This document shows, piece by piece, positions 1-64,000 of a stretch of 64,000 nt of DNA (the stretch's first letter is position 1; every line of letters starts with the position of its first letter). Both the position numbers and the translations under genes were made by a program. Source of the DNA: a virus; IMG/VR virus record IMGVR_UViG_3300036832_000775, positions 8,949 through 72,948 of that record; one strand, 5' to 3'. The notes beneath the pieces were generated by a model. It was not told the origin of the DNA, did no database searches, and worked only from the letters and a program-made list of their open reading frames with translations.

Positions 1-2
1 TC

Positions 3-380
3 GAGGACCTGACCGCTGAGTTCTGGCGTAGGGTCGCCGACAACGACCCTTACGACCCCGATTTCGGGCACGATCGAAAGCTCATCTTCGACCTCTTCGT
101 CGAGGGCAAAGGGCCGATCGTCGACCTTAGCGACGACGTCGAGTTCGGGGAAATTCTGCAGGAGCGGGCGCAGCTCAAGCAGGTCGAAAAGGCGGGGGAG
201 TCCGCGACCACTCAGCGAAAGGTCCTTGACGCACGGATCATCAATAAGCTCGGCAACTCCCCCGCCGCCCGCAGCGGCGGCCGCCTGGTGACGATCAAAG
301 TCGTCCGCAAAAAATCCTACCAGGTCAAGGCCACGCAATACCCGCTGGTCACTGTCAAAGGAGTTGAAGATGCCGACTAA
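3..380 (+). CDS. C-terminal part of a YqaJ-like viral exonuclease (5' truncated by window edge)
   Basis: Open frame EDLTAEFWRRV...VTVKGVEDAD* overlapping the recT start; typical exonuclease-RecT pairing. Confidence 0.65.
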   Translation, partial: EDLTAEFWRRVADNDPYDPDFGHDRKLIFDLFVEGKGPIVDLSDDVEFGEILQERAQLKQVEKAGESATTQRKVLDARIINKLGNSPAARSGGRLVTIKVVRKKSYQVKATQYPLVTVKGVEDAD

Positions 381-1665
381 CGGAGCCGGAGGTGCAGCTG
401 GTTCATCGCTGACGATCGCGCAAGAGCTGGGGCAGCGGATGACCCAGTTCGAGGCCGCTTTGGCCGGGAGCGGAGTCTCGCCCAAGAAATTCGCGCGCGT
501 CATCCTGACCGCAATCAACCTCAACCCCGATTTGCTCAACTGCGATCGACGCTCGCTCATGAACGCCGCCCTGAAGGCGGCCGCCGACGGGCTCGCGCCT
601 GATGGGCATGACGGCGCGCTCGTGCCCTTCGAGGGCAAGGTGACCTGGATGCCGATGATCGCCGGGGTCCGAAAGAAGGTCCGGCGTAGCGGCGACGTCA
701 CCGCCTGGGACGTGACTGCCGTTTTCGCGAAGGACCATTTCGACTTTGAGCTCGGCGACAATCCCTGGATCAAGCACAAGCCCTGGATGCCTGGGCAGCT
801 CGATCGCGGCGAGGAAGAGAGCGAGCCAGAATACCTCGCTCGCCTGCGTCGGCATGTCGACCATGGGCCGCTAACTCACGTTTATTCTGTCGCGATGATT
901 AAGGGCGGCGACAAGTCCAGGGACGTCATGTCACGCGCCGAGGTCGAGCTGGTGCGCGACACGTATGCGCGGAAGAACCGCAAGGGCGAGTTCTCGCCGG
1001 CCTGGCGCAAGTCTTTCGCCGAGATGGCCAAAAAGACGGTCGCGCGCCGGCACGCCAAGCAGCTCCCCATGTCTAGCGATATCCTCGGGTTGCTGACGCG
1101 CGACGATGAGCTATATGATTTGGAACGAGAGCGCGGCGAGCGCGTGCAAGCTCCCCGCGAGCTGAGTGCCCGACTAGACTTTCTCGCAGGAGTCGATCCT
1201 GAAACCGGCGAAATAGCGACTTCCGACGACGAGGTGATCGACTCCCTCGTCAAGGAACGCGCGGTCTCCGATGACGCCACTGGGGGTAGGATCCCAGCGG
1301 CCGAGGAGGCCGCGCAGCAATCTGGAGCCCCTCTCCCCGGGGGTTCCAGTGAGCGTGATGGGCCACTAGCAACGAACCCCGTCACGTCGGCACCCGAGCC
1401 GGATGATGTCTCGTCCGACTCGTCCGCGCCACCGGGAGCGGCGGATACCCCCTCGCAAGCTCCCGGTGGGTCGCCTCGGAAGGCCAAGGCGGCGACCCCC
1501 GACCTCCTGAGTCAGAATATCGCGCTGCGCGGCGACGAGATCGCTACGCAAGGCCGCCAGCAGCTAGAACGCTGGGTTAATGAATTGCCCCCGGACGAGA
1601 TGGCGAAAATCTCGTTGGCGCAACTGAAAGCATGGCGCGGCGTCGCTGACAAGGTGGGCGTGTGA
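370..1665 (+). CDS. recT: RecT-family ssDNA annealing protein with long disordered C-terminus
   Basis: LLNCDRRSLMNAALKAAADGL, GALVPF and W...FAEMAKKTVARR..KQLPMS motifs; ATG at 370. Confidence 0.9.
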   Translation: MPTNGAGGAAGSSLTIAQELGQRMTQFEAALAGSGVSPKKFARVILTAINLNPDLLNCDRRSLMNAALKAAADGLAPDGHDGALVPFEGKVTWMPMIAGVRKKVRRSGDVTAWDVTAVFAKDHFDFELGDNPWIKHKPWMPGQLDRGEEESEPEYLARLRRHVDHGPLTHVYSVAMIKGGDKSRDVMSRAEVELVRDTYARKNRKGEFSPAWRKSFAEMAKKTVARRHAKQLPMSSDILGLLTRDDELYDLERERGERVQAPRELSARLDFLAGVDPETGEIATSDDEVIDSLVKERAVSDDATGGRIPAAEEAAQQSGAPLPGGSSERDGPLATNPVTSAPEPDDVSSDSSAPPGAADTPSQAPGGSPRKAKAATPDLLSQNIALRGDEIATQGRQQLERWVNELPPDEMAKISLAQLKAWRGVADKVGV

Positions 1666-2073
1666 ATGGCCCAATTCGCCGCCCGCACAAGAGTTCCAAT
1701 CGACAAGACCAAGGCCGATATCGAGCGCCTGGTGAAGCGTTACGGGGCCAAGGGCTTCGCCTCCGGCTGGCACAACGACGCCGCCCGAATCGAGTTCGTT
1801 TGCCACAACCGGCATATCCGCTTCACCGTCGTCGTCCCGCAAGGCGAACAGGCAGCGCGCCAAAAGTGGAGAGCCCTGCTTCTTTTGGTCAAGGCTAAGC
1901 TGGAAGCGGTCGACGCCAAGATCGCGAGCTTCGAGGAGGTCTTCGTCGGAGAGATCGTTATGCCGGGGACAGGCAAGACGATCTGGGAGACCGTGCGCGA
2001 GCCGATTCGCCTCAATTACGAGGGAAAGAAACCGACGCCGCTACTAGGATTCGAGCATGACCGGACCTCTTAA
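1666..2073 (+). CDS. Hypothetical phage protein
   Basis: 135 aa, abuts recT; WRALLLLVKAKLEAVD...FEEVF motif common in phages. Confidence 0.75.
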   Translation: MAQFAARTRVPIDKTKADIERLVKRYGAKGFASGWHNDAARIEFVCHNRHIRFTVVVPQGEQAARQKWRALLLLVKAKLEAVDAKIASFEEVFVGEIVMPGTGKTIWETVREPIRLNYEGKKPTPLLGFEHDRTS

Positions 2074-2383
2074 ACTGCACCGCAGCTACAACTTCGTCGA
2101 CAAGCATACCATCGTCGATGAGATCCGCACCGCCATTCAGGACAGTGGCGAGCCCGTCGAGTACATCGCCCACGCCGCTGGCGTCTCTCGGGCGACGATC
2201 GATTCCTGGCTCCACGGCAGGACCAAGAAGCCCTACTCGACCAGTCTCGAAGCGGTAGCGCGCGCTCTCGGGAAGCGCCTCACGCTGAGCGACAACGGCG
2301 ATATGCAGCTCGTCGATGTCCCCCCTCCGCCGCCGGCCATTAAGAGCCGGCGATTGTCCCTGGGCTGGAGACGCTACCAATGA
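2057..2383 (+). CDS. XRE-type HTH DNA-binding protein
   Basis: IAHAAGVSRATIDSWLHGRTKKP..SLEAVARALG. Confidence 0.8.
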   Translation: MTGPLKLHRSYNFVDKHTIVDEIRTAIQDSGEPVEYIAHAAGVSRATIDSWLHGRTKKPYSTSLEAVARALGKRLTLSDNGDMQLVDVPPPPPAIKSRRLSLGWRRYQ

Positions 2384-2595
2384 TGACGCGCGAAGAATTT
2401 CTCACGGACCTAAAGCAGCGCGCGCTCGAGATCGCGCGCGCCGGAGATCTGCAGCATGCGGTGAGCATGATGACGGTGGAGATCAACCGCCGCCATGACA
2501 TGAAAGTCCATCACGCCTTTACGTTAGCCGGCACGATGCACGCAATGAACGACGACCGGCCAAAGGTCATCGACTGGATCGAGTCGATGTCATGA
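2380..2595 (+). CDS. Hypothetical protein
   Basis: ATGA-coupled to both neighbours. Confidence 0.7.
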   Translation: MMTREEFLTDLKQRALEIARAGDLQHAVSMMTVEINRRHDMKVHHAFTLAGTMHAMNDDRPKVIDWIESMS

Positions 2596-2798
2596 TCGAG
2601 GACATCACACTCGCCTGCCAGCTTATCGTCCTGGCCATGCTCATCGGCATCACCTGGTTCGGTTGGCAGACGCGCAAAAACGTTCAGAAAACGGCTGATC
2701 TGATCACGCAATACAGGAGGGAAGTCGAATGGCTGGGAGCAAGAATCGACATGCTGGAGCGATCAAGGCAATCGCAGAAAATGACCTCATCCAAGTGA
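2592..2798 (+). CDS. Small membrane-anchored coiled-coil protein
   Basis: N-terminal hydrophobic helix; ATGA coupling. Confidence 0.6.
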   Translation: MIEDITLACQLIVLAMLIGITWFGWQTRKNVQKTADLITQYRREVEWLGARIDMLERSRQSQKMTSSK

Positions 2799-3007
2799 AC
2801 GAAGACGGGCCGCCGAACTGGTTCCGCTGTGTGCTTGCGGTCGATGAGGTGAAGAGCTGGGGCGTCCAGGCCTATTGCACGATTCCGCGAGCGCAAGGCG
2901 AGGCGTCAGGTGACGCCTACATGCGGCTCAGTTGGGGTGAGTTCGACGAGCTCGGCGTCAAGTCGAAGTTCGTCGCGGTCGAGGACTTCCGGGTGAACCC
3001 GGATTAA
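2729..3007 (+). CDS. Hypothetical protein
   Basis: 92 aa ORF with RBS, within the operon. Confidence 0.6.
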   Translation: MAGSKNRHAGAIKAIAENDLIQVNEDGPPNWFRCVLAVDEVKSWGVQAYCTIPRAQGEASGDAYMRLSWGEFDELGVKSKFVAVEDFRVNPD

Positions 3008-3020
3008 GGAGGAGGAAAGC

Positions 3021-3476
3021 ATGGCGCTAACACCAGCTGCATTACTTGCGTTCGTTTCGACTGTGTTCATGGCTCGATCCCTGGGCGGGGACCCGCCGAT
3101 CGAGCTGCCGCCGGAGCCCAAGCCGGAGCCGCTGCCGGAGCCCAAGCCCCAGGAGGTGAAGGAACCGGAGCCCGAGGAGGACCCCGCTGCGCGCCACCAG
3201 CGCATCAGCAGGGAGATCGCCTTGCGCCTCGTGAGGGAGAATGTCGATTTGCGCGAACAGCTGATCTGGGAGCGGCACATGCGCGCCCAGCTCGAAGTGG
3301 AGCTCGCGCGGCGCAGCCAGCAGCTCGCCGCCCAGCAAGCGCCCATCCCCCTCGTGATGCCATCCGACGCCCAGCGCCAGCTGCTGGGAGCGCAAGTGCA
3401 ATTTGGTTTCTGCACGTGCGTTCCCGGCCGCGCCGACGCGCTGCGTGGCCCGCAGCCTCATCGGATCGTTGGATGA
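3021..3476 (+). CDS. Hypothetical protein with Pro/Glu-rich linker
   Basis: Strong AAGGAGGAGG RBS; EPKPEP repeats. Confidence 0.7.
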   Translation: MALTPAALLAFVSTVFMARSLGGDPPIELPPEPKPEPLPEPKPQEVKEPEPEEDPAARHQRISREIALRLVRENVDLREQLIWERHMRAQLEVELARRSQQLAAQQAPIPLVMPSDAQRQLLGAQVQFGFCTCVPGRADALRGPQPHRIVG

Positions 3477-3676
3477 CCAAGTGCATCTGCGGCGAGGAGC
3501 ACGAGCGTCACCCCGTCCCTCTGCTGAGCATGGGGCTCTCGACGACCGACGAAGTGGTCAGCGTCGAGCCCTTCACGGCCGAGGACGGGCGCCGCGCTTG
3601 GCGCTGCGTCATGGCTGACGGCGTCAGGGAGATCGTTGTCGAGCTCCGCGAGGCTCCGGCTAAGGGGGACGCTTAA
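3473..3676 (+). CDS. Hypothetical protein
   Basis: ATGA-coupled start MTKCICGEEH. Confidence 0.55.
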   Translation: MTKCICGEEHERHPVPLLSMGLSTTDEVVSVEPFTAEDGRRAWRCVMADGVREIVVELREAPAKGDA

Positions 3677-3677
3677 A

Positions 3678-3950
3678 GTGCCGAAGCTTTGTCCCAGTTG
3701 CGGGCTCACGAAGCCTCTAACCGAGTTCAATATCCGCATACGTGATTTTGAGTTGATCCCGAGATGTCGAGCGTGCTGCGCCTCAGTTCATGCAGAGTGG
3801 CGTGCCGACAATCGTGAAGGCCTGCTTGAATACAACCGCGCCTACAATAAGACGCGCCCGAAGCGATCTATCCCAAGAGAAAAGGCGACTGCAGCTCAAC
3901 GAAGATGGCGAGCAAAGCGGCGGGCTCTCCTGCTGGGAACTCCGCTATGA
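3678..3950 (+). CDS. Zn-binding basic protein resembling an HNH-associated N-terminal domain, no nuclease motif
   Basis: CPSCGLTKPLTEF...RCRAC followed by a basic helix. Confidence 0.55.
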   Translation: MPKLCPSCGLTKPLTEFNIRIRDFELIPRCRACCASVHAEWRADNREGLLEYNRAYNKTRPKRSIPREKATAAQRRWRAKRRALLLGTPL

Positions 3951-4480
3951 AGCGCGAATGTGGAGACTGCCAGCTCTGCTGCAAATTGCTCCCCGTAAAA
4001 GGGATCAACAAGCCGGCGCTCACCCGCTGCCCGCATCAGCGCCACCACAAGGGGTGCGCCGTCTACCATAAGCCCGAGAAAGGCTTTCCATGGGAGTGCG
4101 GCCTATGGAATTGCGCCTGGCTGCAGAACATTGACGCGGCGGAGCTGCGCCGCCCGGATCGATCCAACTACGTGATCGATGTCATGCCCGATTACCTCAC
4201 GGCAGAGGGCGCCGATGGACAGAACATCGTGCTCCCCGCCGTCCAGATCTGGGCCGATCCAAAATACCCTGACTGTCACCGGGACCCCGAGCTGCGGGCA
4301 TGGCTCGTGCGCCGCCGGGGCTTTGTGGGGCTCGTCCGCTACGGGGCCTACGACGCCATCACGCTTATCCCGCCGTACATGATGGAGAACGGCGAGTGGC
4401 TTGAGAAGCGCAACGGCAATGTGCTTGAGAAGACGCATTCGTTCGGCCAGGTCCTCGAAGCCTTGAGCACTGTCGGATGA
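3947..4480 (+). CDS. YkgJ-like CxxCxxCC metal-cluster protein
   Basis: RECGDCQLCCK...RCPHQ...GCAVY...ECGLWNCAWL. Confidence 0.7.
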   Translation: MKRECGDCQLCCKLLPVKGINKPALTRCPHQRHHKGCAVYHKPEKGFPWECGLWNCAWLQNIDAAELRRPDRSNYVIDVMPDYLTAEGADGQNIVLPAVQIWADPKYPDCHRDPELRAWLVRRRGFVGLVRYGAYDAITLIPPYMMENGEWLEKRNGNVLEKTHSFGQVLEALSTVG

Positions 4481-4776
4481 AGCGCGCCGCCATCGCTGTG
4501 ATCGCCATCACATTGGCGCTCGAGCCGGCCGCCGCGGCGAAATGCCATCATTTCAGCATTTGGAAATATCCCTGGCGGCAGAGCTGCCGGATGACCGCGC
4601 TCGCGCCGTCCTCGATACGCTCTCGGGCCAGGATCAACGTCATCCTGCCGGTGCCACGGCCTATTGAAATCCCCCTCCCCGATCTCACGAACATCGACTG
4701 GGGCCAGCTCCCCGACGATGACGCGCGCGGCAGGCTGATGCTGCGCGCAACTCTCCAAGGAAAGGAAGACAAATGA
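4477..4776 (+). CDS. Small protein with signal peptide
   Basis: MKRAAIAVIAITLALEPAAAA; coupled start. Confidence 0.6.
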   Translation: MKRAAIAVIAITLALEPAAAAKCHHFSIWKYPWRQSCRMTALAPSSIRSRARINVILPVPRPIEIPLPDLTNIDWGQLPDDDARGRLMLRATLQGKEDK

Positions 4777-5114
4777 GTGACGAAGCCCACCACACGGAGC
4801 CCCTAACCGTCGGTCACGGACGCCACGATTATTCCACCGCAGCGACCTTCAACGAGCCAACGCAGCTCCGGCGCATGATCAGCGCGATCCCACCGAAGGT
4901 GGAAGAGATCCCTCACGACGCCGACGCCGAGATCGCCGCCGCGGCGACAGCTGCAGCGAATCACCGCTCCGAGGCCCGCCGTGACGCCGTCCTGGCGGTT
5001 GCGCTGGCTATCGCGCGGCGCGGTCAGAGCCCCGTCTCAGACTGGACGACGCGAGACACGGATACGGCTTACGCGATAGCCGACCAGCTCATCGCCCTGG
5101 GGCAAACTACCTAG
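4773..5114 (+). CDS. Hypothetical protein, last of the rightward operon
   Basis: ATGA coupling, RBS. Confidence 0.65.
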   Translation: MSDEAHHTEPLTVGHGRHDYSTAATFNEPTQLRRMISAIPPKVEEIPHDADAEIAAAATAAANHRSEARRDAVLAVALAIARRGQSPVSDWTTRDTDTAYAIADQLIALGQTT

Positions 5115-5169
5115 CACGCCATGCAAAACAAAACGTGCAAATAGGGCAAAACCGTTCTATGATTAACGG

Positions 5170-5309
5170 CGTTCGGCTGAGTAGCGCCGGACGCGACGGC
5201 TGGCTCGAGCCCACACTCTAGCCAGCCAGCCCTGCGATGACCGAACGTGGGGCGAAGGAGAGGGGCCGGCTTCTGAAACGCGCCTCGTTATTGGGGTCGG
5301 CCTCTCTCT
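5170..5309 (+). ncRNA. Candidate structured small RNA and/or convergent terminator
   Basis: Stems CGTTCGG/CCGAACG (5170-76/5241-47), GGCTGGCT/AGCCAGCC (5198-5205/5220-27) and a 13-bp hairpin 5258-70/5296-5308; promoter-like CGTGCA-N17-CTATGA upstream. Confidence 0.45.
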
Positions 5310-5349
5310 GAATCACCCTACCACAGATCATCGCGTCGCGCCGCAGCGT

Positions 5350-5577
5350 TCAATCCGGCGGCGCGCCGATCTTTCGGCGCACGTCATCACAATTATCGAC
5401 GACGTTGATAATCTTGCCGTCAACGGTCTGAATCACGCACGCGATATCGTTGGCGAAATGATGTTGATGTTGCTCGCGGACCGCCCGCAGGCTGACAATC
5501 TCCGCCGGATTAACCCAGATCACTTGCTTGTCTGGGCCGTCGAGCGCCACCAAGGCGACGGCAAGCGCAGTGAGCAT
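5350..5577 (-). CDS. Small protein, FlbD-like fold possible
   Basis: IWVNPAEIVSLR...CVIQTVDGKIINV pattern. Confidence 0.55.
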   Translation of the reverse strand: MLTALAVALVALDGPDKQVIWVNPAEIVSLRAVREQHQHHFANDIACVIQTVDGKIINVVDNCDDVRRKIGAPPD

Positions 5578-5842
5578 TCCCCACAGCCAATCTCTCCCAC
5601 GCCGTACTTATGTCATAGACCCAAGCGCGGGTCTCCTGTTCCCGATTCGTCTTCGCGTACTCACTGATTGCTGATGCCGAAAACGATGGCGCGCACGAGG
5701 TAGACGATCGCGGCGATAAACATCACCCAGGTCAGGATGGGCTGATCGAATCCGAATTTTGAGAGGAAGGCGAGCGCGAGGCAGAACAGGCTGCGCTCGG
5801 TGAGCGCCAGCGACTCATCGTCGCTGGCGAAGAAGACCGGCT

Positions 5843-6640
5843 TTAGTAGAGGGCGAGGCGCGCGCGAGCGCGTCGGCCAGCGAAGCCAAGGAAGACGAAA
5901 CCGAGGAGCATCATTGCCCAAGTGCTCGCCTCCGGCACGGGTGGCCCGCTCAACTGATTTACGAAGCCCGCGTTCGTCCATGCGGTGTCAAAGGTGGTCA
6001 CGTCAAGCTTGCCGTTGTTGCCGATTGAAACATCCACAGCTATCGGCGCGATGACAGTGCCCAGGCCAAACGAGCCGTTGAGCGTCAGGAAGTCCGCGTC
6101 GCTGTTGAAGCCCACCGGGATCACCGCATCCTCGATTTGGAACGTCGTCGGCGCAGTCAACCCTGCAGCCGCGTAGGCGAGGAGGATGTTGGAGAAGCTC
6201 ACCGATGCATCGGCTCCCGGCAAGTTGAACGCCTTGCCGACATCCTGCCCCGCCGAGAGCGTGACCACTGGACCGTCAAACAGACCGTTCGTCTGGTCGA
6301 AGGCCGTCGCCGCCACCGTCGTCTGCGGGCCGAGCGAGAATGCGCCTGCAGAGCCGACGCCGGTCGCGCTCGTGATGGTCGGCAAGGGCGACCCGAGCGG
6401 CTCAAGGAGGAGCACGCGGATCGGCTGGTTGATGGTGTGATTGCCGACCTCGGTGATCGTCAGCGTATTGCTGTCGTTCAGGAGCACCGGATCGGAGCCG
6501 GTCGCGGTGGGCGAGCTGACATGGAACGACGCCGGGTCGCAGAACGTATTGCCCGCGGCGTCGGTAGTGCAAGCGGTCTGCGCGTGAGCCGCGCCAGCCG
6601 CCACGAGGATCGTGGCGGCGAGAAGTGTCTGTCTGAGCAC
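5843..6640 (-). CDS. PEPxxWA-CTERM exosortase-substrate surface protein
   Basis: Signal peptide ending AHA; C-terminal VPEASTWAMMLLGFVFLGFAGRRAR. Confidence 0.9.
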   Translation of the reverse strand: MLRQTLLAATILVAAGAAHAQTACTTDAAGNTFCDPASFHVSSPTATGSDPVLLNDSNTLTITEVGNHTINQPIRVLLLEPLGSPLPTITSATGVGSAGAFSLGPQTTVAATAFDQTNGLFDGPVVTLSAGQDVGKAFNLPGADASVSFSNILLAYAAAGLTAPTTFQIEDAVIPVGFNSDADFLTLNGSFGLGTVIAPIAVDVSIGNNGKLDVTTFDTAWTNAGFVNQLSGPPVPEASTWAMMLLGFVFLGFAGRRARARLALY

Positions 6641-6649
6641 TGGAGCCTC

Positions 6650-7375
6650 CTAATCGGCCAAACGCGGAGCGCGCTGCCGGCTGCGGAAGACCCCAAACAG
6701 GCCCAGCAACCCGAACCCTGCCATCAGCATCGCCCAAGTGGAGGCTTCCGGAACGCCCGTCTCCATGGCTTGATTAAAGCCAGTTATGCTACCCCCGGTT
6801 GTGAGCGCGAGCGATGCACTCTCAGTCATACTAAACGGCGCGAGCGCAGAGAACGCCGCGATGTTCGAGCCCGCGAAGCTGTCGGGGTTGGTCGTCGGCG
6901 TACCAGAGACCGTCTCCAATAAGCTGCCGGGGGTGTTCAGCGGATTCGCGCCCTGCGTATTGAGCGGGTCGGCCCAGAACGAGAGCGAGCTTGGCCCCGA
7001 CCCAACCGCGTTGTTGAAGGTCAGCGAACCGCTGTCGCGGACGAAGGTGACCGGCGCGGCGAAACCAGTGTCGCCAGCGACCAAGCTGATGGTGATCGGC
7101 GCTCCCGACAGGTTCTCGATGTTGGAGCTCGAAAGCTGAAGCTCGTTAGGCGCGCCGAACGAACTCTGGGCCAGCGTCAGCTGGACGAACGCCCCGCCGA
7201 CGCTCTGATCAATGGTTAGGAGGTTGTTCGCGCCGCCGCTGACGTCGCAGGAAAGCTGGCCGTCGAAGCAACTGAACGTGCTCCCGTTCGCGGAGATCGA
7301 GAGCTGCAGCCGCGCATAGGCAGGCGAGGCCGCAATCGCAGACAGAATCGCAGTGGTCACAAGAAGTTTGCGCAT
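6650..7375 (-). CDS. PEPxxWA-CTERM exosortase-substrate surface protein
   Basis: Signal peptide ending PAYA; Ser/Thr-rich body; VPEASTWAMLMAGFGLLGLFGVFRSRQR. Confidence 0.9.
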   Translation of the reverse strand: MRKLLVTTAILSAIAASPAYARLQLSISANGSTFSCFDGQLSCDVSGGANNLLTIDQSVGGAFVQLTLAQSSFGAPNELQLSSSNIENLSGAPITISLVAGDTGFAAPVTFVRDSGSLTFNNAVGSGPSSLSFWADPLNTQGANPLNTPGSLLETVSGTPTTNPDSFAGSNIAAFSALAPFSMTESASLALTTGGSITGFNQAMETGVPEASTWAMLMAGFGLLGLFGVFRSRQRAPRLAD

Positions 7376-7440
7376 TGGATTACCCCGCTTTCGGTTCGGC
7401 CGAGGCTACGACCTTAACAATACATTTTCACAACGCCCTG

Positions 7441-7455
7441 TTGCACGCAATGCAA
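7441..7455. promoter_or_regulatory. Palindromic operator TTGCA-N5-TGCAA
   Basis: TTGCACGCAATGCAA upstream of the PEP-CTERM genes; same motif at 9097, 38000 and 47771. Confidence 0.6.
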
Positions 7456-7464
7456 AAGAATCAG

Positions 7465-7971
7465 TCACGCCCGCACGTCGGACAAATATCTGGCACGCCC
7501 TGCGGGAAAGGCCCAGGCCATTTGTCGGCTGGCCGGAAAGGGCGAAGTGTCCGCCCCCTTCATCATCGCGAAGCGCTGACCGAACAGGAGGTCGGCGGCG
7601 GCGATCAAGAGGCCGATGAGGACGATGGCGCCGAGAATGTATTTGATCGCTGAGACATACGGGCCTGCGCCCATCTGCGTGCCGATCCAGTCGACGACAA
7701 GATTGATGACGTAGAGGACGACGACGGCGACGATCACCGCGATGGCGAAGTAGACGATGCCGAGCGGCGAAACGGCGACCGCGCCGCCACCGAGCCCGAA
7801 CGCGGCTGCAACCGTGACGACGAGAGCGATCAGGAGCAACGCGCCGATCGCGATCTTGGCGATCCGAGCAAAGAACTCATCCGGCGCGACCTTGTCGATG
7901 GAGAGAAAAAATATCCCACCCGCGGCCAGAACAGCGATGATGTTGACTACGAATTGCACCAGGCCTGACAT
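7465..7971 (-). CDS. Four-TM membrane protein with internal duplication (holin-like?)
   Basis: Two repeated hydrophobic hairpins; end of the late operon. Confidence 0.7.
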   Translation of the reverse strand: MSGLVQFVVNIIAVLAAGGIFFLSIDKVAPDEFFARIAKIAIGALLLIALVVTVAAAFGLGGGAVAVSPLGIVYFAIAVIVAVVVLYVINLVVDWIGTQMGAGPYVSAIKYILGAIVLIGLLIAAADLLFGQRFAMMKGADTSPFPASRQMAWAFPAGRARYLSDVRA

Positions 7972-8075
7972 CTTTGGCTCCTATTCAGTCGACGGCGGCG
8001 CAGTGGGAGGAACGCGCCGCCGCCGCCAAACCGCCTCGCCCCTTTCAACGACGCGCCGCCAGGAGTTCAGCGATC

Positions 8076-9089
8076 TCACCATTTGATCATCTTCATCGTT
8101 GTGCTTGTCGGCTGAACATTGTTGTGGGCCACCCAGCTGCCCTGCGCGGCGACGACAATGTTGGCGTAGCCGGTCCCGACATAGACGCCATTGGCGCTCG
8201 CGCCGCTCGTCGTCACATTGGTGAACTGCCAGCCGTTGCCGGGAGCGATGTTGGGGCCGAGGGCGCTGCCGTTGCCGACATTCGGGACATTGTGCGTGTG
8301 CGCGTCCTGCGAGGCGGAGTGGCCATGGCCCGAGTCGCCGCTGCCAGGATGGTTGTGTCCAGGCATCTCCGCGACCGATATCTGATGGGTCGCCTCGCCA
8401 CCCGCGTTGACCCCCACTCCCCAGCTGTAGAGGATGCCGCGGTTGCCGGCGTTGGCGGCGTAAGGTCCCTGGCCAGGGACGGTGCCGATCTGGTCCGCCA
8501 TCGCGAGCACGGTCCCGCGATAATCCGGCATCTTGAAGTAAGGGCCGCTGACGCCCCAGGTCCCGCCGACGACGTCGTACAGGATGTCGTGCAGAGACTG
8601 GAAGACCCACCGACCGTCGCATGGGATCCAGCCGTTCCCGCACCATCCAGTCGGGAAATCGGCGATCGTCCCAGGGCTGCACTGGCCATAATCCCAATGA
8701 ACGCGCCAGGGCAGGACGACGATGCCGTAAGGGATGCCGAACCCGGTCCAGAAATAGATGCCGTTCGTGTCTTGGCCGTTGTTCCCGCGCACGTAGATGG
8801 TGAAACCGTTGAGGTTGACGCTCGGCATGATGATGCGGCGGCCGGCGATCGGCGGGAAGTAGACGTATTGATCGCTGCTGAGCGTGCCCGTCAGGAAGAT
8901 GATCGGGTTGGAGGCCTCGGCGAGCGTGAGCTGGTGCGTGCCGCCTGACACGGCGAGGCTGAGATAGCCGCCATACGCCGTGTCGAGCGTAGTGAGCGAG
9001 CTATCCATCGGCGTGTCCCAGCCGGTCGTCGCGTAGTCGCCGTGACCAGGGATCTCGAGGCGGAGGTTGGGGGTGAAGGTTGAGGTCAT
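8076..9089 (-). CDS. Tail fibre protein with tail-collar domain
   Basis: GTIADF...GWIPCDGR...LYDVVGGTWG...FKMPDYRG; GGEATHQISVAEMPGHNH; HNNVQP. Confidence 0.85.
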   Translation of the reverse strand: MTSTFTPNLRLEIPGHGDYATTGWDTPMDSSLTTLDTAYGGYLSLAVSGGTHQLTLAEASNPIIFLTGTLSSDQYVYFPPIAGRRIIMPSVNLNGFTIYVRGNNGQDTNGIYFWTGFGIPYGIVVLPWRVHWDYGQCSPGTIADFPTGWCGNGWIPCDGRWVFQSLHDILYDVVGGTWGVSGPYFKMPDYRGTVLAMADQIGTVPGQGPYAANAGNRGILYSWGVGVNAGGEATHQISVAEMPGHNHPGSGDSGHGHSASQDAHTHNVPNVGNGSALGPNIAPGNGWQFTNVTTSGASANGVYVGTGYANIVVAAQGSWVAHNNVQPTSTTMKMIKW

Positions 9090-9096
9090 GGCAACC

Positions 9097-9123
9097 TTGC
9101 AAATCGTGCAAATTGAACTATGT
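9097..9123 (+). promoter_or_regulatory. Operator TTGCA-N5-TGCAA overlapping a sigma70-like promoter
   Basis: TTGCAAATCGTGCAA at 9097-9111; CTTGCA-N16-CTATGT. Confidence 0.55.
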
Positions 9124-9149
9124 GGAGGTGTCCTACAGGAGTCGAACCC

Positions 9150-9497
9150 GTGAACATCACGCTATCCGTCCTCGCCGCGCTGATCATCTTCAGCTGGCTC
9201 CAGAACCCATTTGTTGAGCGGCTGATTGCAGTCGCCGGGCTCGGCGCCCTCGCGCTAGCCGCGATCTTCTTTGTCGGAGCGCTCGGCACGATGGGCCCGC
9301 CGCAACCGGAACAGGTCATGCGGCCGATGCCGCCGGGGTTCGCCGAACGCATGACAGTCGTCATCTATATTGTTCTCCTCCTGTATTCGGCGGCCATTTG
9401 GGGCCTCATCGCGGTTGTCCGGAAGGTCCAGCGCCGCCGACAACAGCGGACGCCAACGGCCCTGACCCCGCGACAAGGCTATTCTCTACGCCCCTAA
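9150..9497 (+). CDS. Counter-oriented 3-TM membrane moron
   Basis: GTG start after GGAGTCGAA RBS; three hydrophobic segments; own promoter. Confidence 0.7.
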   Translation: MNITLSVLAALIIFSWLQNPFVERLIAVAGLGALALAAIFFVGALGTMGPPQPEQVMRPMPPGFAERMTVVIYIVLLLYSAAIWGLIAVVRKVQRRRQQRTPTALTPRQGYSLRP

Positions 9498-11529
9498 GCG
9501 CCCTCATTAGCATCGGCCTCGACGCGACATGGTTCAGGATCTCGTTGACCTTATTGGGGTCTCCCGAGCTCAGATTCTTCGCGATGAAATTTGCAATCTC
9601 CGGGTTCGCCCCAGCCTTGATCAGCGCCTGGTTGTAGAGATGCCCGACGACCGCTGCGCCAGCCCCAACCATGGCGCCGACATGGGAACCCCCAGTCAGC
9701 TCACGGCCGGTAATCGCGTAGTCCCGCATGTTCCGGCCGAGCTCACCCAGCTGTGACCCGCCCCCCTCCTTCGCCGCATCAGCCCATTGCTGCACGGTCG
9801 ACGAGTTGCGCATGACCGCATTGTTCGACAGGTTCATCGCACTTTCCCAGCGCAGCGAGGCCTCGACTTTCGCCGCTCCGAGCGGGCCAAAGGCAGTCTG
9901 AAATTTCTGCCGCGTCAGCGGATCGTTGAACTGACTGAGGAGGTCCCGGCTGTCGTTCGTCGAGAGCGATTTCCCCTTGACCGCCGCAGCCATGCCGCGC
10001 GTGAACTCCGCCTTTTCGGCCTGGCTCATATTGCCGAGCGCCGCATTCATGTCGTCGAGCTTCTTGCCCGGGGGCGTCTTCAGATAGTTGAGGCCGGCGT
10101 CGAGGGCGTTCTCAGCGTTGAAGCCTTCATAGGCGCCCTGCCGCGCCGTCTTGAACGCCGGGACTGCAGTGTCCAGCTCGCTGGTTAGCGCCCGCTTGAA
10201 CGTGTTCCAGTCTTTCGCGCCCTCCTTGTTGCCGCTGCCGATCGCAGTCTCTTCCGCGCCCTGAAGCGAGCGCCTCACCTGATCCCAGTACATCAGGTCA
10301 GGAGGCTTTGCCGTGGGGTCGAGAGAGACCTTTCCAGTTTTCGGATCGACGCTGAATGGGTTCTTGGGCTGCTGCTGCCCGCTCAGCGCCGCATAGTTTT
10401 CGGCTTTCGCCTGCGCGTCTTTGAGCACGCTGCGGAACTGAGGCGCCTCCATGAGTTGTTGCATGCCAGGGGTCCAGAGCGATTGGCCGGCCGGGTCGGA
10501 GTAGGCTTTGGTGTAGTTCGTGAGATTATTGGCGCGGGCATTGCGCAAGATCGAGTCGCGGGCGGTTGCCGTATCGAGGCCTGTCGCGCCGCCGAAGGTC
10601 TGATCCATGAGGTCGGCCATGCGCTCGTTCTGCTTGTTGGCGCGCGCCATCACGGTGTTCTGAAGGATGTCTCGCGCATCCGGCGAAAGGTTTGCGGTTG
10701 CACGCGCGAGCGCCTTCGTTGGGCCGCCACCGAGGTCCATGGCCGTGACAGGATAGCCAGCCTGGCGCGCGGCCTCCCAGTCTTGCTGGGGAGTGATGCC
10801 CTGGTCGCCAAACCCGCCGCGCTCTTTTTCGACATCGGGTTGCAGCGACTCGGCCGTGCGGTTCATCGCCTTCTGTTCAGGCGAGAGCCAGCGCTCACTG
10901 AGGTTTCGGATGCCTTGCGCGGCGCCGTGAAAGACGCCGCCAAAGAAGCCGCCGCCAATCCCGCTCTCGATCGCGTTCTTCGCCCGCTCCTCCGGGGTCC
11001 AGCCTTCGCCAGCTCCGGAGCCCGCGCCCCAGAGCGAGCCGATGCCGATCGATTTCGCCAGCGTTGGGACTTTCGGGCCGAACGCCGCACCAAATGGTGC
11101 GCCGGCCGCAAGCGCCGAGCCGTAGTAGATGCCTGGATGCTGGCGCGCGCTCTCACCAGACAGGAGGTCGAGCCACTTCTTGTTCTCTTCGTAGCGCTCG
11201 CCGAATGTGCCGGTCTGTTCTTCCGATGGCAGCGCCGCGGTGCCGAGCGCCGCGATGTCTGGGCCGAACGGGAGGACATGCATGGCGCCCGTGCCGGCCG
11301 CCGTCCAACCTGAGACAGGCGCGTCTTCTTCGCCGGTTTGGCTATGCGCCGGCTCCTCTCTCACGCTTCCTTTCGGCGCTACAGCCTGCGAGGGCGCCGA
11401 TGGGGTAGCCCCTGTCGGGCTCCAGCCTGGGCCGGTGAAGCTCCAGAACGATCCAGGCTCACCGGCCGGCGCAGGCGCCTGCGTTGTGTCCTGATGCTCA
11501 TCGTTATCTGGGGCTTCCAAGACAGCCAT
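9406..11529 (-). CDS. Internal virion / DNA ejection protein
   Basis: 707 aa, Ala/Gly-rich helical with glycine-zipper segments; follows the giant ejection protein. Confidence 0.75.
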   Translation of the reverse strand: MAVLEAPDNDEHQDTTQAPAPAGEPGSFWSFTGPGWSPTGATPSAPSQAVAPKGSVREEPAHSQTGEEDAPVSGWTAAGTGAMHVLPFGPDIAALGTAALPSEEQTGTFGERYEENKKWLDLLSGESARQHPGIYYGSALAAGAPFGAAFGPKVPTLAKSIGIGSLWGAGSGAGEGWTPEERAKNAIESGIGGGFFGGVFHGAAQGIRNLSERWLSPEQKAMNRTAESLQPDVEKERGGFGDQGITPQQDWEAARQAGYPVTAMDLGGGPTKALARATANLSPDARDILQNTVMARANKQNERMADLMDQTFGGATGLDTATARDSILRNARANNLTNYTKAYSDPAGQSLWTPGMQQLMEAPQFRSVLKDAQAKAENYAALSGQQQPKNPFSVDPKTGKVSLDPTAKPPDLMYWDQVRRSLQGAEETAIGSGNKEGAKDWNTFKRALTSELDTAVPAFKTARQGAYEGFNAENALDAGLNYLKTPPGKKLDDMNAALGNMSQAEKAEFTRGMAAAVKGKSLSTNDSRDLLSQFNDPLTRQKFQTAFGPLGAAKVEASLRWESAMNLSNNAVMRNSSTVQQWADAAKEGGGSQLGELGRNMRDYAITGRELTGGSHVGAMVGAGAAVVGHLYNQALIKAGANPEIANFIAKNLSSGDPNKVNEILNHVASRPMLMRALRGVENSLVAGSGPLASAVVGGAGPSGQPR

Positions 11530-11536
11530 GGCTCAC

Positions 11537-14500
11537 TCACTGCTTAACCGGGCTGCCGTCATAGTTGAACGCCTTGCCCGTCGTCTTGTTTGTCCAAACT
11601 CCAGTCTGATTGTCGTAGGTGTATTTCCCGCTAGGCAGCCCGGGCGGCCGGACGCCCGAGCGAGCTTTCCGCAGAGAGACGGCATCGTCGATCTTGTTGT
11701 CCTTGACGAACTGATCGTCGTAGTCGCCCAGGCTGAGCGTAGTCGGGCGCTGGCCCTCCTTGGCGTGTCGCCACTTCATGTAGCCCTGGCCGTATTTGTC
11801 TTGGTAATCGAGGACGCCAAGCGCCTGCGCCAGGATGGCGCGGTTCGCCTCCGGCTCCAGCTCGGCGCTGGGCGAGGCCTGCTTGTAGGACGTGATCTCG
11901 GCGACGCGCGGGGTTCCCGGCATGGCCTTGACGGCGTCCATAATCATGGCCGTCGAGTTCTTGACGTACTCCTGGTAGCTGGAGGCCGTGCTCGGATCCA
12001 AGCCGACAGCGCCCGGGTTGAAGCCGGCCGCCTTGATGTAGCGGACGACATCAGCCTTCCAGTCTGCGCCAGCTCCCGGCTTGTAGCCGCTGTCGAGGAG
12101 CCCGATGAGCGCTTCCGCGCGCTGCGCGAGGACCGGCCGGCTGCGGAGCCCCTGGCGCACGTCGGCATCCTGTTCGGACGTCGCCTTGACGTCGGCCTCT
12201 GTCCCCGCCTCCAGGCCTTTCTTGATGCCGGCCGTCCTCGCTTCCCAGGACGCCTTCGCGGCCGCGATCATCGCGTTGCCTTGATCGATGTAGGAATTGC
12301 CGGCCGTGCCGCCGCCAATGTTCATGGCGCCGCCAAGCTTGATCCGCCGCATCCCCTCTATGTAATCCGGGTCGGTTGTGTAAGTGCCGATGTCGGCCCC
12401 AGACGTGCCGGCCCCGGTCCTATCCCCAGCTCCTCCCGCGACCTTCGTCGGCGGAGCTCCGCCCCCACCCGTTCCAGATTGCCCCGCGCCGCCCGTAGGA
12501 GCCCCGCTGGCGCCCGTTCCCCCTCCCAGGGTAGGAATAGACGGGAGAGGACCAACGCCCGTCCCTGAGCCTCCTGTGCTCCCTGTAGAGCCGTCGCCGA
12601 CGTCGATGCCCGCATCACGGAAGGCCGCGATCTGGATTTTGGCCATGCGCTGCGCGATCTGGGTCTGGATGACCTTGAAATCGGCGTCCGCGCCATGCTC
12701 GCGCGCCTCGGCCGACAGATTGGCGATCTGCGCCTGATTGTAGTTCCAGTCCTTCTCCAGGCCCTGCATCTGGCCGAGGTACTTGTTCCCGGCCGCGAAG
12801 CCCTCGCCCATCTGTGTGCCGAGCCAGGGCGAGCGAGACGCCATCATCCCTGCGCCGACCGTCATCATGTAGCCGAACGGGTCGCGCTTCAGCTCATCGC
12901 CCAAGGTCGGAGGATGGCTCGGCTGCCCGCCGCCAGGAGGAATAGCAAACCCGCCGCCGTAGCCTTCCGTAGTGGCCACGGCAGGCTGCGCGCCAGCGCT
13001 TGGGACATCGGCGCCCCCGCCCGCGACCGAGACCGGCGAGGCCTTGCCAGAGCTCAGATAGGCCTGGGCGTACTTGTCGCCCTTCCACGGCGCGAGATTG
13101 ACCCCCTTGCCATGGCTATACATCTGGTCGATCGCGAACTTGCCGACGCCCTGCCATTGGTTCGGGTCAGTCGGATCGTAGCCCGCCTTGCGCGCCTGAT
13201 CCCCGAGCGCGCCAGGATGGATGTTCATCTGAAAATCGCCGAACGAGAACGGCTTGCCTCCCTCGACATCGACGGTCGATCCGCCGACGCCAGGAGCGTA
13301 CAGCCCCTCGGCCTTCGCGACGCCGAGCGCGATGTTTGGATCGGCGCCGGGATAGGTCTTGGTGATGTAATCGCGATACCAGGCGGCTCGCTGCGCAGGA
13401 GTCGTCGCTCTCCGATCAGACGGGACGCCGCCGCCTCCGCCTCCGCCGCCGCCTCCGCCTCCGCCTCCGCCTCCGCCCCCTCCGCTCGGAGCTGGGGCCG
13501 GCGCGGGCGCGGGCGCGGCCCCCGCAAACGGGTCTAACGCCTCTTCGATCGCCGCGTCGCCGCCCTCTTGAAAGTTACCGCGCAGGGAGCCAAGCCCTAC
13601 GCCACCTCCAGTCGCGAAACCTGTATCAAGGTTGAAAGTGTCGTCAGGGAGAGCTGCGAAATCTCCCGACAGATCAGCGCCGCTGACGATATCGCTCGCC
13701 CCGCCGCCTCCGACGTCCCCGGCGCCTCCATCCGATCCCGTCGGCGTCGTCTGCGCCCCGCTCCGGTCCTTGAAGCCCGTCAGGACGGCGCCGGCCTGCT
13801 TCATCAGATCGCCAGGACTCCCCGGCTGAGCGCCGCTCTGGGGCTCTGGCGCTTTAGGCGCCTGGGCCTGCGGCGGACCTGGCCCCAGTCTGCCGCTGCT
13901 GCCGGACGAGGCCTCGATCGCCGCCAGGAACGGATCGATCGAACCGCCCCCCTCCGCAAAGCCCATACGGCCGCCGCCGCCGAACAGATCGCCGAACCCG
14001 CTCGCGGCCTTCGAGGTCGCGAAGGATCCGAGGCCTTCGCCCTGTGAGGTCTGGCCGGACATGCCGAAGCCCTGCGGCGTATAGCCGCCAGTGTTCTCGA
14101 GAGGCGAGGAGCCCATGACGCCGCCGCCGCCCTGGAAGTTAACCGGCCCACCAGAAGCCCGAACGGGAGCGCCGAGATAATCCTCACGCGGCGGGACCCA
14201 GCTCCCGTAATCGGTGTTCGGCGTCGGCCAGGAGCCATGGTTGCCAACGATGTCGGCGTAGTTGCTGAGATTGACGCGGCCTGGCCCGCCGGCTGGGTGA
14301 GCTCCTCTAGTCCGCGCGATATGCCGCGCCGCAGCAATCGCTGGGTGAACAGGCGCTTGAGCTCGAGCGTTCGGGCTGACCCCCGCGGCGACCGCGTCGC
14401 CAGGAACGTAGGTTGAGCCGCGCGCATTGCCGGTCGTTGGCACGAAGTGGCCGGCGGTGATCGGCGGCCCGCCCATGAGGCTCGTGACGTCGCCGCGATA

Positions 14501-17500
14501 GCCGCCTTGCCCAGACGCGCCGCTCAAGGAGCTTGCCGGAAGCGTCCCCGACATCGGCGCGGCGTCTCGCGACGGGACGTCGCCCCCGCTGTCATTGAAG
14601 GTGTCGAAGGTGTCGTCGCTAAGATTGGCGAATATCCTGTCGAGCCATCCGCCGCTCTGCGGCGGCGGCGCCCAGGTGCCGCCTGGGTCCGTCTGGCCGG
14701 GATAGGGCATGTTGCGAGTCTCGGCGGGACTGGACGTATCGCCGCCGTCGGCGCGGCCGATGCGGCCGCCCGTCCACTCGCTCTGGAAGCCCGCGCCTCC
14801 GCCATGGAAGGCCCCTGGCAGATCGAGCTCGTCATGATGCCACATGGGCGTGCCGAACTGATCGCCCTCCGGCGGCATGATCAGTTTCGGCCCGAAGGCG
14901 CCCCCCTCTGTGTGCCCAACCGCGTGTGGCGGGACCATCGGCATCGGGCGCGGAGGCGGCGGCTCGGGCGGCGGAGCCGGGAGCCTCAACGGAGGCTCAT
15001 TAACCCTGCCTTCGATCGGCGGCTCGACCTCGGTCGACGGCGGACGGTACTCGGTCTCGCCGGAGAGCGGTCCGGGTCTGACCGCAGGAACACGGGACTG
15101 GGGCGGGGGCTCGGGAGGAGGCCCCCAGTTCATCGAATGCCCGCCATAAGGCTTCGTCTTCCAGGTCTCATCCAGCGGCTCTGGGGCCGGCTCGGGTGCC
15201 GGCGGCCGGACGACAGTAGGCGGGACGATCGGCGGCTGCCGGAGGAGCGGCCCATGCAGGGGATCGCCGGCTGCGCCAGATCCTGCCGGCCCCGGCGTCG
15301 GCCAGCCAGGATAGCGCGCTGTCGAGGGATGGTCCGGCTGCGGCGTGATGTCATGAGGCTGACCCGTCACCGGATCATGCGCGATGACGCGAGGCTTCAC
15401 GATGCCGCGCGAAGCCGCCGCCTGTGCTCGAGCTCGCCCCGCGAGCTGGCGCTGCACTGCGATGGCTGGCGGCGCCTGCCGCCCTCCAAAGAGGCCAGAG
15501 AGGTCGAGCGCAGTGTAGGTCGGAGGCGTGCGCCCCGAACCGGTCCCCGGTTGAAAGGTAGTGAAGCGGGGGAAACCGCCACGCTGGAAGCCGTCGCGCA
15601 CGTTCGTCCCTCCGATCCCTCCGCCTGCCGATTTTCCGGGCTGGAACATGTGCGGCGTCGGTCCGCCATAAACATCGCTGTAAGAGTGCGCATAGCCAGG
15701 CATGCCCAGCTCGCCGAGGAACCGCCCCATGTCGTTGCCGGGGCCGACTTCCGCCCATTCCTGGCTCGTCCCACCGAGCGCCGCCTGCCTCATCGGCGAC
15801 TGAGGCGCTGGCTGCGATGGCGGGGGCTGCGACAGCGTTTCAGTTCCTGCCGGAACCTTTCCAGGCGTGTAGCCGAACCCGCTGCCGGAGCCGAACCCGC
15901 CGCCGGCACTGCCGCCCGCGCCAGGATCGGCGATGCCGCCGCCTTGGAAGCCCGCCCGCCCGCCGTTGGCGTGACCCGTCATTGCACCGAGGTAAGCCTG
16001 CCTACTCGCAGGCGAGACGCCGGGGGGTGGACGTGGCGGCTGCCACTGCATGGGACCCCCCCAGCCCCCGCCGCTTGGGTTGTTGTGATTTGCGACCGGG
16101 TCGAACGTCGTCGGGACCCATTGGCCTTGCGGCTGGGCTGGCGCAGCGGCGGCCGGAGCGGCGGCCGGAGCGGCGGCGAGGGGTTTCATTTCGGTTCCTG
16201 CCGGGACCTTTCCGGGCGTGTAGCCGAACCCGCCGGCACTGCCGCCCGCGCCAGAGCCGCCCGAGCCACCACCTCCGCCGCCGAAGTATTGATTGGCGAT
16301 GTCGCCGAGCTGGCCGCGAGACAGTCCGCCATATGTCGCGCCAGCTCCGCCAGGGATCCGCGCGCCCCCAATTGCGGGCGGACTCGTGATGCCTCCGGAG
16401 GGAGCGACCCCGCCGCTGCCCGAGCCCCCGCCGAAGAGACCCGCGAGAGAGGCCTCGGCCGAGCCGAATTGCGGCGACGAACCGAGGTCCTGCCAGTTTG
16501 GCGATGGCGAATTGGTGACGGGCGGCATCCACTGGCCGCCGCCGATCGCCAGCGGCGCGGTGAGATCGAACCCCAAGTAGGGGTTCTTAGAACCGCCGCT
16601 CCCCAGCTCCCAAACTGAGGCGGCCATACCAGAGGCTGGCCCCACCTCTTCTCCCGGGCTCCAGCCGCCAACATTCCCTGCCGGGTTCAACGCGCCGCCG
16701 CCCTGGAAACCTTGCCGCTCGCCGCCGGCCATACCGGATGGGCGCAACGGGACAGTCTCAAAGCCGGGGTTAGGATGAACGTCGGCCCCGCTGGCGAGCG
16801 CCATCGAGCCTAAACCCATGCGCGCGCCAGGCACCCCCATCATCATCAGATCTTGCCCAGGCGAGCCGCCTCCGCCGCCGCCTCCGCCTGCCACACCGCC
16901 GAGCGAGCCCAAGCCGCCCATCGCGCCCATCATTTGCGCGCTGCCCATCGGCGCGCCGCCGGAAGCGAAGTGGCCGCGGTCGGCTGCCTCGTCGGTCGCG
17001 CCCTCGTAGTCGACGCCGAGGAGATCGCCAACGCCGATTCGCTTCACATTGCCAGGATCGCGGTAGGCCTCTTCCTGCGCCATGAGGCCGATCTGGGTGC
17101 GCGGGTCGCCGCGGAAGTTGTAGCGGTAGATTTGCTTGCCGTCGTAGGTCTCACCGATCGGCTCGACGTTCTCTTTCGCGCGGATATCAGAGAGACCGAA
17201 CAGGCTGCCGAGCATCCCCAGTCCCTGAAGCCCGGCACCGATCCCTTGGCCGATCGTGTTCGGCGCCGGAGAAGTGGTCTGGCCCGAGGTTGTGCCGCCG
17301 GACAGGCTTCCTGTCCCCTCGACGATGTTCCCCAACCACCCCGTTGTCGTGAACGGATACGCCTGCCCTTGCTGATACATTTGCTGGGCGGCTTGATCGA
17401 TCGCCTGCTGTTCTTGTTGCGGGATCATCCCCGCCTGGATGTTCGCCTGCGCGCCCTGGAGCCCAGCCTGCTGAGCGGTCTGGCCGATCGATCCGAGCTG

Positions 17501-18106
17501 GGACGCTGCCGACAACTGGCGCTGGGCATTGGCTTGCTGCGCACCAAGATTGATCCCTTGCTGGTTCTGCCAGTTGCTCATCGCCTGGTTGAAATTGGAC
17601 TGGTTCAATCCCGCGATCGTCGGCGCCTCGGCGAGCTGCTGCTGATTGGCCAGGATCGATTGACCGATGCCAGCTCTGTCTCCGCCGAACGCGCCCGAGC
17701 TGATGTTCGCGCTGTTCAAGAATTGCGCTTGTTGTTGATTCTGATTGTTCATCTCCGCGGTACTCGCGTCGATGACCGACTTCGTGAACGGGTTCATGAA
17801 GGGCTGGAGCGAACCCATGCCCTGGAATTGCGATGGGTTGACCGGGGCGGCAGCCCCCATCGTCATCGCGCCTGCAGCTCCAAGGTAGGGCTGCGCGGCA
17901 TTCGCGTACTGACTGATCCCACCGACCCCCTGGAGCGTCTGACTCGAGAGCGGGGCGACGAGCTCGCCCTGGTAGGGTTGGTAGGGCTGATTGGCTACGT
18001 TCGTCGCGCGATCGACAAGGCCTTGGTACTCGGCCATCACCTGGGGCGGCGGCCCAGACGACGAGGTCGACGACGTCTGCTGAGTGCCTCCGCCCTTCGA
18101 GCCCAT
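11537..18106 (-). CDS. Giant (2189 aa) ejection polyprotein: Gln-rich N-domain, S74-like chaperone, Gly/Pro-rich linker, lytic-transglycosylase-like domain
   Basis: MGSKGGGTQQT start; SDIRAKENV...IGLMAQE...VDY; ALGVAKAEG...SFGDFQM. Confidence 0.8.
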   Translation of the reverse strand: MGSKGGGTQQTSSTSSSGPPPQVMAEYQGLVDRATNVANQPYQPYQGELVAPLSSQTLQGVGGISQYANAAQPYLGAAGAMTMGAAAPVNPSQFQGMGSLQPFMNPFTKSVIDASTAEMNNQNQQQAQFLNSANISSGAFGGDRAGIGQSILANQQQLAEAPTIAGLNQSNFNQAMSNWQNQQGINLGAQQANAQRQLSAASQLGSIGQTAQQAGLQGAQANIQAGMIPQQEQQAIDQAAQQMYQQGQAYPFTTTGWLGNIVEGTGSLSGGTTSGQTTSPAPNTIGQGIGAGLQGLGMLGSLFGLSDIRAKENVEPIGETYDGKQIYRYNFRGDPRTQIGLMAQEEAYRDPGNVKRIGVGDLLGVDYEGATDEAADRGHFASGGAPMGSAQMMGAMGGLGSLGGVAGGGGGGGGSPGQDLMMMGVPGARMGLGSMALASGADVHPNPGFETVPLRPSGMAGGERQGFQGGGALNPAGNVGGWSPGEEVGPASGMAASVWELGSGGSKNPYLGFDLTAPLAIGGGQWMPPVTNSPSPNWQDLGSSPQFGSAEASLAGLFGGGSGSGGVAPSGGITSPPAIGGARIPGGAGATYGGLSRGQLGDIANQYFGGGGGGSGGSGAGGSAGGFGYTPGKVPAGTEMKPLAAAPAAAPAAAAPAQPQGQWVPTTFDPVANHNNPSGGGWGGPMQWQPPRPPPGVSPASRQAYLGAMTGHANGGRAGFQGGGIADPGAGGSAGGGFGSGSGFGYTPGKVPAGTETLSQPPPSQPAPQSPMRQAALGGTSQEWAEVGPGNDMGRFLGELGMPGYAHSYSDVYGGPTPHMFQPGKSAGGGIGGTNVRDGFQRGGFPRFTTFQPGTGSGRTPPTYTALDLSGLFGGRQAPPAIAVQRQLAGRARAQAAASRGIVKPRVIAHDPVTGQPHDITPQPDHPSTARYPGWPTPGPAGSGAAGDPLHGPLLRQPPIVPPTVVRPPAPEPAPEPLDETWKTKPYGGHSMNWGPPPEPPPQSRVPAVRPGPLSGETEYRPPSTEVEPPIEGRVNEPPLRLPAPPPEPPPPRPMPMVPPHAVGHTEGGAFGPKLIMPPEGDQFGTPMWHHDELDLPGAFHGGGAGFQSEWTGGRIGRADGGDTSSPAETRNMPYPGQTDPGGTWAPPPQSGGWLDRIFANLSDDTFDTFNDSGGDVPSRDAAPMSGTLPASSLSGASGQGGYRGDVTSLMGGPPITAGHFVPTTGNARGSTYVPGDAVAAGVSPNARAQAPVHPAIAAARHIARTRGAHPAGGPGRVNLSNYADIVGNHGSWPTPNTDYGSWVPPREDYLGAPVRASGGPVNFQGGGGVMGSSPLENTGGYTPQGFGMSGQTSQGEGLGSFATSKAASGFGDLFGGGGRMGFAEGGGSIDPFLAAIEASSGSSGRLGPGPPQAQAPKAPEPQSGAQPGSPGDLMKQAGAVLTGFKDRSGAQTTPTGSDGGAGDVGGGGASDIVSGADLSGDFAALPDDTFNLDTGFATGGGVGLGSLRGNFQEGGDAAIEEALDPFAGAAPAPAPAPAPSGGGGGGGGGGGGGGGGGGGVPSDRRATTPAQRAAWYRDYITKTYPGADPNIALGVAKAEGLYAPGVGGSTVDVEGGKPFSFGDFQMNIHPGALGDQARKAGYDPTDPNQWQGVGKFAIDQMYSHGKGVNLAPWKGDKYAQAYLSSGKASPVSVAGGGADVPSAGAQPAVATTEGYGGGFAIPPGGGQPSHPPTLGDELKRDPFGYMMTVGAGMMASRSPWLGTQMGEGFAAGNKYLGQMQGLEKDWNYNQAQIANLSAEAREHGADADFKVIQTQIAQRMAKIQIAAFRDAGIDVGDGSTGSTGGSGTGVGPLPSIPTLGGGTGASGAPTGGAGQSGTGGGGAPPTKVAGGAGDRTGAGTSGADIGTYTTDPDYIEGMRRIKLGGAMNIGGGTAGNSYIDQGNAMIAAAKASWEARTAGIKKGLEAGTEADVKATSEQDADVRQGLRSRPVLAQRAEALIGLLDSGYKPGAGADWKADVVRYIKAAGFNPGAVGLDPSTASSYQEYVKNSTAMIMDAVKAMPGTPRVAEITSYKQASPSAELEPEANRAILAQALGVLDYQDKYGQGYMKWRHAKEGQRPTTLSLGDYDDQFVKDNKIDDAVSLRKARSGVRPPGLPSGKYTYDNQTGVWTNKTTGKAFNYDGSPVKQ
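13428..13482. repeat. GGC/GGA microsatellite encoding a poly-Gly tract
   Basis: CCGCCT/CCG iterations; run of about 19 Gly. Confidence 0.8.
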
Positions 18107-18110
18107 GGCT

Positions 18111-18677
18111 CTACTCCGCTGCCACGCTATTCGCTGGCGTCATCTCCGCAAGGCGCTGGGCGAAAGGAATCCGGTTAGGTGGCGCGTAACAGAAGAACGC
18201 GCCGAACTGCGGGAGCCAGCGGCGATAGAGCCTGATCTTCGCCGCGGTCCGAATGTTCGAGAACACGCCGACGGTGAGATCGAGGCCGATCTGATCGGAG
18301 CATTGCTTCGCGTAAGCGATGAGGTCTGCGGCGAAGCCCATGCGCCGGTAGTCCGGCTTCACGTAATTGAAAAACTCGAGGAGCTGCCAGTCGTCCGAGT
18401 ACCAGATCGGCTCGATCAGCAAGAAGATCGCGCCCTTGAGATCGTGACGATCGCCGATCACGCCGAGGATGCCGCGGCGTTCCGGCCCCTGGCGAATAGC
18501 GAGCCGGATCATCGCGGCGACCTTGCCGAGATTGAGCGGATGATAAGGTTGTTCGGCGTGCATCATCTTGCACATCTCGAGGATGCCGAACTCGTCATGC
18601 TCATCGGCCATGCGGATATTCAGGCGCGGCGGCGCGCTCCGCAGCTCAGCCTCGTGTACGCGAGAAAACTCTTTCAC
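18111..18677 (-). CDS. GNAT-fold acetyltransferase
   Basis: YVKPDYRRMGFAADLIAYAK motif A; LYRR; usual position before ejection genes. Confidence 0.85.
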   Translation of the reverse strand: MKEFSRVHEAELRSAPPRLNIRMADEHDEFGILEMCKMMHAEQPYHPLNLGKVAAMIRLAIRQGPERRGILGVIGDRHDLKGAIFLLIEPIWYSDDWQLLEFFNYVKPDYRRMGFAADLIAYAKQCSDQIGLDLTVGVFSNIRTAAKIRLYRRWLPQFGAFFCYAPPNRIPFAQRLAEMTPANSVAAE

Positions 18678-18982
18678 GAGTCGAGCTCCTTCTCGAACTC
18701 CGGCCAGAGGTAGAGCTCCTTGCGGCCGAAGGCATCCTTCGCGAAGCGGCTGATCTCATCGGGCGGATCGAACGCCGTCGGCGTGCCCTCGACCTTGAGC
18801 TGCGCGAGCCCGAGGTAGCGCATCGACGGTCCAGGCTGCACGAGCCCTGCAGGGTCGGGCGGATCGGCATATGGAATCCCGGTCGGATGCAGCATGACCG
18901 GCAGCTCGGCCGCGATCTGCGGCGCGAGCGCGGCGGCCGGCGCTGCGATGCCAAGCAGCTTGAGGAATCCTCGTCTGTTCAT
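18674..18982 (-). CDS. Small protein with twin-arginine signal
   Basis: MNRRGFLKLLGIAAPAAALA; ATGA-coupled. Confidence 0.75.
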   Translation of the reverse strand: MNRRGFLKLLGIAAPAAALAPQIAAELPVMLHPTGIPYADPPDPAGLVQPGPSMRYLGLAQLKVEGTPTAFDPPDEISRFAKDAFGRKELYLWPEFEKELDS

Positions 18983-19716
18983 TTGGCTGGCCCCGGCAAT
19001 CGTTTGATCGTGTCGGCGGCCTCTTTCTTCAACGTCAGGACCCATCTGTCGAGGATGAGGTGCCCCTTATCGACATTGCCATCCCCCATTTTTGCGACCT
19101 CACTCGGCGAGATTACAAACTCGCCGCCACTCGCATTGATCGGAACCGCGCCATTCCTCGTCGGCAGATTGGTCGCTGCGCCGCCATGCTTCTGCTTGTC
19201 AGTCAGCGCCGGGTTCTCCTCCGACATGCCCTGCGGATAGAAATTCGGCGGCGTGAAGTGCATCGGCGGCGGCTTGCCCCTGGGTATCTTGATGCCCTTG
19301 CCGACCTTGAGCGCCGGAGATGGCGCGCCCCATGGCGCCTTTGGCGCGCCCCACGGGCTGCCAAACATCATCTTCAATTGGCTCATGCCGCTGACGGTGT
19401 TCCCTTCGCCCAAGTGCGAGACCGCCCAAGCCGGGACGACGTAACTTCCATCGGGGACATGCATGGGAACGTCGTCGGCGCGGCCGGCGCCTGCCGACAT
19501 GATGCCGCCAGTGAACGGCGACTCGGGACTATCCTCGATGCCGCCGCCTGTCTCGCCGCCTTCCGCGCGCCCAGGCCGCATCAGCATGCGGTCGCTGACC
19601 CCAGCTCCGAATTTCGGCGTCGCCATTGGTTTCGGGAGCGTCGGCATGCGAGGCGGCTTACTCGCACCGAGCATGCGCTGGATGCGGATAGCCGACGGGT
19701 TGTAGCCGTTCGCCAT
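18979..19716 (-). CDS. Virion-associated protein with a tape-measure C-terminal-like module
   Basis: GAGRADDVPMHVPDGSYVVPA and VPINASGGEFVISP; RAEGG motif. Confidence 0.7.
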   Translation of the reverse strand: MANGYNPSAIRIQRMLGASKPPRMPTLPKPMATPKFGAGVSDRMLMRPGRAEGGETGGGIEDSPESPFTGGIMSAGAGRADDVPMHVPDGSYVVPAWAVSHLGEGNTVSGMSQLKMMFGSPWGAPKAPWGAPSPALKVGKGIKIPRGKPPPMHFTPPNFYPQGMSEENPALTDKQKHGGAATNLPTRNGAVPINASGGEFVISPSEVAKMGDGNVDKGHLILDRWVLTLKKEAADTIKRLPGPAK

Positions 19717-19719
19717 GGC

Positions 19720-19995
19720 TTACACCGGATAGTAGGGAACGAGACGAGGACCGACGCCAGGAATGTCGACAGTGATGTAGCCGTCAGGCGAGGTGGGCAG
19801 CGGCCCCGCACGCTGTGCGACAGCGCCCATCTGCCCGGTCATGGAGCCGCGCGCGAGGCCGCTTAATTGCGTCGCAACATCGCTGAGCACTGGGCTAATG
19901 CCAGCTGTCGCTCGAATGAGATGGCCGAGCTGAGTATTTCCGTTTTGCAGCGTTGAGATCAACGTCTGCAGTTCACCTCCGCTGACGTCCGCCAC
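19720..19995 (-). CDS. Small virion protein
   Basis: GGAGG RBS; within the tail operon. Confidence 0.7.
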   Translation of the reverse strand: MADVSGGELQTLISTLQNGNTQLGHLIRATAGISPVLSDVATQLSGLARGSMTGQMGAVAQRAGPLPTSPDGYITVDIPGVGPRLVPYYPV

Positions 19996-20014
19996 TTAGG
20001 TTCCTCCTGTCGCA

Positions 20015-22252
20015 TCAGTTGCGACCGTCAGGAGCGAACCGGAACTTGAAACCGCCCAACCGTGCAAAAGACCCAAGGTCATTGCCTTGGATCTCCGCGA
20101 AGAAATAGCGCCCTCTGCACCGGACCTCAACTGCCCCGGTGGCATTGGTGACAATAAAAGGCCCGTAGGGGATCCAGGTTTCTCGCGGGTCGTCTGGATA
20201 CTCGGCCGTGTAGAGGATGATTTGGACCTGGGCGCTGACGCTCTGCGGTTGTTGCCAGCGCCGCCAGCGCATGTCGGGAATCATGTAGTCGATGAAGACT
20301 TTGTCCTCGCCCTCGCTCAGCATGAAGAAGCCCGTCTGAACCATCCAATTGATCGGCTGGCCGTTGGCGTCCGCCCCCATCTCATGCTGGTGGATCATCG
20401 AGTTGACCCCGCCGGAGACAACCATCGACGAGACGGGATGGCCGAAGATGTTGTTGTCGAGCCAGGCCGTGACATGGATTGGAGTCTCGCCGACCATGCC
20501 TTCCTGCGGGGTCGAGAGCGAATAGTCCCACTCCCCGGTAACCGGGTTGAACTTCACCCAGCTGTCGTTCTCGCCATCCACCGAAGCCATCGAGGGGAAG
20601 TGAAAGGCGACCTCGTCAAAGCCAGAGTTAGCCGCGCCTCGGATATGGTGGAAGTAGAAGTAGTCCCCGTCGCTGTCCCTGGCGTTGTTTAGATTCTTGA
20701 TGATCACGTCCCAGACGTCGCACTGGAGCCGCTGCACGGTGCCGTTAGAGTACATCCAGAAGGCATCGCGCGACATCCAGAAGACTTGCGGGCCGTAGAT
20801 GGCCCAGGCGTGCTTGCCGATAAGTCCACAGCCCTGCGCCACCTCGTTGAAGCCAAATACATTGGGATATCCGATGTAGGCCATCACCCACAAACCAACA
20901 TCTGTCCAAAGCATAGCCTGCTGGGGTCCTTGGCAGCCACCTATGATTTTACTTCCGCGCGTCAGTCGATATGTTCCAGCTTGATTGGAAACCGCCGCGG
21001 TCCAGGTGTTATAGTTGGCGTTATCGCACCAGGCGACGAGCATGGGGTCCTGCACCTGGCCCGTGCTTGCTCCGTAGGCGATGATTTGCTGTTCGGGCAT
21101 GCCGATGAAGAAGCCCGAGGCATAGCTCGGCCCGTTGCCGATCCGCTCCGAGTTCTGAATCCCGCTCGTCGGGTCCCAGGCGAACAGCGGCCCGTTGATC
21201 GCGCTCGAGATCAGCTGCGAGCCCCAGTTAGCGAGCGTCCAGTCGTCGCCGGAGATCGCGCCGAACCCAACCGTCCCCTCCGGCGGCGGGTATGGCGTCC
21301 CCGATAGCGGCGACGGTTGCTGGCCTACGCCCCAGCCGCCGGTGCCCCAGCCGCCGACGCCCCAACCTGAGTTCGGCAGGAGCGGCGCTTGCGTGACCCA
21401 ATAGATGAGCTGCGGCGCGCCACTGAGGTTCGCTTCATTCGTTGTGGCCGACGTCGGGCACGATTCCTGCGCGAAGATGATGAAGTGGTTCGCGTCGATG
21501 ACCTCTTGGACTGGATAGAAGCCCTGCAGCGTCACCGTCCCTGCAGGATTAGTGTTATCGCCGATGTACGTCGGCATCGGGATTGAGAAGTACGCGCCCG
21601 CAACCAGCCCATGGCTCGGCAGATAGACGTTGACGACCTCGGTGTTCGCGTTCGAGGTGAATGTGGCGACGCACGGCGTCGTCGCGGTGGCGGCGCTGAC
21701 CGCGGAGAATGGCAGCGTGATCGTGTACTGCAGATTGGTCAGCATCGTTGTGATCGGGTAGGTGCCGAAGATCACGATGCCGCCGACGGCGACATGGCAC
21801 TCGATCTGGACCGAGCCGTAATTGTTTATCTGGGCATTGGGGTCGTTGATCGTGACGATCGGCGAGCCCGCCGTTGTCGTAAAGGTCTGACCGTTGGTCG
21901 AGACCGCATACTGCGGCGTGATGGTTTGATTGGCCGGCCGGCCGCCTTGGGTCGGCGTTAGGACGTTCAGGCCAGCTGAGCCCGCAATCGCGAGATGGTA
22001 ACTGAGATTGAGGTCCATCCAGGCGCATAGGTCGCGCGTGATGCCATTGACCGTTTGAGTGGCTGAGCCGGTAGGCGGACCGCTGGCGACGTTCCAGAGC
22101 CCCGTCGCGAAAAAATTGATCCAGCCGCCATACTTCTCCGGCAGGCCGCCCTTCCAGCGAATCATGTTCGAGGCGACGATGTTCGCCTGAAGCAGCGTCG
22201 GAGTCTGAAGCGCCTTAACTCCTGGCTGGATCTTGACGGTCTCGAAGGGCAT
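20015..22252 (-). CDS. Tail nozzle / stabilization protein (tubular protein B-like)
   Basis: 745 aa beta-rich; RWKGGLPEKYGGW, WCDNANY..W, CGLIG, PDGR terminus. Confidence 0.8.
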   Translation of the reverse strand: MPFETVKIQPGVKALQTPTLLQANIVASNMIRWKGGLPEKYGGWINFFATGLWNVASGPPTGSATQTVNGITRDLCAWMDLNLSYHLAIAGSAGLNVLTPTQGGRPANQTITPQYAVSTNGQTFTTTAGSPIVTINDPNAQINNYGSVQIECHVAVGGIVIFGTYPITTMLTNLQYTITLPFSAVSAATATTPCVATFTSNANTEVVNVYLPSHGLVAGAYFSIPMPTYIGDNTNPAGTVTLQGFYPVQEVIDANHFIIFAQESCPTSATTNEANLSGAPQLIYWVTQAPLLPNSGWGVGGWGTGGWGVGQQPSPLSGTPYPPPEGTVGFGAISGDDWTLANWGSQLISSAINGPLFAWDPTSGIQNSERIGNGPSYASGFFIGMPEQQIIAYGASTGQVQDPMLVAWCDNANYNTWTAAVSNQAGTYRLTRGSKIIGGCQGPQQAMLWTDVGLWVMAYIGYPNVFGFNEVAQGCGLIGKHAWAIYGPQVFWMSRDAFWMYSNGTVQRLQCDVWDVIIKNLNNARDSDGDYFYFHHIRGAANSGFDEVAFHFPSMASVDGENDSWVKFNPVTGEWDYSLSTPQEGMVGETPIHVTAWLDNNIFGHPVSSMVVSGGVNSMIHQHEMGADANGQPINWMVQTGFFMLSEGEDKVFIDYMIPDMRWRRWQQPQSVSAQVQIILYTAEYPDDPRETWIPYGPFIVTNATGAVEVRCRGRYFFAEIQGNDLGSFARLGGFKFRFAPDGRN

Positions 22253-22255
22253 GGT

Positions 22256-23059
22256 TCACCCCGCAGGAGCCCCAGCTGGAGCCGGCATCGACGGCGATTG
22301 ATACGACGACATCATGCCCCAGCCGAGAAACTTCTTCCTGGTCTCTTCGCTCTTCGCCGAGCTCAGCAGCGTTTGGAATTGCGTCTCCCAGCTCACCGCC
22401 ATGCGCGGGTCGTCGGCCTGGGCGCCGTAGTTCTTGCGGTAGCCCGAGGCGGAGACCATCGCGCAGGCGAGGAAGAGATCTGGCAGGACCTGGGTCAGGA
22501 ATGTGGTCTGCGTCCCGTCGGCCGGCGCGGCCAGGTAGAGCGGGACCGGACGCGCAGAGCCATGCACCAGGAAATAATAGGCCTGGTCCGGCATCGGCCC
22601 GAACACGAGCGTCTGGTCGTCGAGGAGCGCGAAGCGCACCGGCTGCCCAGTGGTTTCAGGGTTCGGAAAGACGCCGCTGTAGATCGCGTCAAGGTAATCG
22701 ACCGTGCTCGGGAGGCAGGGCTCTCCGCCAACCGTCGGGGCCACGCCAGGAATGGGCGGGAGGACCGCATTGGGCGGCTCGACCCGGACCCGATCGACGA
22801 CGAGAATTTGCTGCGGTGGGGATGGGGTCGAATAGACCGCGCCGCCGACCGCGAAGCTCTGCGAGCGCCGGAAAGGAGCCATCTGGAACCACTGCCGCGC
22901 CTCTGCGGTCAGGAGGTCAAGCTCGCGATAGCAGCGCTGTTCGGCATAATCGATGATGGTAGGCAGGACGGCGACGAAGTTCGGTTCGTTCACGTTGTTG
23001 TTCGGAACGACCATCTCGATCGCGAGCGCGGTTTGGAAAGTTGTATAATTATAACTCAT
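22256..23059 (-). CDS. Head-tail adaptor (tubular protein A-like)
   Basis: IIDYAEQRCYREL; GPMPDQAY; PDLFLACAMV. Confidence 0.75.
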   Translation of the reverse strand: MSYNYTTFQTALAIEMVVPNNNVNEPNFVAVLPTIIDYAEQRCYRELDLLTAEARQWFQMAPFRRSQSFAVGGAVYSTPSPPQQILVVDRVRVEPPNAVLPPIPGVAPTVGGEPCLPSTVDYLDAIYSGVFPNPETTGQPVRFALLDDQTLVFGPMPDQAYYFLVHGSARPVPLYLAAPADGTQTTFLTQVLPDLFLACAMVSASGYRKNYGAQADDPRMAVSWETQFQTLLSSAKSEETRKKFLGWGMMSSYQSPSMPAPAGAPAG

Positions 23060-24411
23060 GCCCTGGCCGCCTCCAGTTCCTCGATCCGAGCCGCCAGCGT
23101 CTTGACCGCCTCGACCAAGAGCGCAGTCAATTGCCCGTAGGCGATGCCAAGCGTCGTCTCGCCGGTCTCCTTGCCTTCTAGGTCAGTCTCGGCATGCTCG
23201 TAGACGACTTCCGGCACAATCGAGCGCACGTCTTGCGCTACGAGGCCGATCTCGCGCTGGTGCTTGATCTTCAGGTCATTGCCTTCGACATCGATCCGGT
23301 CGAACGCCACGCCTCTCAGGCGCAAGACTTTGGCGAGCGCGTCGGCGATTGGCTCAATGTTCTTCTTTAGCTTGATGTCCGAACCGTTCGTATAGGTTCC
23401 TTGCACCCAGAAGCCCCCTGCCCCGTCGAGCGTGCAGGTGCGGGCCGAGGCGTTGTAAAATTCGTGAGTGTAAGTCGTCCGGCCACCGCCATTGGTGATG
23501 CATGTGCCGGTCGAAGAATTGCCGAACTGAGAGCCGGTGAAGCCCGCATACACCGCTCCGATTGCGCCGTAGGTGTTACCCCCGTTTGGCGATTGAACGC
23601 CGGTACTGGTGACATAGCCCTGTGTCGTCGTCGGATTGCCGCTGCCATCGGTGGTGCCCCACGCCATGATCGCGCCAAGGCCGGGGTTCCACCATCCCAT
23701 CCCCGAAGTGCCGTCGCGGACGACCGCGATGCAGGAATTGCCGGCGCCGTGGGAGTAGATCGGGGCGCTGTTGGCGGCGACGTGCGTGCCGGTAGTGGAG
23801 ACGGTAGCCGCAGAGAAATTGCCGCTCTGATCGAGCGAGGCGATCCGGGCCGCTCCCCAATAATACTCGAAGCTGTAAGTCGGACGGCTGCCGCCGTTGA
23901 CGACCATCGTCGCCGTGCCTGCCGTATTGGTCGCCTGCCCGCCAGAGAGCGTGATGTAGCCGCCTGCCGCGTTGGCGACGATGCTGTTGTCGGTCGGGAT
24001 CACTTGGATCGTATTGGCGGCGACGATATATCGCGTATTCAGGTTTCCGGTCAGCGTTCCTCCGGTCAAAGGCAGATAGCCGCCGAGCGATACGTTCATC
24101 TGCTGCAGCGGCACCGGGTTCAGGCTCGCGGTCGCATTACCCGACAGCGTCATCAAGCCGGTCATCGCGCCGCCGCTCAGCGGCAGATACCCACCCAATG
24201 ACGCATTGACTTGCTGCAACGGCACCGGATTGAGATTGGCGGTCGCGTTGCCCTTGAGGACGATGTCGCCGTTCATCGTCCCGCCGCTCAAAGGCAAGAA
24301 CCCAGTTCCGGTGCCGGTCGAACCCCACTTGGCCCCGTCCCATTTCCAGGCCGAGCCGTTGGGAGCCGTGAACACCTGATTGAGGGTTGCAGGAGAGGGG
24401 AAATCTAACAT
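23056..24411 (-). CDS. Tail fibre with S74 intramolecular chaperone
   Basis: LPLSGG repeats; SDIKLKKNI...IGLVAQDV...LLVEAVKTL. Confidence 0.85.
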
Positions 24412-27400
24412 CGGCCCGCCTCCAACGCCGCGATACGCGCCGTCAGGTCAGCATTCTGCGCCGCCAGCGTCTTGACCGCGTTGACGAGCGCGTAGGTCAG
24501 CGCCGAAGCGTCCAGCCCGAGAAGGTCCGGCACATCGGTCTTGATCCGGCCTTTTTTGTTGTCGTGATCAATCGAGTGCAGTTCGGCTTCGCAGAGCATT
24601 TCCGGCATGATCGGTTGCACGTCTTGCGCCGTCAGTCCGTAATAGGTCTTGCCGTTGTCGGGCGTGCCGCCCCTGCCGTTGTACTGGTAGGCGACCGGGC
24701 GCAAGGCGCAGACCTGATCGAGGCCCGCCGAATAATCCTTGACGTTCTTCTTCACCCGAATATCCGACTGCGTCGCCCAGACGCCGCCGCCCGGTTTGTA
24801 GCCGTTGCCAGAGACGAGGCCAAAGTTGCCGGGGTAGTCGAGCGTCACGGTATTGGCATTGTTGCCGTACCAATAGAGAACGCCACTGTTCCGGTCTAAT
24901 TGTAGCGAATAGGCGGTTCCCCATGAGAGGGTGCGCACGCCACCGCTGATATTCATGTAGAAGGAGGCGTCGACGTTGTAGGCGAAATAGGTCGGGCCGG
25001 TCGCTACGACGAGCGCGCCCCCGACATTAGTGTTGCCGGTCGACTGGACGCCCGCCCCGACAATCGTCCCGCTCATGGAGATGCCGGTCCCGTTGAGTTG
25101 TCCGCTCAACGTCCCTCCCACCAGCTGGAGGTAGGCCGAGTTGCCGTAGGTGCGAACCCAATAGGTATTTGCGACTGCCGCCGAATTGTCGGTGTTCGAC
25201 GGACTTGGCACAAGCGGGACGCCGGAGAAGTTTGGGCTCGCCAGTGGGGCGCGTGAGGTGTCGGTCGGATGAACGTGGTCGTTGCGCGCGAACATTGCGC
25301 CGACGCCAACCGCCGCCGTTCCGTCCATCAATGGGGTTGTGCTTGAGGCGACCGGCAATTGCTGCAACGTCACTGGGTTCAGGTTCGCAGTCGCATTGCC
25401 TTTGAGAACGAGGTCGCCGGTCAACGTTCCGCCCGCTAAAGGTAGGAACGGAGCCGCGTTCATCTGCTGCAACGTCACCGGATTGAGCGCCGCCACAGCG
25501 TTGCCCTTGAGCACGATGTCGCCCGTGAGGGTCCCGCCGCTCAAAGGCAGATAGCCGCTCGTAAGCTGCTGCAACGGCACTGGATTGAGTGCCGCCGTCG
25601 CGTTGCCCTTGAGCACGATGTCGCCGTTCATCGTCCCGCCGCTCAAAGGCAGGAAATTGCCGCCGGAATTGTTAGCGATCACCCACTGACTTGAGTTGGC
25701 ATCTTGATACCAGAGGTAGGTCTGGCCTCCGACGGAATCGAACCAGAGGTCCCCCGGTTTCGGATTTGTCGGAGCGATGTCGCTGATGGTCACGCTCGCG
25801 CCGATCGCCGCTTGCCACGAAGCATCCGAGCCGCGCCGCGCATAGAGCGCACCGTCGGTCGGCGCCTCGGGCACGGGACCAGGCGGCCCGGTGTTCCCGA
25901 TCGGACCCTGCGGGCCTGCCGGCCCGGTCGCGCCGTTTGGCCCCGTCGGTCCTGCCGGCCCGGTGCTCCCGGTGGATCCGGTCGGACCTGGCACGCCCTG
26001 CGGCCCAGGATCGCCCTTCAGACCTTGCGGTCCAGTAATGCCAGATGGCCCTTGCGGCCCTGCCGGCCCTGCCGGACCGTCGTTGCCGAGAGGCCCTACC
26101 GGACCCTGGATGCCCTGCGGGCCAGGCGTGCCCTGCGAACCCTGCGGACCAGGCGGCCCGGTGTTCCCGATCGGTCCTTGCGGGCCTGCACCTCCGCCGG
26201 TTCCCTGGGGGCCTGCCGGCCCCTGGGGGCCTACCGAACCAGCTGCGCCGTCCTGGCCAGGAACGCCCTGGATCCCCTGCGGACCAGGCGGCCCGACGAC
26301 ATTGCCGAGGCTCGTCCAACCCGCAGGCGTGATTGATGTCCCGACGTAGTCCCAGATCGAGCTGTCGACGGTGTAGACCATCGCTTGCCCGGGCTGCATC
26401 TGGATGGCTGTCGGGGGATTCCCGGCCGAGTCCCAATTGATCGGGATGAGACCGGACGGGGGCAGCGTGGAGGGCGCGTTGTGCGTGAACGATCCGACGA
26501 TGATCGCGGTCTGCCCAGGCGGCCCAGGATTGCCCTGGGAGCCCTGTGGGCCGGATGTACCGGGGTCCCCCTGTATACCCTGCACGCCCTGGATACCCTG
26601 GTCTCCTGGGGCTCCCGGGGTCCCCTGGGGGCCGGCTGGGCCGATGATCCCTTGAGCTCCGGTCGCGCCGCCTGGCCCCTGGGCTCCGGTTGAGCCGCCC
26701 GGGCCTGCCGGCCCCTGCGGACCAGGCGGACCCTGCGAACCCTGCTGGCCAGGCGGACCCTGCGTCGCGCCCCCGATATCGATCCACCCGGGCGCGGTGT
26801 ATTGCGTGCCGACGAAGTCCCAGACTGAGTTGCTCGGCGTATAGATGAGCGCCTGCCCGGGCTTCATCTGCAGATCGGCCGGCGGATTCCCCGGAGCATC
26901 CCAGTTCGCGGGGAGCAACCCGCTCGGCGGCAACGTCGAAGGGTTATGATTCGCGAAGCTGCCGACGACGATCGCGGTCTGCCCCGCGGCTCCCGTGATG
27001 CCTGGCGGCCCCTCGGGGCCTGCCGGCCCCTGGACTCCCTGCTGACCGGGGATGCCTTGAGGACCCTGGGGGCCGACCGGCCCCTGTGGGCCTGACGGAC
27101 CAGGAATCCCTGCGAGCTGCGTCCAGATCGGGTCGTTCCCGGCTCCCTGGCTTTGCAAGAAACTGCCGGAGACGCCGACGCCCGACCAGCGCGGCGGATC
27201 GCCGCCGACGAGCACCGCGCCAGGCGGGTTGGGATAGATCGCGCCGAACTGCGTCGGTCCAGCATAGAGGAGGCCGAACTCCGGATAGAATCCCCCTCCC
27301 GTGCCGCCATCATCCACCGAGATCGGCGTCGGCACTCGGATGTATTCGACGAGCACGTCGATCGGGTTCTTGACCGTGATCCCGCCCTGAACCATCGGGA

Positions 27401-27659
27401 TCCACTCGCCGCCTTGGATCACGCCGCCCTGCGGGAGCTGCGAGATCGGGGTCTCGTCTTGCGGGGCTTCGCCGGCTTGCAGCGATGGAGCCGCGGGGAT
27501 CGGCGGCATGTCCGTTTGTCGCGCCACTGGCGGGAGCGTTAGCGGGGTCGCCGGCCGCGCCGTCTGTACTGGCCCGGGCGTCGGCCATTGCGCAGCTCCA
27601 GGCACGCCTGGGATCGGCGACGACGGCGCAGCCGGGTCAGGGGAGAAGAGCTTATTCAA
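24405..27659 (-). CDS. Collagen-like tail fibre with S74 chaperone
   Basis: Long G-X-Y runs, duplicated GQTAIxVGSF domain, LPLSGG repeats, SDIRVKKNV. Confidence 0.9.
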
Positions 27660-28026
27660 TGGTCAGCGGCTCCCCATCCTCGGTTGTGATCGGGCGCAGC
27701 GGCGGCAGGGGTCGCTGTTCGGTCGTGATCGGATTGCCGGAGACCGCCGTCGGGTCGAAGCGCGAGGCGATGAAGTTCTCGGGGCGCGGATCGTAGACGG
27801 GGACCGGATCAGGCGGCGCGAGGCGCGCCTTGAGCTGCGGGTTCGCCCGATCGAGACAGAGCTGGCAGACGCGCTTGCGCGTATTGATGAGGCTCGTGCC
27901 CTGCCACTCGTATTGGTACTTCAGCTTGAAGAGGTTATGCCACAGGCCACATCTGTCGCAGACGCCAAAGGCGCGCGGCGAGTGCGGGTTGGTAAGCGCA
28001 CGGCCAGACCTACTCGCGTAGCCCAT
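27652..28026 (-). CDS. Zn-finger-like phage tail-region protein
   Basis: AFGVCDRCG...[13 protein letters not shown]...DPRP. Confidence 0.75.
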
Positions 28027-28321
28027 CTTCTTCGCCCGTGACGTACTTGAAATGCAAACCGCCAACGCTATGCCTGCGCAAGTCTCCCAAGCACAGCTCA
28101 ATCAGAGCGCTTTTGGCGACGCGATAGGCGCGCGCCGCTGCCGATGCGCTCTCATAAAGTTTCCCATCCTCAAGGCACATAACGCGCCTTGAAGACGCTT
28201 GCGGGCCGAGAGGCCGATATCGCGCCCAGCGCTCTCGCTCAGAAGCCCTCATGCTGCGAAGCCAAAGCCGATCTTTCGCGCGCCATTCGTGCTTCGACCC
28301 AAGCCGCATCGCCCACCTCAC
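28010..28321 (-). CDS. NUMOD1-like DNA-binding protein (possible homing-endonuclease remnant)
   Basis: VMCLEDGKLYESASAAAR...GGLHFKYV. Confidence 0.6.
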   Translation of the reverse strand: MRWAMRLGSKHEWRAKDRLWLRSMRASERERWARYRPLGPQASSRRVMCLEDGKLYESASAAARAYRVAKSALIELCLGDLRRHSVGGLHFKYVTGEEDGLRE

Positions 28322-28488
28322 CTACTGCCAAACTTCTTGCGCTTGACGAGATAGCCGCTGAACCCATGCGCGCGCAGAATCTTGCTGATCGTGCCTTGGC
28401 TCACGCCCAGCTCGACCGCGATCTCGTCTTGCTTCCAGCCCTTGGCGCGCAACGCCTTGACCTTCTCGATGAAGCCCTCGTCAATCAT
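28318..28488 (-). CDS. 56-aa HTH protein (below ORF-track cutoff)
   Basis: MIDEGFIEKVKALRAKGWKQDEIAVELGVSQGTISKILR. Confidence 0.65.
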   Translation of the reverse strand: MIDEGFIEKVKALRAKGWKQDEIAVELGVSQGTISKILRAHGFSGYLVKRKKFGSR

Positions 28489-29245
28489 AGTAGCTCTGGA
28501 TCATCGGCAAGAGGTAGATCGAGCCGTCTTCTGTGTCCTGCGTCGCGGCAATCCCATAGGCCTCGTCGGCCTGCGCCTTGCGCTGCGCTTCGAGATCCTG
28601 CGCGTAATGCGTCGCCAATCGATAAGCGAGGCCAGCGCAGGCCGCATCGAGCCAGCGATAGGGGATGTCGAGCTGCATCGCCCCGCGATGCATTGCATCG
28701 TACTGCTGACCATAGCTCCAGACGTGGACATGATAGACGTCATTGGGCGTCGGCCAGAACGTGATCGTCTGCGCGATCGTGCGGTCATACCAGAACGACG
28801 TCGGCCGGCTTTGCTGCGCCTTGCGCGGCTGCATCGTGTACTCTTGCCGCGTCATCGGCGTGATCGTGAGCTCGCTTTCATCTGGCGGGTCGCCCGTGCC
28901 GATCGTGACGTTGAGCACCATGATGTTGGTCGAGGGCAGCGGATAGGTCGCGAGGCCGACTTGCGTGTCGAAGGTTTGCTCGACGACCTTCCAGAGGTTC
29001 GGCCCTTTGTTGCTCCACTGCACTTGAAGCAGGTTCGCTTCCATCCACGCCTGGTGCAGATGCTCGGCGAGCACCATCGGCCCGCGGATCCGGATCCGCG
29101 AGAGCGCGTTGAGCGTGCATTCGCCGAGCGACGGGAAGAAGTTGAAGCTGCCGCTGGTACGGGATGGCTGCGGCGGCGGCGGGTTGTAGGCGCCGATCGA
29201 CGAGCCGCCGACAATGAACGTGCCGATGGCGCTCTGCAGGCTCAT
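28481..29245 (-). CDS. Head-tail connector / adaptor
   Basis: WSNKGPNLW; QSRPTSFWYDR; WPTP; DIPYRWLDAACAGLAY. Confidence 0.75.
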   Translation of the reverse strand: MSLQSAIGTFIVGGSSIGAYNPPPPQPSRTSGSFNFFPSLGECTLNALSRIRIRGPMVLAEHLHQAWMEANLLQVQWSNKGPNLWKVVEQTFDTQVGLATYPLPSTNIMVLNVTIGTGDPPDESELTITPMTRQEYTMQPRKAQQSRPTSFWYDRTIAQTITFWPTPNDVYHVHVWSYGQQYDAMHRGAMQLDIPYRWLDAACAGLAYRLATHYAQDLEAQRKAQADEAYGIAATQDTEDGSIYLLPMIQSYYD

Positions 29246-29931
29246 CGCATGCGTCTCGCCGAGATGAAGCCGGTGAGCTGCGCGCCCGCGCCGCTAACTG
29301 AGCCCGAAAGATAAACCGTGGGCGCGGCGCTCGAGCTGATCCGCAGACGGCCTGTCGGGTGAGCTCCGACGCTGGTCGTAGTCAGGCCGGCGGCGATATA
29401 GGCAAATCCAGTCTGTCCGGCCCCAGTTATCAGCGGCGCGGTTGCCGAGACCGTATTGAGCCAGGCCAAGAGAACCAACCCGCTCGCGCCGGTCAGCGCC
29501 TGGACGTTGCCCTGGACGTCCCAATCGCCAGCCGCGAGCGTGAGCGAAGCAATGTCGACGATCGTAGCGCTGGCCGAGGCGATGCCGGTCGACCTGGAGG
29601 CGGTTAGCCATTCGCCGACCATGCCCGCCGCAGCATTGGAGCCGTCAGTGACGCCGGCCACCGAACCGGTCAAAGTCCCCGCGACATTACCGCTGACGTT
29701 ACCTGTCAGATTGCCGGTGACATTGCCGGTGACATTGCCGGTCAAGGCTCCTGTGACATTGCCGCTGACGTTGCCGGTCAGCGGCCCCGAGAAGGTCCCG
29801 ACAAACGAGGTCGTAAAGTCTGCCTTCTCGCTGAAGAGCGTGTCCCATTGCTGGGGCGTCGGCACGAATGAGCCGCTCATCCACGTCGATTGCGGGATGC
29901 CTAAGATCGTCCAGGGGTCGCTGCCGCTCAT
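29242..29931 (-). CDS. Virion fibre-like protein with TGNV repeats
   Basis: TGNVSGNVTG repeats; GVTDGSNAAAGMVGE; ISARRMR terminus. Confidence 0.7.
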   Translation of the reverse strand: MSGSDPWTILGIPQSTWMSGSFVPTPQQWDTLFSEKADFTTSFVGTFSGPLTGNVSGNVTGALTGNVTGNVTGNLTGNVSGNVAGTLTGSVAGVTDGSNAAAGMVGEWLTASRSTGIASASATIVDIASLTLAAGDWDVQGNVQALTGASGLVLLAWLNTVSATAPLITGAGQTGFAYIAAGLTTTSVGAHPTGRLRISSSAAPTVYLSGSVSGAGAQLTGFISARRMR

Positions 29932-30350
29932 TCGCCCATCGCTCCAAAGTTCGTGCCTGGCGCGCCCTCTCTCGCGAGCTTAGGCGGCGCGAATGGCCCC
30001 TTCGAGATGTTCGAGTGCGAGTGCTCGCCGACCTGGAGAAACGTCGCGCGCACCGAGCCGACGCCGCTCGTGAGGTTGAGCCGGAAATAGAGCGGGCACG
30101 TCATGATCTGGAAGGTGACGTTCGCGCCGCCGCTTTGCGCCGCCGCCGGCAGAAGCGAATTGTCCCAGAACATCGAGCCAACGGGGACGGGGTTTACGAG
30201 ATCGTTGGGATCGTCATGCGAGTGGAAGAGCGAGAACTGGCCGCCGCCTGAACAAACGATCGCGCCGCCGAGGACCGCGGTCGCATAGTTGTCCATGCGG
30301 ACCAACGCCTGCGTCGCGCCTGGGGCCACGGTGGCAGTGATCGCGCGCAT
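29928..30350 (-). CDS. Virion protein, paralog A
   Basis: HSHDDPNDLVNPVPVGSMFWD. Confidence 0.75.
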   Translation of the reverse strand: MRAITATVAPGATQALVRMDNYATAVLGGAIVCSGGGQFSLFHSHDDPNDLVNPVPVGSMFWDNSLLPAAAQSGGANVTFQIMTCPLYFRLNLTSGVGSVRATFLQVGEHSHSNISKGPFAPPKLAREGAPGTNFGAMGE

Positions 30351-30351
30351 G

Positions 30352-30693
30352 TCATCCCTCGACGACGTTGTATTGCGTGACGACCATCTTGGCTGTGCCA
30401 GAGCCCGAGTTGAACAATAACCGCATCCAAAGCGGCGCGGTCGCCATCGAAAACGTCAAGCCCGCCGTGCCGCCGATCGCCCCGGCAGGCACCAACCCGG
30501 TATCCCAGAACATGTTGCCGACGGGGACCGGGTTGATGAGGTCGTTGGGGTCATCGAAGGAATGCTGGACGGTGAAATTCGCCGTCCCCTGTGTCGACAC
30601 TTGAATGCCGACCGGCGCATCGGCCCACTCGTCCAGGCGAATCATATTCGACGGGCCTGCGGCGGGGCCTGCGGAGACGGTGATCGGGCGCAT
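30352..30693 (-). CDS. Virion protein, paralog B
   Basis: HSFDDPNDLINPVPVGNMFWD. Confidence 0.75.
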   Translation of the reverse strand: MRPITVSAGPAAGPSNMIRLDEWADAPVGIQVSTQGTANFTVQHSFDDPNDLINPVPVGNMFWDTGLVPAGAIGGTAGLTFSMATAPLWMRLLFNSGSGTAKMVVTQYNVVEG

Positions 30694-30704
30694 TCAACCC
30701 TCCT

Positions 30705-30731
30705 AAAAAATTCGCCGCCCGGAGGCGGCGA
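30705..30731 (-). terminator. Intrinsic terminator after the capsid gene cluster
   Basis: TCGCCGCC/GGCGGCGA stem with an A6 tract on the left (U-tail on minus strand). Confidence 0.7.
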
Positions 30732-30807
30732 TTCGGACACAAGCGCCTCTATGAAAGGCTGGGCATGCCGGTTCACAATCCAATGTGTTCGCTGACGCCT
30801 CTCCGAA

Positions 30808-31191
30808 TTATGGGACCTTTTCGCTTTCGGCCATGATCTTTCGCTGTTTCGGGCCGGAGCCCGCATCGTGGGTCTTGGGATGAAGGTCCGCGCCGACGCC
30901 GCCGCCGCTCGCTCGAGCTGCCCGCCCCATCGAGGGTTTCCTGCCTCCGCCGCTGATCGTCGAACCGCCATAGGCCCGCTTGAGCGAAGCCCCATCAGGA
31001 GCTGCGCCGCCGGTCGCCAGCTTCGCGATCTTGCCGCCCTTCGCGCGGAAGATTCCCGAGCCGCGCGAGAGCGTGGCGTCCGGCTCGTTCTTGGGATGAG
31101 CGCCGCGCGCCTCGCGCTCGACGTTCTTGGCGGATTGCTTTTTGAGAGCGCCTCCTGACGCCCTGCCTTCGCGACTTGTTTCGCCTCGCAT
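30808..31191 (-). CDS. Small basic protein with multiple AxGG motifs
   Basis: RASGG, RAKGGKIAKLATGG, RAYGG, RASGG. Confidence 0.75.
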   Translation of the reverse strand: MRGETSREGRASGGALKKQSAKNVEREARGAHPKNEPDATLSRGSGIFRAKGGKIAKLATGGAAPDGASLKRAYGGSTISGGGRKPSMGRAARASGGGVGADLHPKTHDAGSGPKQRKIMAESEKVP

Positions 31192-31202
31192 CGAAGCCTC
31201 CT

Positions 31203-32426
31203 TCAGACTGTCGGAACGCCGAACAGCGGGCCGGGATTGAGCATGCTGCCCGTGACCGCTGCAAGCGCCGAGATCGTCTGAGTGACGGAAACAATACTGG
31301 TGCCGTCAGGACCAGTGCCGGTGACGCCGGCATTCGGCCCCTTCGTCGACATCTGGAACGCGCCCCGCGGGTCGCCCGTCGTTGTCGTCGCCGGGGCGGT
31401 CTGGTCGGCGTACTGGATGCCAACCAGCGTGCCCGTCTGAGCTGTAGCGCCGAGCATGATGGTCGGCGGAGGCGCGCTCGGCACAACCGAGATCGGGAAG
31501 CCCATCAGGTCCGACGTCACCACGGTGTAGGCGTGGGCGTCATTGAACTGCGGCGTCGCAGCGATGATGGTCGAGTAGGTCTTCTTGCCGTAAGCGGTCG
31601 TCGCGCCAGCGGTCGCAGTGATGATCTCGCTCTGCGGTTGATTGTAGATGTCGAGACCCTGGATAAGGACGGGGCCGCCGGTCCCGCCGGCGACGCCCGT
31701 CACCCCGACTCCGCGTGCGGTCGCGCACTCGGGGATGAGGAACCGGCCCATGCCGCCGGCCACGAAGTCCGAGACGCCGCTCGGCGCCGGATTGCCGTAG
31801 CCATACAGGCTGTAGCGATTGGTGATCCCAACCTCGGCATTAGCCTGGGCCGTCGAGGGCACAGCCGAGATCGTGATCTGGCCATTAGCCGGCGTGCCGA
31901 GGGCCAGGACCTGGGCGAACAGCGTCGCGCCTGCGAGGCCAGCTCCGCCGATCGCGAGCCACATGCCCTTGGTGTAGCGCCAGATGTTCGCGGGCTTCGC
32001 CAGCGTGATGACGTTGCCACTCGTGACCGCCGCCGCCTTGTCGAGCGCGATATCGAGCGCGACCGCATTGAAGACCGGGGTGCCGGCGAGCTGCGCCGCG
32101 GTGCCAGGCGCAACGCCAGGCGCGAAGGTCGAGGTGTTCGTCAGCGCGACGCCACTCGCCGCAGCCGCGCCGGTCGCCAACGTCACCCCACCGGGGACGG
32201 GGGCCGCGTAGATCGTCTGGATCGGCGTCTGCATGTAGATCGCCGGGACCGCGCCAGGATTGATGTTGTCCTTGTTCGCGCCCGCGACCATCGCCGGGAT
32301 GCCGATCCCGCCGTAGAAGATCGAGGGACCGATCTGCTGAGCGTATTCGGTGGGCTGCATCCCCGCCGGAGCGCCGGTTAGACCTCCGAGAGCGACGATT
32401 GGCCCAGATGAAACAGAGCCTGCCAT
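31203..32426 (-). CDS. Virion structural protein (head decoration/fibre)
   Basis: 407 aa Ala/Gly/Thr-rich; GLDIYNQPQSE, TATTGDPRG-like motif; directly after the capsid gene. Confidence 0.7.
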   Translation of the reverse strand: MAGSVSSGPIVALGGLTGAPAGMQPTEYAQQIGPSIFYGGIGIPAMVAGANKDNINPGAVPAIYMQTPIQTIYAAPVPGGVTLATGAAAASGVALTNTSTFAPGVAPGTAAQLAGTPVFNAVALDIALDKAAAVTSGNVITLAKPANIWRYTKGMWLAIGGAGLAGATLFAQVLALGTPANGQITISAVPSTAQANAEVGITNRYSLYGYGNPAPSGVSDFVAGGMGRFLIPECATARGVGVTGVAGGTGGPVLIQGLDIYNQPQSEIITATAGATTAYGKKTYSTIIAATPQFNDAHAYTVVTSDLMGFPISVVPSAPPPTIMLGATAQTGTLVGIQYADQTAPATTTTGDPRGAFQMSTKGPNAGVTGTGPDGTSIVSVTQTISALAAVTGSMLNPGPLFGVPTV

Positions 32427-32441
32427 AGTGTCCTCGCCGCT

Positions 32442-33356
32442 CTACTGGGTCGGGAACGAGCCCCAGATAGATCTGAAGTCGAAGTACCCGAACGAATACC
32501 GCTCGTAACCCTTAACAAGCAAGTTGTCTGTCGTGAAATCTACCTGCATGTCGAGCTCGAATGCTACGCGCTGCAAGTATAGGAGCCCTTCTTGATCTGT
32601 CATCACGAACCAGGCCGTAGGTGATGTCAGGTAGTCATGCACCAGATGACCATCAGGAATGCCACCTGACGTCTCAGGTATTGCGTTAATATCATTATCA
32701 TTCGTGCCTGGCCTGAGCACTGTACGCAGAAGCCTGATCGCAATAGGCTCGAGAGCGATCGGAACGACTAGCTTGCGAGCTCGCGCCTGCATTCTCAGGC
32801 CGGCATTGTCGCGGAAGAGACCGCGGACCGAGGCCTGCGCATTGAGGAGCGAGGCCTCATTCAGATCCATATCGACGGGGAATCGATTGGGGACGACCCC
32901 AGTATCGATCGGATGGTTCAGAGAACATAGCGGTTGCTGATCCCCCAGGATGGTGGGATCGTAGACGGTCGCCATGTTTAGTGGGTACGCGCCATAGATC
33001 TCTTTAGTCTGATTGAAAGACTTCTGTAGTCCAAGGTTACTTGGTTGCCACTGTCTTTTATATAAATTATCGTCGATCATCTTTCGTGTGAAAGCATAAC
33101 CGAGCCCGATCTCCTTGTGGTACTGATTATAGACGTAACGCTCGCCAGCTTGATTGTCGAACGTAGTCGGGCCGCCCTCATTCTTCAGGGCGGCAAGGCC
33201 GAGGTACCGCATCGATGCTGTGCGCTCGACCGACATGAAGGATTTGTCGACCTTGTAGATCTTGGGATAGATCCGGTCGATGTCCTTGTACTGTCCCGCA
33301 ACCTTACGGAGGCCGGGGAAGAGAAGGTCGTAAGCCTGGGCGACTGAGACGGCCAT
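32442..33356 (-). CDS. Major capsid protein
   Basis: LLFPGL, KNEGG, DDNLY, DLNEASL, DYLTSPTAWF, ERYSFGYFDFR. Confidence 0.9.
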   Translation of the reverse strand: MAVSVAQAYDLLFPGLRKVAGQYKDIDRIYPKIYKVDKSFMSVERTASMRYLGLAALKNEGGPTTFDNQAGERYVYNQYHKEIGLGYAFTRKMIDDNLYKRQWQPSNLGLQKSFNQTKEIYGAYPLNMATVYDPTILGDQQPLCSLNHPIDTGVVPNRFPVDMDLNEASLLNAQASVRGLFRDNAGLRMQARARKLVVPIALEPIAIRLLRTVLRPGTNDNDINAIPETSGGIPDGHLVHDYLTSPTAWFVMTDQEGLLYLQRVAFELDMQVDFTTDNLLVKGYERYSFGYFDFRSIWGSFPTQ

Positions 33357-33369
33357 TGGTCAATCCTCC

Positions 33370-33975
33370 TCAGATGCCCGTCAAGGACTTGTAGTCCTGG
33401 TTGTTGAAGGTGACGTAGGCCCAGTTGTACGGGGTCGTCGCATCGGCCCCAGGAGCTCCCGGCGGGTCCCGAATGAGGTCGATGATGCGGAACGGGAACG
33501 TGGCCGTCACGGCCGGCACGTTGGTGACGACGTCGAGCGTCGCGCCCGATCGGCCGGTCACCTGATTGCCACCGCCCAGCGAGTACTGGCCGTTCATTCC
33601 GATCATGGCGAGCGTGAGCAAGCCATTGGCCTGAACTCTGAAGACGGTTAGCGGGTCGTCAATGATCTTCGCTTCGACGTCGAAGCCGGTGCCAGAGACG
33701 ACGGCGTCGCTCCCTGGCCACCAGGGGACCGCGACCCGCTTCTTCTGGCTGATCGACATGTACTCGCAGCCGCAGAAGATTCCGCCGATCTGCGCCGCGC
33801 CAGGCGTCGATGGCGCCTGCGAGATGTAGCCGGTCGAGAGCTGGATGACGGGGTCGCCCGTGTAGATGGGCGTCGGGTTCGATGCGCTGATCCAGCGCTT
33901 CGACATTTGGTAGTTAACGGCTGCGCCGAGGCGGTGTGAGTCAGCGAAGCCAAAAGGCGCATTGGGGTTCGGCAT
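33370..33975 (-). CDS. Capsid cement/decoration protein
   Basis: MPNPNAPFGF...IYTGDPV...GIFCGCEY...DDP; precedes the capsid gene. Confidence 0.75.
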   Translation of the reverse strand: MPNPNAPFGFADSHRLGAAVNYQMSKRWISASNPTPIYTGDPVIQLSTGYISQAPSTPGAAQIGGIFCGCEYMSISQKKRVAVPWWPGSDAVVSGTGFDVEAKIIDDPLTVFRVQANGLLTLAMIGMNGQYSLGGGNQVTGRSGATLDVVTNVPAVTATFPFRIIDLIRDPPGAPGADATTPYNWAYVTFNNQDYKSLTGI

Positions 33976-34011
33976 GACGATCCCTTCCGCAATCGCGGGA
34001 TTTCAGGGTTC

Positions 34012-34073
34012 GTCATCACCGAGCGCCGGACGATGACTCGGAGCTGTCAAGCGAGGGTACGAGCGCCGCACCC
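34012..34073 (-). promoter_or_regulatory. Twin RNA hairpins with identical GGCGCUC loops in the capsid-gene leader
   Basis: GGGUGC[GGCGCUC]GUACCC and GUCAUCGUCC[GGCGCUC]GGUGAUGAC on the minus strand. Confidence 0.55.
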
Positions 34074-34085
34074 AAGCCTACGGTC

Positions 34086-34667
34086 TTAGTCGGGAATGCC
34101 TATGGGGCCGACCGTGGACCCCACCCGTGGATGCGTCTTTCGATTGGCGTCGCGAGGCGCCGTCCCGGGTGGCGCCTCAACAAGTTTCGCCTCACTGTTA
34201 CGCACCTGATCGGTGGCCTTGATTTTCTCGCGCAATCTCCGCCGGTCTGTCAACTCCTTTGGCCGCTCCATTAACATCAGACCTTCAATGATAATTGTTT
34301 CGTCTGAATATTCTGGAAACAGGAGCTCACGGTGCCGGCTCGCCGGGACCGGCGCCCAGCCGCTGCGGAGTAGCTGATTCGTGTAGTGGGGGAATTGCTT
34401 GTTGAAGACCGTGTGCGTCTTCCATTCATACGTCCAGCCAGGGGGGCTCTCGGCGTAGAAGCGATCGAGGTACAGATCACCATCCTCGCCCTCATCGAGC
34501 TCGCCGTACTGAGCTCGCAGCTCGGAGATCCTGAGTCGAGCTCGCTCCATATGGTCGATGTAGCCAGGGCGCGCCTCGGCCTCGTCGCGGAAGCCTGGAC
34601 GAGCTCCGTTCGCGCTCGCCCCCATGAATGAGCCCAGCTCCTCTGGGTTGTTTTGGAAATCGGTCAC
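34086..34667 (-). CDS. Head-region protein
   Basis: PPGWTYEWK...GWAPVPA...GLMLMERP. Confidence 0.75.
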   Translation of the reverse strand: MTDFQNNPEELGSFMGASANGARPGFRDEAEARPGYIDHMERARLRISELRAQYGELDEGEDGDLYLDRFYAESPPGWTYEWKTHTVFNKQFPHYTNQLLRSGWAPVPASRHRELLFPEYSDETIIIEGLMLMERPKELTDRRRLREKIKATDQVRNSEAKLVEAPPGTAPRDANRKTHPRVGSTVGPIGIPD

Positions 34668-35725
34668 GATCGCGCTCCCAACATCTTGCCGCGACCCTGC
34701 GCATCAAGCAGCTCGGCGGCGTATTCCTCATCAGTCATGCCCAGGACGTCGCGCGCATGCTCTCGCTGGCGAGGGGTGAGAGAGACTGGCGTCCCGCGGA
34801 TCCGGCCCGTGCGCAGGCTCGGCGCTTCAGCTCGAGCTGGCGCGCCCATGCTGCGCGCTTGACCCATCTGGCGCTGGCCCTGGCGCGTCATTGGCGACAT
34901 TTGCCCTCCCATGGCCTCTTCAAGCTTCTCTTCCAGCTTCTCGAAATAGGCGTCTGTTTCCGGAATCAGGCCCAGCGAGTTGGTGACGTAGTTGTGCGCG
35001 CCGTCGACCCGATTGATGCCGGCGCGGTCTTTGACCATTTCGGGGTGCGATCGGATCCAGGCGGCGCTTTTCGGGAAGCCAGTCCGATCGAGGTGACTCG
35101 AGAGCGTTTGGACGTTCCCCTGCATCTGCTGTGCAGGGTCGACGTATCCTGGTTGGCGCGGCTGCGGCTGCGGTTGCTGCCGTTGCTGCTGCGGTTGCTC
35201 GGTTGAGAGCCCCTCGCGCATCTCCATTAGCCGCAGCAAATTCGCGCGGCTGTCCGAAATCATGATTTGGGCTTCTGACGCGGCCTTGTGGTCGCCGCGA
35301 TCGAGCGCTTGCTGGAAATAGACCCGCGCCTGTTCGGAATCGCGCTTCGCGCCCTCGATCGCCTGGTCGACCATCGAGACATTCGAGGTCGCGAGCCCGC
35401 GCTCGGCCTGGATGCGCGCCTGGTGCTCGGCTTGCGCCACCTGGGCGGCGCGCTGCGCTACGTTTTGCTGGTACGCGAGCTGCCGTTTCAGCTCGGAGAC
35501 GCCATCGTCCTCCGGCGCAGGCTCCGGCGAGGCGCGCATCGGCAGCTCGCCCTCGCCGCCGGCCCCATTCGAGCGCAGATCCGGCTTTTTGTCGCCCTTG
35601 CGGACCGTCTCGCCGGCAATGACAGTTTTCGGCGGCAGCCGCTCCTCGGGCGGAATGTCGTCGTCTTCGATAAGCGAGCCGAAAGCGGTCTGCTGTTCGG
35701 GGTCTTCTACTTCTCGCACTGCCAT
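34664..35725 (-). CDS. Scaffolding protein
   Basis: Acidic coiled coil; C-terminal LTPRQREHAR..LGMTDEEYA. Confidence 0.75.
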   Translation of the reverse strand: MAVREVEDPEQQTAFGSLIEDDDIPPEERLPPKTVIAGETVRKGDKKPDLRSNGAGGEGELPMRASPEPAPEDDGVSELKRQLAYQQNVAQRAAQVAQAEHQARIQAERGLATSNVSMVDQAIEGAKRDSEQARVYFQQALDRGDHKAASEAQIMISDSRANLLRLMEMREGLSTEQPQQQRQQPQPQPRQPGYVDPAQQMQGNVQTLSSHLDRTGFPKSAAWIRSHPEMVKDRAGINRVDGAHNYVTNSLGLIPETDAYFEKLEEKLEEAMGGQMSPMTRQGQRQMGQARSMGAPARAEAPSLRTGRIRGTPVSLTPRQREHARDVLGMTDEEYAAELLDAQGRGKMLGARS

Positions 35726-36132
35726 CAGAACACCGCGTCCGGGTGGCCTAGCTTGCCCTTGATGTAGACGTCCGGAATCAGCCTGCACTCACGGTCACCG
35801 ATCATGCACTTGAGACCGTCAGAAGCCCGGTAGACCACCCAGTCCCCAGGCGTGACGTCTTGTCCGTAAAACTTGACCGGGCCGTCATCGACGAAGGCCC
35901 GCAGCCCCTTCTTGAGGACCATGCCGACCTTGCCCTGGTAGCGGTCCTCATCGACCGCTTCGTCGGCGATCTGCAGACCGCTCGCCGTATGCGTCGCCGG
36001 CCGGATGTAGATCGCGACGAGCACTTGCTGGTTCATCGGCTCGACGATCTCGAGATCGGCGCCGACGGCGTTCCAGATGACGTCGCGAGGGTCCTCGACG
36101 TGTATGGTTCGGAGTCTATGATGCGCGGGCAA
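35725..36132 (-). CDS. GroES-like co-chaperonin
   Basis: EPMNQQVLV, TASGL, GMVLKKG, VTPGDWVVY, RLIPD. Confidence 0.85.
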   Translation of the reverse strand: MPAHHRLRTIHVEDPRDVIWNAVGADLEIVEPMNQQVLVAIYIRPATHTASGLQIADEAVDEDRYQGKVGMVLKKGLRAFVDDGPVKFYGQDVTPGDWVVYRASDGLKCMIGDRECRLIPDVYIKGKLGHPDAVF

Positions 36133-36340
36133 GGGGGCCTCTTCCTTGATCGTCTTCTGCAGCGTCGATTTCTTCCATCCACTCGAGAACGTGACCGAGG
36201 GCTTCGAGGTAACCGGCGCGTTTCTTGTAGTCGGGGAAATCGGTCGCAGCTCCCTGGATCAGGGGGCGCAGCATCGCTTGCTGTTTCGCCTCGATGATCT
36301 CGGTGAGCTTGCGGGCGAGGAAGATTGAGGTCGCGTCCAT
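36116..36340 (-). CDS. Small protein upstream of GroES-like gene
   Basis: GAATDFPDYKKRAGYLEAL. Confidence 0.7.
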   Translation of the reverse strand: MDATSIFLARKLTEIIEAKQQAMLRPLIQGAATDFPDYKKRAGYLEALGHVLEWMEEIDAAEDDQGRGPLARAS

Positions 36341-36594
36341 CAGTCGGGCGCTCCAAGCGTCGACTTGATCCAGACGTCTGCAGCGTCGATTTGCTCTTTC
36401 CGATTGTCCTGCAGGCCGAGCGTGTTCACGAGGCCGCGCGCGCACACTACTCGGGCCTCGTCCTCGTCTTCGATATGCGAGAGGAAGAAGCGGCACGATG
36501 AGTTCTCGGTGACGATCACCGCGAATGCGGTGAAGTCCTTGCCGGAGTCCGCCTCTTCTGCAGCCTGGCGCAGCCGATCGCCGATCGCGCTCAT
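36340..36594 (-). CDS. Hypothetical protein
   Basis: Coupled ATG at 36594. Confidence 0.6.
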   Translation of the reverse strand: MSAIGDRLRQAAEEADSGKDFTAFAVIVTENSSCRFFLSHIEDEDEARVVCARGLVNTLGLQDNRKEQIDAADVWIKSTLGAPD

Positions 36595-36821
36595 TTCGTC
36601 AGGCCTTTGACGGCCCACATAACCGCCTCTTCGACGCGCGTCACAGCAAGAGAGGCCTCACGGCTCGCGGGCACATTGGCCTCGATGGCTCGAATAAGCC
36701 CGAGGCCCATGTCCTTGAGGTGCGTCATCCCGGCCTTCTCCGCGTCGGTCAGAACGCGGTACTGGTGGCGCATCGTATTGTTGACGGTGCGATCGTCGCT
36801 TGCGCTGTCGACATGCGTCAT
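36591..36821 (-). CDS. Acb2/Tad1-like anti-defence nucleotide sponge
   Basis: YRVLTDAEKAGMTHLKDMG and REASLAVTRVEEAVMWAVK resemble the Acb2/Tad1 helical hairpin. Confidence 0.75.
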   Translation of the reverse strand: MTHVDSASDDRTVNNTMRHQYRVLTDAEKAGMTHLKDMGLGLIRAIEANVPASREASLAVTRVEEAVMWAVKGLTK

Positions 36822-37951
36822 TCGGCCAGCTCAATCTTCCCGCTATTGTTGCGCTTGGCGTTCGCCATCCGGCCCTGGCCGGAGCCTGCACCAAACTTCT
36901 GACTGATGCGGCCGCCGCTCGCGCGACCTGGCATGCCTGGGGGCATCATGTGTGGGGGGAGTCCTGGCGGCATGCCGCCAGGCGGAGCGCCAGCTGGCCC
37001 CATCGGCGCGCCTGGCGGCGGCCCCATCGGAGGAGGACCTCCAGGTCCTGCGCCAGGAGGCCCAACGGGTGGCATCGGCGGCCGCGGCGGCGGCATCGGC
37101 GGCGGGACCGGCCCAGGAGCGGCCATAGGCGGCGGAGCCGGCGGTTGCTGTCCCTGCCCGTGCCCGACGATCACATTGACGACGGTCTTGCCCTTGCCCT
37201 TGCCCTTCGTCCGGCCGCCGCGCGCGCGGGGGACCCGGCCGCCGGCAGCCTGGCGCGGCGGCTCGGCGGCCTCATCAGAGCCAATGCCGCCCTGGCCTTT
37301 CGGCGCTCCGACAGATCTCCCGCCGAGACCGCCGGTAATGAAGTCGTAGTATTCATGCTGACCAGGAATCGAAGTGTCTAACCACTCGGGCTTCTGTTCC
37401 GCGTAGACATCTTTCTGGCCGAGCACGTCTCTTTCTGGGCCGCCTCTCCAGCGCCCGATTCGGCCGCCTTTGGCGCGAATCAGCGGCCGATCGCCGTAGC
37501 TTTTCGGGCCGCCATCGGTGACCTTGGAAATATCGCGCGTCTTGCCACCATTGGCGCGCGCGACTCGACCGCCCTTGGCGCGGGTGGGAGGATAATTCTC
37601 GCCAGTGAACCGATCCTTGCCGGATGCGTCCTCGTTCGCCATGGTCCGGCCAGCTTGGGTGAACTCGTCTTTGGCAGTCGCCTGTCCGCCGAGCGAGCGC
37701 CCGATTCGGCCGCCGGCAGCTCGTGCGGCGCGCCCAAGCGACGGCGCCCTCGCGGCTCCGCCGGTAGCGAAGGCCGAGCAATCGCTCGTCTTGGCGGCTG
37801 CCCGCCCATAATCGTCAGCGGACGCGCCCTTGTCGCCGTTGCCGCCGTTGTTTTTGCCTGACGCCGCAAACTTTTGCAGTTTGTCGGTCGTAAAGGCCTT
37901 TTGAGAGTTCGCGCCCATGGCGGGGACCTTTCTGGGGTCCCAGCCTTTCAC
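36818..37951 (-). CDS. Basic, Pro-rich head protein with about 10 xxGG motifs
   Basis: RAAGGRIGRSLGG, RAKGGRVARANGG, RAKGGRIGRWRGG, QAAGGRVPRARGG, RASGGRI. Confidence 0.75.
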   Translation of the reverse strand: MKGWDPRKVPAMGANSQKAFTTDKLQKFAASGKNNGGNGDKGASADDYGRAAAKTSDCSAFATGGAARAPSLGRAARAAGGRIGRSLGGQATAKDEFTQAGRTMANEDASGKDRFTGENYPPTRAKGGRVARANGGKTRDISKVTDGGPKSYGDRPLIRAKGGRIGRWRGGPERDVLGQKDVYAEQKPEWLDTSIPGQHEYYDFITGGLGGRSVGAPKGQGGIGSDEAAEPPRQAAGGRVPRARGGRTKGKGKGKTVVNVIVGHGQGQQPPAPPPMAAPGPVPPPMPPPRPPMPPVGPPGAGPGGPPPMGPPPGAPMGPAGAPPGGMPPGLPPHMMPPGMPGRASGGRISQKFGAGSGQGRMANAKRNNSGKIELAE

Positions 37952-37971
37952 GCCGCGAGTTTATGGCGCCG

Positions 37972-38014
37972 TTTGCATTTCGTGGGAAGAGATCTATATT
38001 TGCAGTTCGTGCAA
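37972..38014 (+). promoter_or_regulatory. Promoter TTTGCA-N16-CTATAT with operator TTGCA-N5-TGCAA
   Basis: Extended palindrome TATTTGCA-GTTCG-TGCAAATA (core 38000-38014). Confidence 0.65.
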
Positions 38015-38024
38015 ATAGGAGTCG

Positions 38025-38243
38025 ATGATGGCACAACTTCCCCCGCCGGATCATCCGGCCTGGCAGCAATGGGCGCGGACGAGCCCGGTCCTCGCCGGCA
38101 TGCTTCAACGCGGCGACCCGCTCACGCGCGGCACCTGGCTGCGGCGCAGTTATGTGTTCGATGAAGTTCCTGACCCCGTGCCCCCCGAGGTCGAACAGCA
38201 GATGCCGCCGCCCTTCCGGCAGCTAAATGAGGATCAGGGCTGA
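38025..38243 (+). CDS. Counter-oriented small moron
   Basis: Own promoter and GGAGTCGA RBS. Confidence 0.7.
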   Translation: MMAQLPPPDHPAWQQWARTSPVLAGMLQRGDPLTRGTWLRRSYVFDEVPDPVPPEVEQQMPPPFRQLNEDQG

Positions 38244-47407: not shown

Positions 47408-47651
47408 ATTTCAGCATCCCAGCGGCGCGCAGCGCGCGGGCCGGAAAATCGGGGATATATTTCTCTGCGATCTCCTCTGGAGTCGCCGCGACCATTTCCT
47501 CGCCGTCGACCGTAATCGGCTCGTCGACCCCGTCGACAAAGATGAGCCGATCGCCGGAGACCTCGACCGCGATGTCGACCCCGAACACCCGGTTGCCGAC
47601 GAGATGCGCAATCCGGGTGAACCGTTCACAAGCTTCGTCGATTTCAGCCAT
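47376..47651 (-). CDS. Hypothetical protein
   Basis: GGAGG RBS before MAEIDEACE. Confidence 0.65.
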   Translation of the reverse strand: MAEIDEACERFTRIAHLVGNRVFGVDIAVEVSGDRLIFVDGVDEPITVDGEEMVAATPEEIAEKYIPDFPARALRAAGMLKFVEIEGSRTP

Positions 47652-47752
47652 AGGAATCCTCCGCAGAAAGCGGGCGGCCCCATCCGCTTCCGGCTGGGGG
47701 GCAAAAAAGAAACATCGGAGCCGCCCGGGCGGGGGATCTAACCACCCCGCCG

Positions 47753-47785
47753 ATTGCAGCCTACCCCGATTTGCACTATTTGCAA
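47753..47785 (+). promoter_or_regulatory. Promoter with operator TTGCA-N5-TGCAA
   Basis: TTGCACTATTTGCAA at 47771-47785; ATTGCA-N17-CTATTT. Confidence 0.6.
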
Positions 47786-47807
47786 GACGGGCGCTGGAGT
47801 CGAAAAC

Positions 47808-48068
47808 GTGGCCCTCTACACCGTCAAGCAACATCGGCCGGCCTATTTCGAGGGCTTCGACGACATGGTCGTCACCGCGGTCCCCGAGGCCGATTTCACG
47901 AACCCAAAGGTCCTGCCCTGGCTGAAGAATTTCATGCATGACGACGTCGAGGACTACGCATTCGTCGAGTTTTACGTCGAGGACGGTTTCGGCACCGAGA
48001 AGCTCATCTCGGCGCGCTACAACAACGGCAAACACTGGGTCGCCGCCATCGCGCGGCCGGAGAAATGA
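47808..48068 (+). CDS. Counter-oriented moron gene 1
   Basis: GTG after GGAGTCGAA RBS. Confidence 0.7.
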   Translation: MALYTVKQHRPAYFEGFDDMVVTAVPEADFTNPKVLPWLKNFMHDDVEDYAFVEFYVEDGFGTEKLISARYNNGKHWVAAIARPEK

Positions 48069-48271
48069 AGTATCGCGAAATGGAGTTCAGCTATCGCGAA
48101 CTGCAGAAGTGCGCCGAGCGCGAGGCCGCGATGCGAACCAACGTCTACCGGCGGCACGGCAAGGGCCGGCCGTCGGACATGCGCGAGATTGAGATGATGC
48201 GCGTCATCGCCTCGCTGATGAAAGACATGGCCGACGGCCAGGACCTGACCGAGCTCGTCAAAAAATCATGA
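48065..48271 (+). CDS. Counter-oriented moron gene 2
   Basis: CAEREAAMR.NVY...REIEMMR motif; ATGA coupling. Confidence 0.7.
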   Translation: MKYREMEFSYRELQKCAEREAAMRTNVYRRHGKGRPSDMREIEMMRVIASLMKDMADGQDLTELVKKS

Positions 48272-48760
48272 CTCATCGAGGCGGATGAGGCTAATGAAGC
48301 TAACCTTGTCGAGCGGGCAGGCGTAATAGGTCTCATCGTTGCCGGTAACGCTGTTCAGCTTGGTCACGCGATACCAGGTCTCCCAGGTTGTCTCCTCCAT
48401 GATCATGACCGCCGCCTTGAGATCGGCGCTGATGCTCACCCAGGCATACACGTCCCCGACCGAGCGGTGGACCGATCGCACGCTGGAAACGAAGACTTCG
48501 CGAAACGGCCAGTCACGCCGGCCGCTGAAGGTGATCGTCAGCCCTTTGACCTCGAATCGGCGCCGCGGTCCGTTCTTCTGCCAGGCGAACAGATCGCCGC
48601 TGTCGGAGTACGCGCGGTGCTCGGCCGCCGTCGGAGCTTCCTCAGTCGGCTGAATCTCGACGGTGAACTTGCGCGTCTCATTCAGCCAATAGCCGAAAGC
48701 CCACACACTTGGCCTGTCGCTGCGCAGGCGCTCGAGGAAGAGCTCATGCTGCCTTGTCAG
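48266..48760 (-). CDS. PD-(D/E)xK-like protein, probable CTG start
   Basis: DSGDL...RFEVKGL; GGAGGAGG SD before CTG that overlaps the upstream stop. Confidence 0.6.
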   Translation of the reverse strand: MTRQHELFLERLRSDRPSVWAFGYWLNETRKFTVEIQPTEEAPTAAEHRAYSDSGDLFAWQKNGPRRRFEVKGLTITFSGRRDWPFREVFVSSVRSVHRSVGDVYAWVSISADLKAAVMIMEETTWETWYRVTKLNSVTGNDETYYACPLDKVSFISLIRLDES

Positions 48761-49092
48761 GCCGCCTCCTCCGGCTTGTTGGTCATTCTGAAGCGCACAT
48801 AGGCGCGGATTCGATCGCCCTCACCCAGTCTTTGCTCGAGATCGGCGCGCACCCGCCAGTAGCAGCGGCAGCCAGGCGAACCGAACACCGCGACCGCGCC
48901 GGCTAGCGCCTGGGTGATCGTCGAGATCCCGTCCGCATGGACGATGAGCTCCATGTATTCCTCGCCGGTCTGACAGGTGCGCTGCTTCAGCCCGTCGAGA
49001 GGCTCGATCCCCTTCGCCTGCAGATGGGAATCGACGAAGGTCTGCACCGCCTTCTCCATCTCGAGCTCACCGCGGTTTTCGTGGAGCATCAT
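48757..49092 (-). CDS. Hypothetical protein
   Basis: 111 aa ORF in the operon. Confidence 0.6.
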   Translation of the reverse strand: MMLHENRGELEMEKAVQTFVDSHLQAKGIEPLDGLKQRTCQTGEEYMELIVHADGISTITQALAGAVAVFGSPGCRCYWRVRADLEQRLGEGDRIRAYVRFRMTNKPEEAA

Positions 49093-49191
49093 TGTCCGCC
49101 CGAAAGGCCTTCGACCCGAAATAAGCGCCCAGGAAGCTGCCGGCGAACGCCGATAGAAACATCCAGGCGAGGTCCCACCAGGTCATTGTGA

Positions 49192-49500
49192 CTAGACCAA
49201 CTGCAACTGCAACAACAACATTCCCGACTGGTTAATCATATACTCGAATGAGCCTGGGGGGCGATGCGGCGACTGCAAGCTGGGCAGATTGAACCCGTCG
49301 CCCAGCCCGCCATAAGTATGACCGAGAACCGCGAACAAGTCCGGGTAATCCCGCGCTGAGAGCCGAGCGCCGTTGCACACCAGAAGGCCGTTGCGACCGA
49401 TGATTGAGGGTCGCCACGCCTTGACAGGCATCAGCGCGTCGAGGCGAAGGATCGCCGGGGCGCTGACCAGTCCCAGAAGAAGACTACGCCGTCCAATCAT
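49192..49500 (-). CDS. Twin-arginine-like N-terminus fused to a tail-collar domain
   Basis: GRRSLLLGLVSAPAILR..LMPV then GLLVCNGARLSARDYPDLFAVLGHTYGG...FNLPSL. Confidence 0.75.
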   Translation of the reverse strand: MIGRRSLLLGLVSAPAILRLDALMPVKAWRPSIIGRNGLLVCNGARLSARDYPDLFAVLGHTYGGLGDGFNLPSLQSPHRPPGSFEYMINQSGMLLLQLQLV

Positions 49501-49721
49501 TGCAGCTCATCGATCGCCCGAATGATCGCGTCCTCGCCGAGGCTCAGCCACGCCTCGTCATGGAAGGCGTGAACCGCAAACCCCGCCTTGGCTAAATCGA
49601 GCGCGTGCTCCGGGTCCGAGCGCGCCGCAGCCTCACGTTTGCATATCGGCCACAAAACTTGCAAATCGATCGCCCGTTGGTGCGCTCGCCACCAGCGCAT
49701 CAGCAGGATCAGCAGGGTCAT
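49497..49721 (-). CDS. Hypothetical protein
   Basis: Coupled ATG; WWRAHQRAIDLQVLWPICK. Confidence 0.65.
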   Translation of the reverse strand: MTLLILLMRWWRAHQRAIDLQVLWPICKREAAARSDPEHALDLAKAGFAVHAFHDEAWLSLGEDAIIRAIDELQ

Positions 49722-50425
49722 GGCGCCGCCACCTCGTTGAGGTCGCCCAACCCTTTCCCCTTCTTGGCGTCCCAGTCGACCCGATAGTGCCGCGGCTCCG
49801 GCCGGCCATGGTAGCGCCCCTCGCAACCCAACGGCTCAAGCGCCTCGCGCAAAATCTTGCCGCGACAGGGATGCTTGAGCATCCGCATCGCCTTGGCCTC
49901 AATCTGGGCCACCCGCGAGCGTGTTATGCCCCACATTTCGCCAATCTCCGTGAGCGTCTTCTCCTCGCAATCAATTCCGAACCGTATGCGCAAAATGCGC
50001 TCCAGCCTCGGCGGCAGCATGCCCAGCGCCTGGCGCACCGAGGCCACAGCCTGTTCCCGAATCATCGTCTCCTCGGCCGGTATCGCCAAAGTGCGCAGCG
50101 ACGCCCCGAGCGCGGCAATCGACTCGATCTCTTCGAGATTCGCCTGGAACGCCACCCGGTTCTTGCGCAGCGGCGCTTCCAGATGCTGCGGCGGATACAA
50201 CTCTTCCGGCATGCAGCCAAGAAAGGCCGAGAGCTTGGCGACGGGCTCGCGCCAGTCGCCCGTCGAAGCAAGCGCTGGCGCCTTGAGATTGGCGATGACG
50301 CCAAGCGTCGGGTTGGGAATGCCGCTCGCCCGCGCCAATGCCGCCAGGGTCGGGAAGCCGCTCTCGCGCATCTTGGTCAGCAACCGATTGTTGCGGACCC
50401 GCACGACGACTTCGTAGTCCTTCAC
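49718..50425 (-). CDS. HTH plus sigma70 region-4 transcription factor
   Basis: LPPRLERILRIRFGI...TLTEIGEMWGITRSRVAQIEAKAMRMLKHP. Confidence 0.85.
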   Translation of the reverse strand: MKDYEVVVRVRNNRLLTKMRESGFPTLAALARASGIPNPTLGVIANLKAPALASTGDWREPVAKLSAFLGCMPEELYPPQHLEAPLRKNRVAFQANLEEIESIAALGASLRTLAIPAEETMIREQAVASVRQALGMLPPRLERILRIRFGIDCEEKTLTEIGEMWGITRSRVAQIEAKAMRMLKHPCRGKILREALEPLGCEGRYHGRPEPRHYRVDWDAKKGKGLGDLNEVAAP

Positions 50426-51289
50426 GGCGTAACCCCGAGCCCCAGCGCGATCTCGCGAAGCAACCGCTCGATCGGCACAAGCCGGTCGCTCGTCACAATC
50501 AGCTCGCGAACCCCGCCACGAATCTGGTCAAGGCTCTCATTGAGCTTCCGCAGCTCCGCCGTCAGCTCCGCCACCGTCGCCACGTTCCGGATGTCCGCCT
50601 CCATCAGCGTCAGATCCGGCTCCTTGCCCTCGGCCATGCTGTTCAACCTCCCAGATCACTCCCAGCGCTCGGTCGAGCCGATCAATCGCCCGACAAATCA
50701 AAACCCGCGCCTCGACCCAATGCCCATCCTCCAACTCCGCCCTAACCAGATCCAGCATCCGCTGGGCGAAATCGAGATGGTTCATACCGGATCGAGCGGC
50801 GCCGCATAGGCGCCGTCCAAAGCCGTGCGCAGGATGGCGACGAAAGCGATCACTTCGGCGTCGATCTCAAGGCCCTGGCAACGCAATTGCCATTCAGAGA
50901 GGACGTGATCTAGCATCCGCGCTTCATCCGGACGCAAGAGGAAGTCGACGGTAGGATCGGGGCGATCGTCCGGTTCTCCCTTTGTGCCGACGTTCATGGT
51001 TTAGCCCGCAACCACTTGCACCCAGCGAATGCAGATTCGCGATTAGACTACGCCAACCGACTACGTCGAAAGAGGTAGGTCAATGCTTCGTCTGCCAAGC
51101 GACCCACTCGTGCGCTGACCACCACCACATCGCCAGTTCGTAGTCGCGCCGCTCCGCGGCGCTCAACTCGCCCCACGTCTTGCCGTTGGGGCACGGCATC
51201 GTCAGCTGCGGCTCGCCGCTGGCCTCCCACCAACTGCGGGTAGACGACAGCTCCTCGCCAAGCTTGACCGCCTCTTCGCTGGTCATCAT
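50422..51289 (-). other. Cluster of four small hypothetical ORFs (50422-50646, 50537-50785, 50782-50997, 51080-51289)
   Basis: Short same-strand ORFs between terL and the sigma-like gene. Confidence 0.5.
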
Positions 51290-51300
51290 CCTCGGCTCCT

Positions 51301-52974
51301 TCAGATCGGATAGAGCGGCGCCGGCGGCATCGGCGACGCCATCAGCTCGGCATAGTTCTCCATCTCCACCTCGGACGATTTCTTTAACAAGCCCCGATCG
51401 CGCAGCCACTTCAACGCCTGGCAGACCGCATCCGGAATATCGTCATGCTTGCCCTTGGGGAAAGAAGCCATCTGCGACATCGCCAGCTCCGCCCAGTCCC
51501 GCGGCCAGACCGCCCCATTCCCCTGCGTCTGCGCCGGCACCCACATGACCCCCTTGCGAATCGACCCGTCAGCCTCCTCCTCGCCCCACAAATGCGTCAG
51601 GGCATGCGCCCGCGCCACCTTGTCCATGTTCAGCGGGTCAATTCGCTGCACCGCAAACTCCTCGTCCCGCGTCAGCCGCTGCACCTCCTGCGCAACCGAA
51701 ATCCCAGACCCCTTGTTCTCAATCAACAGCCGGTGAACCTTCAACTTCCGGCTGCCCTTGATCACCTCCGCAACCAAATCCGCCAGCGGCAGCCGCTTCT
51801 GCCAGCAGCTCATCAGCATCGCTTGCTGGACCCCATGATGATTGTTGAAAACGCCCATAATCACGAACGCGGAATAATCGTTCTCCTGCTTCTCGCCATA
51901 GGCCGGGTCCAACGACCCCAAAATGATGTCAAAGTCCGGAAATTGGCTCTCGTTGCGCCCATAGGTCACCGCGATCGACCGCGACCACAGCTCCCACCCA
52001 TTGTACGAAAATAGCCCGCCGCCCCGCGGCGCCGGCCGCTGCTGATACTGCCCAGCCCAAGCGAACTTCTCCATGTCCCGCTTGAGATTGTCGACCTCCT
52101 GCCGACCCCACCGCTCCGAAAACAAGAGCTCCCCATCCGACCGGCGAGGATCCGAAAACCCAATCGACGTCTCGCAATGCCGCCCGCTCTCGTACTCCAT
52201 CGGCAAAACTAGCTGCACATAATCCGGCATGAACTCCTGGATCACCCCCGAAATGTCCCCCTCATGCAATCGCTGCATGATCACAACAATCGCGCTCCGC
52301 GCCTGATCATTGAGCCGGTTCACCGCCCCCTCTCTGAACCTCCTGGTCGCCTTCTCCCGATCCGTCTGACTCTCCGCCTTCTCCACAGAGTGCGGATCAT
52401 CGAGGATAAGCCGATCGCCGCGCCGACTCGTCAAACTCCCAAACGCAACCCCGTCCCGCGTCCCCGTCAGCGTGTTCTCAAAACTCAATTCCCCAAATCG
52501 CGTCAGCTCCACATGCGGCCAATGCCGCTGATACCAATCACTCGTCACCAACGTCCGCATCTTCCGGACGTCCCGAACAACCGCCGTCTCCGCAAAAGAA
52601 CTGGAGATATACCGGTAACTCGTCAGACCCTTCGGCCCCCACTCCCACGCCGGCCAAAACACGCTCACCAAAAGGCTCTTCGCGCTCCCAGGCGGGACAT
52701 TGATCAGAAGCCGCGTGATCAGGCCGGCGGTGACAGCTTCGAGGTGCTCGCAAATCGCATCAATCAACCAACCGTGTACATACCGCCGGTTCGGCTCCAA
52801 AACATGCCAAGCCTCCTGAACAAACGCCGCAAAACTAACCCGACACTTCTCCCGAACCGTCGTGATGCTCTCCGACGCCTCGATCCGACTCACCCCCAAT
52901 TCCCGCCGCATCAACTCCGCCACCACCGCCTCGTGACTCGGCATCGCGCTCGACCTTGGCATGCTCGCCCTCAA
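51301..52974 (-). CDS. terL: Terminase large subunit (start may be 52962 or 52944)
   Basis: LLINVPPGSAKS Walker A, LILDDPH Walker B, IVVIMQRLHEGD, YQQRP, FPKGKHDDIPDA. Confidence 0.95.
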   Translation of the reverse strand: MRASMPRSSAMPSHEAVVAELMRRELGVSRIEASESITTVREKCRVSFAAFVQEAWHVLEPNRRYVHGWLIDAICEHLEAVTAGLITRLLINVPPGSAKSLLVSVFWPAWEWGPKGLTSYRYISSSFAETAVVRDVRKMRTLVTSDWYQRHWPHVELTRFGELSFENTLTGTRDGVAFGSLTSRRGDRLILDDPHSVEKAESQTDREKATRRFREGAVNRLNDQARSAIVVIMQRLHEGDISGVIQEFMPDYVQLVLPMEYESGRHCETSIGFSDPRRSDGELLFSERWGRQEVDNLKRDMEKFAWAGQYQQRPAPRGGGLFSYNGWELWSRSIAVTYGRNESQFPDFDIILGSLDPAYGEKQENDYSAFVIMGVFNNHHGVQQAMLMSCWQKRLPLADLVAEVIKGSRKLKVHRLLIENKGSGISVAQEVQRLTRDEEFAVQRIDPLNMDKVARAHALTHLWGEEEADGSIRKGVMWVPAQTQGNGAVWPRDWAELAMSQMASFPKGKHDDIPDAVCQALKWLRDRGLLKKSSEVEMENYAELMASPMPPAPLYPI

Positions 52975-53443
52975 TCATCACTGGATGTCCCGCCAACGGC
53001 CGCAAAGCCCGCTCCAACTCAATCAGCTGCGGCACACTCAGCCGGCTCAAATCCGGCCCATCTTCCCGATCCCCACGCGGCGCCGCCCAAATCGCACCCC
53101 CGCGCCGCTCTAACCAAAACTTCGCCATCCCAGGATCAGCCTGCCGCCAATTCTTCTCCGGACCCCCTACCCCCATCAAATACGCCGACTGCGCCATCTC
53201 ATTCGTCCGCCTCGCGTCCCCCTTAATCATGCAATCCCGATACCGCCGATACAGCCGATCCGGCGCCAATCCCGTCAGCAGGGAGATCTGCGCCGCTCCC
53301 AACCCGTTCGCACTCATCTCCTCAATCGAACGCTCCATGTCCGCAGCCGCAGCCCGACGCTTCAACGCCAAAGCCGCCGAACGCTCCGACGTCCCCGCCG
53401 CCCGCGGTCTCAAATTCTTTAATGACGTCTCGGATACGGACAT
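52835..53443 (-). CDS. terS: Terminase small subunit
   Basis: SLKNLRP, HTH, AKFWLERRG, DLSRLS; upstream of terL. Confidence 0.75.
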   Translation of the reverse strand: MSVSETSLKNLRPRAAGTSERSAALALKRRAAAADMERSIEEMSANGLGAAQISLLTGLAPDRLYRRYRDCMIKGDARRTNEMAQSAYLMGVGGPEKNWRQADPGMAKFWLERRGGAIWAAPRGDREDGPDLSRLSVPQLIELERALRPLAGHPVMIEGEHAKVERDAESRGGGGGVDAAGIGGESDRGVGEHHDGSGEVSG

Positions 53444-53677
53444 TGTTTTCGGGTCCCATCATATTTCCCGGAGAGGGTTAATCGGAATTTAGCTTCGTGG
53501 GGGCGCTCCCCCCCCCCTCTTCCACCCATGGGCACGCCATCATAGGGGCACGCATCGCGCCACGCATATGCCTGCCCTGCCTGGGCGCATGCAGATCCCA
53601 GGCGGCCTGGCGTCAACATCGCGCAGAGCGCATGCAATATCAAGCGCTTGCGCTGCGCCGGCGACGAGCTCGAGCTG

Positions 53678-53699
53678 CTGTACCCCAGCCTGTACCCCG
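53678..53699. repeat. Tandem CTGTACCCC(A/G) pair matching the attP arm repeats
   Basis: 12-bp spacing, as at 62349/62361 and 62575/62587. Confidence 0.65.
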
Positions 53700-53747
53700 A
53701 TCGATGGCCGGCGCGAGCCGGCCTGGCGCGGGACGCCAGCCACGCGC

Positions 53748-54083
53748 CAAACGACACTCGTTCAGTCCCGGCGGGTGAAGGACCTGGCGGGGGAAGAGTC
53801 GCGAAGGCAAACGCTGGGGCGCACTCTTTCTCTGGGAGCGAGGGACGGAGCCGAAAGCGGAGCGTCCCGTAGGGTTCGGCGAGGTCCTGAAGCGGGCAGA
53901 AAAGGACACTGGCGGGACATAGAGCGTCCTTGTTTGATCGTGCGCGCGGGAGAGCAGCTAACGATTCCGGACAGTGGTGGCGCGTCGGTTGGGACCTCGC
54001 TTCGCGCCGCCACAAGGGCGGTCGGTCCCGCCCTCTGCTGCCCGACGTGAGGGCATAACGGGCGGTGGAGGCTTGCCGCGCGC
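53748..54083 (+). ncRNA. Candidate large structured ncRNA
   Basis: At least nine nested helices with G-U pairs favouring the + strand; no credible ORF. Confidence 0.55.
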
Positions 54084-54521
54084 GCGCGAGGCGGCGCGGG
54101 GACAATGGCGATTTTGCTGGGTTGGGCAAAATCAATTTTTATAACCCTGTCAGGGCAAGCGCTTGCGAGGGCTGTGGCTGGGGTTTGGGATTGACCGAGC
54201 TGTGGGGCTGTAGATTGCTTTGGGGCTGTTCTGAGCGATTTATGGGGCTTGGCGGGGCCGTTCTGGCGTGCTTCATTTGCATGGTCTGCAAGCTTGGGAG
54301 GGCTGCAATGGCGCCGAGGTATGCTCCTGCGATTTTCCCCGCTTTGGCTTCGTCTCCGATCAAACGGCGTCGTTTGGCCAAGGTGCGGCTGATGCGCGCC
54401 GATCGCTCCATCGCTCGCCGCGAGGCGCTCGCGCTTCAACGTCAATTTGGGAAGACTTGGGCCGAGGCGGAGGCCTGGGCCAATTCGCTCGTGCGAGGGG
54501 AATCCGATGAATGATCCCCTT

Positions 54522-54551
54522 GCGATCCTAAGCGATCCTAAGCGATCCTAA
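54522..54551. repeat. (GCGATCCTAA)x3 tandem repeat
   Basis: Perfect 10-bp period. Confidence 0.9.
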
Positions 54552-54568
54552 GTGAGGGAGGAGCGGAA

Positions 54569-54757
54569 TTGAGCGAGAAACCGATTGTCGAGATCCGCGG
54601 GCTCGATATCCAGTGGATCGAGGTTTCGGGCGACCGCGAGGGGTTCGCGGAGGAGAAGGCGGCCTGGCGGATTCAGGTGCGGCGCGAGGGCGAAACCGAG
54701 TGGACGACGATCCCAGTGATCACGGTTGCTGGGCCGCCGGAGGACATGGAGAAATAG
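54569..54757 (+). CDS. Hypothetical protein
   Basis: GGGAGGAG RBS before TTG. Confidence 0.55.
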   Translation: MSEKPIVEIRGLDIQWIEVSGDREGFAEEKAAWRIQVRREGETEWTTIPVITVAGPPEDMEK

Positions 54758-54995
54758 CGCCTCTATCGTGGGAGAAAAAATTAACGTGGCCCATAGCAAG
54801 GACATCGCTCTGCGTAAGGCGCGCACAAAGGGCTATTGGAGGTGGAGGTGCCGCTGCGAACGGCTGGGCCTCGATTGGACCGATCGAGAGGTCCGGAGAG
54901 CTTACGCAGCCAATCCTCGCACCGGCCGCTTCCGCAACAAAGGCCTCTATTGGTGGCTGCATCCCGATGAGAACAAGGGCGGGGCGTAGAACCGT

Positions 54996-55084
54996 TGTCC
55001 CGGCAATGTCCCTCTTGTGTCCCGGGACAGAGGCGGGACAAATCGCCTGCCTAGACGGACCTGGCTGGGGACGTGAGCGGGACA
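54996..55084. repeat. 11-bp phased TGTCCC/GGGACA array centred on palindrome TGTCCCGGGACA
   Basis: TGTCCC at 54996, 55007, 55018; GGGAC(A/G) at 55024, 55035, 55068, 55079. Confidence 0.85.
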
Positions 55085-55221
55085 GGCTTTCGGACGGGCT
55101 ATAATAAAAAGTGCGATAATCGCGACGTTTTCCTCGGAAACCCCTTGTTTCCCTGGGGCTCAGCCCCATTTACGAGTCTCGTCGGCTTTCCTACCAGGCC
55201 GGCGCAGAAACGGAGTCGAAA

Positions 55222-64000: not shown

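Follow-up and report, generated by a model that had tools for sequence, protein, structure and literature searches.

What can a segment of a tape-measure protein be doing as a gene of its own in a phage that has genes for adaptor and nozzle but none recognized as a tape measure? The question is raised by a minus-strand ORF of 245 amino acids in the stretch of DNA analysed here (the window), which comprises 64 kb out of a 72,948-base virus record. A preliminary description of the locus had likened a module repeated in this ORF to the C-termini of many tape measures, and had proposed that the separate protein binds or cleaves AxGG peptides in trans.

The ORF represents a real gene, and a widespread one. 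Third codon positions have a GC content of 0.78, versus 0.63 for the plus-strand ORF overlapping the same interval. A word-based search retrieved 90 homologues, many of them on contigs of 40 to 78 kb, and a search of 1.84 billion proteins with a family profile made from an alignment of 33 of these gave 4453 cluster representatives at E ≤ 0.001, of which 1086 reached E ≤ 1e-30; these homologues and profile matches rule out a spurious ORF. Pattern scans found a relative on at least 584 viral contigs, and the domain-bearing ORFs (143 ORFs from 225 loci) are between 164 and about 1006 aa long (median 218 aa). The repeated module is called hook below, a term used for part of the JBD30 tape measure, and the protein can be divided as follows:

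18979..19716, minus strand: tandem-hook protein, whole ORF (245 aa plus stop codon)
19570..19716, minus strand: variable N-terminal region, residues 1-49, with a short conserved helix at 8-15; in relatives DUF6496 or an enzyme cargo stands here instead
19555..19569, minus strand: RAEGG, residues 50-54, an [RK]AxGG motif and candidate processing site, identical to the residues around the T5 pb2 cut
19357..19521, minus strand: hook 1, residues 66-120, with an FTGG lead-in, a beta-hairpin (83-94) and helices (96-102 and 107-118)
19192..19356, minus strand: Pro/Gly-rich linker, residues 121-175, of poorly conserved length (pLDDT < 55)
19180..19191, minus strand: KHGG, residues 176-179, a degenerate motif copy ahead of hook 2; G178 and G179 are invariant in the family alignment
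19000..19167, minus strand: hook 2, residues 184-239, with a beta-hairpin (190-202) and helices (204-210 and 215-239), pLDDT 85-94
18982..18999, minus strand: LPGPAK, residues 240-245, a C-terminal tail conserved among the family ORFs

The duplication of a module of about 40 residues within this protein is real, and both peptides that the preliminary description had quoted for the two copies are encoded on the minus strand, at residues ~76-96 and ~189-204. A Smith-Waterman alignment of the N- and C-terminal halves scores 52, versus 30.6 +/- 5.7 for 500 shuffles, three of which reached 52. When a profile was made of each half (residues 60-125 and 170-245), the one matched the other over 40 columns (hhalign 94.2%, E 1.1e-7), and in the six-frame translated window each half-profile retrieved the other half alone (E 1.4e-4 and 7e-3). 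Sixteen hook sequences from eight proteins could be aligned without gaps, and this alignment served as our module profile; one Val and four Gly are common to all of them and frame a hairpin, a short helix and a G-x-G-(N/D/S) turn. An AlphaFold2 model built with the family alignment has a mean pLDDT of 66.6 and a pTM of 0.52, with about 140 of the 245 residues below a pLDDT of 70. Both modules are modelled alike and confidently (pLDDT 82-94), each as a beta-hairpin followed by two helices, and the N-terminus and the Pro/Gly-rich linker (121-180) are without order in the model. This predicted fold agrees with the description of the JBD30 hook, a short beta-hairpin and two helices at tape-measure residues 1022-1066, which is itself a prediction (PMC11445458). 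No Pfam or NCBIfam model matched the tandem-hook family and no solved relative was found: Foldseek searches with the model gave nothing better than E 1 in the PDB and only unnamed relatives in BFVD, the family and module profiles found no credible match among PDB sequences, and the ESM Atlas returned only viral clusters without a name, the closest named entry being a crAss cargo domain at 0.82, under the lead level of the tool.

Profile comparisons establish that the module is homologous to a segment which tape measures carry near the C-terminus. By nozzle similarity, the nearest cultured relatives are the podovirus-like phage DSL-LC04 and pelagiphage HTVC027P. A single terminal hook is present in the 759-aa annotated tape measure of the former and in gp82 of the latter (E 3.4e-5 and 4.2e-7, respectively, in a small database); both proteins are encoded downstream of the nozzle and represent bridging forms. 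The DSL-LC04 stretch (type 2 below) matched 404 phage records; nearly all matches listed are tape measures, from phages of Mycobacterium, Gordonia, Arthrobacter, Pseudomonas, Burkholderia and Vibrio, in which the segment lies 80-430 residues from the C-terminus. The consensus that the preliminary description had given for tape-measure C-termini is thus found nearly letter for letter in the DSL-LC04 protein and in the tape measures of these records. For a type-2 profile of seven sequences, the match probability is 91.3% against the module profile (E 9.4e-7) and 79.7% against the whole family (E 1.5e-5, 46 columns); of the single hooks, hook 2 gives 88.8% and hook 1 gives 63.6%.

The link to the tape measure of lambda is probable, judging from shorter alignments. 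Residues 751-773 of gpH align weakly with hook 2 as a single sequence (E 0.009), and a tblastn search found the gpH stretch 745-785 in 1037 phage records; among the 40 matches listed, those with an annotation are tape measures, and a minority are unannotated or 'hypothetical'. In six of eight further phages fetched, those with an annotated gene, the stretch lies about 40-130 residues from the C-terminus. A search with the C-terminal region of gpH gave only near-identical E. coli proteins among the 120 matches listed, from which no diverse profile was possible; the lambda-type profile was therefore taken from tblastn matches spread over the results and comprises nine sequences, lambda and the eight further phages. 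Compared with the module profile, it gives 61.3% (E 7.9e-5; 24 columns aligned). Between the two tape-measure types the value is only 56%, so that the tandem-hook protein is as close to type 2 as the lambda type and type 2 are to each other. A genome search with the module profile found no candidate in lambda gpH, and such a search is thus too insensitive for so short a module. Within the cleaved C-terminal fragment gpHC, residues 733-782 share with the module the order of an AxGG motif, about 14 residues, a GEFV hairpin, a G-x-G-N turn and a second AxGG; in contrast, the similarity itself spans only 22-24 columns, and the segment falls outside both Pfam domains of gpH, TMP_2 (54-256) and Tape_meas_lam_C (627-701). 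It belongs to the part of the cleaved fragment (~690-817) that cryo-EM left unresolved (PMC12617516). For both types pooled, nearly all of the 85 annotated matches listed are tape measures, and a minority of the listed matches are unannotated or 'hypothetical'.

Two tape measures with PDB entries contain the type-2 segment, JBD30 gp46 and Douge gp16, for which only the last 33-42 residues are modelled. The type-2 match in JBD30 gp46 (999-1074) encloses the published hook. Douge gp16 (PDB 8zdo chain) carries two copies, at 958-1025 and 1413-1472, some 450 residues apart, and duplication of the module is therefore not unique to the podovirus family. The tandem-hook protein shares with type-2 tape measures (JBD30 gp46, Douge gp16 and those of the 404 records) profile homology, the predicted fold and flanking [FY/RK]AxGG motifs. 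The two differ in architecture: here two hooks in tandem form the extreme C-terminus of a stand-alone 245-aa protein in a phage with nozzle and adaptor, whereas tape measures are 900-1700 residues long and hold a single hook (Douge has two) internally, 40-430 residues before the end. The 245-aa protein contains no TMP Pfam domain, and only three matches to TMP PHROGs (E ~0.002) were found for 33 family members. That it is itself a true tape measure is ruled out by its length and by the surrounding nozzle and ejection genes.

A role for the hook has been proposed in long-tailed phages. [quoted passage not shown] In T5, pb2 is cut after R1127. Once the receptor is bound, the 42-43 residues that precede the cut occupy a crevice between hub subunits and serve as an anchor for the expelled pb2* (PMC10038345). 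The anchor (T1085-R1127) showed no significant profile similarity to the module when pb2 was taken from AY543070 (hhalign below 1%, no HMM match with a positive score); the link to T5 thus rests on the structural comparison of the JBD30 authors, in which the experimentally seen anchor is likened to a hook that is itself prediction-based (PMC11445458).

The AxGG motif, which accompanies the hooks, is real. The preliminary description had each module copy preceded by an xxGG motif. Such motifs are indeed present (RAEGG at 50-54, FTGG at 67-70 and KHGG at 176-179), but the one ahead of the second copy lacks the alanine. Among 106 distinct family ORFs in viral loci, A.GG occurs within 35 residues upstream of hook 1 in 83 and within 25 residues upstream of hook 2 in 100, and a basic residue precedes the last A.GG in 68 and 91 of them, respectively. 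The tape-measure hook has an aromatic-A-x-G-G before it and again after it, with invariant GG columns in the lambda type and an FAxGG consensus in type 2; by the above counts the family shares this association of hook and flanking AxGG. The residue before the tape-measure motif is mostly aromatic rather than basic, and one common protease is not implied. In T5 pb2 (AY543070), the published cut falls within residues 1127-1131, R|AEGG, the same five residues as at 50-54 of the tandem-hook protein. T5 is the one case in which the meaning of the motif is known, and there it is a cleavage site, which makes the tandem-hook protein a likely substrate; given this identity, its RAEGG is more likely a processing site than a motif that the protein reads. 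The arrangement differs in that the T5 motif follows the anchor, whereas here a motif stands before each hook. We found no passage in the papers that notes R|AEGG of T5 as a motif, and full-text literature searches returned nothing on an AxGG/GEFV motif of tape measures.

Two other predicted proteins of the window are rich in the basic form of the motif. A 377-aa protein (36818-37951, minus strand) has six [RK]A.GG versus 0.23 expected, a count reached by none of 1000 shuffles, and a 127-aa protein (30808-31191, minus strand) has four versus 0.14 expected, again reached by none of 1000. Both are basic, glycine-rich and of low complexity, and the 377-aa ORF is less certain to be coding (its GC3 is 0.72, and plus-strand ORFs that overlap it have a similar GC3).

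The flanks named in the preliminary description, the nozzle gene on one side and the GNAT and ejection genes on the other, were borne out, as was the status of the gene as a stand-alone one: adaptor and nozzle genes are present, and no ORF of the window that we scanned matched a tape-measure family. Its direct placement between nozzle and GNAT needs amending, since a 91-aa ORF and a 102-aa ORF share the interval. The neighbours that matter here are:

20015..22252, minus strand: nozzle protein (phrog_3287), upstream in 73/73 loci with enough flank
18111..18677, minus strand: GNAT acetyltransferase, downstream in 69/69 loci with enough flank
11537..18106, minus strand: 2189-aa DNA ejection protein (phrog_4287 at residues 1-368), downstream in 45/45 loci
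38234..42265, minus strand: 1343-aa polyvalent protein, whose residues 874-1332 (the DUF7178 part) are fused ahead of the tandem hooks in a related locus, L083

Along the minus strand, the portal is followed by the 1343-aa polyvalent protein, capsid genes, an SU10-type adaptor, two fibres with S74 chaperones, a second SU10-type adaptor, the nozzle, the 91-aa ORF, the tandem-hook gene, the 102-aa ORF, the GNAT acetyltransferase, the 2189-aa ejection protein and a 707-aa protein. The counts given above derive from the best 80 loci and required flanks of more than 3 kb for the nozzle, 700 nt for GNAT and 2.5 kb for the ejection protein; a median of 28 nt separates the matches of the tandem-hook gene and of GNAT. 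The gene thus holds a fixed position between the nozzle and a large ejection protein. This is the slot of podovirus ejection proteins such as gp13 and gp14 of T7 and gp7 and gp20 of P22, whose gene positions we take to correspond; the comparison is one of position only, and the tandem-hook protein matches none of the PHROG or Pfam families of such proteins.

The 102-aa ORF (18674-18982, minus strand) shares an ATGA overlap, its own start with the stop codon of the tandem-hook gene. It passes the NCBIfam Tat-signal model (20.2 bits; cut-off 16.7), which places a gene for an exported protein inside the block of ejection genes, and was not matched in the 80 related loci. The 2189-aa ejection protein contains 119 GG dipeptides and a match to the S74 chaperone of endosialidase at residues 306-345 (23.6 bits).

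In relatives, the two hooks are joined to other domains. Among the top 150 profile matches, the two-hook unit forms the C-terminus of proteins of up to 1395 aa, and these long forms occupy the same slot as the 245-aa gene. The domains ahead of the hooks are DUF7178 (L083), InPase (L168), ART-PolyVal (L037) and DUF6496 (L017); five other long relatives had no Pfam match in this region. The DUF7178-bearing extension is homologous to the corresponding part of the 1343-aa polyvalent protein of the window (31% identity, E 2e-44). Domains of polyvalent proteins are therefore fused to the hooks in relatives (ART-PolyVal, InPase, DUF7178), and the 245-aa protein of the window has none. A.GG is enriched 1.5- to 11-fold in ten long fused relatives, strongly so in eight of them (at most 7 of 500 shuffles reach the count), and in one of the proteins, P0114, the motifs flank the ADP-ribosyltransferase domain. 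The long relatives resemble polyvalent proteins in both respects, the domains ahead of the hooks and the enrichment in A.GG. It has been argued that the domains of polyvalent proteins are packaged and injected (Iyer et al. 2017). The main text of that paper contains neither 'tape' nor 'glycine', and hook and motif do not appear to be described in it. The polyvalent protein of the window itself comprises a SleB-type cell-wall hydrolase, LPD23, a DUF6782 metallopeptidase-like match (under the cut-off) and DUF7178.

The fixed position in the ejection block, the placement of the hooks at the C-terminus behind a variable cargo and the homology to a segment linked to docking in tail tips lead us to infer that the tandem-hook protein is part of the virion and belongs to the apparatus by which a short-tailed phage ejects its DNA. 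The conserved part of the protein would be a tandem pair of the hook module of tape measures, by which the protein itself, and in relatives also the cargo, is docked in the tail channel. We hold this reading with slightly better than even confidence. In long-tailed phages the hook region would settle in the tail tip once this has opened, and so keep the expelled tape measure tethered to the tail, as has been seen for a comparable stretch in T5 (PMC10038345). Here, the two hooks and the LPGPAK tail may dock the protein in the nozzle or the tail channel in an analogous manner, and its flexible N-terminal part would leave first on infection. In relatives, an N-terminal enzyme (ADP-ribosyltransferase or pyrophosphatase) could thereby be delivered to the host. 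In the 245-aa protein, the [RK]AxGG motifs ahead of each hook would probably serve as sites of proteolytic processing or as hinges.

Several other roles are conceivable for a protein in this position. It might act as a plug or gatekeeper that seals the nozzle of the mature particle and is then released or retained, with no part in tethering or delivery. The gene directly follows the nozzle gene region in all 73 loci, the C-termini of tape measures seal the tail tip in Douge and T5 (PMC10038345 for T5), and the protein of the window carries no enzyme cargo, all of which would suit a plug; the enzymes ahead of the hooks in relatives occupying the same slot are, however, hard to square with a pure plug, and about half of the protein is predicted to be disordered. 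We therefore regard this role as unlikely. Small, partly disordered proteins encoded between tail genes are often chaperones, and the protein might accordingly be a scaffold or chaperone for the complex of nozzle and ejection proteins that is absent from mature particles. Such a role is made highly improbable by the homology to a part of the tape measure that stays in the particle, by the fusion to enzymes expected to act in the host and by the strong conservation of the extreme C-terminus, where LP[GP]P lies inside the last 12 residues in 96 of the 106 distinct family ORFs.

The role originally proposed, that the module binds or cleaves AxGG peptides in trans, on the 377-aa, 127-aa and polyvalent proteins, now seems very unlikely. 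It would account for the occurrence of hooks and A.GG together in every context seen (the family, both tape-measure types and T5), for the position of the T5 cut directly after the anchoring stretch and for the strong enrichment of [RK]A.GG in the 377-aa and 127-aa proteins; moreover, the enzymes that cut lambda gpH and T5 pb2 have not yet been named (PMC12617516), and the family has invariant polar residues (R79, D81, N106, E199, H219 and D223). Nevertheless, no similarity to a peptidase family, solved structure or fold was detected in Pfam, NCBIfam, PDB sequences, the ESM Atlas or Foldseek searches of the PDB and BFVD. The polar invariants differ between the copies: hook 1 lacks those of hook 2 (E199, H219 and D223), and no invariant column of the tape-measure versions corresponds to H219 or D223. 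The repeats thus share no catalytic set, and there is no common candidate active site. A hairpin-helix unit of 40 residues is also small for an enzyme, the corresponding stretch of T5 was seen as a structural anchor (PMC10038345), and the protein has the motif in cis, as one would expect of a substrate sooner than of an enzyme. In addition, the 1343-aa protein has a DUF6782 metallopeptidase-like match (E 9.6e-5, under the Pfam cut-off), and such a domain was given a role in polyvalent-protein processing by Iyer et al. A complex prediction for residues 60-245 of the tandem-hook protein and residues 55-175 of the 377-aa protein scored 0.00 in both runs; made without controls, it is not evidence either way.

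A further idea, to which we assign only a small likelihood, is that hook and [RK/FY]AxGG together form a self-contained cassette of tape measures, podovirus ejection proteins and polyvalent proteins, in which the hook positions the AxGG site for cleavage, either by itself or by recruiting a protease of host or phage. If true, this would explain the cutting of lambda gpH and T5 pb2 as well as a domain-by-domain release of multi-enzyme cargo after docking in the tail.

The family, which counts at least 4453 representative clusters and occurs on no fewer than 584 viral contigs, has received neither a name nor a Pfam or NCBIfam model and lacks a cultured host system; in the phage collection searched, tandem hooks were found in no cultured phage and in a single metagenomic record. 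If the hooks are a docking device, short-tailed phages would reuse a piece of the tape measure, and the hooks would mark proteins injected by abundant freshwater and marine short-tailed phages, ADP-ribosyltransferases and pyrophosphatases among them. Being identical to the mapped T5 cut, the motif also becomes a specific candidate for the site at which lambda gpH is cut and for the processing sites of polyvalent proteins.

Some further genes of the window deserve mention. Its one tail module contains two separate SU10-type adaptor genes (22256-23059 and 28481-29245, both minus strand), with the two fibre genes between them. A phage-encoded Cpn10 (GroES-like) protein is found between the portal and capsid genes (35725-36132, minus strand; E 9e-7, over the Pfam cut-off). 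Finally, two adjacent proteins (5843-6640 and 6650-7375, both minus strand) have a PEP-CTERM motif at the C-terminus (27.4 and 26.4 bits; cut-off 20.7), an unusual feature for a phage.

What the first reader, a model, noticed from the sequence alone, without database searches (positions are those of the whole stretch)
53748..54083. ~340-nt multi-helix RNA candidate beside terS
Seen: two nested domains in ORF-poor DNA. Domain 1: CAAAC..GTCCCG..GTG (53748-77) with CAC..CGGGAC..GTTTG (53907-36); AGGACCT/AGGTCCT (53779-85/53882-88); GGGGGAAGAGT/ACTCTTTCTCT (53789-99/53823-33); GGGACG/CGTCCC (53842-47/53863-68). Domain 2: CGCGCGG/CCGCGCG (53943-49/54076-82); GTGGTGGCGCG/CGCGCCGCCAC (53974-84/54003-13); AGGGCGG/CCGCCCT (54015-21/54028-34); TGCCC/GGGCA (54039-43/54051-55). 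Mismatches resolve as G-U on the + strand and the junctions are purine-rich. I see no RNase P, tmRNA, SRP or intron core motifs. Inference: an unclassified phage ncRNA, perhaps involved in packaging, priming or antitermination. High GC inflates chance stems.
Basis: partly seen in the sequence, partly recalled or inferred. Interest (0 to 1): 0.8.

Follow-up and report, generated by a model that had tools for sequence, protein, structure and literature searches.

The report
Conserved hairpin module in phage control region
A roughly 370-base non-coding stretch beside the terminase genes of an uncultured temperate soil phage is conserved in its relatives and holds at least one hairpin kept by compensating mutations, but whether it acts as an RNA or as part of the phage's DNA replication and promoter control region is still open.

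Summary
The + strand folds better than shuffles (z -2.95, 1 of 100; - strand -0.67). The element is conserved: 16 distinct homologues, all in one clade of soil-phage contigs, always next to and divergent from the putative terS. There is no Rfam match.

The proposed two-domain fold is not conserved (49.5% of cells paired against 48.6% shuffled). Three others have modest or fitted support.

Hairpin X carries an invariant GCG-N-AGC tip in 12 of 12 sequences. This is the DNA mini-hairpin motif reported at phage and plasmid initiation sites.

The element is also packed with GGGAC(A) sites. The same motif forms 11-bp-phased arrays over early-promoter-like sequences about 1.1 kb away in the window and in each of the ten relatives examined.

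The covarying stem pairs are almost all Watson-Crick. Fold z-scores show no strand bias across 11 homologues. I found no promoter, and a strict terminator only in the window.

My best reading (about 0.4) is a DNA-level origin/operator module with strand-specific hairpin signals. A free-standing ncRNA (about 0.33) or a pre-primer RNA (about 0.12) remain live. RNA-seq and origin mapping would decide.

The parts
52835..53443 (-). Putative small terminase (terS). Named from its position upstream of, and overlapping, terL (51301-52974), not from any family hit.
   Evidence: ORF list. Conserved at 56-67% identity in 9 relatives. No PHROG or Pfam hit.
53499..53551 (.). G5-CGCT-C10 near-palindrome (53499-53517) and two GGGCAC copies (53530-35, 53546-51). 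Relatives carry up to six GGCAC copies at 11-13 bp spacing. This is a possible terminase or regulator binding region and lies outside the element.
   Evidence: Read. Function not tested.
53728..53734 (+). The 5'-most GGGAC copy (GCGGGAC). It is the candidate 5' strand of a long-range helix P1, pairing with 54025-54031.
   Evidence: the GGGAC/GUCCC core is complementary in 11 of 11, with 2 of 11 showing a G.A at the first pair. It is invariant. Flanking positions pair no better than permuted partners (47.0% against 47.9%). RNAalifold pairs anchor G with a different GGGAC. P1 is therefore hypothetical.
53753..53798 (+). Conserved island A (GACACTCGTT, 53753-62) and two tandem copies of island B (53767-81 and 53782-98). 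Part of A can pair with part of B; this is helix P2.
   Evidence: In 9 of 11 homologues P2 has 5-7 pairs including about 2 G.U per helix. Two columns change on both sides between the two subtypes. The register was set by hand.
53785..53809 (+). Small helix P3 (53785-88 with 53806-09).
   Evidence: Predicted by RNAalifold; 80.0% paired against 73.8% (11 of 500 shuffles as high); covariation score 0.336 against 0.206 (3 of 500); slide controls 9-52%. In the window, 3 of its 4 pairs form.
53842..53868 (+). Base GGGACG/CGTCCC; tip motif GCGGAGC at 53857-63.
   Evidence: 12 sequences: 85.6% paired against 74.5% (0 of 500 shuffles as high); 11 of 18 pairs change on both sides; slide controls 43-54%; inner positions 89.1% against 62.0% (0 of 2000); z from -2.3 to -5.8 in 11 of 11. 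The tip GCG-N-AGC is invariant in 12 of 12.
53904..53918 (+). Motif D: a tandem GGAC-N6-GGGAC with 11-bp period. It is the best conserved block of the element.
53991..54000 (+). Conserved island F (GGGACCTCGC).
   Evidence: Exact in 6 of the 11 non-redundant homologues, with 1-2 mismatches in 3 more.
54006..54022 (+). Hairpin G (GCCGCC / GGCGGT).
   Evidence: a hairpin of different sequence sits at this place in the relatives; 85.5% paired against 49.4% permuted (0 of 2000). The register was fitted by folding, so that figure is biased upward; segment z of -2 or lower in 5 of 11.
54025..54031 (+). Anchor G (GTCCCGC): conserved, and the candidate 3' strand of P1.
54098..54143 (+). GGGGACA (54098-54104), then a terminator-like hairpin (54110-54133), then a T-rich / AT-rich block.
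   Evidence: An AT-rich block is conserved at this place in the relatives, as read. By strict criteria a hairpin plus U-run is found here in only 1 of 11.
54192..54249 (.). Iteron-like TGGGGCT repeats, 18-40 bp apart.
   Evidence: families D2 and D3. L008 has a different 9-mer three times at 21-bp spacing.
54997..55105 (.). Second GGGAC cluster. GTCCC three times and GGGAC twice plus twice, all at 11-bp phase. It is followed by TATAAT at 55100-05 and the first rightward gene at 55222.
   Evidence: The same arrangement sits 1.1-1.3 kb from D in each of the ten relatives examined.

Best explanation
Setting. The stretch is one module of the phage's main non-coding control region. That region runs 53444-55221, between the leftward structural genes and the rightward early genes.

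Proposed mechanism, all inferred. Its conservation is mostly at the DNA level. The many GGGAC(A) copies would be binding sites for a phage DNA-binding protein, either a regulator or a replication initiator. The same protein would occupy the phased arrays over the early-promoter-like sequences about 1.1 kb to the right.

Between these sites lie hairpins selected for pairing. The clearest is hairpin X, whose invariant GCG-N-AGC tip is the DNA mini-hairpin motif. I read these hairpins as strand-specific signals that form when the + strand is unwound. That would resemble the single-strand initiation hairpins of G4 and RSF1010, or the N4 hairpin promoters. The signals would sit next to an AT-rich block and iteron-like repeats, and would serve the phage's own primase/helicase.

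What is shown. The element is conserved. Hairpin X covaries. The tip is invariant. The motif is shared with the promoter-region arrays. The phage encodes a primase/helicase-like protein.

What is inferred. Protein binding, hairpin formation in DNA, and origin function.
For: 1. GGGAC is not enriched in the window as a whole (164 found, 165 expected). But 8 copies lie in 53730-54103 and 7 in 54997-55083.

2. The tandem form GGAC-N6-GGGAC occurs 6 times against 0.71 expected (0 of 100 shuffles reach 6). Five of the six are in this intergenic stretch.

3. Each of the ten relatives examined repeats the second cluster, and eight of them also carry motif D; L084 and L102 lack it. In the second cluster the motif abuts or overlaps -10-like and -35-like hexamers, as read by eye. 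One such promoter scored 10 of 12 in L008. This argues for a dsDNA-binding role.

4. The tip GCG-N-AGC is invariant in 12 of 12 (N = A six times, G four, C two). A 2026 review (PMC13037366, passages read) reports GCGNAGC and GCGNNAGC as extraordinarily stable DNA mini-hairpins. It places them at the G4 primase start site, in RSF1010 ssiA, and in N4 hairpin promoters (GCGGAGC). It reports the RNA versions as much less stable.

5. In the covarying part of X (alignment columns 11-16), pairs are 40 Watson-Crick, 1 G.U and 1 mismatch.

6. Mean fold z is -2.79 on the + strand and -2.27 on the - strand. The + strand is better in only 6 of 11.

7. No sigma-70-like promoter was found for the element. 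A strict terminator at the 3' end occurs in only 1 of 11.

8. An AT-rich block and iteron-like repeats follow the element.

9. The phage is temperate (an integrase gene). It encodes a primase/helicase-like protein and a RecE/RecT pair.
Against: There is no direct evidence of protein binding, DNA hairpin extrusion or origin activity.

The GGGAC arrays over promoters look like operators rather than origin iterons.

Spacing between D and the F copy of GGGAC varies from 72 to 89 nt among homologues. So there is no fixed helical phasing inside the element.

Helices P2 and P3 contain many G.U pairs and some two-sided changes. That fits RNA better than DNA.

Long conserved unpaired islands (A, B, E, F) unrelated to GGGAC need further unexplained binding proteins under this reading.

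Variable-length stems with a conserved base and tip are typical of RNAs.

The window does have a good hairpin plus U-run on the + strand right after the element. In the window itself the + strand folds clearly better than the - strand.
Confidence: 0.4

Rival explanations
1. A free-standing structured ncRNA of about 330-400 nt, transcribed rightwards on the + strand. It would have several conserved hairpins (P2, P3, X, G), perhaps closed by P1, and would end near 54140. Its function is unknown. It could act in trans in early/late or lysis/lysogeny control, with motif D serving as an operator that governs its synthesis.
For: Hairpin X covaries. P3 has modest covariation and wobble pairs. P2 has about 2 G.U per helix and two columns with two-sided changes. 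A hairpin of different sequence sits at the place of hairpin G in each lineage.

In the covarying helices I counted roughly 35 G.U cells against about 4 A.C cells on the + strand, by hand. This points to the + strand.

In the window, z is -2.95 on + against -0.67 on -. A terminator-like hairpin plus U-run follows at 54110-54143.

Conserved unpaired islands between variable helices are the usual signature of structured RNAs. The region is non-coding.
Against: No promoter was found. The terminator is not conserved (1 of 11 by strict criteria). Fold z-scores show no strand bias across homologues.

No overall consensus fold emerges: RNAalifold gives 9 pairs and -6 kcal/mol on 13 sequences. The covarying stem of X has almost no G.U.

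Few of the hairpin loops I read in the family are GNRA or UNCG type (by eye). The tip motif is reported as far more stable in DNA than in RNA.

GGGAC copies sit at the helix bases and in D with the same 11-bp spacing as in the promoter-region arrays.
Confidence: 0.33
2. A pre-primer or origin-activating transcript. The + strand would be transcribed through the structured region into the G-rich or (CG)n tail and the AT-rich block. There the RNA would stay hybridised and prime or activate replication. This works like ColE1 RNA II or the T4 and T7 transcription-dependent origins; the comparison is recalled from general knowledge, not from a call.
For: A G-rich or (CG)n tail, then an AT-rich block, then iteron-like repeats lie directly downstream. 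This reading combines the RNA-like features with the origin-like context. The phage encodes a primase/helicase-like protein.
Against: No promoter was found. The tail comes in two unrelated sequence types. There is no homology to any known primer RNA. It shares the other weaknesses of the ncRNA reading.
Confidence: 0.12
3. A leader of the late (terS-terL) mRNA on the - strand, with the structure acting in late-gene control.
For: The helices are mostly Watson-Crick, so they also fold on the - strand (mean z -2.27). terS lies directly to the left.
Against: G.U pairs in P2, P3 and at the base of X become A.C on the - strand. The tip motif is strand-specific. In the window, the - strand has z = -0.67. 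Promoter-like sites directed toward terS in L008 lie between the element and terS, not beyond the element.
Confidence: 0.05
4. Chance stems in GC-rich spacer DNA with no function.
For: High GC content inflates stems.
Against: nhmmer recovers the region at E from 1e-60 to 1e-88 in relatives whose neighbouring non-coding DNA has diverged. Hairpin X covaries (0 of 500 and 0 of 2000 shuffles as high).
Confidence: 0.03

Closest known systems
Single-strand initiation hairpins tipped by DNA mini-hairpins: the G4 complementary-strand origin, RSF1010 ssiA, and the N4 virion-RNAP hairpin promoters
   Same: A stem-loop whose tip is GCG-N-AGC or a close variant, including GCGGAGC, the form reported for N4. 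It is strand-specific. It sits in a replication or transcription initiation region of a phage that has its own primase/helicase, with iteron-like repeats and an AT-rich block nearby. Sources: PMC13037366, passages read.
   Different: Those elements are 30-60 nt. They belong to ssDNA phages, a plasmid, or a phage with a giant virion RNAP. I saw no giant ORF here; the largest is 1343 aa. Here the hairpin sits inside a conserved module of about 370 nt in a temperate tailed phage, and its stem varies from 6 to 20 bp. Function is untested.
Large ornate phage-associated RNAs (GOLLD, ROOL)
   Same: Large, multi-hairpin, phage-borne, and of unknown function. Sources: abstracts seen only in the search listing (PMC12286853, PMC5737381).
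   Different: No match to any Rfam model. No well-supported global fold. Narrow distribution in one soil-phage clade. Located in the divergent control region rather than beside tRNAs; that last point is recalled, not checked.
phi29 packaging RNA (pRNA)
   Same: The element lies beside the putative terS.
   Different: No Rfam match. The element is divergent from terS, and its motifs tie it to the early promoters rather than to packaging. pRNA belongs to protein-primed phi29-like phages without terS; this is recalled, not checked.
Operator or iteron arrays of temperate phages and iteron plasmids
   Same: Short asymmetric sites repeated in direct and inverted arrays at one helical turn, overlapping promoters. 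A second cluster lies about 1 kb away, allowing looping. The comparison itself is recalled.
   Different: Such arrays are not normally interleaved with covarying hairpins.
ColE1 RNA II pre-primer
   Same: A structured transcript of several hundred nt running into a G-rich stretch and an origin. This comparison is recalled.
   Different: No sequence or structural homology. No promoter or RNase H site identified.

Membership tests
Any Rfam 15 family (including pRNA, GOLLD, ROOL, HEARO, c4, RNase P, tmRNA, 6S, introns) | Match to the family covariance model at or near its gathering score | tested here: not met
   0 hits on the whole window. In 53300-55300 at E up to 10, only a CRISPR-DR28 hit at 21.4 bits against a gathering score of 35, E 0.99. 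9 related loci gave only tRNAs and one hammerhead elsewhere.
Structured ncRNA (generic) | Helices supported by compensatory changes across homologues | tested here: inconclusive
Met for hairpin X. Modest for P3. Fitted or hand-registered for G and P2. No global consensus fold.
Structured ncRNA (generic) | Evidence of a discrete transcript (promoter, terminator, reads) | tested here: inconclusive
   Promoter scans found 0. A strict terminator occurs in 1 of 11. Read-level expression could not be tested with these tools.
Structured ncRNA (generic) | Strand bias of folding energy | tested here: not met
   Mean z is -2.79 on + and -2.27 on -. The + strand is better in 6 of 11. The window alone shows a bias.
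DNA mini-hairpin-tipped initiation signal (G4 ori / ssiA / N4 promoter type) | GCGNAGC or GCGNNAGC at the tip of a stem-loop | tested here: met
   Invariant G-C-G-N-A-G-C in 12 of 12 aligned X hairpins. The motif definition comes from PMC13037366.
DNA mini-hairpin-tipped initiation signal (G4 ori / ssiA / N4 promoter type) | Recognition by a primase or RNA polymerase on single-stranded DNA, with initiation nearby | not testable with these tools
   Only a primase/helicase-like gene could be shown (record 3217-5037; phrog_906 at 5.6e-32, phrog_239 at 2.9e-18).
Iteron-type origin / operator array | Short motif repeated far above chance, phased by a helical turn | tested here: met
   GGAC-N6-GGGAC occurs 6 times against 0.71 expected. 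Seven GGGAC copies at 11-bp phase in 54997-55083. Conserved in the relatives.
Iteron-type origin / operator array | Binding by a cognate protein; origin or operator activity | not testable with these tools
Rho-independent terminator (54110-54143) | GC-containing stem, short loop, U-run | tested here: met
   9-bp stem, 6-nt loop, then AATTTTTATA. The scan found 3 sites against 1.7 expected from shuffles, so this is weak on its own.

The most novel reading that the evidence does not exclude
The stretch encodes a new class of phage ncRNA of about 330-400 nt. So far it is confined to a clade of temperate soil phages. It would be built from covarying hairpins (X, G, P2, P3) around conserved junctions, and it would carry in its folded stems and loops the same GGGAC(A) motif that forms the phage's early-promoter operator arrays. 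The RNA could then act as a decoy or partner for the phage's master regulator, or as the origin's pre-primer.
Probability: 0.3. Interest if true: 0.7.

Novelty: new member of a known kind. Interest (0 to 1): 0.45.

Why it matters
If the DNA-level reading is right, this clade shows an unusual origin/operator design for a tailed temperate phage. It would combine covarying stem-loops tipped by the GCG-N-AGC mini-hairpin with phased arrays of a 5-6 bp site. That design offers testable handles on how uncultured soil phages start replication and set early transcription.

If the RNA reading is right, this is a new large phage ncRNA tied to the phage's main regulatory motif.

Either way, the case warns that conserved hairpins with covariation in phage control regions need not be RNA genes. 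Catalogues of candidate viral structured RNAs may contain such DNA-level elements. One catalogue built from IMG/VR lists 8,495 motifs of 29-151 nt (PMC10690425, passages read).

Tried and rejected
Searches that found nothing useful:
- Rfam gathering and E-value scans: nothing useful.
- blastn of the region against 50,697 phage records: no match.
- terL tblastn against the same records: best identity 43%, so no cultured close relative and no host.
- A protein-pattern scan of 185,579 species genomes for terS relatives: 97 stretches, none confirmed.
- A DNA pattern (D plus F motifs) in genome contigs: 120 stretches, and in viral contigs: 71. nhmmer over all 310 loci held found no family member beyond contigs already known, plus a weak full-length hit in L004. 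None of the 120 genome hits matched.
- The look-up of sequencing runs: no RNA holder listed.

Methods that failed:
- Structure-aware MAFFT (Q-INS-i, X-INS-i) is not installed.
- A full-length covariance model was not attempted.
- RNAalifold on sequence-based alignments gave a long-range B-F helix with 6 sequences but only 9 pairs with 13 sequences.
- MAFFT did not bring hairpin G into register, so no formal count was made for it.

Ideas I dropped:
- The B-F pairing. L007, L095 and the L084 group change B in a way that extends A-B pairing but weakens B-F. L006 and L095 lose two B-F pairs without compensation (read).
- P1 flank covariation: none.
- Pairings around the conserved GCTAATG block (with D, with the block before it, or with the block after it). 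Each holds in some lineages and fails in others, so none was adopted (hand reading).
- Complementarity between the C-run near terS and the G-rich 3' tail. Striking in L007 by eye, absent in the window-type tails, and not tested formally.
- A sigma-54-like reading of the GGCAC repeats and an IHF-like reading of the AT-rich block. Both were partial matches from recalled consensus sequences, so I dropped them.
- An N4-like giant RNAP: no ORF above 1343 aa.
- D as a promoter. A -10-like hexamer follows D in some relatives but not in the window, L002, L010 or L008, and the spacing differs from that at the early-promoter-like sites.
Full report
**Context**

The window is part of a 72.9-kb IMG/VR virus record, estimated 93% complete. 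Structural genes run leftward from terL (51301-52974) and a 202-aa ORF (52835-53443). I call that ORF terS from its position only, because it has no PHROG or Pfam hit.

Rightward genes start with a small ORF at 54569-54757. Next come a PAPS-reductase-like gene (55222-56031; phrog_424, 7e-34) and a queuine-tRNA-ribosyltransferase-like gene (56097-56951; phrog_887, 3e-29).

The phage also has an integrase, a RecE/RecT pair and a primase/helicase-like protein. It is therefore temperate and brings part of its own replication machinery.

The finding lies in the main divergent non-coding region, 53444-55221. That region shows no GC3 periodicity. None of the 5 overlapping ORFs tested has a family hit. 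None of the 6 ORFs overlapping 53419-55169 that I searched has a tblastn match in the relatives.

**Checking the observation**

The + strand of 53748-54083 folds at -166.6 kcal/mol, z = -2.95, with 1 of 100 shuffles as good. The - strand gives z = -0.67.

Rfam gives nothing. There were 0 gathering-level hits on the window. In 53300-55300 the only hit was a chance-level CRISPR repeat match at E 0.99.

**Relatives**

- A terL search of IMG/VR gave 11 close relatives at 60-86% identity among the 80 loci kept.
- A terS-profile search added 21 metagenome loci and 19 viral loci. It found none in 185,579 species genomes.
- blastn showed only short collinear islands of similarity between the window and the relatives.
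- A profile of six aligned regions then recovered the whole element at E from 1e-43 to 1e-81. This gave 16 distinct sequences: 12 full-length, and 4 that match only the first 110-140 profile columns.
- A refined profile also found a divergent copy in L004, and nothing in the 191 loci from two loose pattern scans.
- In every locus oriented by terS or terL, the element lies 190-680 nt upstream of terS on the opposite strand.
- I found no cultured close relative. The best terL identity in 50,697 phage records is 43%.

As a whole, no. On a 13-sequence MAFFT alignment, helices a-d and f-h pair in 49.5% of cells. Shuffled partners give 48.6% (94 of 500 as high). Slid partners give 42.5-46.6%.

That test depends on the alignment. 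MAFFT misplaces the window's helix d, and RNAalifold on the same alignment finds only 9 pairs.

I read the homologues module by module. The conserved layout is as follows.
- A 5' GGGAC copy.
- Island A (GACACTCGTT).
- Island B (GGAACCAGCGGGGAA type; two tandem copies in the window).
- A variable hairpin region.
- Hairpin X.
- Motif D (GGGACA-N5-GGGACA, plus about 12 more conserved bases).
- A block around GCTAATG.
- Island F (GGGACCTCGC).
- Hairpin G.
- Anchor G (CTCCGTCCCT type).
- One of two unrelated 3' tails, either G-tracts or a (CG)n run.
- A last GGGGACA.
- An AT-rich block.

- Helices a and b rest on window-specific sequence.
- Helix e needs the (CG)n tail, which only 4 of 11 homologues have.
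- Helices f and g compete with hairpin G.

**What is supported**

- I registered 11 non-redundant sequences on the GGGAC/GUCCC base. L086 and L088 were dropped as near-identical to L010 and L008.
- Inner positions 5-9 pair in 89.1% of cells, against 62.0% when partner strands are permuted among sequences (0 of 2000 as high).
- On a MAFFT alignment of 12 X hairpins, the formal count is 85.6% against 74.5% (0 of 500 as high). Of 18 pairs, 11 change on both sides. The covariation score is 0.217 against 0.103. Slide controls give 43-54%.
- The L084 group replaces the whole stem with an unrelated complementary sequence but keeps the tip.
- Each X segment folds better than its shuffles, with z from -2.3 to -5.8 in 11 of 11.

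*P3 (window 53785-88 with 53806-09).* 80.0% paired against 73.8% (11 of 500 as high). Covariation score 0.336 against 0.206 (3 of 500 as high).

*Hairpin G.* A hairpin of different sequence sits between F and anchor G in most lineages. Pairing is 85.5% against 49.4% permuted. I set the register by folding each sequence, which inflates that figure. The segment z is -2 or lower in only 5 of 11.

*P2 (part of A with part of B).* 5-7 pairs in 9 of 11, with about 2 G.U each. Two columns differ on both sides between the two subtypes. The register was set by hand.

*P1 (5' GGGAC with anchor G).* It is complementary in all sequences but invariant. Its flanks pair no better than chance (47.0% against 47.9%). 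RNAalifold prefers a different GGGAC as the partner. The single closed domain is therefore unproven.

**Observations pointing away from a simple RNA gene**

1. *The GGGAC motif.* It is at chance level in the window overall (164 found, 165 expected). But there are 8 copies in 53730-54103 and 7 in 54997-55083. In the second cluster they stand at 11-bp phase: three on the - strand, then two plus two on the + strand. TATAAT follows at 55100-05, and the first early gene at 55222.

2. *The tandem form.* GGAC-N6-GGGAC occurs 6 times against 0.71 expected, and 5 of the 6 are here.

3. *Conservation of the second cluster.* Each of the ten relatives examined has the same second cluster 1.1-1.3 kb to the right of D. 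It lies 150-450 nt upstream of the first rightward gene. By eye, the motif abuts a conserved -10-like TGTAATAAGG or TGTATATAAGG. It also brackets a TTGACC-N17-TATTTA-like promoter. One such promoter scored 10 of 12 in L008. The motif thus behaves like a dsDNA operator or iteron, and D has the same spacing.

4. *The tip of X.* It is G-C-G-N-A-G-C in 12 of 12 (N = A six times, G four, C two). A 2026 review (PMC13037366; abstract start, passages) describes GCGNAGC and GCGNNAGC as extraordinarily stable DNA mini-hairpins. [quoted passage not shown] Its examples are the G4 primase start site, RSF1010 ssiA, and N4 hairpin promoters with GCGGAGC. It reports the RNA versions as much less stable.

5. 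*Pair types in X.* The covarying pairs of X are 40 Watson-Crick, 1 G.U and 1 mismatch.

6. *No strand bias.* Across 11 homologues the mean fold z is -2.79 on + and -2.27 on -. The + strand is better in 6 of 11.

7. *No transcription signals.* No sigma-70-like promoter was found in the window region, L007 or L006. A strict hairpin plus U-run at the homologous 3' end occurs only in the window. What is conserved at that place is an AT-rich sequence block. Iteron-like repeats follow it in the window, and a different repeat follows in L008.

**Observations in favour of RNA**

- P2 and P3 contain wobble pairs.
- In the registered helices I counted roughly 35 G.U cells against about 4 A.C cells on the + strand, by hand. 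Many of these are the same conserved pair. This fixes the folding strand as +, but single-stranded DNA would tolerate G.T as well.
- The window shows a clear strand bias and has a terminator.
- Conserved unpaired islands between helices of variable length are typical of RNAs.

**Verdict**

The element is real, conserved and partly structured. It matches no known family.

I weigh the readings as follows:
- DNA-level origin/operator module with + strand hairpin signals: about 0.40.
- Free-standing ncRNA: about 0.33.
- Pre-primer or origin-activating transcript: about 0.12.
- Late-mRNA leader on the - strand: about 0.05.
- Chance: about 0.03.

No expression data could be obtained: no RNA holder was listed. 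The supplements of the one catalogue that might already list hairpin X (PMC10690425) were closed.

Noticed in passing
window 54997-55105: A phased array of the GGGAC motif: GTCCC three times, then GGGAC twice plus twice, all 11 bp apart. It sits directly upstream of a TATAAT and the first early gene. The same arrangement, with two promoter-like sites, is conserved in each of the ten relatives examined. It is probably the early operator/promoter region.
   Followed up: partly
window 53499-53551; relatives: A G5-CGCT-C10 near-palindrome about 55 nt from the terS start. It is followed by GGCAC repeats: 2 copies here, and up to 6 copies at 11-13 bp spacing in the relatives. These are candidate terminase recognition (cos/pac) or regulator sites.
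   Followed up: no
window 54192-54249: TGGGGCT-containing repeats, iteron-like and 18-40 bp apart, just after an AT-rich block. L008 has a different 9-mer three times at 21-bp spacing at a comparable place.
   Followed up: partly
window 54522-54555: Three tandem copies of a 10-bp unit (GCGATCCTAA) ending 13 nt before the start of the 62-aa ORF at 54569.
   Followed up: no
L084:271-332 (- strand of the locus, which is the rightward direction in window orientation): A type II hammerhead ribozyme hit just above Rfam's gathering score (39.3 against 37 bits), in the early region of a relative. The window has none.
   Followed up: no
window 55222-56951: A PAPS-reductase-like gene and a queuine-tRNA-ribosyltransferase-like (DpdA-like) gene open the early operon. 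This suggests a DNA-modification module, possibly of the 7-deazaguanine type; the type is my recollection and was not tested.
   Followed up: no
window 61090-62331 (-), 364-1665 (+); record G000:C1:3217-5037 (-), 8300-9328 (+): Integrase, RecT-like, primase/helicase-like and RecE-like genes. The phage is temperate and carries its own recombination and priming functions.
   Followed up: partly
window 52835-53443: The putative terS has no PHROG or Pfam hit, although it is conserved at 56-67% identity in relatives. It may belong to an undescribed small-terminase family.
   Followed up: no
L006:3506-3523, L008:3154-3167 (locus + strand, which is leftward in window orientation): A conserved hairpin plus T-run between the two early-promoter-like sites. 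It reads as a terminator for leftward transcription entering the non-coding region.
   Followed up: no
L004:8257-8329, L007:9386-9459, L111:5761-5833: tRNA genes downstream of terL in three relatives.
   Followed up: no
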